In this document: positions 1-64,000 of the stretch, in pieces
Numbering within the stretch: position 1 is the first letter of the stretch
Layout of the letters: each line of letters starts with the position of its first letter
Assembly: GCA_021613535.1 (NCBI GenBank)
Contig: CP075493.1
Location: forward strand, 3,224,001 to 3,288,000
Direction: 5' to 3'
DNA: 64,000 bases
Source of the DNA: Adineta vaga
Lineage: Eukaryota; Animalia; Rotifera
Notes under the pieces: generated by a model
Database searches by the model: none
The model's input: only the letters and a program-made list of their open reading frames with translations
Told to the model about the DNA's origin: nothing
Translations under genes and position numbers: made by a program

Positions 1-2185
1 ATACCTGTTCTCTCTCCTTTATAGACACTCACCACACTAAACCGCGGGCACAATCAAATCGGCGATCAAGGAGCACAACATATTGGTGATGCCTTGCGAA
101 TAAACACAGTAACATTCATTCGCTCTTGTCGTAATTGACACATACCTGTTCTCTCTCCTTTATAGACACTCACCACACTAAACCTCGAGAACAATCAAAT
201 CGGCCATCAAGGAGCACAACATATTGGTGATGCCTTGCGAATAAACACGGTAATACTCATTCGCTCTTATCCTAATTGACACATACCTGTTCTCTCTCCT
301 CTATAGACACTCACCACACTGAATCTCGAGAACAATCAAATCGGCGATCAAGGAGCACAACATATTGGTGATGCCTTGCGAATAAACACGGTAACATTCA
401 TTCGCTCTTGTCCTAATTGACACATACCTGTTCTCTCTCCTTTATAGACACTCACCACACTAAATCTCGAGAACAATCAAATCGGCCATCAAGGAGCACA
501 ATATATTGGTGATGCCTTGCGCATAAACACGGTAATACTCATTCGCTCTTGTCCTCATTTACACACCCATGCTCTCTCTCCTCTACAGACACTTACCAGA
601 CTAAATTTCGGGTACAATCAAATCTGCGATCAAGGAGCACAACATATTGGTGATGCCTTGCGAATAAACACGGTAATACTCATTCGCTCTTGTCCTAATT
701 GACACATACCTGTTCTCTCTCCTCTATAGACACTCACCACACTAAATCTCGGGTACAATCAAATCGGCGATCAAGGAGCACAACATATTGGTGATGCCTT
801 GCGAATAAACACGGTAACATTCATTCGCTCTTGTCCTAATTGACACATACCTGTTCTCTCTCCTTTATAGACACTCACCACACTAAATCTCGAGAACAAT
901 CAAATCGGCCATCAAGGAGCACAATATATTGGTGATGCCTTGCGAATAAACACGGTAATACTCATTCGCTCTTGTCCTAATTGACACATACCTGTTCTCT
1001 CTCCTCTATAGACACTCACCACACTGAATCTCGAGAACAATCAAATCTGCGATCAAGGAGCACAACATATTGGTGATGCCTTGCGCATAAACACGGTAAT
1101 ACTCATTCGCTCTTGTCCTCATTTACACACCCATGCTCTCTCTCCTCTACAGACACTCACCGGACTAAATTTCGGGTACAATCAAATCTGCGATCAAGGA
1201 GCACAACATATTGGTGCTGCCTTGCGAATAAACACAGTAACATTCATTCGCTCTTGTCCTAATTGACACATACCTGTTCTCTCTCCTCTATAGACACTCA
1301 CCACACTGAATCTCGAGAACAATCAAATCTGCGATCAAGGAGCACAACATATTGGTGATGCCTTGCGCATAAACACGGTAATACTCATTCGCTCTTGTCC
1401 TCATTTACACACCCATGCTCTCTCTCCTCTACAGACACTCACCGGACTAAATTTCGGGTACAATCAAATCTGCGATCAAGGAGCACAACATATTGGTGCT
1501 GCCTTGCGAATAAACACAGTAACATTCATTCGCTCTTGTCCTAATTGACACATACCTGTTCTCTCTCCTCTATAGACACTCACCACACTAAACCTCGGGC
1601 ACAATCAAATCGGCGATCAAGGAGCACAACATATTGGTGATGCCTTGCGAATAAACACGGTAATACTCATTCGCTCTTGTCCTAATTGACACATACCTGT
1701 TCTCTCTCCTCTATAGACACTCACCACACTAAATCTCGGGCACAATCAAATCGGCCATCAAGGAGCACAACATATTGGTGATGCCTTGCGAATAAACACG
1801 GTAATACTCATTCGCTCTTGTCCTAATTGACACATACCTGTTCTCTCTCCTTTATAGACACTCACCACACTAAATCTCGGGGACAATCAAATCGGCCATC
1901 AAGGAGCACAATATATTGGTGATGCCTTGCGCATAAACACGGTAATACTCATTCGCTCTTGTCCTCATTTACACGCCCATGCTCTCTCTCCTCTACAGAC
2001 ACTCACCAAACTAAATTTCGGGTACAATCAAATCTGCGATCAAGGAGCACAACATATTGGTGCTGCCTTGCGAATAAACACAGTAACATTCATTCGCTCT
2101 TGTCCTAATTGACACATTCCTATTCTCTCTCGTCTATAGACACTCACCGTACTAAATCTCCGGGGCAATCAAATCGGCAACCAAG
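1..2185. repeat. 141-bp tandem repeat (exon+intron unit), about 15.5 copies, with an exact 282-bp dimer duplication (1012-1293 = 1294-1575)
   Basis: Direct reading: strict 141-bp period, no indels between units, and introns nearly as similar to each other as the exons are. Confidence 0.97.
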
Positions 2186-2232
2186 AAACAAAGTATCTCC
2201 GAGACACTTTTGGAAATAGGTTGAGGTTTTAG
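25..2232 (+). CDS. 3' part of a leucine-rich-repeat protein (RI-like/NLRC3-type 28-aa LRRs, one LRR per exon); 5' end lies before the window
   Basis: 16 exons start at 25+141k (25, 166, 307 ... 1999, 2140). The first 15 are 84 nt, phase 0, encoding e.g. TLTTLNLENNQIGHQGAQHIGDALRINT (LxxLxLxxNxI), separated by 57-nt GT..AG introns. The terminal exon 2140-2232 reads TLTVLNLRGNQIGNQETKYLRDTFGNRLRF-stop. No stop in any exon. Confidence 0.93.
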
Positions 2233-3199
2233 TTTGGGCTCGAGGGACATTGTTTTTTAGTGCTCTTTTCTGGAGGGTTTTTTCAGAGGAAACCGATGTG
2301 GTGAGAAATGAATACACGGTGTGCTTCGAAGTCGTACTTGTCGTACAATAACGTGTTTTGTTGTAAGCTCTTGATTTTGGACTGTGAGAGATGTGTTTAT
2401 TATCTAAGTTGTTGATTTGTGTATGTCCAATATAGCGAAATCGCGTGTTTGAAATGCACTATAATTTATGAGATGAAGTTCGATGGGTATCATACTATAT
2501 TTTGTGAAACTGTCTACTCTTAATATAATGTCTTCTGAAAATGTTTCAATAGTGGAAAGGTTATGAAGAAGAAGGACGACCGTCGATGCGTGCTATGAGC
2601 CTTTTAATGGGTCCGCTGCACTTATTCCCATCGCTTATCTATTAGGAACGACTGGGAAATTCTTTCGTAAACATTCTGTTGTGCATGAAAACGTAGCAAA
2701 ATATTCTTTCGAACTTTATTTTGAATATTTCTCATAATAGAGAGTTTAGTTTAAAGTCTGAGTGCCTCACAAATCGTTACTATATTTGTAACGTTAGAGA
2801 GTTGGGGTTGGCGTCAAGATAAAGTGGATGACGAGTTTGACAACTTTATTTAGTTGCTTCTTTGATTTGACGTTTGATGTCTAATGATAGAAAGATGTTT
2901 TGTATTCGTACATCTTTCAAGATAAAAAAGAAAGTTTTAGAGAAAAGAGTGTATCTCAGTCTGAACTAACTAATGCTTAGAGACACAATTTAGGATATAA
3001 ATCGTATCTGGATGCAACTTCCGATATATTTGAACTTCAATGAAAGACGGCGAAATGTCTTTGTAAAACACAAAGAGTGTTTCATATTTAGATAGTGACC
3101 CGTACTTATAGTCCCTTCCTATTCATTATCATTCTGAGAATTACAAGAGTATGATTAATTCGCGAGTGGTAAAGTCGTTCTGTCTTAAGTTTACACATA

Positions 3200-3800
3200 T
3201 TTCTTTTTGAATATATTCATCATCGATGTTGATGAAACCGACGATACTAGATCTATCGAAGTTTTTCATGCTGTACATTTAAATAATTACACATGATAAT
3301 GAACATTTAGTTGTTGAATGTACATCCAAAATAGTTTCATTATCTAATATGACGGTTTTGTTTATTTGAGAAATCAATGTGAACTGCCTTTCTGAATTCA
3401 TCGATTGTGATGAACATTGTTCTAAAATATACCATCGACGCATGTATCATGACATTCGGTTCATTGAACCAATGGCATATTGATCACTGACTTTTAGACT
3501 ATGAATATATTGATGAAGTGTATAATTGTCATATTTACACTGAATGGAAATTTTCTTTCATGTAATATTGGTATTTTAACAAAGATAAGATTATATCTGA
3601 CATGAATTAACAAATAATATCTAACGTTAGTCGAAAAGAGATAACAAAATTAATCATAAACTTTGTTTGGTTTGATTTAATCCATTTGGATTGCAATGCT
3701 CTAAATATATTTGTAAAAAATATCGAATTCGTATAATAATTACCTAAAACCTTTGAACAATTTCACAGCATCCAAACAATGAGAATTCAAACGAGTGTTG
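3200..3800 (-). pseudogene. Possible decayed rotifer-type F-box/LRR gene fragment
   Basis: Broken minus-strand frames such as LDAVKLFKGFR*LL and QYIHSLKVSDQYAIG resemble recalled bdelloid F-box proteins. Many stops and frameshifts; weak. Confidence 0.25.
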
Positions 3801-4989
3801 CATCATAACCAAGATAAAAATGAAGACATTATCAAACGTCATTCAAAGACGAGCTTGTAAATTTTAAAATAACCGATTGTAAACGGATATTATCCGTTGT
3901 CCTAATTAGGTAAATAACTATTGAATCCATACAAAAAATTTAATAAACTCTTTTTCTTTATTTTTCAATAGTTGATGTTTCCAGATAAAAACTTTCTCTT
4001 CTATCAGAAAACATATACATTTTGACCAAAATTATAGAGTATATGATTGTTCATTCTTTTTTCAATGTTTTAAATTCTAATGAAAACAAATAATAATGTT
4101 GATGTCTTGTGTAGAAGAAGTTTTTCTTTTCTATTTTTATGGCAAAAGAGATAAAAACTTCCATATTTAGACTTACGAAATGAGAACAAAATTAAAAATG
4201 AACATTCCGTAAATCTCATCTATATTTCTACTCATTTTCTTTCTTATTTATAGCCAAGCAGTAATTTATTAGAGCAACTCTATTTTCATTTAATTATCAT
4301 AAGTGTTCTAATCGTTTTTGATCATTGTCTTTGAAGGTAATATTTGTTTAAAGCATCATGTGATATATCCTTCTCATTATCGTCTTTCGATAGATCCCTA
4401 TTATTTTATTCTTCTATAGAATAATGTTGTCTATTCATTTATGTAAATATAGGTTTACAATAGAAGGCCTTCTGAAATACTCGACTTTTTTTCGAAACCT
4501 ATTTAATTCTCATTTGATCGTATCTTACGTTAATATTACAAGAAACTATGTTTTATTTCAGATTCTCTCAACATTAAAAATCTATTGTGGAACACTTTCA
4601 TATTATTTTCCTTCGACACAATTTGAGATCAATTGCCTCTATACTTTCCGAAATATACACAATACATTATGACTTTCTCATATCCCAATTACCATTTCTC
4701 TGCAATATAGATCGGTCTAAATATAAAAGAAGGAAATATTTAGTTTTCTATATAAAATATAACTCACACTTCGTTAGACTTCGATCTGAATCTAAATGAC
4801 AATAGAAAATATTTAATCTAAAATTCAAAATATCACTCAACTTTAATCAGATATGGCTATGAACCGAAATGATAACAATAAATATTTAACATATTGTTTT
4901 GAAAATAACTCATTTTTACCCACATATCTATGCAAACCTAAATGATAATAGAGAATGTTTCATTTCGTATTTGAAATATTACTTATTCT

Positions 4990-5870
4990 TAATCAGATCT
5001 CGATATGTACCTATACAACAATAAGAAATATTTCATATGATATTGAGTTTCGAAAGCTGTCCGAATAGAAAGAGGCATTGAACAAGTTGTATTGAATATA
5101 TCTCTTGATAGCTTCTGAAAGACTTGAAATATGTGGATGAAATTCGATGTAGATTCTGCTAACATTCTAAGAATCTCAGTACTGCTTAAACCAAAAACAA
5201 AAGTTGGGTGTAGCAATTAAAAGAATTTTTTTCGCAAACTTCAATCACAAAATGTTGTTGGTAAAAAGTCACCATTTGGGTCACTTATCATCTTTCATAA
5301 GTTTCATGCGGGATCCATGCTTTGAAGTTAAATTTTCGGCGATTATAAAATCCTCAGCCCGTCCCTGTTTACTAGTCTCATTATACAAAGATATCTTCTA
5401 TGCTCAAGGGTATGCAAATACCCCTACATACTATCAGTTGATGACTGCGTGATATCTCTACATAATCGAATAGAGGGGTGGGTGTGGTAGATCATTTTAT
5501 TTGTAAAGAATATTTTTGAAAGATTGAGCTCGGTGCAATGATAAACTTTTGAATAGTTCTTTAGTTCATTTCATCAGAGTTCATGGACTTGAGCTGATCA
5601 ACTCCTACCCTCTATTGTTGACATAAAATATAAGTTAGTTTGAGCTATATTAGAGTCGTTCTCTGTTAACTTGTAACTGGCCTGAACATGATTTTGTTAC
5701 ATGTAAGTAATAAGAGAAAAAGCTCCCTATCAGATTTGGATGACTGAAAAATTGCTTGGAATAATCATATACTGATAGTGGACTTCCACCATCGTCGATG
5801 CAAAACATTAAGTTGTTCAGTTCATACCTAAGATCGTTATTGACAACTTGAAATGGCCAAAGCATTTCCG
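4990..5870 (-). mobile_element. Possible decayed CMC/EnSpm-type transposase relic
   Basis: Fragments in colinear order on the minus strand (LWPFQVVNNDL..RYELNNL, DLP, FLPTTFCD, KYFLLLY) echo animal EnSpm-like transposase motifs (LWPxQxxINELP..R, DLPA, FLLY). Interrupted by stops and shifts. Confidence 0.35.
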
Positions 5871-6078
5871 TTTTTTGTTATGACAAAACTCAAAAGAGAA
5901 AAGAAAGTTGTTAAATTGTTGTTGACTTGCATGAACAAACGAACGTATATACATTTTTTGAGTGTGTGACTCTCTTCTTCAGTTGAGGAAACTTACGATA
6001 CTCCAACATTCACTGGGACAGCTATATCAGGTTGCGGATTTTAGAGAAGAAACTTTACATTTAGTAACGTCGAAGGAA

Positions 6079-6490
6079 AAAATCTCTATGGTTCAATATT
6101 ATCAGACCGAACCCTTTCAAACTGAGTATTTTTGGGCAGAACCCTTTTGGTTCAAAATAAATAAAACAGAACTTTTTAGGGTTCGGGATTTAATAGGCAG
6201 AACCATTTCGGTTTCTTACAAGCCTGTTCATAAGCTTACATGGCTTCGGATTGGTACACAGAACTTTTTAAAGTTCTGCAGTTGTACTAACGAACCAAAT
6301 GGATTCAGTTTCGTCTCACGAAGGAGTTTTCAAGGTTCAGTAGAAAAATAACTAAACCTTTTGTAGTTTAAGGGATGACTGACAGAACTCTTCATAGTTC
6401 AGAATTGTTGCCCAGAACCTTTCTTGGTTTCTCATATGTCATACAGAACTTTTTCTGGTTCTGAAGATGTTGCAGAACCCAAAAAGGTTT
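6079..6490. repeat. Array of about 14 degenerate 15-16-bp palindromes (GAACY-N5/6-RGTTC) with unique ~14-15-bp spacers, period about 30.5 bp
   Basis: Motif starts at about 6079, 6109, 6139, 6169, 6200, 6231, 6261, 6292, 6323, 6354, 6385, 6415, 6446, 6475 (e.g. gaacccttttggttc, gaactttttaaagttc, gaactttttctggttc). Confidence 0.85.
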
Positions 6491-6682
6491 TGGAACACTC
6501 CTTTTCTTCTTTCAGAGGATAGATAGAAACAATTAATATCATTATATTTATCAAACTTACGTATTTTTAATGTTCGACTAGTACCGATCGGTCCACAGAA
6601 AGAATATCTCAATAGAGGATTTTGTTCAGTTTTCGATGCTGTATCTTTTAGTACATTAAACGAATAGTTTCATAAAGCTCTT

Positions 6683-6745
6683 CCCAGGTCGACAAATCCG
6701 ATATTGGATCCGATCGGATTCGAGTATCCGATTGGTCGACCTGGG
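6683..6745. mobile_element. 63-bp near-perfect palindrome, probable minimal MITE (CCCAGGTCGAC...GTCGACCTGGG)
   Basis: 11-bp perfect terminal inverted repeat extending with a few mismatches to a central ATCCGATCGGAT. GC-rich relative to its flanks. Confidence 0.7.
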
Positions 6746-7040
6746 TTAGAGTCTAAATAAATCTCGATTTCTGGGCATACTTTTTGACAAATCTCAAAAT
6801 AGTCTCGGGAGTGGTTGTGAGTAAAATTGATGTATTTTTTATTCGTTCAACCAGATGCGCTAAAATTTGGATCTCGAGGTTTTCAATGATGCTGAACAAA
6901 ATCAAAACATAAAATCAAGAAAAGAAATTTTGACGAGTGTTTCTTCTCTTTAAGAGAGTTTTTTAAAGAATATAGATGCGTTAATCATCATTATAGTTCT
7001 TTCAGAGAGGGGTCAGCGAATCCTACGGATGAGCGTTACT

Positions 7041-7335
7041 TGTTGTTATTGTTGTTTGAAAGAAAATAAAATGTCATTGATGATATTTGTCATATTTATA
7101 AAGCAAACAACATTCTAATACAATTCAATCAAAATCTGCAATAAAATCATTATGTGTTGAATTCTATGAATTGTTCATACAGTGTGATATTCCATGTTGA
7201 TCCTCTGGTTTTCGACGATAAGCTTCCGATCGACCAAATGATGCGTAAGACATAAATATCCAATCAGATATACTTAAAAATGATAGAATAACAATCGTGA
7301 TAATAATACTCGATGATGATCCATCATAAATTTTT
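7041..7335 (-). pseudogene. Degraded local duplicate of 11045-11530 (3' half of the small membrane-protein gene plus flank)
   Basis: IYDGSSSSIIITIVILSFLSISDWIFMSYASFGRSEAYRRKPEDQHGISHCMNNS*NSTHNDFIADFD* aligns with the intact copy at 11322-11530 but has a premature TAG. Flank 7041-7090 matches 11045-11090, with an internal deletion. Confidence 0.85.
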
Positions 7336-7677
7336 CGTCGATTCATCTGAGTATCGTAAGATTGATAACAATTTATTACTCATTTGATGTTAAAAAAAAC
7401 TCTGTGATTGCTTTTATTGTTGTTGCTTCTTTTTCAATAAGACTAGATTAAACAAAACTATCAAGTTTTTCTAGCAATTTTAATTTGCGATATTTGCATT
7501 ATAAATCAAATCGATGGGGAATAAGAATTCAGCGCATACTAAAGCCACTCACCAGTCAAGTGCAATTTCAAAGGAGACACGTGGACGTGATCGTCGTTAT
7601 ATTCAAAAAGTTCTTCTTATACGGTTAGACAGCAAAATCGATAACAACAACAACAACAAAGATTGACTAAATACTTA

Positions 7678-8236
7678 GGGTTGAGCAAAAGTTCGTAGAA
7701 TGATGTTTAAGTTTTTATAAAACACAGAATATCGAAAGATTTTTTGTATGAACACTTTGTAGAATATCTCGTCCTTAATTCTGACAGTCTTTTAGATGAA
7801 GTCTTTAGCGTAATGAATATACGAATATTTTTTGTTCAGGATTCGAATACATATAGGATTTACCAAGATTTTTATAGCATCAAATACAAATATCTAAGGA
7901 AAGATCGAATATTTAGCTTTATTTTATTAAGTGTTCGAAATAATCAATATTATTATTTATACAAAATTTCATTCTTTTTAATAGTTTGTCAAAAGTTTTT
8001 TTTAAACTCTTCTTTTAGTACATTATTCACTAGCTCGCAAGCTGCCCGAAATAGTGATTCTTCGTTTTCTTAGTCAGTTAAATTAATCTTGATATAATCA
8101 TTGAGCTATAGACTTGATTTAAAAGACTGTCAGAATTAAAGACGAGACTTTCTACTAAGTATTCATACAAAAAATCTTTCAATATTCTGTATTCTCTAAA
8201 AATTTAAATATCATTCTACGAACTTTTAGTCCACCT
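7678..8236. mobile_element. MITE of about 560 bp with ~140-bp terminal inverted repeats
   Basis: 7678-7820 is the reverse complement of about 8095-8236 (aaaagttcgtagaatgat...ctgacagtctttt / aaaagactgtcag...atcattctacgaactttt). Termini tta|gggttg ... ccacct|taa fit either a TWA (Harbinger) or a TTAA (Kolobok-like) target. Confidence 0.88.
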
Positions 8237-8435
8237 TAACAATTTCAAAATTAACACGTTCGTATGGTAGGATATATGTTTTAAGCTGTTCATTAAACGT
8301 TATTTTAACAACTGTGTTCGTTTTCCTTAATCTACTACGTCATCTACTGTAATGTTGATTCCATTTTAGGTAAGCTCTTGTTTTACGCACCTTCTTCTTC
8401 ACATTGATCAATGTTCTTAAACAAATAATGATCAA

Positions 8436-8783
8436 ATGTTGATTGAATTACCTGAATTAAGTTTTAAAGCGGCACGTCCTTTGTATTCTATTCAACATCA
8501 TAATATATGGTCAATTCGCCAATATTTTGAACAAAAAGATATGCTACTATTTCCAACGTTTGCAACAATAAATGCATATTATTTATGTTACAAAAGGGAA
8601 TTTCATGACAAAATATCACCATATTTTCATCATAAAACCAAAACGTCCAAATTCCTTGAAGATTCTTCGAAAATTAATCGAAATAATTTACAATATATAT
8701 TTCAAAATGTTATGAACAAAATTAAATCAGAATTATACGATTTACGTTCTCATTATTGTACTCGAATAACTGATTCGTTGTGA
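8436..8783 (+). pseudogene. Orphan ORF, possibly a degenerate fragment of a Penelope-like-element-derived protein
   Basis: SIRQYFEQKDMLL...NAYYLCYKREFHDKI..YF...QNVMNKIKSELYDLRS resembles, by recall, the pre-RT region of rotifer Penelope-like elements. No RT motifs follow. Confidence 0.3.
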
Positions 8784-9084
8784 AACAAACAACGATATAT
8801 AGATGTCGACAATACGACATGTATCTTCGTTAGTCTATTTATAGTTATATCGAAATGATCTTTCTTGACGGATGAATGTATTCACATAATGGATTGTTGT
8901 TGTTACATATGCCATTGTTTCGTTGGCTATAAATATATCGTTGTTTTAGTCGATTCTTGTACAAATCGTCACGTCTTCGATATGTGTAAGCCAAAACAAG
9001 TAAGTGTTTTCTGGTAGTAAGTCACTCCCATTCAATTCAAATTTTTTTTACAGTAACTGTAGAGAAGTATATTGTCCTAAAAAA

Positions 9085-9950
9085 ATGACCACGAATAGTA
9101 TGAATAACATTGAAGATCCTGTAAGGTGATCTTAATTTTTAAACAATAATTAAAAGTTCTTCTCTGTAGATAACTGATCTTAATGTAACACAACTTGTTC
9201 CAGAAAAAATTATAACTGATATTAAAAATACTATAAGCGAAGAACTTGCAAAAGCTGAAAAAGAAATTGAAGAAGAAATTCAAAATCATTTCAGTACAAA
9301 AAAGCGTCTGATTGATATTGAACGAACACTCAATGAACAAATCAAAAGAACCATGGATCAACAAAAAGAAATCATATGATGCGTTATAGCGTTTTTCCGG
9401 AAAATACATGTATTCAGATATGAGACGAATTTCCCGGAAATCCAAAAAAGCATTTTCCAAAAACTTTTCGCAACCCAAGCGATTATTCTAAACTCAATAA
9501 CAAAAACTTTTAGTGAGGGTGCCGCGAAGGATGATGAGGGTTGTATGTCGGTTTTATGAAGACTGCAACAACGGGTACAATGGATATATACTGCCTTATA
9601 CTTCATCAATATAATGATTATGTCCACTATGGACTTTATTTTTAGTTTTCTTAATGGCCTTAATGGGAATTCGAAACTGGGAAATTCTCCATTACGGCCA
9701 TTGCGGAAACTAGAAGTAAAGCCCATAAATGTTGTCTATAGGCGATGCAAATTTCGATGTCCCGGAAAACGCTATAGCACATCAAATCAAAGAAATTGAT
9801 GATTATCAAAAAATGATTTCGGTTCAACAAGTTCGAATGGATGATTATGAGAAAAGCATTTCGGCTCAACAGCTTCAAATTGATGAACATAAAACCAATG
9901 TTTTCACCCACGAAAAAGAACCCGAAAAGTTCGAAAAAAAAACTGGTTAA
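9085..9950 (+). pseudogene. Coiled-coil protein gene interrupted by a MITE
   Basis: Exon 9085-9120, GT-AG intron 9121-9169, exon from 9170 (ITDLNVTQLVPEK...EELAKAEKEIEEEIQ...MDQQK). After the insertion the heptad pattern resumes (AHQIKEIDDYQKMISVQQVRMDDYEKSISAQQLQIDEHK). In-frame TGA at 9377. Confidence 0.7.
9387..9774. mobile_element. 388-bp MITE with TAGCGTTTT(T)CCGG terminal inverted repeats flanked by TA
   Basis: Left end ta|tagcgtttttccgg, right end ccggaaaacgcta|ta. Internal hairpin aatggccttaatgg...ccattacggccatt. Confidence 0.82.
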
Positions 9951-10191
9951 CCTGAAAATAAGAATTCATTTAATATGTTCACAAACATTACAATTGTTGT
10001 AGTTGCTGTCACTTTGACTACAATTATAAAAAAATATATAAAATAATGAACATTACCCCAACAATTTTGATCTTTCAAATTGTTTTCTGAATTTAATTTT
10101 TTTTGTTTTGTATTAATACAATTTATCAATAATAAAAAAAGACTGACCTAAAACCCTTGTTCAGTTATCGTAGAAAAGAAACATTGACATT

Positions 10192-11025
10192 ATGGTTGAA
10201 GGAATTTATTTTGCATTCATAATCTGTGTAACGCTGCGTCTAGATCAAAACAATTTGTTCTATTGTAGCTACTGGTGATTGTTTTATTCTTTTGTATGTA
10301 TATTAAAAACTATTTTTGTACATAAATATCAATGTTTTTATCTGTTTATTAGTAAGTCAAGTAATGAATCAAATAATTTAATTCCAGTTTGGGAAGATAC
10401 ATCTATACAGTAAATATTCAAACAATTAGATTTATATTTTCAATGAACTAATATTCTCTTTGTCAATAGTTTTCGTAATCGAGCAGTTTTTGCTTATGTG
10501 AATGTGGATACGAATCCAAATGTACAAAAACGTTTTCATTTATATAAATCACCTTCGTTTATCTTTTATGTTTGAATTCAATTTTAATCAGTAGAATTGA
10601 CCATTGATTATTTTATCGTAGATTTAAACGTGGTAAAATGTATCGATATGAAGGTGCATCACGGCAACAAACAGCGTTTGTAAATTTTATCGAAAAAGAT
10701 AATCAACAAGTGAAAAGTGAAATTATTCCACCTGAATCGAATGCTTTGTAAGTTAACATAAGGATTTATATGCATATTTTGTTTTATGCTAAATCTTTCT
10801 AGTTCATTCTCGTTAGGAAATGGTGTGAAAATTATTCCAGTAAGTTGATTTCGATATGTTTCAAAGACTCGTCTCAATGTTTATTTTCTTCTGTAGATGT
10901 ATTTGATTGTTATACCAATGATTTGTTTAGTTATTGTTCTTCTCATTCTCGTATTTATTAGTAGATTTACAAAGAAGAAGAGAACAACAACGGAACGAAC
11001 ATCATTTCAAGTTAAAATTGATTAA
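10192..11025 (+). pseudogene. Thioredoxin-fold (TMX-like) protein with C-terminal TM helix, lacking CxxC; probably pseudogenised
   Basis: Spliced model ...ATGDCFILF|KSSNESNNLIPVWEDTSI|FRNRAVFAYVNVDTNPNVQKRFHLYKSPSFIL|FKRGKMYRYEG...TM...RFTKKKR. Needs a frameshift near 10257 and a donor that reads TT instead of GT near 10566. Confidence 0.7.
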
Positions 11026-11321
11026 TTTTTATTCGTTTTTTCTTCTTGTTATTGTTTAGAAGAAAATAAAATCTCAGTCATGACATATCTTGAACTAGAA
11101 TACTTTCTGACTTCTATTGATTTTAGTATTAAAACGAAAGATGATCATGAAAATATTGACATCGTAATCGATAGTAATACAACAATCCGATAGTCATTCT
11201 TCGAGTTTTTCGGTACTTTGCATTGAGTCAAATGTCAACAGAAATTTTTTTAATAATCTTTTCTTTATAGAAAATACTTCAAGAGAAAAAAATAAAATAC
11301 AGACAATAAAGTTTTTATGTT

Positions 11322-11600
11322 TCAATCGAGATCTGCAATAAAATTATTGTTCGCTGAATTTTCCATATCATTCATATAATGTGATATCCCATGTTGATCA
11401 TCTGGTTTTCTTCGATAAGCTTCCGACCGACTAAATAATGCATAAGACATAAATATCCATCCAGATATACTTAAAAATGATAGAATAACAATTGTTATAA
11501 TTGTACTAGAAGATGATCCATTGTAGATTTCATTTGTCGAATTTAATTGTAAAGAAATTGATTCAGTTGTTGATAAAGATGAACTATTTTTGATAATCAT
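11322..11600 (-). CDS. Small single-pass membrane protein, unknown function (start uncertain)
   Basis: S/T/N-rich N-terminus, hydrophobic TIITIVILSFLSISGWIFMSYALF segment, then a charged tail. Sequence is conserved with the duplicate at 7.1-7.3 kb. Confidence 0.6.
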   Translation of the reverse strand: MIIKNSSSLSTTESISLQLNSTNEIYNGSSSSTIITIVILSFLSISGWIFMSYALFSRSEAYRRKPDDQHGISHYMNDMENSANNNFIADLD

Positions 11601-12442
11601 GAAAGATTTCTCAACATAATAATATCGATTACAATGAGATATGAAAGTGAATGGTCTTCTCTTTTTGATAGAATATCTAGTCAAGATTAACTCGTAATAT
11701 ATACTACAGTAGCATTTATAGTTGTACTAGCAGAAGAGAGAGAGAGAAAAGATAAATGAATAAACAAGTGCCAATATCAGACGGTATGTGACCTCTAAGA
11801 AAAAGAAAGATGTATGTGTACATGACAAATGAGCTAACTCTCTTGTGATAACATCTTGAAATAATAGATAACGACGTCTTCCAAACAATGATAATCATCT
11901 TCTTTTATTCATGTAACTCAAAGAAATGCCATCATCGATCAGTTACAGTCATTATTCAATACGTTAGTTATATCAACAAAGAATTTATCGACGAAAAAAA
12001 GACAAGAAGAAGAAAGCGTGTTTTGTGAACAAATAAGAAGGTTAGAAGATCAGTGGATATCTATATCCTGCAGTTAAACCAGATGATGACTTTATATCAA
12101 TCATGAAGATCAAAACAAAACCTTGATTGATGACTTTCTCTTTTCTTGTATTCTATATCAATAATATTCGGATATTTTGCACATGTTGGAAAATAAGAAG
12201 ACGAAAACATCGGAAAAGAAAGCTTTATTTCTACAATTAAATCCCTGATTAAATAATAAATATTGTAAATAGCGTCTTTATTTCATTGAAGTATTAAAAT
12301 TTCATAAATCTATGTATTGTTATTCGGATCTGAAAATTTACATTCTATTAAAGAATATGAAAACAACAGATCAAATATTATTATCGATGTCCTATATAAA
12401 AGAAAAATATATATAGAATAAAACGATCAATATACGGCAAAT

Positions 12443-13312
12443 ATGGTTTCTTCATTCTTGATCTCGCTTCTTTTATTCACTGTCATCATTGGCTATACGC
12501 ATTCAGTCGGTATTTATGAGCAATGTGCTGGTGAAGGTTATGGTACATTTCCATGTAATCCAGGTTTAACATGCTTTCGACGTAATAAATGGTATTCATC
12601 ATGTCAATATAGCTGTCCATTAAATCTTGGATGGGAATGTGAAGCTTATATTCGACCAGTATCAACAATTGCTGCTGGTTGGGATCAATGTGGTGGAGAT
12701 GGTTGGGCAGGACCGACAGTATGTGCTGCTGGTTATGCTTGCTATGCACGAAGTGTCTATTACTCTCAAGTAAGTTATTTTTTTCGATGAATAATTCGTG
12801 ACTTATCTTATGTTATTGGATTTCTAGTGTCGACCCATCCATGATTGTCCAGTTGGTAAGAATCGTGATAGATGTTTTTCAAAAAAACTTTTAATTAGAA
12901 ATGTTTACATAGGTTGGGCTTGTGCTGCATTAGTAGTACCTGCAACAACACTTGCTCCTGTTGGTCCAGTTGTACTAGCTCCTTATACAAAATGTAACAA
13001 TGTTACAAATGCTATGTGCCCAGCAGGTTATGGTTGTTTTCGAAACAATATTCTCTATTCAGAATGTCGTCCATATTGTCCACAAACATGGGCTTGTCAA
13101 ACCGATGTTCTTGGACCAAATGAACAATGTGGAGGTATGATTTATTTGAAAGTGTATGTCATAGACATAGTATCTCATTGTTTTTGTTTTTCTTAATAGG
13201 TGAAGACTATATCGGTGTAACACGTTGTGCAGCAGGTCTTCGTTGTTATGCACGAAGTAAATGGTATTCACACTGTGCAGCTTCATGCCCTGGTATTGGA
13301 TGGGCTTGTTAA
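12443..13312 (+). CDS. Secreted protein with four fungal-type cellulose-binding (CBM1-like) modules and no catalytic domain
   Basis: Exons 12443-12769, 12828-12855, 12913-13134, 13200-13312. Signal peptide MVSSFLISLLLFTVIIGYTHS; a classic CBM1 ([31 protein letters not shown]) plus three variants. Confidence 0.9.
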
Positions 13313-13544
13313 AAAAAATAAAAACAAAAAATTGCGTGTCTACTTTTTTTCTTTTTTTCTAAAGTAAAAGAACATCTGAGACATGCAATGTTTTTATAAT
13401 AATAATCATGCGACAACATCTCTTACGAGTGTCGTAGAAAAGAACGTTCTCGCCACTCTAAAGAATATTGTTTTTATTCTTTTCTCGAAGAATTTCAATA
13501 ATGATGTCAATAGAAATGTTTGTTCTTCTTTCATAAATATCAAA

Positions 13545-15546
13545 ATGGCGAAGATGATAGTACAAAAATCAACGACAGATGATGAAGATAATTCATTATA
13601 TCGACATCATCTTGTTTGGCTTGATCAACATCTCAATACTTTTACTAATAAACGAATTCTTAAACGATTCAATGAACTAGATCAATATGTAAAAGCATTC
13701 GATTGTGAAAATCAATGTCTAGAATACATTCATCAACAAAATGATCGAAACTCAACATCCTACATCATCTTTATTGTTTCAGGAACATTAAGTGACAAGA
13801 TCATACCCAAAATTCAAGATTGTATATGCATACTGGCAATATTTATCTTTTGTCATAATGTTGAACAATATGAACATATTAAATATCGAAAATTTCGAGC
13901 AGTTTGTGATGATATTGATGATTTAATACGAAGAATTTCATTATGTATCCAAAGAGATAGTAATAAAACTGATTTCAGTTTCTTTTATGATCAAAAATCA
14001 ACAACATCAGCGTATTCCAATGATCAATATCCCATACGTAATTTAAAAGAAGATCAAGCACGTTTCCTCTGGTTCTATCATTGTCATAATCATATGCTTA
14101 AACTTGATAATAATGATGATCGCGATGCCAAAGCAGAAATGATTGCTCATGCTCTTCAAGAATCTACTGATAGACAAACATTATCATCGATTGATGAATT
14201 TAATCGTCAATCCTTAAGTGACAATGCTAAATCTGCTATTCGATGGTATACAGAAGATACATTTATATACAAATGTACGAATAAAATTTTAAGAAAAGAA
14301 AATATCTCACAAATATACTTGTATCGATATATTATTAAATTGCTTTGTTATCAATTACAAGAAAATTATGAACAATTTATTGAACAATATCGAAAGATTG
14401 AAAAGAAATCTTCACTTGATCTTTATCGTGGTCAATATTTGAATTTAACTGAAATTCAATTATTAAAAACGAATATTAATCATTTAATATCATTGAATGG
14501 TTTTATTTCTACTACAAGAAATAGAAAAACAGCGATGACATTTATAAAAAATCGTGTGATAGAAGGTTTAACACCTGTTCTAATCAAAATCGATGTGAAT
14601 ATGACAAATGAACATAAGATTGCTTTTGCTGATATTAGTCATATGAGCCAATATTCCGATGAAAATGAAGTTCTTTTCTCCATTGGTGCAGTATTTCGTA
14701 TTCAATCAGTCGAGTTTGATGTACAAAATGGATTATATCTTGTTCATCTTTCTTTAAATTCACACGATCAATTAAGTGTAAATCTATATATCGAAGAAAC
14801 GTATGCAAATCATGTAGAGTCAGAAGATCGTACTGTTTTATTTGGTAAATTACTATGTGACATGGGAGAATATGAATTTGCTCGTACATATTTTTCTGGT
14901 ATACTCAAACGTACATCTAATATGAATAATCAGTTACGTGCAATGTATTTGAATAATATTGGTATATGTTATTGTGAACTTGATAGAAAAGATGAAGCAT
15001 TAGAGTATTATAAAGAAGCATTTGAAATTTATAAACAAACAGAAAATAAACATGGCATAGGTGGATGTTTCCATAATGTTAGTAATGAATTTTGTTTTTT
15101 GTTAAAATATTCTTAGCGAAATTTCCTTTTTCCCCCTATAGATAGCAAGTATTCATTATACACGAGGAAATCATCGAAAAGCGATACATTTCGCTTTAAA
15201 AGCATATGATCTTCGACAAAAAGATAAAATTGAAAAAGCTTCAACTTTAAATTTACTTGGTTGTATTCGTTTAGCTGGTTCTGAACTTGATGCAGCACAT
15301 GATAATCTTCTTGAAGCTTTGAAATTACGTATAAAATATTTAGGTCGTATCAATTCCTTTCATCCTGATATTGGTATAAGTTATCAAAATCTTGGTAATG
15401 TTGATTTTAAAAACTATAATTATATTGATGCTGAAAGAAATTATTCTCGAGCGGAAGAAATCTTTCGTCATAATTTTCCTCCATCATATCCATTAATAAC
15501 AGAAATTAACAAATGTTTAAAAGAAACTCGACGAAAATTTACTTGA
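13545..15546 (+). CDS. Receiver-like N-domain + mono-ADP-ribosyltransferase (R-S-E clade) + TPR protein, paralog 1
   Basis: Exons 13545-15077 and 15142-15546. Motifs WYT..TFIY, LYRGQ, GFISTT, YSDENEVLF, then TPRs (LNNIGICY..EALEYY; HPDIGISYQNLG). Confidence 0.9.
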
Positions 15547-15839
15547 TAGTATTTTTTTGTATATATTTATACGAAACAAATTTTTATAAGTATCGAAATC
15601 GTTCAAAAATTCTATTTATATTCAAATTTCAGCATTTGTAAGAAAAATTCTTTTCTTTTCTTTCTAAAACACGTTTTGCTTATGACAAACATAATAAACA
15701 GAGTGTTTTATTGGTGTCTTCTCTGCTAGGAAGGTAAAAAAACAACCGACTGTTGTTTTCGGAGAAAACCAATTGCATCAATGTGAAGAAAAAGTCATTT
15801 TTCTCGTTCTTTCTGTAAATATACAAACTAACAACAGCA

Positions 15840-17837
15840 ATGGCAACAAATACAACACAAAATTCATCGATAGATAATCAATTAAACCAGCATCATATTG
15901 TTTGGCTTGATAAGCAAATAAATTATTCATATAATCGAGGAAGATTAAGACAAATCCGTGAACTTGATTCACAATTAAAATCCTTTACATGTGACGATGA
16001 ATGTCTTAATTATATTCAACAATTTGAAACATTGAATACAAATTCTTATATTATCTTTATCATATCAGGATCACTTAGTGAACGCATACTACCTAAAATT
16101 CACGATTCTAGTTGTATTGTTACGATTTTTATCTTTTGTACCAATGTGGATGATTGCAAACATTTAGAATATCAAAAACTTCGAGCAATTTGTAATGATA
16201 CTTATGAATTAATCGATCAAATTGAACTTTATTTAACAAGATCCAATGAACGAGAACTTCAATTCAGTTTATTTCATAAACCAGGTAAAACTTATCTTCT
16301 TATTTCATTCAATTTCATCTATTCTATTCATTAGAATTATCAACGTCAGAAAATCAATATCCCATACGTAATTTAAAAGAAGATCAAGCGCGTTTCCTCT
16401 GGTTCTATCATTGTCATAATCATATGCTTAAACTTGATAGTAATGATGATCGCGAAGCGAAAGAAGAATTGATTATTCATGCTCGTCAAGATCTACCTGA
16501 AAAACAATATCAATCATCTATCGAGGAATTTAATAATGAATCAATAGAAAAAAATCGTCGAGATGCACTTTTATGGTATACACGAAATGCTTTTATCTAT
16601 AAATGTGTCAATACAGTTCTTCGAAAAGAAAATCTTTCACAAATTTATCATTATCGTTATATTATTAAATTATTATGTTATCAATTGAAAGATTACTCTC
16701 AAACATTTCAACGAAATACATCATTGCGTCTTTTTCGTGGTCAACAATTTCGAATCGAATATATAACTCTACTTGAAAATCATCAAAATGATTTAATTTC
16801 TTTTAATGGTTTTATGTCGACAACATTAGAAGAAGATATTGCAATGAAATTTGCATTTCGATATCGTAAAGATAATTTAAAAAGTGTTGTTTTCATCGTT
16901 GATGTTAATTTAGATAATGAAAGTAATGTTATTTTTGCAGATATTCGAAATATTAGTAAATATCCTGAAGAAGAAGAAATTCTTTTTTCAATTGGTACAA
17001 TTTTTCGAATGAAATCAATTGAATTGAATCAAAATAAACAATTATATATAATTCATCTTGAATTAGTCGATCATAATGAATTACAAGCAATTAAATATAT
17101 TGAACAATCATATAATAATGATGGAAACTTCATTGATCAGAAAGTTTTATTTGGAAAACTTCTATTCGATATGGGAGAACATGAATTTGCAAGGAAATAC
17201 TTTCTTGATGCACTTGATCATTTAACAGAAAATGAGAATCATCTCTATGCAACTTATGTAAATAATATTGGTGTTTGTTATAATGAACAAGGAGACAGAA
17301 AAAAAGCATTAGAATATTATAAAAAAGCATGTGAAATTTATTTGAAAATGAAAAATTATCGAGGATTAGGAACATGTCAACATAATGTAAAGATATTTAT
17401 TGAATTATTTATTAATTTTACTTGTATTTATTTATCTTTAGATAGCAAGTATTTATTATGCTGAAAGAAATTATCGCGATGCTTTAAATGAAGTTTTACA
17501 TGCTTTACATAATCGATCGAAAAAGACATTAGAAAAGGCGTCAACTCATGATTTACTTGGATGTATTTATCTAACGGAAAATAATATGGATGCTGCTGAA
17601 CATAATTTTAGTGATGCTCTTAAGATACGTCGACGATGTTTAAATGATGGAAATCCAAATCATCCAGATATTGGTATCAGTTATCAAAATCTTGGAGAAT
17701 TATGTCGAAGAAAATCGAAATTTCAAGATGCGTATAAATATTATTCTAGAGCTGCTGAAATCTTTCGTCACAATTATCCGCAATCACATCGACTAAATAA
17801 AGATATTGATCGATGTTTAAATGAACTTCAACTATAA
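15840..17837 (+). CDS. Receiver-like N-domain + mono-ADP-ribosyltransferase + TPR protein, paralog 2
   Basis: Exons 15840-16284, 16335-17386, 17442-17837. Motifs LFRGQ, GFMSTT, YPEEEEILF and TPRs; last intron in the same position as in paralog 1. Confidence 0.9.
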
Positions 17838-17902
17838 TATTCATTCTTATATCTTTTCTCGAAAATGCAGATGGATTTCGTTTACTTGGTTAGAAATACA
17901 TG

Positions 17903-19421
17903 TTACATTCTCATGATATGATGCATATTTCGACATTCTAATATCATTGTGTCATCGTCTTTGTTTTCAGTACGAACTAAAATAAAATGATTTGGTCCAA
18001 AAAAGTAGAGATTTGTTGGTAAGAGATGTTGATCACATTGTAATTCGTGCATACGTCGTTGTGGATCATTTTCTTGAGTATTAATTAGAAGCATTCGTCG
18101 TTGTAATGATTCATCATGTTCATCAGTTACAAATAAAAGCCATTGTTGAGTATCTACAAGTTTAAATGTTTACAGAAATCAATTATATGAATTCTCTTAC
18201 CATAGACAGATGACATCGATAAGATATTGCAATTGTGTGTATCAATTCGAAAAAGACATTTCATAGCATGACGAACATCACAAATAAGAATTTTCTCAGT
18301 AAATAAAGTATCAATTGCAATTAAATAATCACTCATTCGTATTCGAAAGATTTCCATTGTATCTTTCATATGTGTCCTATCAGGATATAAATCAGCTTTC
18401 CAACAACGTTGAATCATTTGATTATTCGAATAATGTTCAAGTACATCACCTAAGGATGTTCCAAGATTATGAACAAGAACAATTGATTCTCTATGAGCAC
18501 AAATATCTTTAAAATAACCAAAACCAATATCAACATAACGACCAATACGTTTTGTAATATAATTCAATTTTAATACTTGTTTTGTTGTCGTAAGTAAAAA
18601 TCCATTGACAAAGGATGACCAAATTATTTGATTCACATCACCATAAGTCATGTGATCATAATTAATATCATATAAATGTTCACCATGATCATTGAATAAT
18701 TGAAAGATAGAACGAGATGATTTATAGATGAGTAAATGTTCTGATGATGTTGCAATGATAGTTGAATCAGTTGGATCATAATCAAGACTAAAATTAATTG
18801 TTGATAAAGTTAAAAAACGATTTAAATCAAGTTTAGATGTATCATCGAAATCTGCTGAAATGGAAATATTTAGATTAGGTTTAACTAGATGAATAATAGG
18901 ATTGATTTTTGAAATAATTAAATTTAATCGAGATGATTCAAGTATATGTAAACTTTGTTCTAATTGTAGAGAGATCTATTTAGAAAATGACTAATTGTAA
19001 ATAAATATCAATTCGATTTCATTCGAACCTCTTTCAAACTTCTTTCATCTTCATCAAATTTATTCAAAACAACGTCTTTTATTTTAGTAAATTCTTGATC
19101 ATATTGTTCATAAACGAGATTTATTTCATTTTTCATTCGATTTACATGATCAATCATATTCATTTGCCATTCATCTAATTGTTCACATAATTCATATCGA
19201 TTGTCAATAGATTGTATCGTGTTTAAACGTGTTCGACAAGTTTCAATCGAAGAAATCAAATGTTTATGTTCATTGTCAATAGCTGTTTGATGTTCAACAA
19301 GATGTCGTAAACAAAATGTCAATGGACAATGAGCACAAGGTATACTACTTGGTGATTCAACACAATGTGCAAATGAACAAACAGATTCGATAGATGGACG
19401 AAAACGTTTCATAGTAGACAT
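17903..19421 (-). CDS. B-box-like zinc finger + coiled coil + beta-rich C-terminal domain protein (TRIM-like, no RING)
   Basis: CSFAHC..CAHCPLTFCLRHLVEH, coiled coil (QLDEWQ), introns near 18980-19028 and 18154-18200, then a beta-strand-rich tail. Confidence 0.7.
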
Positions 19422-19783
19422 CTGAAAAGGAAAAACTGGATCTTTTATCTGATATTTGAAATAACAGAAGGATAATTGTTGATTTTCGAACAATCTCAAC
19501 TAGTTTTTTAAGTCTCTTCAAAACTCAAATTTGTCTCATAGAAATTCTTTCTAAATAATCTAGAAAATATTCAATAAAGATCTCAGTCTTTAATGATATT
19601 CTTCTCAAATGAAATAAATTGTAAATAATTTTTTTTTCTATATGACCAACGGATCAAGTTGTTTTTTATTCATCGTTTGTCAATATATTCTTATAATAAT
19701 AATATTTTTTTCTTTTTTCTCACGTGCGCTCATTCCAAAACAGAAAAAAAGCGTGCAACAGAAAAACAAGTATTTCCACACGT

Positions 19784-20280
19784 TTAACGGTACGATTTTT
19801 GATATTTGGAACGTGCACCTGGACCACCGAATTTCTTTGGTTCACATCGACGTGGATCAGCAACAAGTAATGTTCGATCGTATTGAACAAGGATATCTCG
19901 AATTTGTTTTTTTGTTGCTTCATCGACATATTTTTGGTTATAAGCAACGAGTGATTTAGCTAATGCTTGTCGAATAGCATAGATTTGGGCAATACGACCA
20001 CCACCTTTAACTCGTACACGAACATCAACATTAGCAAATTTGTCACGACCAAGAAGATAGATTGGTTCTTCGAGTTTAAAACGAAGTGCTTGTGGTTCAA
20101 CAAGATGAAGTGGTCGACCATTAACACGGATTGAACCGTGACCTGATAAATGAATTTATATATTTACGAAATCAAATCTTGGATTAGAAGAAATAGTTCA
20201 CCTTGTTGGCAGACAGCAACGGCTGTAGCTGTTTTCTTTCGGCCGAATGTTTGCACACGTTGTTTTTGAACTTTCGACAT
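19784..20280 (-). CDS. RPS16: 40S ribosomal protein S16 (uS9)
   Basis: Exons 20280-20202 and 20142-19784: [14 protein letters not shown]...[31 protein letters not shown]. Confidence 0.98.
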
Positions 20281-20664
20281 GATTTTTCGAGTGAAAAGAA
20301 AAACTCTAAAAATAAAATCAAAATTAATCGACAAAAAAACAGGAACTTCTTTTCTATGTTTATAAAATGTGAATGAAATAAACAATATTTTCTCAATGAT
20401 GACTCATTTATTTCTAAAGATTGGTTATTCAATTTGATATTGAATTGAATTTATTTTCTTCAAGAATAAATTCATTTGAATCGATTAAAAATCAAATCTA
20501 TCGTTATTTCTAATTGAATTGATGAAAAACATGAGAAAACATCTAGCGACATCTTTTACAAACAAATCGATTAGTCAATATTCTTTCGAAACTATATAAA
20601 AAAACCACATTTATTAGATTTAAATAAATTTCAAGACAACAAGGATTTGCTACTTTAATCAACT

Positions 20665-23108
20665 ATGCTCAATTTCTCACCGAACAGTAGTTTTATACGT
20701 GATACAGCAGGTATGATCACAGATCGTTTGAAACTTTTACTTCATCAAACATCTCAACGTCAATCAATCAATCGTGATAAACAGATTACACAAAAACGAA
20801 TTCTATTCAGTGTAATTTTTCTATGTCTTGTTCAAATGATTGTGTATGTATTTCAGTTAATTATTAAACAACAACAATAAGTTACTTTTGTTTTCTTCTA
20901 GTCCAGACAGTTTCTTGCATTTGAATGACAAAATATGGAATGCTAGTATGTTTTATGAATATGAATCTAGTTTTTTTTCCTTCGAGCAATTTAAATTCAT
21001 TCTATTTAGAAAAATTCATTATCGTCACTTGTATTGCTTATACGATTCGTGTCATTGTGCATTATATACACATTTCATTAGCTAAATATATATTTTTGAC
21101 TAAAAATGAACTCAAACAATTAGGATTATATACACCAGGTAAGTGAACATTTCGATTCCATTGAGTTCGATTGGTTTGTCTTTAGAACCAGGCATGATCG
21201 TTTGTGATGATCCTCAAGTAGCAGAAGCTGCTTATAATCGTCATAAATATCTCAATAGATTTCTGTGTTGGATTTCACCTCAGTTATTGTATACATCAAT
21301 TCTTGATAAACAAAAAGCAACTGGTCCAACGCTTCCATTACGTGTATTAACAGCAACACTTGCTGATCGTGTTGCATCTTTAGTATATAATCGTTCAGTA
21401 ACTTCACCAAATCAAAAAGATCAACAAGTTTGTTTACAAGCAAAATTTCAACTAAAATCTTCTTTTTTGTGTTTGTTTTAGAGAGATTTTTATGAAAGAA
21501 CAAATTCAAATTTAGCATCACCTGATCCACTTGCAACATTGAGAAATAGTGTATACTGGCAATCATCTCCAGGTAGTTGATTGATTTCATTTTGAAATTA
21601 TACTCTTTTTCTCTCTTGGTAATAGAATCACCATCTACAAATTTAAGTGATTGTTCACGTTATTTAAATGAAATTGAACGTGAAGCATTGGATCTTTCAA
21701 CAGTCAGTCATAATAGAAGTTTAAATGAATGTAAATTGCTTATTTTTTACGTTATTCATTTTCGATAATTTACATTTTATTTTAGCGTTTGGTCGAAGTC
21801 CTATTATGGCAACAAATGCAATGAATGATACAGTTGCTGAACTTCGTTCTCGTCCATATCAAATGGCACATATTCGTTCAGCAACAAGTCAAAATGGATC
21901 AACAGTAGTAGATGATGATACACGTAAATCAGATTATAAACGAATCGTTAGTAATGGTTCTGCATCGGGTAGTAGTGGACAAACGGGTAATACACAAACT
22001 ATTGTGGTAAATAAAAGATTAACTTGAAAAGAATTCTCTTCCATCATCTCTTTGTTCATTAAGAAATGGCGTAAAGTACGTATTGATGGACCACAATTAT
22101 TTGTCTTACGTGAAAATATGCGTAAAGTAAGAGATCTATTTTACTCAGGTCTAACATATCTTTGAATTTGTTCAGTGGTTAACCAAAACAATTCTCATTC
22201 CATTAGCAAGTGATATTGAAAATATTAATCGCTCATTAATTGCTCTTGGTCATACGGATATCGTCATTGGCAGTAAGTGAAATGAATATTAATTAAACAT
22301 TTTCTCAAATTCGACTTTATAGAAACAACAACCAATGAAATTAAATCATTTATTCGTTCATGTACAAATTCAACATTAGTAACTCAATTGAATAAAATTT
22401 TACCTACTTTTGACATTCATTCCAATCAAGAATATATTCTTTCACGTATACAAAGTAAAAATATTTTTCTTACGTGAGAAAAGAATAAATTGAATACAAC
22501 TATTCGTTTATTTAAGTTCTTGCTCGTACTTACATGGCGGATTTTAATTGGAAATCAGGTGTTATTACTGATGCTGAACTTGTATTTAATTTATTTTGTA
22601 TCTTTTTTGATCAACGTTTAACACCTGATCCACGATATTTGGATGGAAAAGTTTTTCGTGGAAATTATGTCGTACGACAAGCACAATTATCAAGTAAATA
22701 GATTTGAAATATACTAGAAAAATTAGAATTTATAAGAAATATATGAATTCTACTTTTCGCCTAATTAGATACAGCCCGTTATCCAACAGCGATCTTTGTC
22801 TATCAAGAAAAACCGCCGGTTTATAAGGTTTTATCAAATGCTGAAATTCATGATGTACCAGCCGTAAGTAAAGAATATTTTTATCATCTAGACATAATTT
22901 CCTATGAATCTATTTGAAGGGTGACCATAATTTACTTGATAGTCTACTTCTATTCGTTGAATGTATGAATTCAACTCGAAATGGACATATTCGGTGAGTT
23001 TATAAACTTTCACTTCAACAGTCACTATTGTATTTTTCTAGCTCATTAAATTTGGGTACAAGTGGTGTGGATATTTTATGGACTATAAGTTCACTAACAT
23101 CAACATAA
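20665..23108 (+). CDS. TMEM209: Transmembrane protein 209 (nuclear envelope)
   Basis: Multi-exon model: N-terminal TM, LTKNELKQLGL, NMRKWLTKTILIPL, NQEYILSRI, MADFNWKSG..TDAELVFNLFCIFFD, PRYLDGKVF, NLGTSGVDILW. Confidence 0.85.
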
Positions 23109-23719
23109 ACATATACATATATATATACAGACTAATTAGATGAATTTTTTCTTGTTATATTTAAAAACAAATAATTCAGATGTGCAGATATTTTTGTATT
23201 CATTTCTTTGCTTTTGTTATTAAACTACTCTCTATTAGGTTCAAATATAAAAGTATATTCCATCAGAAGATATAACACAACAGGGTACGAAGTAATACTA
23301 ACTAAAATGGAACATACTGAGAGACAGTTCATCACGTGTACTCGTTGTTCCTTAATAATAAGAATTTGAATGTAAACATCATAACAAACTCAATAGATAT
23401 TACCAATTATCACTGTTGTCTAATGAAATATTGATTTCCTTTTGTTTCCAAATATTTATTTAAATAATAATGCAAATATAGTGAGAAGAATTGTTGTACT
23501 GTAAACTTTAGTATTCAATAGATGGTAAAAACTGACAATGCAGAACATATTTTATATCTTAATGTGCACGGAAAATAGGAAGGAAATTCAGCATCCGATT
23601 TTAGCATCAAGTAATTGAATAGCAAGTCCCATAAAAACCGGTCGTCTTCTCTCGAGTTTACTTACATTCAGATTAGAAAGATTTGAACACGAACACATTA
23701 GCATTGATTAAAACTAAAA

Positions 23720-25285
23720 ATGGTATGTATTGAAAGAACTTTGCTATAGAACCTGGATTAGTGAAGATGAAACAAGTTTCGATAAATTTAGGATCTCGAT
23801 ATATTTCGACGACATTATGGTGTTTTCATTGTTGTTAGTACATTTTTAAGTCGAATTATTTTCATTGGATTCTGTTGGAGTTATGGAACAGTCATCTCTC
23901 AATTTAAAAAACAAAATACAAATCTATCGGATACAGAATTAAGTAAATAAATTCATATCCGTGATACAAAAAAGATGATATGTATCTTTTATTTAGGTTG
24001 GATTGGTAGCATCGGTCAAAGTTTTGGTGGTCTTTTTGCTCCATTAATTCTTTTCTTAGCTCGACGATATGGTTATCAATTAACATTCATACTCGCATTA
24101 CTAACCTGCGCGATTTCATTACTTCTCTCTTCATATGTTCAAAATCTTCATTGGTTATTGATTACCTATTCATTACCATATGGTTTTGCTAATGCAGCAA
24201 TTTTCATTCTTGGAACATTACTTTGTGGTCTCTATTATCCTTTTAATCAACAATCGAAACATATTTTTGTCATGTGTATTATTTCTACTGGATTTCCATT
24301 AGGTTACCATATTATGAGTGCATTCGTATTGTCATCAATTGAAAAAAATGGCTGGCAAACAATGAAACGATATATGGGTTTACTTGAACTAGTTGCTATG
24401 TTTATTCTTGGTCCATTTATGACAACGAAATATTTGACAAATACAATTTCAGATTATCAACCTCCATTGATTACGAAGGCAGAAACTACGAATCGAAGAA
24501 ATTATCTTTCATTTCCAATTGTAATTTGGATGATTGGAATCTTTACAACTATGTCAGGAATTAATAATTTTCTACTTCATTTCGTAAGTTTTCTTTTGGA
24601 AAATAAATGGTTCTTTTTTCTTCTTCTTATGAAATGATTCTTCTAGCATAGCTATTTGGAAGCTTTGCATATACCTGCTGCTCGTGTTGATCTTTGGTTT
24701 CGTTTACATGGTCTATTCGATGCATTGTTTCGTTTTTTAATTCCACTCTTTATTCGTCTATATCCAATTGAAATTATTTATCTTTTTCCTATTTGTGTTT
24801 TCACGGGTTTTATCTTTCTCTTACTAACATTCGGTCTGCTTTATACACCTATATATGCCATAGCAATTTTACCGATTATTTGTAAGTTTTCATCAACGAA
24901 TTGAAATAATTTAACATTAAATATTTCTGTAGTATTTAGTTTTACATCAGCTATAACCACATCACTTCAATATAGTGTTTCAAATCAATTATTTGCAAAG
25001 GATCACATCGAGCAAGGATATATTTATCATGTTATTATTACAAGTCTTGGTCTTATCGTAGGTCCAGGAATTGGAGGTAAAGATTATATGATTATCATCG
25101 ATGGGTAAAGACAGGATGTTCTATTTTTAGGTCTATTTCTTGATGCAACAAAAAGTTATAAATCAATTATGTTAATATCAATGATATTTCTTTCCATTAG
25201 TTTTATTTCATTTTGTATTACAATTCTATCATTGAATAAGAAGAAAAATGAATCATCATCACAACATCAACAATCCAATTTTTAA
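23720..25285 (+). CDS. MFS transporter, monocarboxylate transporter (SLC16)-like
   Basis: Multi-exon, about 12 hydrophobic segments: SWIGSI..., ARRYGYQ, LHWLLITYSLPYGF, VGPGIGGLFLDATKSY. Confidence 0.85.
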
Positions 25286-25300
25286 TATATCGTTTCTTAT

Positions 25301-25612
25301 TCAGACATTGGGCAATTGTTTCACACCTGTATCTACACTAAAATTGACTTGAATAGGTGTTGTAACATTCGTATTCATTGTTGGACAAGGACATGGATCT
25401 CTTGAATTCGATGGTGATGTTTTTTCACCACATAAACAATTACAATCTAATCCATATCGTGGTTTTGAAATATCTTTAATTATTTGTTGAAATTGTGATT
25501 GATCAATTTGACATTCTATTGTTGGTATATAACGTTGACGAATACCACAACATGTACAATTACAATCGAGAAAGCGAAGTGTAAATTGTTCATCCTTTTG
25601 TTCACATGACAT
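25301..25612 (-). CDS. Small cysteine-rich protein, unknown function
   Basis: Single 103-codon ATG ORF with DCNCTCCG, DCNCLCG and CPCP motifs. Confidence 0.6.
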   Translation of the reverse strand: MSCEQKDEQFTLRFLDCNCTCCGIRQRYIPTIECQIDQSQFQQIIKDISKPRYGLDCNCLCGEKTSPSNSRDPCPCPTMNTNVTTPIQVNFSVDTGVKQLPNV

Positions 25613-25909
25613 AGTTAGTTTAGTGATTGAAAATAAGAAAAATATTAAATTTGATTCTTTTTTCTTTTGTATAAGGCGCTAGAAAAAGACATATTCATAA
25701 ATAAATATCTCTGAATTTGCTCATTCATCTATCACTTGTATTTGAAATTTTATAATATAAACAACAATTTATTAATAGAAACACCATGAATATTGTAAAA
25801 AAAAAGGAAAAGAAGAAAAAAAGAAGTCTTACATAAAAATGATCATCTATTATTTCACGATAATTGTCTATTTACTGGAAGAAAAATGCAAAGAATTTGA
25901 ATGTATTTA

Positions 25910-27280
25910 TCATGCAGTATAATAAATATTATCTTGCGGTGGTTGCGATGCTTGTGGTTGATAAGTATACTGTTGCTGTGGTTGTGCGTGATGAAATTGC
26001 GGATGCTGTGGTTGATGAAAATGCTGTTGCTGTTGGAATTGCTGTTGTTGCTGTTGTTGTTGTTGTTGAATTTCGACAACAATCTGTCGAATATATTCTT
26101 CAGTCATAATAAATCGTTGACCATTCATTGTTACTAGATAGAGATTTTCTTGACCATCGAAACGTGAACTATTCGTTGAATTGTCGTTTGACTGTGATGG
26201 TGCAGTAACTCCATTAGCCATAAGATTATTTGCTTCTTCAGGATCAATAACTTCAATTAAAATGCCTTGTGCAGCCATCATTGAATAATATTGATTGAAA
26301 AATTGTATGTTTGGATGTTGTTGTGGTTGTTGCGGCTGTTGTGCATGAGCTTGATAGAATTGTTGTTGAGGCATTTGAGGATGAAATTGATGCATCGGAT
26401 GTTGAGGATACATGTAAGTATTAGCATACGGTTGTTGTTGATAATAAGTACCAGTAGGTGTAGTTGGCATTGCATATACTGTTGGACGAATATGTGGATT
26501 TGCATAAATGAATGAATGAGAATATGGTTGTTGAGGATAACTTTCATATGTTGAATCAGAATCAGGTGAACGTCGTAAGGGTGGATCATCTGGCTCTTCG
26601 ATAATTGGTTTTGTTGATGATGAATTACTTGTGACACTGTTATGTTCATCTGTATCGGAATCAAGTTCAATAATTCGAGGATTTTGACGAGTTGTTTTAC
26701 TTCTTAATAAACTTTGACCAACACGAACTGAATTGAATTTATTTGGATCTATTCAATTTATTACATAATAAAACAAAGAAAATCATACCGAAAAAAAACA
26801 ATCTTACTAATCAATCGTTGTAATGCATAATAAAGAATTTCACCACCGTCCGGTGAACGACGAAGAAAATCATGTTTAGTCAATAATACTAACGCTTGAC
26901 CTAGAATTAACGATCAAAAGGAAAAGTAATCAGTTGTATCTTATTCAATCGAAAAACATACCATTCATCTGAAATTTTTCACTTGTTGCTCTTGTTAATT
27001 CAAATTTTCGACATTGATCTTCAACCCAATGTTGAACATCAGTCGACGACCATTTCGTTACATCTTTATTCGGAAGTTTTGGTAACTGTTTTGATATATT
27101 ATCTGCAGATGATGATCTGACTACTGCAGACTTGCTATCATTTTCCATAATGATTGTTTGTTTCATTGTTTCATCAGTATCAACTGCTTCATTTGGAGTG
27201 ACATTTACTCGATAACGAATTTGTGATAAATACTCATAATAACCATTTACAGGTAGTGATCTTAATCGGTGACTAATCAT
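25910..27280 (-). CDS. SAM/Pointed-domain protein with Q/P/H-rich tail and no ETS domain
   Basis: LPNKDVTKWSSTDVQHWV..CRKFEL..FQMNG|QALVLLTKHDFLRRSPDGGEILYYALQRL is a PNT signature. Three exons; start could be a downstream ATG. Confidence 0.85.
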
Positions 27281-27934
27281 TATCAAGATGTACGAGAGAA
27301 GGGAAAAAAGTCTAGTAGAAATAAAAGAGATATTGTATATGTATATAATGCAAAAGTAAGTAAGAGAAAAAGAAATGTTATCGGTGCAATGAAATATTGT
27401 ACGAGTGAGCAAGCACGAATATACATTGAGTTTTTTTTCACTGTCTCTATTGTACTTAGTTAAATGATTGATCGAACGAAACATGGAGAGAGAGTGAGAG
27501 AGATAGGGAATGGGAAAGAAAAAATGAGTTGTACTTTCGATCAGTTGTTTTGTATTCGTAATTGTAATGATACGCAAATCTGTTCTAATAGAACAAAAAT
27601 TTTAAATTATTTTACATTGAAATTTTAATGAAGAAAATTGAACGAATGAGAAATATATAGGTAATATGTGTATGTATAAACTGTAGTACTCTTTTGACTT
27701 TTGTCTCAAATAAATCAAAAGAATCATTCAAGCATAACTGTGATAAATGAGTGAACATATGAATCGTTCGTTGTTGTACTCAATCGTTTGCCCTACTCTT
27801 TTTCTTTTTATATTGATAGAAACCGTCTTTTTCACCTTCTATTGATCAACATTGACACTTTTCGCGAGAAATTGAATTGAATTTCTTTTTAATTTTATCA
27901 ATCACAAAAAAGAACAAAAAACGACGATATCATT

Positions 27935-28704
27935 CTAACGTGCAATAGTGCAAACAGAAACTAGAGGACATTTATGATCTTTTGAACAATATGAAGGTAA
28001 GGCAAATATACTTGGATCAATAGCACCTTTTTTGAAGCTAGTTACATCAAATACCATCAAATCATTGGGTTGTTGATCAATAATGTATGGTGTTTGTGTA
28101 GCATCAACTTGCCAATAGTAATTATTTTGAAGACCTTTTTTATCCCAAACTTGATATTTTACTGATTCAGTTGTATTATAACCAACAAATGTTGAATCAG
28201 ATAACCAATCAGGTCGAACAATACCACAACCACTTTCTGCGGTACAACACATACAACATGATTTTAATGCAGGAAATACAAGATAACGAAGACCTTTGAC
28301 AACAAGATGAGTACATGGAGTATCTTGAAAATATTTAACAGAACTACAATAACGATCATATTTGCCTGTTGAACGATCAATACGACTAATCGAATAGAAA
28401 GATGATTAAATAACGATTATAAGAAACGGATAGTCTTACACAGCTTTTTGATCGAAATCATAATAATAAGTTCCTTGAATATTTGAACCTGTACCAACTA
28501 CAGGAAGTGTACTAGTTTCATTGAAGATTTCTTGAAAAGCAACTGGCCATACAGGTGGAGTTGGATCAGCTAAATTATTAACAAAACAAAAGGATTATAA
28601 TCATAAAAGAAATATTCAAAAATAAAATCACCAGTAATAAATAAACGATCGGTATTACTGATAACCACTGCAATCAATGTAAGAATCAATTGATGACACT
28701 GCAT
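27935..28704 (-). CDS. Secreted Cys-rich protein of a protist-type family (possibly ependymin/LolA-like fold)
   Basis: Signal peptide, PTPPVWPVAF, GTYYYDF, RIDRSTGKYDRYC, CCMCCTAESGCGIVRPDWL, FALPSYC; three exons. Confidence 0.7.
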
Positions 28705-29105
28705 TTTCTAAATTCTAATCTTAATCTAATAAACACAATAATACACAATCTTTTCTTGATCAATATATTTTATAGTAAAAATGAAAATTGCTGATATATC
28801 ATTGAGAAAAACATACAGCTGCTATTTCGAACTGTGTCCCATATGCTATCACTCCCAAATTACTAAAAAAAAACATCGATATCATGCTGATTAGAATGTG
28901 TTAATGCAAAAATTAGGTCATTGTTCTAAATTATATTTAAAAAATATTATAGATGTCAGTTGTAATCAGTTAGTTCAAACAATAGCATATTGCTCGTTAA
29001 AGACATAACTACCGAGCGTTTAATGGCGATATGTTTATATGCTTGAAGATTTTCACACTTTCTGCTGAATTTACATACGTCAATTCAATCTTACAAATCG
29101 AAACG

Positions 29106-32063
29106 ATGACAACAGGAATGAATCTATTTGGTTCTATTGTACCAAATTTAAATACAATTTTTCTCATTGATACAAGTGGTTCTATGTATTCATGTTTACA
29201 AACCGTTCGTGACCATCTTTCTGCTTATTTACGTGTTCATGCTGTTGATATACCGAATCCTTATCAAACAATACTTTTTAATCTAATTGAATTTAATTCC
29301 AGTATACGTCGATGGGCTGATCGATGTGTGTTTTGGTCACACCCATCTGTCCTTGTTGCCGACGATTGGCTACGTACATTAGAACCAAAAACAGGCACAA
29401 ATACATTAGGTGGTCTATTGACTGCTTTTGCTGATACATTATGTCAACAGGTAGTATTAATTACTGATGGAATACCTGATCAAGAACCACAAATGATTAT
29501 TAATTTTCTTCAACATCAACAACAAGAAAAACGGCCATGTCATATATTTTATATTAATACACCATCAAATAGCGAACAAGAACAAGAAACAGTTGTCAAA
29601 TTCTTACAAGATTTAGCCGCATTAACACGCGGTTCATTAACCATTGCACATTTTTCACGAACAGGTTCATTAGAAAGTCTTGCATCAATGATAAACTATC
29701 AAATTGAAGATGCAACAAATCCTCTACTAGTTTTGGATACATCACTACCAGCACCGATGGGTGGACCACCAATGGACACTGCTGTTTCATCTGAAGTTGG
29801 AACACTTTTAATTGGACAAGAATGTTTAGCAAGAAAAGATTCAGATGGATATTATTATCGTGGTAAAATTCTCAGTCAAGTAAGAATACTATTTATATTT
29901 GATAATGATCTCAATTTCGTATATTTTAAAAGTTAAATATTAATCAGTTTATGGTTGAATTCGGTCCGCGATCGACAGCTGGATTTAATGAATCTGATTT
30001 TCAACCGACGTACTTATTTGATATTATTCATTATACAGATGCTTTAATGCATAAAATTCAAACAGGAGATTTTGTTCTTGCACCTGATGGACAACAAGGT
30101 CGATTCGTACCTGGAGAGGTATTGGATGGATTTGAAAAACGAGCTTCATGCGAAAGTAAATATATCATTTTCTTCTTCTTCTTCTTCTTCTGTCAGAGAT
30201 TTGTCTGATATTCTTTCAATCGAAAAAGAAAGAGTAATAATGTTTCATTTCTATCTGTATTTATAGACGATGAAATTCGTCCATTAGTTATTCATTTTGC
30301 TAATGGAAAAACTGTAACATTAAAACGATTACAAGAAGCAATTTGGATTCCATCTGCTATGTAAATACATTTGTTATAAAACACTGCTTTTTTATTATCT
30401 TAATGAAATATCTTTAGATATGAACGTATTAAATTTGAACTTACAATTCCTCCAAGTGCTCGACAATTTCTTCAAACACAATCCGTTGCCTATCCCACAA
30501 AAGTTTTACCCGGTTATCCAATGCCTGCACCTTTGCCAATGACTTCGAATGAATGGCCATTTTTTATCCCAAATCAACAATTTCAATCTATCTCACCTGT
30601 AGTACTTGTTCCTCATCAAACTATACCTGCAAGTGTTAATAGTGATGAAGTAAATAATTTAGTTATGATTTCACAACAAAGACCACAAAGTTTAATGACA
30701 AGTGATCAACTTAATCGAAAAGTTGATGATCAAATCAAACAACATTGGTATTTACTTGGTGATCGACAACCTCCTCCGACTCCAAGACCACCTCCATTAC
30801 CACCAACTCATACTCATCCACATACTCACTCTCATCCACACCCTCATCATCAACAACATCATTCACATTCAACAAATTCATCACCAAATCCGTATTCAAC
30901 AAGAAAGAAAAACGTTTGTTTTAATGAAGCGAATTCCATTCGACGCTATTCTGTAGATGATCTTGATATGACTCGAACACCAACTCCATTAAAATCTTGT
31001 TTGAAATCATCCTTATCAACAACAACAACAACAGCAACAGGGATGTATGATGGACAACCACCACGTATTGATGTCATTCATCATGCACATTCACAAACAT
31101 CACCAACATGTCATAAATCAAGACCAGACAGCGCTACCGTTTCTAATAGTGTCTCTCGTTCACCATCAGTACCTAATTCAATTGAACATTGGCATACAAG
31201 ACAACGTAAATCTGCACCTCGTAAGATTTTACATTTAGATTTATCAAAGAAAAACAACAGATAATGTCATTTTAGTTCCGCCAGCTGTATCAAACTCTCG
31301 AACACAAGAATGTCATCGCAAGCATTTAGGTCATTTATATGAAAAAGTAACAATTGAAATAGTGTTGTTGTTTTTTTCTTGATAAATAATAAATTTTATA
31401 TCATACTAGGCACAACGAGAAGTGAAAGAAGAACTTCAACAACAACAAATTCAACGTGAACAATACAAACAGCAGCAATCCAAAGATCAAGCACAACGTA
31501 TTCAGAATCGTCAACAAGAAGAAATTGATAAATCTGAACGTGCATTGGATGCCAAACGACAGTACCGTAGTCAAGTTATTCATCAAAATCATCAAAGGTA
31601 TGTATTCTTCAGAAACTGTTTTACAGAATCTTATCCAAAAAATTTCTTCATAATCAGAACACAAACCGTTGAAGAGCAAGCAAATGATCGAACACGATTT
31701 AAACAAAGTCAATATGCTCAACGAAGTTTCGATCATGCACAAGCTCGTCGTGTAGATGATCAGAAAACAACTGAACAAGCAGTGAGTACTTCAAATATGA
31801 TCTGATACATTCTATTCTTTGTTCTTATGCGCTTTTAGCAACGACGACAATATGTAGAAGCTCAGCGGAATCGCGCTCAGCATGATAATGTCCTTTCTGA
31901 AGAAGCCGATCGTTTGTATAAAGATGTTGTTTCACGTAAATTTCGTGAAGATGCTGATTATAAGGCACATGTTCGCCGTGATCGTGAAGACAAACGAGTT
32001 GATCTTATTCATGATATTGAAAAACGACGCATTGCATGGTCAAATCCAACAATTTTCTCATGA
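29106..32063 (+). CDS. vWA domain + Tudor-like (DUF4537-type) + coiled-coil protein (VWA3-like)
   Basis: MIDAS motif FLIDTSGSM, TNTLGGL, LITDGIPDQ; CLARKDSDGYYYRGKI; IQTGDFVLAP..PGEVLDGFEKR; multi-exon Q/R/E coiled-coil tail. Confidence 0.8.
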
Positions 32064-32357
32064 AAAACCTAAACTAAGAATTCATTCATTTTTCTTCTTT
32101 TATCTTCATATGGAACAGATACATGTCTATCGTCTTTCTGTGCTGTATTTTATATATACATATATATATATATCGAGAGAAAATGGGATCATAGTCTTAT
32201 AGATTGTCTTTACTATTGTTGTGAAATACGAAGTGTTTTACTATTTGATTAATACATAAAAAAAAGAGAATAAAGAAGAACACATAAATTGAATCAAAGA
32301 AAAGAAAAAGAACAGATGAAAAAAATATTAACAATGATTTAGTTTTTTTATTTTTTA

Positions 32358-34053
32358 TTATTGACTATAAACAGGATATTGTTGATACGGTAAAAACTGT
32401 GATTGAGATAGATGATTACTATCAAGAAGATTTGTACTATTTTGATATTGAGCAAGTGCAACATAACATTTCATAAATAAAGCTTTTATTCGACAAGCAG
32501 ATCGATGATCTGTACCGGTTATACGATGAATTTCTTGTTGAAGAATATTGACAAGTTTATCAAATTTACTATTATTGATGGATTTGTCTTCATCATTTTC
32601 AGTTATTGTTATAAATGTATGAAAAAGAAAAAGTAGGACAGCAAATGTATCGATTAATGCAGCATTTGCAACGATTTGAGATGTATGATTATATTGATTT
32701 CTCCATATACGAACTGCATTTATATAAATTGAATGATAATCAAAATTTATCGGAAGTAATGATGGTAGATCAATTAAACGAAGAAGACTTTCGAAAGCGG
32801 ATGATGTTGACAGTTGATCATATGTAAGATCATGGCCAAGTTGTTCGAGAAGATCCATTAATGGAATGGTTGGAGTTTTAGATGTTGTTGTTTTAGTTGT
32901 TGTTCGTGATGAACGATCTTTTGGCATTGCAGTCATTCCAACTCGAACACATTTAGCTTTTCGACATGCTCGACAATCTTTTCGATTGGATTTTGTTATA
33001 TTTGGTAATGGAATTTCACACGAGTGCTTGATTTCAATATGTGGATCTATTGATGAAAGAAAAAGAATTTTTATGAGAAAATAACATGCAACTATTGAGT
33101 TCCATATTGTATTCTTACCTTTAGTAACTCGTCGATAAAATGCTTTACACGATTCACATGTATATGCACCAAAATGATAGCCGGACGATTCGTCATGACA
33201 TACGAGACATGGTTGTTTGCTAGCACTAGTACTACTATTGCTAGAATTCGATGCTGATGTGACTAGAAAACGGACATATCCTTTCTCTTATATTTTTTTC
33301 AATGTACAAATAAAAGAAAAAAAAACGAAGAATACAGGGACAGGTTGGCATCCATTTCTGGATGATGTTTGAATACTACATACCATCATGTGTACGCATT
33401 TTAATCATAGTTGAATCCCATTGTGACATTGTTGATTGATAATCAGGTTGAATATCAATTGATGATGATGGTGTTGACGAAAGATATGATGGTACAGATG
33501 GCATTGTCATGTTTGTATTCGTATACATGGGATGAAAATGTTGATACGAATCAGTTGTTGACATATATGTTGACGATGAATAATCCATTGATGTTGAATT
33601 ATATGATGGTGTTTGAGATGAGTATGGATCAATGGAATAATTATTTGTAAACATATTCGAATATGGATCAATCAAGTACGATGATGAAGCATCAGGTAAT
33701 GGTTGATAATCATAATTATTATTATCCGTTGTTTGATATTGATTTGAATTAGATGTATGATTAAAGTCAAATGATGTTGGAAAATAAAAAGATTGATTTA
33801 TTGTATTACTATTTGTTGTTGGCAATGAAGAAGTTGTTTGCCACATATCACTGGTTGTTATTGTATTACTATTGCTTATTGTTGATTTAAGAAAACTAAA
33901 GAAGATAGATTAATTGTACTTTCAAAGTTGGATCTGTCCTCTTTACCTGTCTTGTGATTGGTGAGTTGAGTATAAATGCATATTATCTTTCGTTTCCAAA
34001 TTACCAATATTCTCGATATCCGCTGATTCATCAACGAAATCGTATTGCATCAT
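32358..34053 (-). CDS. Nuclear hormone receptor (C4 zinc finger, CESCKA P-box; short divergent LBD)
   Basis: CLVCHDESSGYHFGAYTCESCKAFYRR|...CRACRKAKCVRVGM. The CESCKA P-box is that of NR1J/HR96/DAF-12-type receptors. Confidence 0.88.
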
Positions 34054-37000
34054 CCTCTTCGAAAGTTAACTAATATGGAATACGAAAAAGAAAAAGAAAA
34101 CGAAGTAAAAACTAAAAACAAATCTTTTCTAATCTAGTTTATTTTCAATCATAACTTAACGATAACGATGATGAAGTGCTCAACTATTCGTTTGCTTTTT
34201 CTTTCGATTTTTAATTATATGAACTGTAGTCAGTATCATCTATATTATATTCTCCACCCATTTGCAATGATGCACATGCTCTCATAAAGCGCATTTTTAT
34301 GTTGATCATGGATGTCATGTGTTTTAGAGATGTGATATATACACATCATGCATCTATATGTATCGCACCCGTATGTTTTTAAGGATAGTAGGATAATGTG
34401 TACAAATAAACGATTGAAATCGTTTTCTTTTTTTCCACTAGTAATGGTCCACTTCAACTTTAGTTAATTATTCGTGTCGATAGACTACGTATAGCAACAG
34501 TCGAATAAACAAAACGAATTCAAGTTCAAATCCATTGTCTAGATCGAAAGAAGTTCGAGGTCAATATCATTCTCGATGTGCGCATATCCAGATTCTCATG
34601 AGGTTATCTCATACCTGTATGTATATGTGTCGGTCATCGAGGTTGTACTGATATTCTTTTCTTCAGTTTTCTTTTTCGAGTATGTCTAGATGAAGAATAT
34701 TTTTTAGGATAATGCGATTCCTTCTCTCTGACCACCTAACTCATTAACTTGAAACAAGATCAATATGGTCGTCAACGAAACACTCAAATCGAGACAGACA
34801 CATACTAGTTTTTTTCCGATCTCTCCCTCGCTCTCTCTCTCTTTCGTTCTCTGAAAAAAAACCAGACATAGGAGACCTCCTATTCTTACCTTCTTCCTTC
34901 TCTGCTTGTTTCTATTCTTTTTGATGTTGTCCTAGTTTCCAACCCACCACCATCGAATGCACGGGATGTGGAGAGAGACGGGGGAGAAAAAAAGAAACAA
35001 AATCATAAATGCAAGAGAAAGACAAGATTGGTGGAGATGTTACACATAGAAACCAATCGATGAATTTTAATTCTTATGTATATTATTAGGAGAAAAAGAA
35101 AGTGCAACTTTTAACTTCACGAAATATCAATCTATACATTTCACGTAGATAATATTCGCATGCATTGATTCACACTAGAAGAAAAAGAGCGATCATTAAT
35201 ATCTAAGTGTTAAACTAACTTCTCTCTCTCTCACTCAATACCTTTTTATTTCAACCGATCATTTCACTCATAAAAGAAACTTGTCAACGTTATCGAATCA
35301 ATTAAATTGTCACCTGAGATCGTTTTTTCTTCTTTCTTCTCTTGTAACTGTATTATTATTTGCATAAGCTAATCGAGCTTGTATCATTACTCTTTGGCTA
35401 CTATTTCCTTTTATTCACTATTGTTTGTATATACAATATAGATACCAATGAAAATGAAGTAGTATATATGCACATGCTTGCATTTTGTGTTAAGTGACAC
35501 CTTAGTGTCAGAAGAGAAAAGAGCAAGCAGCAAAGATTATCATTTATGGTTAGGGAATAGATGCAATATTGGACACGAGTACATCAGACAATTGTCTCTT
35601 ACTTTTACTCTCTTGAGTTCGATCAATAGCTTTGATAAGCTTAACAGGCAACTACAATTTCAACTAAGTGATTTTGTTAAAACAAACCGACACTTTTTTT
35701 TAAATGTCATTCAGATAAATATCACTCACTTCTTTTTATTAAGTTGTGACATCAGACATTCAGCAAACTGATTAAACACATATATATATATATATATAAT
35801 TTCGGTATGTATCTGTCTAAAGGAAACCATCTTGATCAATGATAACCTACATTTTCAATGTATCCCTAATGTATTCGAAATGATATCACTGTATAGAGAT
35901 TTATCAAAGAAAAAGCATATTTGTTGATTAATTATTGTCATGTTCATTCTCTTGTTTCTTTTTCAGATGAACAAAACCAGATATGATCATCAAGGAACAC
36001 TCAATATGATACTTAAATCATTTATAAACAATACATCGATCATCTATATGCACCAAAGACATTCCGAATGTCAGTTTAATCTGAACTGAATTCAAATAAA
36101 AAAGATATATCGACTGATTTGTTTCTTTTTTCCAACATTCAGATTGCTTTTTACAATAATGTTGCACATCTACAACCGTCATACGTTGACTGTTCAGAAA
36201 CTATTGTTCACTTGAAAATATTTATGAAGTTGTTCGTTCAGCAATAGCATATAAACTATTTTCTTAGAAATATAGCGTCGATTGAGCGAATAATTCTTTC
36301 AGCGAAAATACTTTTGGTCATTGTCTTCCTTTTATAGTTATATTCCGTTCATATTTTCTTTTTGATCTGCCACTCTACTGCTTTTGTCCTTATCTATCAA
36401 AAATATTTTTTCGCTTTCAAAATACATGTAAGATCTGATCTTTAACTACTTCATAGTATTATTATCTGTCAAATCATTAATTTAGAGTGAATCGTCCAAA
36501 TAATGCACCAATATACCTTTTTTCTTGCGGCCTTGTGAACGATTACTCTACGTTTTACGAGCAAGTCAAAAACGTTTGATACATAGCAATGATATCAATC
36601 ATAGTATTGACTTCTATCCCAGTCATCAATCACCGTATTAACCAACAACGACAGGAAAGAAAAATAAAACATTCACGCAATCAAACCACACAACAGTAAT
36701 CGTTGAAAACAAAATACAAAAATTCGATTATTCGAAAATGAATGCTTTCGAAAAATTACTATATCCGAATATCACCGATTTCACTATAGAGTATAATGTC
36801 TTTCTAGATCACGTTATTTTAATTGTAAAAAGATATGCGATCGTTTTTATGATGAAATCATATGTTTCGTTTTCTTTTCATTGAAATTGAAAACAATCTG
36901 TTTGTAAGACTATCCTTGTATCTGACAGTATTTGTTGTGGCTTTTTAACTAGATATAAAACACATGGTTTGGGATATTTTGCGATTTGCATGATCGACTT

Positions 37001-37117
37001 GTCATCTGTTTTCTCATTGGTAACAAATGTGGTCTGTGTGGGCACAAACGATTAAATAGTTTATTAGAATATATAAAGAAGAAAAAAACGAACGAAAATA
37101 TATATGCACAAATGGAT

Positions 37118-37125
37118 TGACGTCA
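37118..37125. promoter_or_regulatory. Perfect CRE (TGACGTCA) inside a 14-bp palindrome upstream of the kinase gene
   Basis: gattgacgtcaatc about 360 bp upstream of ATG 37485. Function is inferred only. Confidence 0.35.
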
Positions 37126-37484
37126 ATCTATACCTCGTTGTATTATACTAAACGTAATGGATAATTTCGAGAACAAAAAGAATAAATGTGTTTTCAGAAG
37201 AAAAAAAAAGAAGATTTATTACAGATTCATTTCTTTTTTGAAATCTAATTTATTTGAAATGTTCGCAAAATTGCTTGACAAAGTTTCTTTATTTATCATC
37301 TCATATCATTTGTAATTAAACACGACACTTGTATTGTTCAGTGAAGCGTAAATAGATATAGAGAAAAGAGAAGAAGAAGAAGTGTATAGTTCACTTGTTG
37401 TGATTTCTCTTCAATACATACAACTTTTAATCATAAAATACGATCGAATATTGTGTTCTTTCTTTTTATTATTTAGATATAGAA

Positions 37485-38696
37485 ATGAATCGGATACTTG
37501 ATGATCTTTGGTTAGGACATTCGATGCGATGGTTTGTACCACCACCACCACCACCATTTCTGTTCCATGGTCTTCATTCACCATTTCGTCCATTTTTCGA
37601 CTATATCCATCCAGCCATTGATCGACTAGTACGTAATATAAGATAGTTTTCGTATTGATACATATTTTCGTTATAGTCACCGGTACTTTCCGATGAAAAT
37701 CATCATGATTATTATAATTTGTATACTCATCGACCAGCATCAACTATGCCAGATTCATTTATCAAACCAGCCAAAACATTGAAACCATTCAATCGCCAAT
37801 ATGTCACATTGACTTGTTTGGGTAAAGGTGGTTTTGGACAAGTATTTGATGGCCGACAACGATCAGACAATACACCTGTTGTAATGAAATTTCTTCCAAA
37901 AAATCGTATAATCAATTGGGGAACATTTGAAGATGTAAGTAACAAAAACTTTCAAAGAAAACTCTTCGATATATGTTTGTTTTCTATATTAGAAACGTGT
38001 TCCATATGAGATAGAACTTCTTTGGCGTCTTCGTGGTTTATCTGGTGTTATTCGTATATTTGAACATTTTGAAGAGCCTGAACGTTTTATATTTATAATG
38101 GAAAAAGTTCCCAATTCATGTACACTATTTCATTTCATCATAGAAAGTTCTCCATTGGAAAATACGGAATTATTACGACATATTTTTCGTGAAATGATTC
38201 GAATTAATATAGCCTTACAAACATATGGTATATGGCATCGAGATTGTAAACTTGAAAATATTCTCTATTGTAAAACTGATCGTTCATTACGTTTTATTGA
38301 TTTTGGTTCAGCTGCACCTGTACAATCAGAAGATTTTTATGAATTTCATGTATGTTATTATTTTTGAACTCGTTTCTCGATTGACTTTTGTTTTTCTTTT
38401 TCCCTATTTGTCTTTGCTAGGGTACATTAGAAATTATGGTACCGGAATGGATTATACAAAAACGATACGATGGTGAACGATCTTGTGTATGGGCATTGGG
38501 TATTTGTCTATATTTCTTATTATTTCAACAATACCCATTTCGTTCGAAAGTTGCTATTATTAATGGTCGATCACAACTACCATTTACAAGTTCAAGTGAC
38601 AAAGAAGCATATCATACGATGAAACAATGTTTACATGCGAATGAATATCGTCGTCCAAAATTGATTACTTTACAAAGTTTACCTTGGCTTGATTAA
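37485..38696 (+). CDS. PIM-like Ser/Thr protein kinase
   Basis: LGKGGFGQVF, VVMKFLPKNRI..W, RVPYEIELL, HRDCKLEN, IDFGS, GTLEIMVPEWI, VWALG; four exons. Confidence 0.88.
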
Positions 38697-39065
38697 AAAC
38701 AAAAACATATCGAATGATTAATTAAGAAGAAAAGCAAAATTTCATTTCGAAGATGTAGTCAACTGTCAAATGAAATCATTTATTCTTCATTTTACTTTAT
38801 TATTTTTCTTATCTATTCATCTATAGTCGATGTAGAAATTCTGTTCATTTTGTGAATATTCGAGAGTAGATTTAACGAGATAACAATCTTTCATGTAAAG
38901 AAAATTTTTAAAAAAACACATCAAATGTCCTTCATCATTTGTTTTTAATTCAAAGTCTGTCGTATGAGATGTTTTCTTATAATAAAAAAAAAGAATTACT
39001 TTAAAAACGCATTCTTCTTTTTATTTTCGTTCGAAATCACAAGCAGAGAAGAAGAAAAAAACAAA

Positions 39066-41381
39066 CTAAACAAGTGTACCACGACAACCAAAACCAGAAC
39101 AATCACCGGTAGGATATGTATCTGGAATAATTTGTGTTTCAGTTGTTAATTCCAATGCAGTACCATCGGGACCAGGAAAATTTACTTGAATAAAGAAAGC
39201 TTCCCAACCACTCATGGGACTTGCAATGGTTAAGGAATAAACGATTGTTGTTGCTGTTTGAGCCTAGATAAATTTCAAGGATAAATGAAGAAATTATTCA
39301 TGAATAAAAATCGAATTTACTTCGACAACGACATCATTTTTTAACCAAATAACTGGATTAACAATGGCTTTACCCGGATGATTTGGATCGCCAATAACAA
39401 GACGAAAATCACGTCTATCATCAAATAAATTATAGAAATAGTTTACAAGAATATCATATTCTTTTTTTCTCTACCGTTTATCATTGAGTGTTCGAGCATG
39501 ATAACCAAGTGCACTGATTGGTTTAGGACCTACTGTAAAATCAACCATAGCACGAATATAACCATGAGTATTGTTCGACGTTTTCGTCCATTTAAACGAA
39601 GGTAATGCTCGATTCTTCGATTAATAAAAGAAATAAATATAAAGTATAGGAAAATAAGTGAATTATTAACGTACATCGTAAAGACTCATGTAAAAACTTC
39701 GCATAGTAAAAAATATACTGATTTCATGACCAGCACAGGAATGTTCAGCATTTGGTAATCGTCTTTAAAAGAAATTATTATTACTTTTCAAATTAAATTC
39801 ACATTAAACTTACCTTAAAAATGAACCACCAGTAGCTGCTTGTAAATCAGTCCAAAATGCATCCTAAATATAGAATTATATTTTCTAATTTTAGCATATA
39901 AATTTCACTTACTTCATTGTCTGGAAGGAAGAATTCATCACCACCTGTTTGTATTTGTAAGATTTTGATTCGTCTATATCGTTCAAAATAACCTACGATG
40001 AAAATAAAAGGTATATATATATCATCGATTAATATATTGAAGAAGAAATTTACTATATGGATCAACAATTTGTCCCATTTTATTCAAATTTGGATGATCA
40101 ACATATTGTGTAATATTTAATTCATAATAATCATTAAATGCAAAAGTCCATCCAGCTAAAGACTATAGAATACATGGGTTGAATAGATCTAATCTTTCTA
40201 TTGTTATCAAATAAATTTACTCGATAGTGATGATGCATATTCTAGAATAAAAAATAAATGTAGAATAAATAGTATTTCATGTATGATTTTTACTCGTTGA
40301 AGATTGAGAATATCCATAACAATAGGTACTGCACCAATAACACGTTCATTATCAACAGCAGCCGTTGTCCATGCTGAAGAATATAATGAGAAAAATTCGG
40401 ATTGAGAAGGTAAGAAAAGAACTTACTTGTCCATCCTCGCTAAAATTTAAAGGAATACAAAACATGATTAATGAATAATTGGAAAAGAAAGATGAAAAAT
40501 AATATACCTTCGAAGCACCACCGATAACGAATGTTTTTGGTACAGCAATACTTAATTGTTTAGCAAATTGTTGCACAGCATCCATAGCACGAACAGAAGC
40601 CTATAAGAAATGAATAGAAAGAACGTATTTTTGAAAGATAAAAAAAGAAACAAATAATAATCTTCTATACTTTAGTCATTGGCATACGAAGAAGTATGTA
40701 TGGATTAGTTGGATCTTCAAGAAATGCTTTCCATGTCCAAGCAATAAGAGCATCTTCACTTCGACTTCGATTCGATGGATCAGCCTATGAAATAGAACAC
40801 AATGATCTTCAATTAATTAAAAACAAATGTTTACTTTGAAACGAAATGATTGATTGGGTATATCTTGTAAATGAACACCTAAACTTCCAGAACTAACTGC
40901 AAACATTGAAGTCAATGCAAGCATATTATCTTGAGGATTTGGTATTCTAAAGTCGTATAAAATCAACATCTAAATTAGAAAATAAATATCATAAATATGA
41001 CTTACTGATCAGAATTATGACCTCCATCGATAATCATAAATGCACTATTAGGACGAGTCAATTTATGTGGAACTGTAATACATAAATAATGCCACCAAAT
41101 TGGATGATCAGTAACACTTTCTATTCAAGATATACGTAGCACAAAACAAAAATGACTATCTAACGAAAAGAAGACTTACCATCTAACCATTTTTGTGATG
41201 TAAAATTAAGAATAAATAGTTTATAGTCTGGTTGATCATATGTTCGAATGACAACCCATCCAAAATTTGGATCAGCTGCACGAACATAATCATCCAATGG
41301 AGTTGATGAACTCTTTTCAATACATAAGAAACCAATAATAACCAAACTCAACAAACCAAAAATGGTTTTCGTATGTTGCAT
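39066..41381 (-). CDS. PqaA/AprA-like (PhoPQ-activated pathogenicity-related) secreted alpha/beta hydrolase
   Basis: Signal peptide, TPLDDYV, LNFTSQKW, WWHYL, RSEDALIAWTW, LLRMPMTK, GASK|RGWT|TW, DEFFLPD, LPNAEH; about 15 exons. Confidence 0.9.
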
Positions 41382-42294
41382 CTTTACTAGAGACTGTTAT
41401 ATCTCTAATGCAGAAAAAGTGTGCAAATTCATTTTCACATCACCGTTATAAACAAGCTCGGGTTTTGTTGACTTTTCTCTGATAAGATTTTTTTTCTCTA
41501 GTATATTTCTCTACAATGAGAAAGATAGAACATGATGTATCATTATCTACATGCTGATATAATCCAAAGAAAGAAATAAACCAAACATATCCGAATGAGA
41601 CTTATGAATGATAATAATCAATTGGACTTTTATCGATTATTGTTCATGTAATTTGTAGTAGTCTTTGTACTTTCGAGTGGTATCGAACAGAAATATCATT
41701 GTATTTAGTCTGATGAAAATGATTTAAAGTTCTTATGATAATAGAAAAAAGAAAGTCTATTTATCTTTCTACTTACAGTTAGTTATCTCAGTTTGAATAA
41801 TGATCGACATTTTTTCGTCTATAAAATAAAGAAAGTAGAGCATCTATGATATTATGAAATCTAATCGTTGATAAAGTATCCAATTTCATGTAAATAATAT
41901 GACTTAGTTTGAATAGGACAAAGCAATGGTAAAATTTTATCTCTAATCTTGAACCTTTTGCAAAATCATCCAGTAAATCTTTATTAAGCAATTCATTAAC
42001 AAGTATCGTATGGAATCTATTCATAAAAACAACGAATAAACTCTGTTCTATTTTTATTATTCCCAAGAAAGAAAAAAACGAAAGAAAGAAATAGAAATAA
42101 TTAGCTTTTCTCTTCAAGTTTAAGTTTTACAGACAAACAACAATGGAAAAAAAACAAACATATTCAATTCATATGTAAATGTCCGAATACTAGAAATGAA
42201 CTGACGAAATAAGAATACATTGCGTCTAGATAAAGGAATAAAGTATAAAAATTCAGACGATTGATCACCGGTTGAGGTACGTAAGAAATTTTCA

Positions 42295-44267
42295 TTACGA
42301 TTTGTTTGCTTTTTCTCTAGTTGCCGGAAATGTTTTCTTTGATTCGACGTCACTTTGTTCATTATTACGATTGTTTAAAGTTTGTAATGTTGCCAAAGGA
42401 TTCATCATTGCTTGCATGGTTTGCAAAAACTTTGCAGCTGTTTCGGGATCTGTTGGTAAAGAAAATGGCGATTGACCTTGTTGTTGAAGTGCAGGTGACA
42501 TGGTGGCAGCTTGTGTCGCTAAATAATAAGACCAAGCTAATAGAAATCGATAATCTGGTGTTGGAACTGTTTGAGAATTATTTGATGGAGATGTCAATGA
42601 TTGAGTAGAAGTAGTTGAAATCGGAGGTGATGAACAAGATGACGTTTCATGTTGAATAGAATGTTCAATAGAATTATCATGTTTATTTTGTTGTTTATCA
42701 TCTGATTTGTTGTTATTACGAACTGGAACTTTCACACGACGAGTATCGACAACTTTAAATTGATTTTTTTCTTCTTCTTTTTTCGCACGATTAACATAAT
42801 ATTGTGTAATATCCGCTTTATTCTGTATGAAATTACGTGGCATACCAGTATGTTTGTATTTGATATGATAAGTAGCAGCATAACGAGTATGAATCTCTTC
42901 TCCACAGTAACCACATCTAAAAATGATATCAATTATCAACGGTTATATTTGATTCTTGAAATTTATCATCAAACTAAATTTCACATAGACATGTTATTTC
43001 AATAATGTTTATATGTACAAAACGACTTTTCTTTCTAAGATCAAATAACTTTTCTTTTTAAACATGTCTATTAAAAGAACACATGGAACCGGATATTTGT
43101 ATTTATTTGAAGCATTAAATAGGCTGATAGTTAATTCGACTAAAGAAAAGATCAAAGTAATACTTACTTATATGGTCTTTCATTCGTGTGTACAAAAACG
43201 TGATCTTCCATACTTGGTCGATGATTTGTCGTATAGGAACATAAACGACATGCGTACCTATATAGAAAATCAAATCAACTAAACAAGACAATATTATAAA
43301 ATAGTTCGATTTACTGTTTCTCTGGTTCATATAATGATCCATAGTATTGTTTGGGACGATTATAAACAAGAAGATATTCTCCATCATCTATACGAGAAAG
43401 AGTTAATTATTATTTTCGATGTAGAAATAAAAGTTAACCTTCAGAATCGGATCCTTTTGTATCAGCTGATGGATATAAATCTGCGAGAGGAATCAATGAT
43501 GATGAACATTTTAATTTCAATGATGGAGATATTTCAATTTGATTATTCAGTTCTGTTCCTTGTTCATTGCCATCATCTAATATATCTGCAATTGGTAATA
43601 ACATCGATTCACAATTATCTATGTCACATATTTCATCACTTGCAATAGGTGATAAATCATTTCCATCATTCATCATTGTATTGAATGGAACAGCAACACC
43701 ATTAATTGGTTTGATTTCCTTGTCGTATTGTATTGAACGACGTGGTTTTTTAGTTTGTGGTTCTTGAATTGTATTGGATAAAGTTGATATTTCTGTACTG
43801 TTTAAATCGCGATAAAAATCTTGTTCACGTACACGATTTTCAAGTATTTTAACTTCCATATTTGGATGACAAAGTTCAATATGAACCATAATTGTTGATT
43901 TTGTCGTTGATTTATGACCACAATATGCACATGCGTACGGAGTTAAATCAGTATGTCGATAGATATGATTTTGCATTAATGATGTTGATGGTGCTTTATA
44001 ATCGCAATGTTTACATTGAAAACGTAATGGACGTTTACTTGCTGCAGATTGAACTTTTGGTGTTAATATTGATGAATTTGTTGGAGGTAAATCTAACATT
44101 CGTTTACCAATTGGTAATGTAAATTTAGGAGAAATCATTGATGATGATGTTGAAGATGAAGATGATGCTGTTGATGATGGTGGAGAAAGTAGTAGAGGTA
44201 ATCTTTTTCTAACACTCAAATCAAGTACACCATTATCATCATCATTGGTTATAACTTGAGTTATCAT
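42295..44267 (-). CDS. C2H2 zinc-finger transcription factor with CtBP-binding-like motif
   Basis: VLDLS motif; FQCKHCDYK..H..H, YACAYCGHK..H...H and further fingers; multi-exon. Confidence 0.85.
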
Positions 44268-46001
44268 GATGATCTAAAGTATGGCTTATTTATATTAGTC
44301 ATCAATCTTTAATGTATATAAAGTATAGAAAGAGTAATATGAGTTGTATTCTACCTTAATCGTTTCTTCTTTGTTACTAACGTAATTTACTACTTCTGCT
44401 ATACTATATACGATCATATATTTTATTATATACATACATGTGTTTTGTTTACTTAGTTTAGCAAACAAGATATACGCTTTCGTCTTCTTCGTTCCTTTTC
44501 ACTATGTCGAATGGAGAGACTCTTTCTAGTTTATATCAATATATCAATATGTACATGTTTACTTGTTTTATTTTAAATTCGCAAATGCTTTTAACAGATA
44601 GAAAGAAAGAGAGAACACGTTTTAAATCGCTCATGCTAATAGACCAATCTGTCAATGTTTGTATAAGTAAATATTGAACAATTGCTAATAAACATCATCT
44701 AACAAACTTTCTTCTTCTTTGAATTAAATGACAAGAAGGAAATAAGTAAACAAACTCTTGAACATGATAATCATTCAATGTGCTCAATAAATATCGGCAA
44801 ATGAGAGAGAGAGAGAGAAAGAGGAGAAAAAGGATGTTTAAACGCTGGAATTAAACTGATGAAATGCACATTAATGATGAAAGAAAGTTTTCTTTTTTTC
44901 AAATCATTTACCTTTATCAATTGTTTGCTAATCGAATATTGCTATCGTCGACGTTGTCGTCGTTTTTCTTTCTTTGGTATTATTGTCACTTCAATCAAAT
45001 ATACACAGAAACGAATGATATCTCTCTTTCTCTCTTAGTTTTTTTTCTTCTTTACCGATTCAACAAGATTTTTGTCGATATATTCACTTTTTTCTTCTTC
45101 CCTCTGTTTGATAAAGCTTTGTGTAAATTGTTCTCTCTCTCTCTCTCTTCCCCTCTCCGTATGTTCTCTGCTGATGCTGTTTGAAAAAGGCAGATGGCGT
45201 CTCTCCTGTATGTGTGTTTACTCCCTTTCTCCTTCATCATTTAAATATTTTGAGTTAAGAATACGAATGATGAAGAGAAGTATAATCCGTTGATGACGAC
45301 TGTGATCAAATTTCGAATGTGTAAGAGCGCACGCGCATATGCTGTAAATCCTCACTTTCTGTTTATTTTTATCAAACGTTTGTTGCGCCAATAATTGCTT
45401 TTTATCCGATGGATGAAGTATAAGAAGAAGAAGAAGAAACGAAAATCGATGTGAGTTATTTGAGAACTTGTCATCCGTTGCACATGCATACAAAGTATGA
45501 TAAGAGAACTATGATTTAACAGAGTTGATAAGAAGAACAAAGTAAAGGTTTTTTATGTGATCGTAAAATAAATAGTTTGAAAAGACAACTATAGACAATA
45601 TACTTACTTAATAAATACTTTTTATTCAATTCATTCTAACACATCGATTTAAAAATGCAAGCAAATGAATGACGTGTGTATACATTGACATTATATTAAA
45701 GATTTGCTTGCTCTTTTCTTGTATGTAAAGATACAAAATCAAACAATTCATTCATTCTTTTCAATAGCAAAAGAAATCGAATGATATCATGGGCGGTTGA
45801 CATAGTAAAATAGGCTTTTTTTTCTTTTTGAAAACATTGGATCATATGTATGATTATTGGTTAAGAACAGCAAGCACTATGTAACACTTTTCCTATTGTT
45901 TGTCAATGATACAGAAGATTTAACATTCATTATTACGCGCTAATTTTTATCTAATATTTTGTTTTGTAAATATTTTCGATGATGTAATAATTTGTGTTCG
46001 T

Positions 46002-47524
46002 ATGGATTCATTAATAAATTATGTTCGATCGACATCCCTTCGAAATCGAATCTTTTTCGGTCTATCAATTTTTTGTCCACTTGCATTTATTTCCAAATAT
46101 AGTTTTTCGAATAATCCAACATTGATATTTTGTACAGCTATTCTTGCCATTGTTCCATTAGCTGCATTTGCTACTGAAGCCACGGAAAGTGTTGCTCAAT
46201 ATTGTGGAAATTTTTTTGGAGGTTTTTTAAATTCAGGACTAGGCAATGTAGCCGAACTTATATTTACGATTGTTGCATTAAGAAAAGGTTTAATTAATGT
46301 TGTTAAAGCATCAATTTTAGGAGCAGTGACAAGTAATGTCTGCGTAGGTGTTGGATTAGGTATGTAGAAATATAAATTGATCGTTATTGATGATTAATTG
46401 TTATTTTTTAGCTTTATTTTTCGGTGGTTTACGTTTCAAAGAACAGACATTTGGTGAAAAATTAGCTGGTATCAATGCTGCTTCACTTACCTGTTTAATA
46501 ATTGTTATTTTATGTACGATAAAAAAAGAGACGAACGCATAAATCTTTTCGTTACAAATGAAAAATTGATCACTTTTGTTCTTAGGTCCATCAGCATTAA
46601 AAATTTCATTAGGATCAGATGTGATGACTTCGAAAATAATGCGTCGATTCTCATATGTTAGTGCACTAATACTTTTCATACTTGGCATTCTTAATATTAT
46701 ATTTGCTTGGAAAACACATTCATATTTATATACTGCAGATATAAAGCGTAAAACTGAGACAAAACGTCGTGCTCAAACTGCTTTATCAATGATGGCTCTT
46801 GATCGTTCACCATCACCTTTACATAGTCCATCAAATCATGAGTCAATCATTGAAATAGAACCTAAAAAACCTGTTCAATTCTATTTACTTATCAAAGAGT
46901 AAAACATGACTTCTTTCTCAATGAGTAATCTTCTTTGTCACTCTAGTATAAGTTCATTGATATTAACTACAATATTAATCGTATGTTTATGTCAATTTAT
47001 TGTTGATAGTCTCGAAGGTGCTATTGAACAATTACATATTAGTTCAAGTTTTACAGCAGCTATTATTCTTCCACTAGTCAGTGCAATTATTGAATTTACT
47101 ACTTGTATATCTTGTGCATTGAAAAATAAGATTGAACTCAGTATGTAACAAGAAAAGTTCTCTCTAATTATATTTTTTACAATCAAAATGTTTTTCTTAG
47201 CTATAGCAGTTACACAAAATTCGACATCACAAATCTTATGTTTTATTGCTCCAATAACATTAGCAGCGAGTAATTTTATATTCTATAAAGAATCTAATGA
47301 TGAAACAAATATTGGTCTTGATTTTGATTTTAAACCATACGATTTGATTAGTACGATATTCTCGGTTGCTATTTGTAAGCAAATGAAGATAGACATACAT
47401 ATTTGACATTTAGTATCATTCAGGTAATAGTGTATTGAATGGTAATTCGAATTGGATGCAAGGAATTCAATTGTTATTAGCTTATGGAACAATTGCAACT
47501 GGTTTCTTTTACATGCCTTTTTAA
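46002..47524 (+). CDS. CAX: Ca2+/H+ antiporter of the CAX (CaCA) family
   Basis: LAIVPLA..ATESVA..GGFLNSGLGNVAELI..ALRKGLINVVKASILG; FFGGLRFKEQ; GNSNWMQGIQLLLAY; multi-exon. Confidence 0.88.
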
Positions 47525-47561
47525 AATGGTGAAGTTTTGGTTGAGATATATATTTTTGAAT

Positions 47562-48972
47562 TCACGGAGAAATACAATTGAAAAATTCTTCTTCCTTAAT
47601 CGTTTCATTTAAGATGAATTGTGAATCTCGAAGTTTTTGTTGTTTGACTTTAAATGAATAAACAACTCGATCCCAAAAACCTGCTTTCGTCGGTAAAATG
47701 ACTTCCTGTGACGAACGTTTTGATGATGATATGGATAATCTTTTATCTTCTACTTTATCCCAAAAAGGTAAATCATCATCAAAGAAACTTTCAGCTTCTT
47801 TATTAAGATCAATAAATGTCGTTGGATCGAAGCGTGTATCAATAAGTTGATTGTTATTATTATTCTTATCATCATTACTGTTGTTGTTCTCTGTTTTGAT
47901 ATAATCCAGACGATATCGTTGTCGACGTGGAATAAATGGTGCAGAAATTAAATGATAGTTTTGGTTTTTTTCGATATATTCCTAAAACAAGAACAAATTT
48001 TTGAAATTCTCATTTCATTTAGCAAATTTATGATCAAAATTATTCATCTTACAATTGGTCTTAGTTTTGTTCGATAATCTTCAATTTGTGCTTTGATATT
48101 TGGATCAATTTGTTTCATTTGAGCAACAATATGACTAATACTTGGTCGATGACTATTTGTCGATGAATGTGTACGATCATATTCAGCTATTTGCTGTCGA
48201 ACTTCAAGTAAAGTTTTTTCTAAACGATTGCGATAGTTTTGAACAGCAAGTGATGGTAATTCTCGATGTGATTTGAATGTATTTCCGCCATATAAATCTT
48301 GCTTAAGTTTTTTTAAATCATGTCGAATTCTTAATAGACCACGTTGAGTACGATAACGAAATTTCTTATGTCGAAATGGACGATGTTGGATGAAAAGATT
48401 TTCGTGTGGAATCTTTTTCTTCACATGAAGTATATTAAAAAATTTTGGTTCAATTATATCTGTATAGGGATAAGGAGATTCTTTTAGATCATAAGTTAGA
48501 AGATTTGGTGGATGTAGCATTTGTGCCATACGAATTAATTGAAGTTTTTCTCGTTGATTTCTAGCAAAGGAAAAACGATCCGCCGGTTCTGATGAATTCA
48601 ATATGGAACTATTTGTAAGTGTTACATTCGTTTCATCTAAATCAGTAATAATATCTTCCATATCTTGATGTATAGAAAGTAATGTTTTCGCTATAACTTC
48701 ATTCCATTGAGTAATACTTTCATCAGATACATCACTACTTGATTGACGAAGTTTTTTATGAAATACTTCACGTAATTTATCACGTTTTCTCATCGATTTC
48801 TGCAACGAATTGTTGTTGTTGTTGTTGTTCGTATCTAATGAATTTTCTGATGTAACAATGGCAAAAAATTCTGCTTCATCATTTTCTATACTTAGTTGTA
48901 TATGAATTTGTCGTGCTGGTGAAGGAGCAAAATGAACATGTTTCGATGAAGATAAAGGAGCAATAGTTGAAC

Positions 48973-49024
<52 letters not shown>

Positions 49025-49228
49025 GTCGTCGTCGTCATTCGATGAACTTTCTTCAAACGATGCTGATTCTGAATCTGTTGATGTTCTGTTACTTCGCATA
49101 CTTAATTCAGGTGTAAAATATTCTTCATGAATGGAGTTTCTATGAAAATAGCTTGATATTGAACTTGATTTTGATAATGATGAACGAAGAGCAGCAGTCG
49201 GGAGAGTCGAAAGAAGAGTCGAATCCAT
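47562..49228 (-). CDS. Unknown protein with poly-Asp tract and coiled coils
   Basis: Long first exon (49228-48053) spliced to an open second exon (47981-47562). Confidence 0.75.
48974..49036. repeat. Coding trinucleotide microsatellite (ATC/GTC)x21 = poly-Asp on the minus strand
   Basis: Direct reading. Confidence 0.95.
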
Positions 49229-49967
49229 TTTATATACGATTGTAACGAATAACCAAAAAAGAACGTTTTGAGATGAAACAGATGATTAATATAGACATAT
49301 TTCATATTTCTACGCTTCACTTATTTCAAAAGAACTATTTTTTTCTCTTTCTACATTTTGATTCATATGCGATATGAATGTAAAAATAAAATGTACGGAC
49401 GATACAATAAACGCAATTATATGATCGATCTATCGATCAGTAATACTGAAAATATTCTAAAATGGACTTTATTGAGTACATTGGATGAATTTTTTCCAAG
49501 TCATCAACACAGTTTACTTCAATCATGAATCTTAATTAATTCCGAAAGTTAATTACAATTGAAATACATTATTTAGTTTCTTCCGACGCATCAATCCTTT
49601 CTCTATTCTTGATTTTATGCTTGTATTTACAGATAAATATTTATTACAGCTCTGAGTAAGAATTACTAAGAGTAAATATTCTTTTACGTCATCAGATACA
49701 GTGTGTTACATTTTCGATTCGAATAAAAGTTTGAATAATGGGTAACTACATACGCCCGTCGGTACTCAAATCGATGGTTGCTGGAACAAGAAATAATGAT
49801 TCTCTCGATATACTACATTATGTAAATAGTTCTAAAAGGACAATCTATTTTAGCGATTTTCTTTTTCGTTCTATACAGAACACAAAATATATATACATGT
49901 GACTAAATAACTATTACTATTATATTTATACGTAGACATTTTTTTTTATCAAAACAAACCTTCGAAT

Positions 49968-50285
49968 ATGCCATCCGAACAAGAAGCAATAAAAGTTCTT
50001 CCAACTGATGTTGATATGAATGGAATAACAGATGCATTTAATGATCCTGTACAAATTTTTCGTATGTTAGATAAAAATAATGATGGACGTATAACAAAAG
50101 AAGATTTACAAGTTCTATTGGAACAATTTGGTATTCATGGAATGGCTTCTAGCGTTCTATCAAGATATATTTTTAAACAATTAGATGCAAATAATAATGG
50201 TTCAATTGATTCAAGTGATTTAATCAATGTTGGTAATCTTCTTTGGAATTTATATCAACAAAAACAAAATCTCGCTAATAATTGA
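49968..50285 (+). CDS. Small EF-hand calcium-binding protein (two EF hands)
   Basis: Loops DKNNDGRITKED and DANNNGSIDSSD; single exon. Confidence 0.9.
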   Translation: MPSEQEAIKVLPTDVDMNGITDAFNDPVQIFRMLDKNNDGRITKEDLQVLLEQFGIHGMASSVLSRYIFKQLDANNNGSIDSSDLINVGNLLWNLYQQKQNLANN

Positions 50286-50970
50286 TTCTTTCGAATTTAA
50301 TCAAGCAATCCATATTTTATGAAACGTCGTCTTCATCATTATTATTATATGAATAAAATTTGAAAAGAAAACAACAACTTTAGTATCTCCTCACTTTATT
50401 GCAGTTTTTTAAAATCCGAAACACACATATCCAATCAAATAATAAATATATGTATATATATATTTCTATCAATATATTCTTGTGTTTGTGATTCTCTTTC
50501 ACTTGCTTCACATACACTTAACAACATTGAAAAGAAGAGCGAAACAGAGAAGAAGAAAAAGAGAGAAAAAAAACGAATATGGGAAAACAACAATAAAAAT
50601 AAAATTGCTGCCGCAGTGACTGCGTGCATACGCACAAAACAAAAACAAAAGAGAAACAAAAAAAACGTTCATATGTATATTTAGATTGTGCATGTAGTCA
50701 TCAATGATAATAATAATAAAAAACAGATATAAGTAATGTGATGTTTTTTTTGCTTTTGTTTTTCTCATATCAGAATAATAACCAATAGCCAATGGCCAAA
50801 CCAACAACATTTAACAGTGCAAAGAACAACAAATAAAACAAAACAGAAGAAAAAAAGTCAACCCATTCATAGGGAAAAAAAACGAATATATATATATATA
50901 TATGTATAGAGATATAGATATAGAAATGGTTTGTTTTGGTTTTCTTTCTTTGTTGAAATTTATCTCACTG

Positions 50971-53900
50971 TTATTGTTTTATTTCGGGGGAAGAAAAAAA
51001 TGTATTATCAACGGAGATTGATGAATCATTATTGTACTTTGAATAGACAACATTGGCAAAAATGGCAATAAATATCGCTAATAAAGCAAAACCAACAGAG
51101 ATAACAAATGCCCATTGTTGATCAGTCAATGTTCGACTTTCAAATAATTTCATTGATTTCAATTTTTGAGAGGTAACTAAACGTATTCGATTGATCAATG
51201 AACTTTGTCGATCATTTATATCAGATTTTAATAAACGATTATCTAATGCTTTCGATGCCGTTAATGCAGCAGCTAAATCTTCAGGTCGTGGTAAAACGAA
51301 ATGTGTTGCTGGACTAAATGGACTATTTAATGCTAAACCTTCATTGGTTGTACGAATAGCACATACACGTGCACGATAATCAACACCGGATTCTAAATTA
51401 GTGGCACGATAGGACGTTAATTCACCATGATATAGTTCTGTATAATCAGTTTCTTTTCGATAGATTTGAAGTTGTAATACATAACTAATTGTATCTTTGC
51501 CAAGTGGTTTATGAGCTTGCCAATTAAATACACATGAAGTAGATGTAATTTCAGTAATATTTGGTGCTAAATAAACAAATTTGATGAATTTATAAAGCAA
51601 TTATTAAATACTAACCTTTTAAAGCATTTGGCGGTGCTTTTGTTGTTGAACATGTGAAGATTTCTGACCATGGACCAGCACCTGTATCATTTTTTGCACA
51701 TATACGAAAATGATACGATGTATTCTCTTGTAATTTATTGATTTTATGTGATGCTGTATTTCCCGTATAAATACAATTGAAACTAAACGAAAAAACAAGA
51801 ATTTTATTTTCATACGAACAAGTCTTTTTTTTATTGTTGTATACTTACGTTCCATCTTTATTTTCCATTTCAATTAGATAAGTTATCATACGTGTCGATG
51901 ATGATGTCTGATCAGGATTATTTGTATTTATTGAACTGGTACATTTAATTGGATTCCATTTTAATTTTAATGAATTATATGTCGCTGCAGCACATTCAAG
52001 TTGAGGAGCATCTGGTGGTAAACTTCTTGTTTGACATTTAACAGTTGAAGAATATGGACCTTGTCCAATAGTATTCACTGCACGTATACGAATTCTAATG
52101 AAAAACATATTCGAAAAGAAAATTTCAATCAATCAATCATTCAATCTTACCTATATGCTGTATCAGGTAATACTTCATCAATAATATATTCAGTCAAATC
52201 TGGACTAGCAAAAATCAATTCTTTTTCACCAATATCAATGTAATAACCCGTTATGGGTGAACCATTATTCGATGGTACTTTCCAAGTAATTGACATTGAT
52301 GTCGATTTAGGAACAACTTTCACTGATGTAACAATAGATGGTGGAGTAGCTGGCGTGACACATGATACTAACATACTATATGGACCAGGACCAGCTGTAT
52401 TCACTGCCTAGAAATACAAAATCAATATGTTTTCAATATCGAAATCATGGCAATATTCTCTTTTCTTTTACCTGTACTCGGAAAAAATAATGTGTAACCG
52501 GAATAAGACCTTTCACTTCATAGAAACAATTAGTACCACAATAGAGTTGCATGAATGAATCACTTTCTTTTCGAGACCATTCAAGACGATATTCAGTTAT
52601 CGTTCCGCCATTATTTACACCTTCTTCCCAACTTATATAGGCACTGTTTGCTGTACGACATTCAACTGAAATATTTCGTGGTGCCTCAGGTACACCAGGA
52701 CCAGAAAGAACATCAAGATATTCCGACCATGGACCAGCCTATGAAAATCATATGAAATAATTTGTTTTCGTTTCTTTTTCTATTCGAATGGCATACTCCT
52801 GCTCGATTGAATGCTCGAACTTGAAATAGATATGGACGACCGGGTAATAAACCAGCAACGACACAATCAAGATTGTGACCACGATAAACAATACGTGATG
52901 AATTATCAGAATTAATTACTTGAACTTCAAATTCTATAACCGGTGAACCACCATCATAATCAGGATAAGCTAAAAATAGATGAACATGTTTAATGCTTAG
53001 TATTAATCATCATGATTAACGTTTCTTAGACGTGCTTCTGATCTGATTTATCAGATATTTTCAATTTATCTCTAATTATTCATTAGTTTTAGTACATTGA
53101 GTATTCTTCTTATATAGTAAATGAAAATTTCTATATCACATACCCCAACGAAGATGTAAAGAATTTGCTTTTGGTTTGCCCGAAATCTTTGGTGGATGAC
53201 ATGACGTAGGTGCTACTGCTGGTGTTTTTATCTGAGTAATATCCGATGGTTCGCTATGACCACCAATACTTGAACAAGATAAACGTAAAGAATACAAATG
53301 ACCAGGTATTAATTGTTCAAGTAGATATTCAGTATCTAAACCATTATAAATCACATGAAAACCTAGAAAATACCATAAATAAATTGAATCATTTAATTTT
53401 TCATTCTTTCTTACCTTTTGATTCTTCAAGTTCTAAATGATATTGTTGAATCTCTGCTCCACCATTATCTCTTGGTGGATCTAAAATGAATTATTGTATT
53501 TATGTGAGAATACGAAAAATAGAAATGTTTTACCCCAAACTATACGACATTGCGTAGCTTGAATATGTCCTTTTATTCGAGGTTTTGCCGGTGGATCGGG
53601 TCGATCAGGTAATGTTTTATATGTCGCAATTTGAGAATAATTACTTTGTCCTTCTTGATTATGTGCTGACAACTAAAAATTAAATTCGAATCGATATAGA
53701 AATCAAACGAGAGAAATAATCAATTACTCGAAATTTATATTCAGTATTTCGATATAAATCTGTCACAGTATAAGTTAATAAAGATCCAGTATATTTATTA
53801 CGAAAATAATTCGATTCATCATTCATTTGTAATGTAAATGTTTCATCACTAGGTCGACTTGTCCAATTCAATGTTAAAGTTTTTATACCTTTATCTAATA

Positions 53901-56900
53901 ACATTGGAGGATCAGGTTCAGGAGGTATAGTACCTAAGGTACTGAATCGAATTGTTTCACTAAATTCACTGAAAAACAAAAACAACATTGAATTATATTT
54001 ATTTACTTAGTTTATCTTTACCTTCGTCCAATACTGTTCTCAGCAGCCAAACGAAACTTATAAAATGTTGCAGGTGTTAATTTATTTAACATAAATTGTT
54101 TCTTTATTCCACGATAGACTTCAATAAATTCTCGTCCTTTTCCCTAAAACATAATATGCATTTAAAAGAAATCGAAGATTTATTTTTACGAAAAACAAAC
54201 TTCATCATATTCAAGAATGTAATTGCTTATTTTTGAGCCATTATCAGCTGTTGCTGTCCATTTTAATGTAAGAGAATTTTTTAATCGACTACCCAATAAT
54301 TTTGGTGGAGTAGGTCGATCAGGTTCACATTGTTCCGTTACAAATGGAACGGGATTGGTATATTCACCTTTACATGAATCAATACAAGCACATACTCTTA
54401 AGAAAGAAAACAAGTTCTTCAATCGAAATAAATTTCAATAGAAAATATCATTACTTTAAATGGTATTCTGTTGCAGGTTTCAGATCTTTTAAAGTTATTT
54501 CAATAGCATCACCACTAAAAGAAAACGAATGTTTGTGAAAAGAAATTGTGAGTTAGATTTTACCAATAAACTTGTTTATATTTCGCATCTTTGCCTTTAT
54601 CTGACAATAATAGTTCGAATATAAGATTTGTAAAATCAATGGAATAATCCGATTGAGATGATGTTGATGAAGTTTCACGTGGTGGTTGAATTCTTACTAA
54701 TGCACTTCGACTTTCAATATCTTGAATCTAATTTTTATAAAAACAAAAAAGAAAGATAGTTTCTTGAAAATTGTTTCAAAAATAATATACTTACAATCAG
54801 TGGAGATAGTTTCGACAAGGTTTTTTCGATAGTTTGTCGTTCTTTATCAAATTCTGCTGTAGTTACTAAATCGACAGATTCATTTGTTGGTTGAACAACC
54901 ATATCCGAATAAAATGTTGGATAATGCGCTGATGGGTGGTGATGATGATGATGATGTTGAGATTTATGTGAACCATCTAAATCAATTGAGATTTATGTTA
55001 AATGTATTTATATAAAATAGATGAGAAACTTTTACGAAAAAAAAGACCTATGAGAAATTTTGTGTTTAAACGTATTTGTCGATAACTCTTAATCGGAAAA
55101 GTTTGATTAAAATGATTTTCCATTAAATCAATTATTTCTTTTCTTTTTGTCGTCGAATATAAAATCGAGCGCTTTTTTTTCCTTCAATATACTTACTCAT
55201 ATTAATATTATTTACATAGGAATTTTTATTCGAATGTGATGGAAGAATACGTCGTTTTGGCCCACTATTATTTAAATTTCTTCCATTTGAATTTCCTCCT
55301 CCTCCCGTAGTCGGACTACAATGATTATTGTTTGTATTATATACAGATGAACCATGCTGTTGGTTATTGGTTGCATCAGTTGATGAGGTATTAATAGATG
55401 TATTGCCTCCGATGGAAGTTGGAGTTGACGAACCATTACTATCCGCGGCAAGATGAAGTAAATTATGTGATGCTAAATAGAAAAAGAAATATTCTCGATA
55501 TTAGTTTGCCTTTGAAAAACTCCATGTGTCGTACGATTAGTTGTAGATGATGATATTGATGAAGAAGTATGATTACAAGGAGAACGTGAAGGATATGTTA
55601 ATGTATCAGTTGGATAAGGTCCATAAACATTTGAATTATGATATTGTGAAGGATGACCATAAAGTCCATTGTATGGTGATGGAGGATAACCGGTATGCTA
55701 GAAAAGAAGTAGAGAATGAATTGTCTGTTTTTGTCTAGTGAAGAATATGAATTTACTAAATGATGATGAGGTGGTGGCGGTGGAGGTGGAGGTGGTCCTG
55801 GTTGTGACATAATAACATGTGTTAATACACCATTCTCGTCTAGAACTTGTTGAACCATATGTCCAGGTGGTAAATGTAAAGGCAATGGAAAAGCTGGTCC
55901 GTTCTCTGAGATCATTCTCACTGTTGCAGGACCTAAAAATATACAGTAAGATTAATTCACTATCGATCGATATGATAAAGAGATACGATAAAGAATGAAA
56001 CAAATTGTCAAACTTTTCTTTCCATTTCCTTTTCTTTTTTTTCTTCCTTTTGTATTCAAGGTACACTAAGCTTAGTAAAAAGGTCATTGATATTATACGA
56101 AGTAGAAGGAAGAGAGAGAGAGAGAGAGAGACAGAGAGATAGAGAAAAAAACAGCAGCTATTTGTCACGACTGGTCGGATCGTGGGCGAATAACTGATTC
56201 GATGAATGGTACGATGACGTCAATTAAAGACAACAATCCTATCACCGATTATCTCTATCCAGGCACTGTTGCTAGAGAAGAGAACGATTAGTAAATACAA
56301 CGATAAATCGAGTATTGCTAATCTTTTATCTTTCTATATCCATAGAATATTGCTGCTTATACTTATACTATTCTTGCGGTTAGAACCATGTGTAGTCTGC
56401 ATCAATCATAATCATGCATTACTATTTTGTACGCTATACTCCCTCATAGGATATACGAGTACAATATTATGATGATGATGATGAATCATATATATATATA
56501 TATATATATGTGTGAAGAAGAAAAGAAAGAATTCGAAAACCTAAGAATTTTTTCTTCTCCAGTATCTTTCTATCTTTAGTATCAATTAATTTCGTAAAGA
56601 AAAACAGGAAAAAAAAGGCATTTACTATTTTGATAAAACATACTCTGTTGTTGTTGCGTAGTCATATGCGCAACAAACCATGAATGTAATTGATCATGAC
56701 TGGAAGTCGTTGATGATGATGATGAATGTATTTCGCTACTACCATTCGAATTACTATTATTATTATTATTCTGATTAAAATGAAAACGATATGGTTGAGG
56801 AGGGAAATATGGATGAGATACATGAGGTGGTGAAGGTGTTGCAGGAATTAATAAACGTTGATGCTTGGATGAATCTGGTGATGATGTATTGGATGAGCCG

Positions 56901-58332
56901 GATGATGTGGGTGGATAAAATCCATTTTTTGAAAATGATCCCATTTCATACATGATCACCGTTTCGATATTGATTTTTGACAAGAAGATGTTCTCTACAC
57001 GCGTGTATCTCTGCCATAGGTTGTAGTTGTCCAATATACTTTCTTTTTTTGCAGTATGAATGTGTACTCTTGCTCGTTGTTCTTTTCTTTTTCTTTCTTT
57101 ATCTCCCTCTGTCTGTTTCTCCTCTCTCTCTCTCTTCTTTTCTCTTTCTCTTGCTTTTTCCTGTACACACAATTAGAATAACTGAAGAACGAGCGACAAC
57201 GAATGTACATAGACTACATACACAAGAACGGAACTCTCACTTCTGCCACAACTCCTATTCGTTCGTTTGTCTTCAATAGTGTTCTTTTCCCTCTTCTTCT
57301 GTTCTTCTTCTTCTTCTTCTTGTTCTATCAAACTTCCCATTCATCAATATGCAATGCATAAAAATAAACATATACAATAGTCGTCGAACGACCATCAACT
57401 AAGGACGATATTTGTTTTCGTGAAAAGCATCTTATTCTTATTCTTATTCTTCTTTGCTTTGTTAGAGGAAAGACAAAAAAAACAGTACATATCTCTTCAT
57501 ACAGCTGACCATCACATCTATCTATCCAGATATATGTTCTTATCTAGAGAAAAGTTCATTTATTGATTAAGTCTACGAGAAATAAAGGCCAGATATCATA
57601 ATCATTTATCAGAATTTTTTTATCTGAAAAGACCTTGTCAATTGTCACTTTAGATACGCCCTACCAAATTAACTAGACATCTTACACTCCAGGCATTAAT
57701 ATGATACATATCTCGAACTAAAAAGAAAATGATAACTAGAGAAAAAGAAGAAAAAAAAACAACAAACTGCTTTCATCAATCAATTGTTTTGACAACATAA
57801 ATATCGTTTGTTTTCTAGTTCTATACTAGTCAATCATGATAAACAAATCGGATATGATATACAAGTTATGTATCACAAAGAAAATAGTAACAATTTATAT
57901 ATCGAAATACAATAACTTGTTCAAACAACGTTATTACATTGAAATCAACTTACCATGTACTTCTTTGACTTCATTATCAATTTGAACACGAAAAATCTGT
58001 CCAGGTTTAACAAGAATTCGAGCAACAGATGGACGTGTTGTACCTAACGATGAATCTGTTGAAATTGCTTCGGTGAATGATGCATCAGCAGTGATCATAT
58101 TTATTGAATTGATTGTTGATAGATCTGTTTCTATTATATCATCTTCATTATTTAGATTATTATCATTTGTAATTTTCATATGATTTTCATTGGATTCAGA
58201 AGTTGGTCCTTGTTCTTGAAGTTTTTCTTCTGAATCAATAAGATCAGTCGATGTCATTGATGTTGATGCAATATTTGTTTCTTGATATTCAAGATCATTG
58301 ATTTGTTCAGATAAATCACTTGTTGAAGCCAT
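50971..58332 (-). CDS. FNDC3: Fibronectin type III domain-containing protein 3 (FNDC3A/B-like)
   Basis: ILVKPGQIFRVQ..VHG|PATVRMIS..LPPGHMVQQVLDENGVLTHVI N-terminus, many FN3 repeats (DNGSKI, GPGPYS, NNGSPI), C-terminal TM after LTDQQWA. Confidence 0.93.
56626..56953 (-). CDS. FNDC3: Probable alternative first coding exon of FNDC3
   Basis: ATG 56953 opens a S/P/H-rich frame ending at a phase-1 GT donor, the same phase as the 58332-57954 exon and compatible with the acceptor at 55932. Confidence 0.6.
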
Positions 58333-61300
58333 TGAAATACTATGAATAAACAATTGAACGATTAAGAATCAATTGAAGGCCAACATCGATGACGACGATG
58401 ATTATGAAAAACCATCCAAATCATCTAGAAAAAAAACAATTTATAATCATGATATAACAAAACAGATCTTATTCTGAACTCGCTTTGTCATCGTTGCTAT
58501 CTCGAGGTTTTTTTGTCTCACTCTTTCTTTCATTTTTCTTTTCCTATTATCTTATTCTTGTCGAGATGATGAGTACATACAGAACTTGTGTATATCACTC
58601 CTTTACAAATGACAACATCAACTAATCAGAAGCGAAAAAAAAAATAACTATCAACGATAACAATCAAGCACGGACAACTAGTTAATGCAAAAAGAAGTTT
58701 TTTTTTCTTTTTTTTTCATCAATGAATGATAGTACATTGTGGGTGGAACGTGACTTTGACGACCCTTTCCTGTTAAATCCTCACTTTCTCTTTTTTTCGA
58801 AACAAAATCCTTCAAATTGCCATCTGTTCGGTCAAGAATAAATGCAATAGAAATGATGTCGTCTACGTTTCTTCTCTTTCTCTATCTCTGTGTCAATATT
58901 TTTATTGAGATTCTTGTTAAACGACGCGCTTTCTTTCTCTCTATTCCTTCTTTTATTCAACATTATTTCCCGTTCTCCTCAAAAACACATTACAGAACAA
59001 TCACGAGAAAGAATACAAAACGATCAAAAAAAACGAAGAAGAAGAACAAGAACAAGAGAAAAAAGAGATACAACAATTCTTTTCTAAACAAAGTCCTTAC
59101 TCGACTCATATTTCCTTTCTATATGAAGTTACTATTTGTTATTCTTATCATTTTGATACATGTTTCTAATATTTAACTTTATACTAAATTACAAACAAAC
59201 GGATGTTAAATTAGAATAAATGTATAAAAAAAAGAAAAGAAAACCATATGGTCGACATCAGTACTATTCTGTATCTCATATGACAACAATAATAACAATA
59301 TCATTCTTACCTATCAACAACGAGAAAGAAAAAACGAAGTTTTTCTATGTACTAATAGAATTATGACTACTATTTGCTAAGGCGATATGTGAAACAAATG
59401 GTACCAATATATATATATATATATATCGACGACTGACTGCTGTTTTTTCTTTGAGTTCTGTTTTGTTTTTAAATCGTAATAGCTAACAGGTGACTATAGT
59501 TCTCATGTCTATGACATACTAATGTGACAAACATATGATCAACTTACTCTCCTGGTGATCGATAGAGAAAAAAGAAGCAAGAAGAAGGAGAAAAAAAATC
59601 GAAAGATCGATATGGCACATTTGATGTTCCGATTCGATTAGTCTAATCAATTACTGCCTTCTCAAGTTTACTTAACGATAATAGAAAGAGAAGAATTTCA
59701 TTTTCTAAAATGCATATACTCTCTAAGTTAGATATTGTCGATCTTATGAATAGATTTTACATACATCTTGTCTATCGAAAGAAAAAAAATCGATTGACTG
59801 AAAAGCGGAAGCATGGTGCGTAGGTGTTAGGTTTCTAACATTTGCGTTCTTGAAGTAAATTCCTATATTGTTGAATAGACGAGAAGAAGAGGGCGCGCAT
59901 CTCTTCTTTGTATGTTGCCGAATCGACAAGAAGAGTTGTTATTGAGGTCGTGTCGTCGTTTTTAGTCGGAAAAAGGGATGACGCGAATAAGAGAGAAAGA
60001 AGAAAAAGGAGAAAGAAAAGAATAGATAGATAGATATGAATATAAAAAAAGAAAAACTTGCATTCCGTTCTTTCTTCTCTTCTCTTCTGTTCTACGAATT
60101 GGCTTGCGGCCGAAAAACCTCAATCTTTCATCATACAATGTGAATGCAAAGACTTGATAATCATAATAGAAAATGGGATAAAACAGCGAGAAAAGAGTTA
60201 CATAGAGAAGTGGATGGGTAGGCGGTGGAAAAGAATAAATGAAAATAGAAAGGAGACAACGATTAGCACTTCTCTCTTCAATCTATAGAATAATGTTAAT
60301 TCTCAATATTCAACGCAAATTAAATGAATATTATGAATGATCATTTCGATATTTTCTCCTAGTCAAATCATAATTGATAATGTTGAAAAAGTCTCACTAG
60401 AAAATCCAATTGAACTGAAATCGATCAATATTTACTTCACGTTTCGTATGTAAATATAAATATGAAAGTACAATGTTTTCTTTTCTTAATATCATTATTC
60501 AATATTTCGTTTCAACGAGTCTAAAATCAACAGATTATTTCGATAGTGTAATAAATAGATTGCTAAGTCTCTTTCTTCTTATCTTTACAGTACAAATGGA
60601 TAATAAAAAAAGAAAAGATGAGAAACTATTTTGTTCTTTGAAAATACTTACGAAAAACTTCAAGTAATCCTTAATTATTTTATAACTTGAGAATCTATAT
60701 TAAACACATATATGCGAAAAGTGATTTAGTACACTGTAAAAGAGTATATTTGACATAATAAAGAATAAGATTTATATCTAATGATCTCGAACTAGTTTTC
60801 AGAAGATTCTCTACAATTCATTCTATGAATGAACCATCGTTTTATTTTTGTTCTATTTCTTGGAATAGAAAGAAATGTGTGAGTGTGAGAAGAGTGTAAA
60901 TGAATTTATTTATTTGTTTTCTTTGATGCTATCGTCATTGGTTAGGAAAGATTTACCATTCAAATAGTTGAAAAGGTGTCGCCAATAATTGTAGGTTTGA
61001 AAAGAAGCAAGAAGTTTGATCCGTTGAAGATGAATAGATCTGTCGATGATCGGATGAAACACACAAGGATAGAGCGATGAGAAAAGGCAAAATCTCATTT
61101 AGATAAGAGGTGTAGACATATCATCATTAAGGAATAAATTGTATAAATACAGCACAAAATTATCAAAATCTCTTTGGATTTAGTTCTTTTTCTTTGCGGA
61201 ATCAATACTCAAAATAAATCGATATCTATAAGACATAACGCACTTTGAAGGAGATACTGCTGAATCAAGTATTAGTTCGATTTCGAAACTATACATACGG

Positions 61301-61951
61301 ATAGCATATGATAATCTGCTCATTCAATTTACTTATGTCAATCAGAAAAACGATTATAATCGATCGAACACATATTTTCTCTCATGTAAATCATAGCATG
61401 TTTAATAATGATGGAAACCTTTATAATAATAATAAAAACTGTTGTTCAATGCTATTCCTAATTTTACATAGAAAGCCTTGTTTTATTATATTTTAATAGT
61501 GAAAATTTCTTTTTTCATCAAGGTCGATCGAAACTTGTCAAAAATAAGTCGTATTTCTTCTTCTTCTTCTTTTTTTCTCACTTCTCTTCTTATTTTCAAC
61601 TAACACTCGATTTTAAATATAGAAATTTTGTTTCTTTTGTAACATTGTATTCAACAAGAAAAAATTCTCTTTCAAAAATAAACGGCAAAGAATGATTCAC
61701 ATGAATGACAATACATTAGGTTTCTCTCAAAGTTTTTTTTTTCAACTACGCCTTTCTAAAGATTGACGAGTACGTCGGACAAGTTTCCTTAGTAACACAA
61801 TAGTTATTATTCTCTTGAAACGAATCAATGCCATTTGAAAGATTTTTTTTCTTCAGTGAGTAAATTTTTGAAGATATTTACTATGTAAACGTAAATATAT
61901 AATTTAGTGATCATTTGATTTCAGATTTAACAAATTATTGCTTAACATAAG

Positions 61952-62602
61952 ATGGCATCAGGTGGAAATAATGATTTAAAAGCTGCTTTTGATACCTATT
62001 CACGATTTGGTAAAACAGAAACACAATTAAAAGAAAAAGATCTTCGAATTGATTCAAGAAATCTTCAAAAAATGATGAAAGATGCACATGTAATCGATAC
62101 GAAATATACCACACAATTGTTTGATAATGATATTTCTCGTGTTCTCGGTAAACTTACCAGTGGTGGAACTTATCAAAAAGGAATGTAAGTGAACATTTTT
62201 TCGTTAGGATTTCATTTCAAAATCGGAGATATTTAGTAAAACATTTGAATTAAATGGTTTCAAACAACTTATTGATCAAATTGCTGAATCGAAGAAAACA
62301 TCGGCTGATCAAATTATCTCTCAAATTAACTCGACAGGTGGACCAAGTTTAGCTGGTGTTACGGTAAGTTTTCATGGAAATGAATACTTCAAATTTGAAT
62401 TGAATAATTTCTATTTTAGACAACAGCTAACAAAGATATTACTGGCCGTATGACCGATACTTCTCAATATACAGGTGCACATAAAGAACGATTTGATGCA
62501 GAAGGACATGGCAAAGGAAAAGAAGGTCGTTCTGATGAAGCAAAAAATACAGGCTATGTTGGCAACTATAAAAATGAAGGTACCTATGACAAAAAACATT
62601 AA
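61952..62602 (+). CDS. TPPP: Tubulin polymerization-promoting protein (p25-alpha family)
   Basis: Three exons: [72 protein letters not shown]. Confidence 0.95.
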
Positions 62603-63259
62603 ATCCAATCGATCAATATATACAAAACACTTATCTAAATCCTTATTTTTTATTGTAAAAAGAAACCCACACATTTTTTTTCTTCTTTTTCTTAAATTGT
62701 CTTTTATTTAGACTTTATGATAATCATGCCATAGTAGAAATAAAAGCATTTTAGTTAGTATCGTACAGTTTCTTTTTCTCGTTTTTTTTCTGATCAAGAA
62801 CAGAAACATGTCAAAGTATGACGAAAATATAGCCTTGATTTGCCTTTTTTCTCTCATACCGATCATTTATTTGAAATAGAAATGCAAAACGTTGTAGCTG
62901 ATGTTGTTTTTTTTACTTCTCTTCTCTTTCTTTTTCTTACATATTTTTCTATATCGCTATATATTGACGCAAAAGCAAAAAGAAAGAAAGTGGGCAGAGA
63001 AAGAGCGAAAGAGAAAGAAAAAACGGCTTACTCATCTATTTTCAAACATCGACTTACCTAATAGAAGTATTCATTGAGGAAAATGAATGCGTTGTTTTTC
63101 TTTTTTTTATTATATTTATTCTTTTTTTCTCTCCATTTGATAAGATTTAACTATCTGTGTTATTTTAACAAAACACACACACACACATACGACAACAATT
63201 CTCTCTCGTTTCTTTTTATTCTTCGACGTATTTTTGGGTAAGTTTTATTACCAAGCAAA

Positions 63260-63267
63260 TGACGTCA
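63260..63267. promoter_or_regulatory. Perfect CRE (TGACGTCA) upstream of the putative bZIP gene
   Basis: About 380 bp upstream of ATG 63648, near a TATA-like aatatatata at about 63291. Confidence 0.35.
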
Positions 63268-63647
63268 TTTCAAATAACAGAAATCATGTTAATATATATA
63301 TGGTGACACATTTTTGATCGACAATGAAAAGACATTTACTTGTTAGTTCTAAACGATTGAATTTATAGAATAGTTTTGCCCTTGGAAGTTAATTAAATGA
63401 TGAAAATAAACAGCAAAGTACGTTTTGCTGATGTCATCATATGATATTATCATTGTTCTTCATCGTTTGTATATGTATGACATATAGATCGTTTTTTGAC
63501 GGTGTAATGATTGCATATAGATAGTTAATAGCACTATGTTACTTTTTTCTTTTGCTGCTCGACAATCATATATCGGGGAAAAAACCAAGTGTTTTAAAGG
63601 AAGTCAATCTTGTTTGTTTTTCATTTTGTTTTAGTTATTCTTTTGAA

Positions 63648-64000
63648 ATGCTTTCAAAATTCGATAGTATTACTTCTATTGTTGATTATCTTCGAGAACC
63701 CATTGCTTCACCAGCGATAAAAGATTCGTCTAATAAGATCAATAATGGATTAAAAGTATCGAAAAAACAACGAAAAACAAAAGGTTTAACAAATGCTGCG
63801 AGTACGTTACCCTCTCCTCCACATCGTCTACCACAAGAAGAAATTATTGCTAACATTGAAGTTTTGCCGAAAGGTCGTGTGAGGTAAAGGTTAGATTTAA
63901 GCGATTAAATTGTTTAGTTCATTGTATTCGATTAGATATGGTCCAATAACCGTTAATCCACGTAAATTACCATCCAAAACTTTATTCACAGGTCGTCGAT
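63648..64000 (+). CDS. 5' part of a probable Fos/ATF3-like bZIP gene (truncated by the window end)
   Basis: Spliced GRVR|YGPITVNPRKLPSKTLFTGRR resembles, by recall, the motif preceding the basic region in rotifer Fos-like proteins. The bZIP itself is outside the window. Confidence 0.5.

What the first reader, a model, noticed from the sequence alone, without database searches (positions are those of the whole stretch)
1..2232. LRR receptor built from interchangeable exon+intron cassettes: candidate modular immune-receptor diversification system
Seen: each 141-bp unit is one 84-nt phase-0 exon (exactly one 28-aa LRR) plus a 57-nt intron, and the introns are almost as identical as the exons. 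Any unit can therefore be gained, lost, swapped or skipped without breaking frame. Amino-acid variation sits at codon 4 (T/R/G/K/V), 8 (E/G/R) and 9 (N/H/Y/D/G), plus 13/14 and minor changes at 7, 19 and 22, while the rest of the scaffold is fixed across the 15 full units. Established: the x positions of LxxLxLxxN form the concave ligand-binding face of LRR solenoids, and cassette-shuffled LRR receptors exist elsewhere (lamprey VLRs, exon-shuffled LRR genes in brown algae). Inference: a rapidly re-specifiable recognition protein in a probably asexual animal, diversified by unequal exchange, conversion and/or exon skipping.
Basis: partly seen in the sequence, partly recalled or inferred. Interest (0 to 1): 0.9.

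Follow-up and report, generated by a model that had tools for sequence, protein, structure and literature searches.

The report
Transposon-borne F-box LRR cassette gene
The repeat is the real, expressed leucine-rich-repeat domain of an F-box (ubiquitin-ligase adaptor) gene built from one-repeat exon+intron cassettes, and the whole gene rides inside a roughly 10-kb Helitron-like transposon that has spread dozens of copies, each with a different cassette number, through the rotifer Adineta vaga.

Summary
Window 1-2232 is a 141-bp tandem array. Each unit is an 84-nt phase-0 exon (one 28-aa ribonuclease-inhibitor-type LRR) plus a 57-nt GT..AG intron, and the last exon ends at a TAG.

The missing N-terminus is an F-box, 923 bp upstream of the window. 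So this is an SCF substrate adaptor, not an NLR- or kinase-type receptor.

That element has sharp ends and no target-site duplication. It has a 16-nt terminal inverted repeat, a stem-loop after the right repeat, and a precise paralogous empty site. These are the hallmarks of Helitron-like element group 2 (HLE2).

- **Copies:** at least 22 lie at 90-97% identity on five of the six chromosomes (an 83% copy lies on the sixth), and 47 related F-box exons exist genome-wide.
- **Cassette number:** copies carry 2 to 24 LRR exons.
- **Introns:** they are as alike as the exons within A. vaga arrays, but about 50% different between Adineta species. That pattern is concerted evolution.
- **Variable positions:** codons 8, 9 and 11 change 3.2-4.7 times faster than the introns.
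- **Expression:** RNA contigs show the predicted splice joints.

Immune function, exon skipping and somatic shuffling remain untested. The scan noted other copies before (s1-494305, s1-482532).

The parts
1..24 (+). 3' end of the 57-nt intron that follows the first LRR exon (that exon lies at G000:C1:3223884-3223967, just upstream of the window)
25..2139 (+). 15 cassettes of 141 bp, each an 84-nt phase-0 exon (28-aa RI-type LRR, TLTxLNLxxNQIGDQGAQHIGDALRINT) plus a 57-nt GT..AG intron
   Evidence: LRR_6; exon-exon joints in RNA contigs
1012..1575 (+). perfect 282-bp tandem duplication (units 8-9 identical to units 10-11): a very recent gain of two cassettes
   Evidence: 0 differences in 141+141 bp
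2140..2232 (+). last exon, a degenerate capping LRR (TLTVLNLRGNQIGNQETKYLRDTFGNRLRF) with TAG stop at 2230-2232
   Evidence: same last exon in paralogues; clearly intact in 7 of 11
2233..6996 (+). non-coding 3' part of the mobile element. It is shared at 90-97% identity with the other copies and has no ORF with a Pfam match. Other copies carry about 0.74 kb more at window 4683
6997..7012 (+). right terminal inverted repeat TTCTTTCAGAGAGGGG (14 of 16 complementary to the left terminus CCCTTTTCTGAAAGAA at C1:3221219)
7013..7043 (+). 31-nt right terminal tail TCAGCGAATCC-TAC-GGATGAGCGTTACTTGT with a predicted stem-loop; the element ends at 7043
   Evidence: (82 genome matches, control 0)
10271..11540 (+). 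local paralogue of the sequence on both sides of the element. It is uninterrupted across the insertion point (about 11042-11046), so it acts as an empty site without target-site duplication

Best explanation
Window 1-2232 is the LRR domain and stop codon of an intact, transcribed F-box/LRR gene of Adineta vaga. The gene has a 46-codon F-box exon, a 668-nt intron and then 17 LRR exons.

The LRR domain is a tandem array of 141-bp cassettes (84-nt exon + 57-nt intron). It grows and shrinks by unequal exchange or replication slippage of whole cassettes. That process keeps the frame and homogenises introns together with exons.

The whole gene is the only coding cargo of a 9.8-kb non-autonomous Helitron-like element of group 2 (HLE2, the Helitron2/Helentron type). 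Rolling-circle transposition has copied it, introns included, to dozens of sites. After dispersal each copy remodelled its own array.

The encoded proteins most likely act as interchangeable substrate-recognition subunits of SCF ubiquitin ligases. Their concave LRR face (residues 6, 8, 9, 11, and 14 in the following loop) is under diversifying selection.

Shown here: the anatomy, the splicing, the element ends and empty site, the copy and cassette numbers, and the site-specific substitution pattern. Inferred: Skp1 binding, ubiquitin-ligase function, what the targets are, and who benefits (host or element).
For: - **Anatomy:**
- **Domains:** the F-box exon scores 24.9 bits against a 20.5 cut-off (PF00646) and 25.5 against 24.3 (PF12937). 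LRR_6 scores 26.5 against 23.4. The nearest solved relatives are ribonuclease-inhibitor-like LRR proteins, RNH1, NLRP LRRs and GALA proteins.
- **Splicing:** a contig joint 409->1078 (GT..AG, 668 nt; F-box exon to first LRR exon) occurs in run X3. Exon-end to exon-start GT..AG joints occur in X1 and X2. None occurs in the DNA run X6.
- **Mobile element:** identical sharp left and right ends lie in unrelated flanks in at least 11 copies each. The block C1:3221214 to window 7043 aligns with the chromosome-5 copy except for the array length and one 0.74-kb indel.
- **No coding capacity for transposition:** there are no long terminal repeats and no transposase ORF.
- **Terminal structure:** a 16-nt terminal inverted repeat is followed on the right by a 31-nt tail with a stem-loop, and there is a hairpin at the left end.
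- **Family size:** about 1-kb elements with the same ends exist. The 5' motif has 133 genome matches and the 3' tail 82, with controls of 0.
- **Link to a Rep gene:** the same right repeat plus tail lies 7.5-8.0 kb downstream, on the same strand, of three Helitron_like_N hits on chromosome 2.
- **Insertion proven:** a paralogous empty site is continuous across the junction and shows no target-site duplication.
- **Match to published hallmarks:** these features are the published HLE2/Helitron2 hallmarks (PMC11417382, PMC5148889).
- **Cassette number:** 2 to 24 LRR exons in 22 copies.
- **ORF integrity:** 171 of 171 LRR exons from 15 copies are open with AG/GT. Of 47 close F-box exons, 46 have no stop.
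- **Selection:** pN at codons 8, 9 and 11 is 0.48, 0.49 and 0.34, against intron divergence of 0.11. The bootstrap ratio is 3.2-4.7. The other 25 codons give 0.53-0.70.
- **Concerted evolution:** the same 84+57/58 cassette genes occur in A. ricciae and A. steineri. Their introns are about 50% different from A. vaga's but alike within an array.
Against: - No autonomous partner with both matching ends was read. The 5' motif was not seen near them among the listed hits.
- The 1860-aa RepHel ORF next to a 5' end at C1:18049858 lies outside that element.
- T-T insertion is compatible with the ends but cannot be proven, because the element itself starts and ends with T.
- RNA evidence comes from contigs of runs whose RNA nature is the tool's guess. 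Paralogues at 90-95% identity cannot be separated, so expression of this particular copy is not shown.
- The pN/pS figures come from non-independent pairs in a family with conversion and duplication. They are not from a tree-based test.
- Skp1 binding and ligase function were not tested.
- 4 of 11 last exons are not clearly intact: two carry premature stops, one has lost the stop and one the splice acceptor.
- In A. ricciae the one element with these ends that I saw is short and lies between two F-box-LRR genes rather than around them. The family as a whole is therefore a host family, and cargo status may be special to the A. vaga clade.
Confidence: 0.72

Rival explanations
1. This is an ordinary host F-box/LRR gene family expanded by segmental or tandem duplication. 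The shared flanks are just conserved promoters and UTRs, and no transposon is involved.
For: The F-box/LRR cassette family is large (at least 150 F-box exons). It is present in three Adineta species. In A. ricciae two such genes sit side by side, and the only element ends seen there belong to a short element lying between them.
Against: About 20 copies on five of the six chromosomes share exactly the same first and last bases of a 9.8-kb block, followed by unrelated DNA. About 1-kb elements with the same ends but no gene exist. The end motifs occur 133 and 82 times against 0 in controls. A paralogous empty site is continuous across the junction.
Confidence: 0.07
2. The intron-containing gene was dispersed by Penelope-like retroelements acting in trans, as described for an NRPS gene and suggested for an LRR gene in A. 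vaga (PMC3846280).
For: PMC3846280 reports pLTR-framed, intron-containing host genes. It mentions an LRR multigene-family member with a pLTR at its 3' end, and 31-bp 'tails' on inverted pLTRs. The tail here is also 31 nt.
Against: There are no direct or inverted repeats of pLTR size, only 16 nt. No target-site duplication is present. Rfam finds no hammerhead ribozyme at either end. The right end recurs downstream of Helitron Rep domains.
Confidence: 0.04
3. The element keeps the F-box/LRR gene for its own benefit. The adaptor recruits the host SCF ligase to destroy host factors that restrain the transposon, and the variable LRR face tracks those targets in an arms race.
For: The gene stays intact in old (about 80% identity) and young subfamilies of the element. 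HLE2 elements recurrently carry ubiquitin-pathway domains such as OTU and UCH, and HLE1 carries FBA_3 (PMC11417382). The solved relatives include the bacterial GALA proteins; from my own knowledge, those are F-box/LRR effectors that use the host SCF.
Against: There are no data on targets. Related cassette genes exist in other Adineta species with no enclosing element seen. Non-autonomous elements need no cargo to spread. The selection pattern fits a host-benefit reading equally well.
Confidence: 0.15
4. This is a VLR-like or alternative-splicing diversification system. Individual animals or cells generate different receptors by cassette skipping or somatic rearrangement of the array.
For: All cassettes are phase 0 and interchangeable. 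RNA contigs join exon ends to non-adjacent exon starts, with skips of 480, 621, 762 and 1608 nt, each equal to 57+n*141.
Against: Those joints have only 21-30 nt on the shorter side and lie in near-identical repeats. They are expected from paralogues with other unit orders or from ambiguous placement. Every copy is a complete germline gene with its own F-box exon and stop, unlike the incomplete VLR gene with flanking donor cassettes. No DNA-level somatic variants were examined.
Confidence: 0.05

Closest known systems
Non-autonomous Helitron-like elements of group 2 (Helitron2/Helentron; HINE/DINE-1, FoHeli, HelenXT families) with captured genes
   Same: No target-site duplication. Short (16-nt) terminal inverted repeats, with the right repeat 31 nt from the end and followed by a stem-loop. 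A hairpin at the left end. Ends compatible with T-T insertion. Many short non-autonomous relatives. A right end shared with Rep-encoding loci. Ubiquitin-pathway cargo is recurrent in such elements (PMC5148889, PMC11417382).
   Different: The cargo here is a complete, spliced, apparently functional multi-exon gene, not a fragment or a domain fused to RepHel. The gene has diversified in array length and in binding-face residues among the copies. The autonomous partner was not fully read.
Expanded, positively selected F-box adaptor families of nematodes and plants (from my own knowledge: Thomas 2006, Genome Research)
   Same: A large lineage-specific F-box family: at least 150 F-box exons in the genome and hundreds of 50%-identity clusters. 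The F-box is conserved and substitutions are concentrated in the substrate-binding domain.
   Different: The binding domain is an RI-type LRR array made of exon+intron cassettes. Part of the expansion is carried by a transposon rather than by tandem duplication alone.
Ribonuclease inhibitor and vertebrate NLR LRR domains with exon-per-repeat structure (from my own knowledge: RNH1 exons of 57 aa; NLRP LRR exons of 171 nt)
   Same: The same LRR class (RNH1 1dfj, NLRP14, NLRP5, NLRP3). Repeats coincide with symmetric exons, so exon duplication keeps the frame.
   Different: One 28-aa repeat per exon instead of two. Introns are tiny (57-58 nt) and homogenised with the exons. The N-terminal partner is an F-box, not NACHT.
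Animal FBXL proteins (Skp2, FBXL2 and others)
   Same: The F-box followed by LRR architecture, implying an SCF substrate-receptor role.
   Different: From my own knowledge, FBXL proteins use the 26-aa cysteine-containing LRR class. Here the repeats are 28-aa RI-type (Pfam LRR_6), and the family is multicopy and hypervariable.
Lamprey VLR genes and Penelope-mobilised intron-containing genes of A. vaga (PMC3846280)
   Same: VLR: LRR cassettes as units of diversity. Penelope case: precedent in the same species for transposon-mediated spread of intron-bearing multigene-family members, including a mention of an LRR gene.
   Different: VLR is assembled somatically from non-spliced donor cassettes; here the genes are complete germline genes. 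Penelope hallmarks (pLTRs, target duplications, hammerhead motifs) are absent.

Membership tests
F-box proteins (SCF substrate adaptors) | An F-box motif of about 40-50 aa recognised by the family profiles | tested here: met
   L036:9078-9215 scores 24.9 bits for PF00646 (cut-off 20.5) and 25.5 bits for PF12937 (cut-off 24.3). UniRef names the Adineta relatives 'F-box domain-containing protein'.
F-box proteins (SCF substrate adaptors) | Binding to Skp1 and assembly into an SCF ligase | not tested
   No complex prediction or experiment was done; the function is inferred from the domain.
Ribonuclease-inhibitor-type LRR proteins | 28-29-aa repeats with LxxLxLxxNxIgdxGaxxLaxaL, recognised by LRR_6 and by solved RI-like chains | tested here: met
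   LRR_6 scores 26.5 bits for a single exon and 112.8 bits for family member P0151. phmmer hits RI-like proteins at E 3e-44 and RNH1 1dfj at 1e-30.
Helitron-like elements, group 2 (Helitron2/Helentron) | Short (12-16 nt) terminal inverted repeats, the right one 20-40 nt from the 3' end and followed by a stem-loop | tested here: met
   CCCTTTTCTGAAAGAA at the left end pairs with TTCTTTCAGAGAGGGG at window 6997-7012. The pairing is perfect in the 1-kb relative L064. A 31-nt tail follows, with a predicted stem-loop. Criteria are taken from PMC5148889 and PMC11417382.
Helitron-like elements, group 2 (Helitron2/Helentron) | No target-site duplication; insertion between T and T | tested here: inconclusive
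   No duplication appears in 4 copies or at the paralogous empty site. The element begins and ends with T, which is compatible with T-T, but the 86%-identical empty site cannot fix the junction to the base.
Helitron-like elements, group 2 (Helitron2/Helentron) | An autonomous relative with the same ends that encodes Rep/helicase | tested here: inconclusive
   The right repeat plus tail lies on the same strand 8,004 bp, 8,004 bp and 7,466 bp from Helitron_like_N hits at C2:32651, C2:227521 and C2:219577. The 5' end of those loci was not seen, and the DNA could not be fetched.
Penelope-like element-mediated gene mobilisation | pLTRs of about 200 bp framing the insert, 8-10-bp target duplications, hammerhead ribozyme motifs | tested here: not met
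   No repeats longer than 16 nt link the ends. Rfam finds no match at either end. No target duplication is present.
VLR-type somatic LRR assembly | An incomplete germline gene flanked by donor LRR cassettes that are copied in somatically | tested here: not met
   Each copy is a complete gene with a start codon, splice sites at every cassette and a stop. Somatic DNA variation itself was not tested.
NLR / NACHT-LRR immune receptors | A NACHT or NB-ARC NTPase domain N-terminal to the LRRs | tested here: not met
   The only upstream coding exon is the F-box. No other Pfam domain was found among the ORFs tested in the 9.8-kb element.

The most novel reading that the evidence does not exclude
A rolling-circle transposon of an ancient asexual animal carries and maintains its own hypervariable F-box/LRR ubiquitin-ligase adaptor. 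It would use this to direct the host SCF machinery against host (for example silencing or repair) factors, as a transposon-encoded counter-defence. Its recognition surface would be re-tooled by cassette gain and loss and by diversifying selection across dozens of element copies.
Probability: 0.15. Interest if true: 0.85.

Novelty: new variant of a known kind. Interest (0 to 1): 0.6.

Why it matters
Helitron-like elements are known for capturing gene fragments, which mostly decay. Here a whole multi-exon gene appears to have been kept open, spliced and under site-specific diversifying selection while the element copied it to dozens of loci. That gives a concrete case of a transposon acting as the amplifier of a recognition-protein repertoire.

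For bdelloid biology it offers two things. First, a family of about 10-kb elements that is unexpectedly abundant in a genome known for low transposon load. Second, a set of natural 'alleles' (2 to 24 cassettes) with which to measure unequal exchange and gene conversion in an animal long regarded as asexual.

For LRR biology it is a clean example of exon+intron cassettes evolving in concert: the same 84+57/58 structure in three species, with introns unrelated between species but alike within arrays. Whether the adaptors serve host defence or the element itself can be tested directly by finding their substrates.

Tried and rejected
- **Other terminal structures.** I looked for long terminal direct or inverted repeats and for hammerhead ribozymes at the element ends. 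None was found, so the Penelope model was rejected.
- **Transposase or other domains in the element.** Seven translated stretches were scanned against Pfam, and only the F-box and LRR exons matched.
- **The neighbouring RepHel ORF.** I tested whether the 1860-aa ORF next to a 5' end at C1:18049858 belongs to that element. It lies outside it, on the other strand.
- **Two loci sharing only the left 350 bp (L064, L065).** They hold unrelated genes (cathepsin, a mariner transposase, a 7TM fragment). L064 turned out to contain a 1-kb element with both ends.
- **Literature.** A search for bdelloid + F-box + LRR gave nothing relevant.
- **Spliced protein.** Exons were searched one by one by reference, and database proteins P0151-P0153 stood in for full-length products.
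- **Exon skipping.** It could not be judged from contigs.
- **Complex prediction.** No job was sent.
Full report
**1.
Tandem Repeats Finder reports one array at window 1-2185: period 141, 15.5 copies, 91% matches, no indels. Cutting it at 25+141k gives 15 units. Each is an open 84-nt exon flanked by AG and GT plus a 57-nt intron. The exon encodes TLTxLNLxxNQIGDQGAQHIGDALRINT. A last, degenerate repeat exon at 2140-2232 ends in TAG. A single exon passes Pfam LRR_6 (26.5 bits against a cut-off of 23.4). Family members in the databases hit ribonuclease-inhibitor-like chains, RNH1 and NLRP LRR domains. The repeats are therefore RI-type LRRs.

**2. Where the window lies and what is upstream.**
The window is G000:C1:3224001-3288000 of a 100.8-Mb, six-contig assembly with about 30% G+C. 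A protein of this family (UJR34376.1, Adineta vaga) lies on a contig of 15,224,634 bases, the length of contig C4. The genome is therefore A. vaga.

The array starts only one unit before the window, with the first LRR exon at C1:3223884-3223967. A 668-nt intron lies upstream of that. Before it comes a 46-codon first exon, MYTFSTLPIELVYRILDHLSDFTLFCSMQNVCQRFNQILNIYHRYQ, which ends in phase 0 at GTAAGT. It passes both Pfam F-box models. The gene is thus F-box + 17 LRRs: an SCF-adaptor architecture, not NACHT, ART or kinase.

Exons were searched singly by reference.

**3. Transcription and splicing.**
Contigs of four public runs were laid on C1:3222807-3226229.
- Run X3 contains the joint 409->1078 (GT..AG, 668 nt). 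That is exactly F-box exon to first LRR exon.
- Runs X1 and X2 contain GT..AG joints from LRR-exon ends to LRR-exon starts. Several loose ends read exon end followed by exon start.
- The DNA run X6 has none of these.

The family is therefore transcribed and spliced as predicted. The joints skip 57+n*141 nt, but they have only 21-30 nt on one side and lie in near-identical repeats. They cannot show exon skipping, and they cannot be assigned to this copy rather than a paralogue.

**4. The gene sits in a mobile element.**
The array, 2.7 kb upstream of it and 4.8 kb downstream recur at 90-97% identity at about 20 places on five of the six contigs, with an 83% copy on the sixth. Further copies lie at 75-88%.

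Against the chromosome-5 copy, the shared block runs from C1:3221214 to window 7043 (9,830 bp). It differs only in array length and one 0.74-kb indel.

In 11 copies the left end is TTATTCCCTTTTCTGAAAGAAAGGGTTATA. In 11 copies the right end is ...TTCTTTCAGAGAGGGGTCAGCGAATCCTACGGATGAGCGTTACTTGT. Beyond these ends the flanks are unrelated.

Joining the two flanks of our copy gives an unbroken alignment (86% identity) to a local paralogue at window 10271-11083. That paralogue is an empty site without target-site duplication.

The element has no long terminal repeats, no hammerhead motif and no ORF with a Pfam domain other than the F-box/LRR gene.

**5. What kind of element.**
The left terminus CCCTTTTCTGAAAGAA is the inverted repeat of a sequence 31 nt inside the right end: 14 of 16 here, 16 of 16 in a 1-kb relative. 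The 31-nt tail and the left end are each predicted to form a hairpin.

The 5' motif occurs 133 times in the genome and the 3' tail 82 times, against 0 for reversed controls. Many pair up as roughly 1-kb elements.

The published hallmarks of Helitron-like elements of group 2 (Helitron2/Helentron) are:
- 12-16-nt terminal inverted repeats;
- the right repeat 20-40 nt from the end, followed by a stem-loop;
- hairpins at both ends in some families;
- no target duplication;
- T-T insertion (PMC5148889; PMC11417382).

The same right repeat plus tail lies 8,004, 8,004 and 7,466 bp downstream, on the same strand, of three Helitron_like_N (Rep) hits on contig C2.

The Penelope-mediated route described for intron-bearing genes in this species (PMC3846280) does not fit. 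There are no pLTRs, no target duplications and no ribozymes.

**6. Cassette dynamics.**
Coordinates of the conserved blocks on both sides of the array give the number of LRR exons in 22 copies: 2, 2, 2, 3, 4, 5, 7, 8, 10, 10, 11, 11, 12, 17 (this one), about 17, 18, 18, 20, 21, 22, 23, 24. The count was checked by direct listing in 12 of the 22.

In this array, units 8-9 and 10-11 are identical over 282 bp. Units are closer within arrays (p = 0.089) than between arrays (0.114). For 101 of 141 units, the nearest relative is in the same array. Whole cassettes are therefore gained and lost after dispersal.

**7. Introns and concerted evolution.**
Over 141 units from 15 copies, exon and intron p-distances are equal at 0.112 each.

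The same gene type occurs in A. ricciae (84-nt exons, 57-nt introns) and in A. steineri (84+58). In A. ricciae the introns are about 50% different from those of A. vaga, while the exons differ by about 26%. Within an A. ricciae array, introns are again as alike as exons.

Intron similarity is therefore a by-product of cassette duplication and homogenisation, not of selection on the intron.

**8. Selection.**
- All 171 LRR exons examined are open and keep AG/GT.
- Of the 47 F-box exons with at least 83% identity, 46 have no stop.
- 7 of 11 last exons are clearly intact.
- Amino-acid entropy peaks at residues 9 (3.0 bits), 8 (2.4) and 11 (2.05), followed by 6 and 14 (1.2 each). L2, L5, N10, I12, G16-I20, L24, N27 and T28 are nearly invariant.
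- Non-synonymous divergence at codons 8, 9 and 11 is 0.48, 0.49 and 0.34. Overall synonymous divergence is 0.12 and intron divergence is 0.11.
- Bootstrapping over arrays gives pN(8, 9, 11)/p(intron) = 3.2-4.7 and pN(other 25 codons)/p(intron) = 0.53-0.70.

From established LRR structure, residues 6, 8, 9 and 11 are the x positions of LxLxxNx on the concave beta-sheet. This is the pattern of diversifying selection on the binding face over a constrained scaffold. The caveat is that pairwise counts in a recombining repeat family are not a formal test.

**9. Size of the family and prior knowledge.**
The F-box exon finds at least 150 places in this genome. It also finds 532 clusters at 50% identity in public data; those looked up are from Adineta species.

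GenBank has held a member since about 2010 (ADD91459.1, 'leucine rich repeat containing protein'). PMC3846280 mentions an LRR multigene family. I found no paper describing the F-box/cassette structure or its link to a Helitron-like element. A blank in this library is not proof of novelty.

Two other first-stage notes of this scan describe other copies as F-box genes with 141-bp cassettes (s1-494305, s1-482532).

**10. Verdict.**
Three things change the picture. The protein is an F-box adaptor. The gene is cargo of a multicopy HLE2-type transposon. The intron identity is concerted evolution.

An immune role is one reading. A role for the element itself is another, since ubiquitin-pathway cargo is common in such elements (PMC11417382). 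Neither was tested.

I rate this a new variant of known kinds (Helitron gene capture, expanded F-box families and exon-per-repeat LRR genes) and of moderate to high interest.

Noticed in passing
window 13383-15116 and 16424-17464 (+): Two neighbouring long ORFs each combine an NAD:arginine ADP-ribosyltransferase domain (PF01129/PF03496) with TPR repeats. They look like a tandem pair of ART-TPR genes unrelated to the LRR gene.
   Followed up: partly
L036:6442-7213 plus window 7044-7341, versus window 10271-11540: The element is inserted in one of two local paralogous copies (about 85% identical) of an intron-containing sequence. The second copy is uninterrupted. The identity of that host gene was not determined.
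   Followed up: partly
G000:C1:18042976-18048555 (-), locus L066: An uninterrupted 1860-aa ORF with a Helitron_like_N domain (possibly an intact Rep/helicase) lies about 100 kb from the end of contig C1. It is head-to-head with a 5' end of the element family, but outside that element.
   Followed up: partly
L069:4012-4915 (Adineta ricciae, CAJNOJ010000052.1): A 0.9-kb element with almost the same left and right termini as the A. vaga family lies between two F-box/LRR cassette genes. The element family is therefore shared between Adineta species.
   Followed up: partly
L070:1275-7567 (Adineta steineri): The annotated gene model fuses an F-box + 7-LRR cassette gene (142-bp period) with PDZ domains (P0153). 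This may be a real fusion or a merged gene prediction.
   Followed up: no
L065:4034-5020 (-), G000:C4:15106734-15107720: A mariner/Mos1-type transposase ORF (PF01359, HTH_48) lies near a copy of the element family's left-end module.
   Followed up: no
P0001 (1246 aa) and P0037 (984 aa), ENA contigs: The F-box exon matches 20 and 9 separate stretches in these two long predicted proteins. They may be read-through translations of tandem F-box units and were not examined.
   Followed up: no
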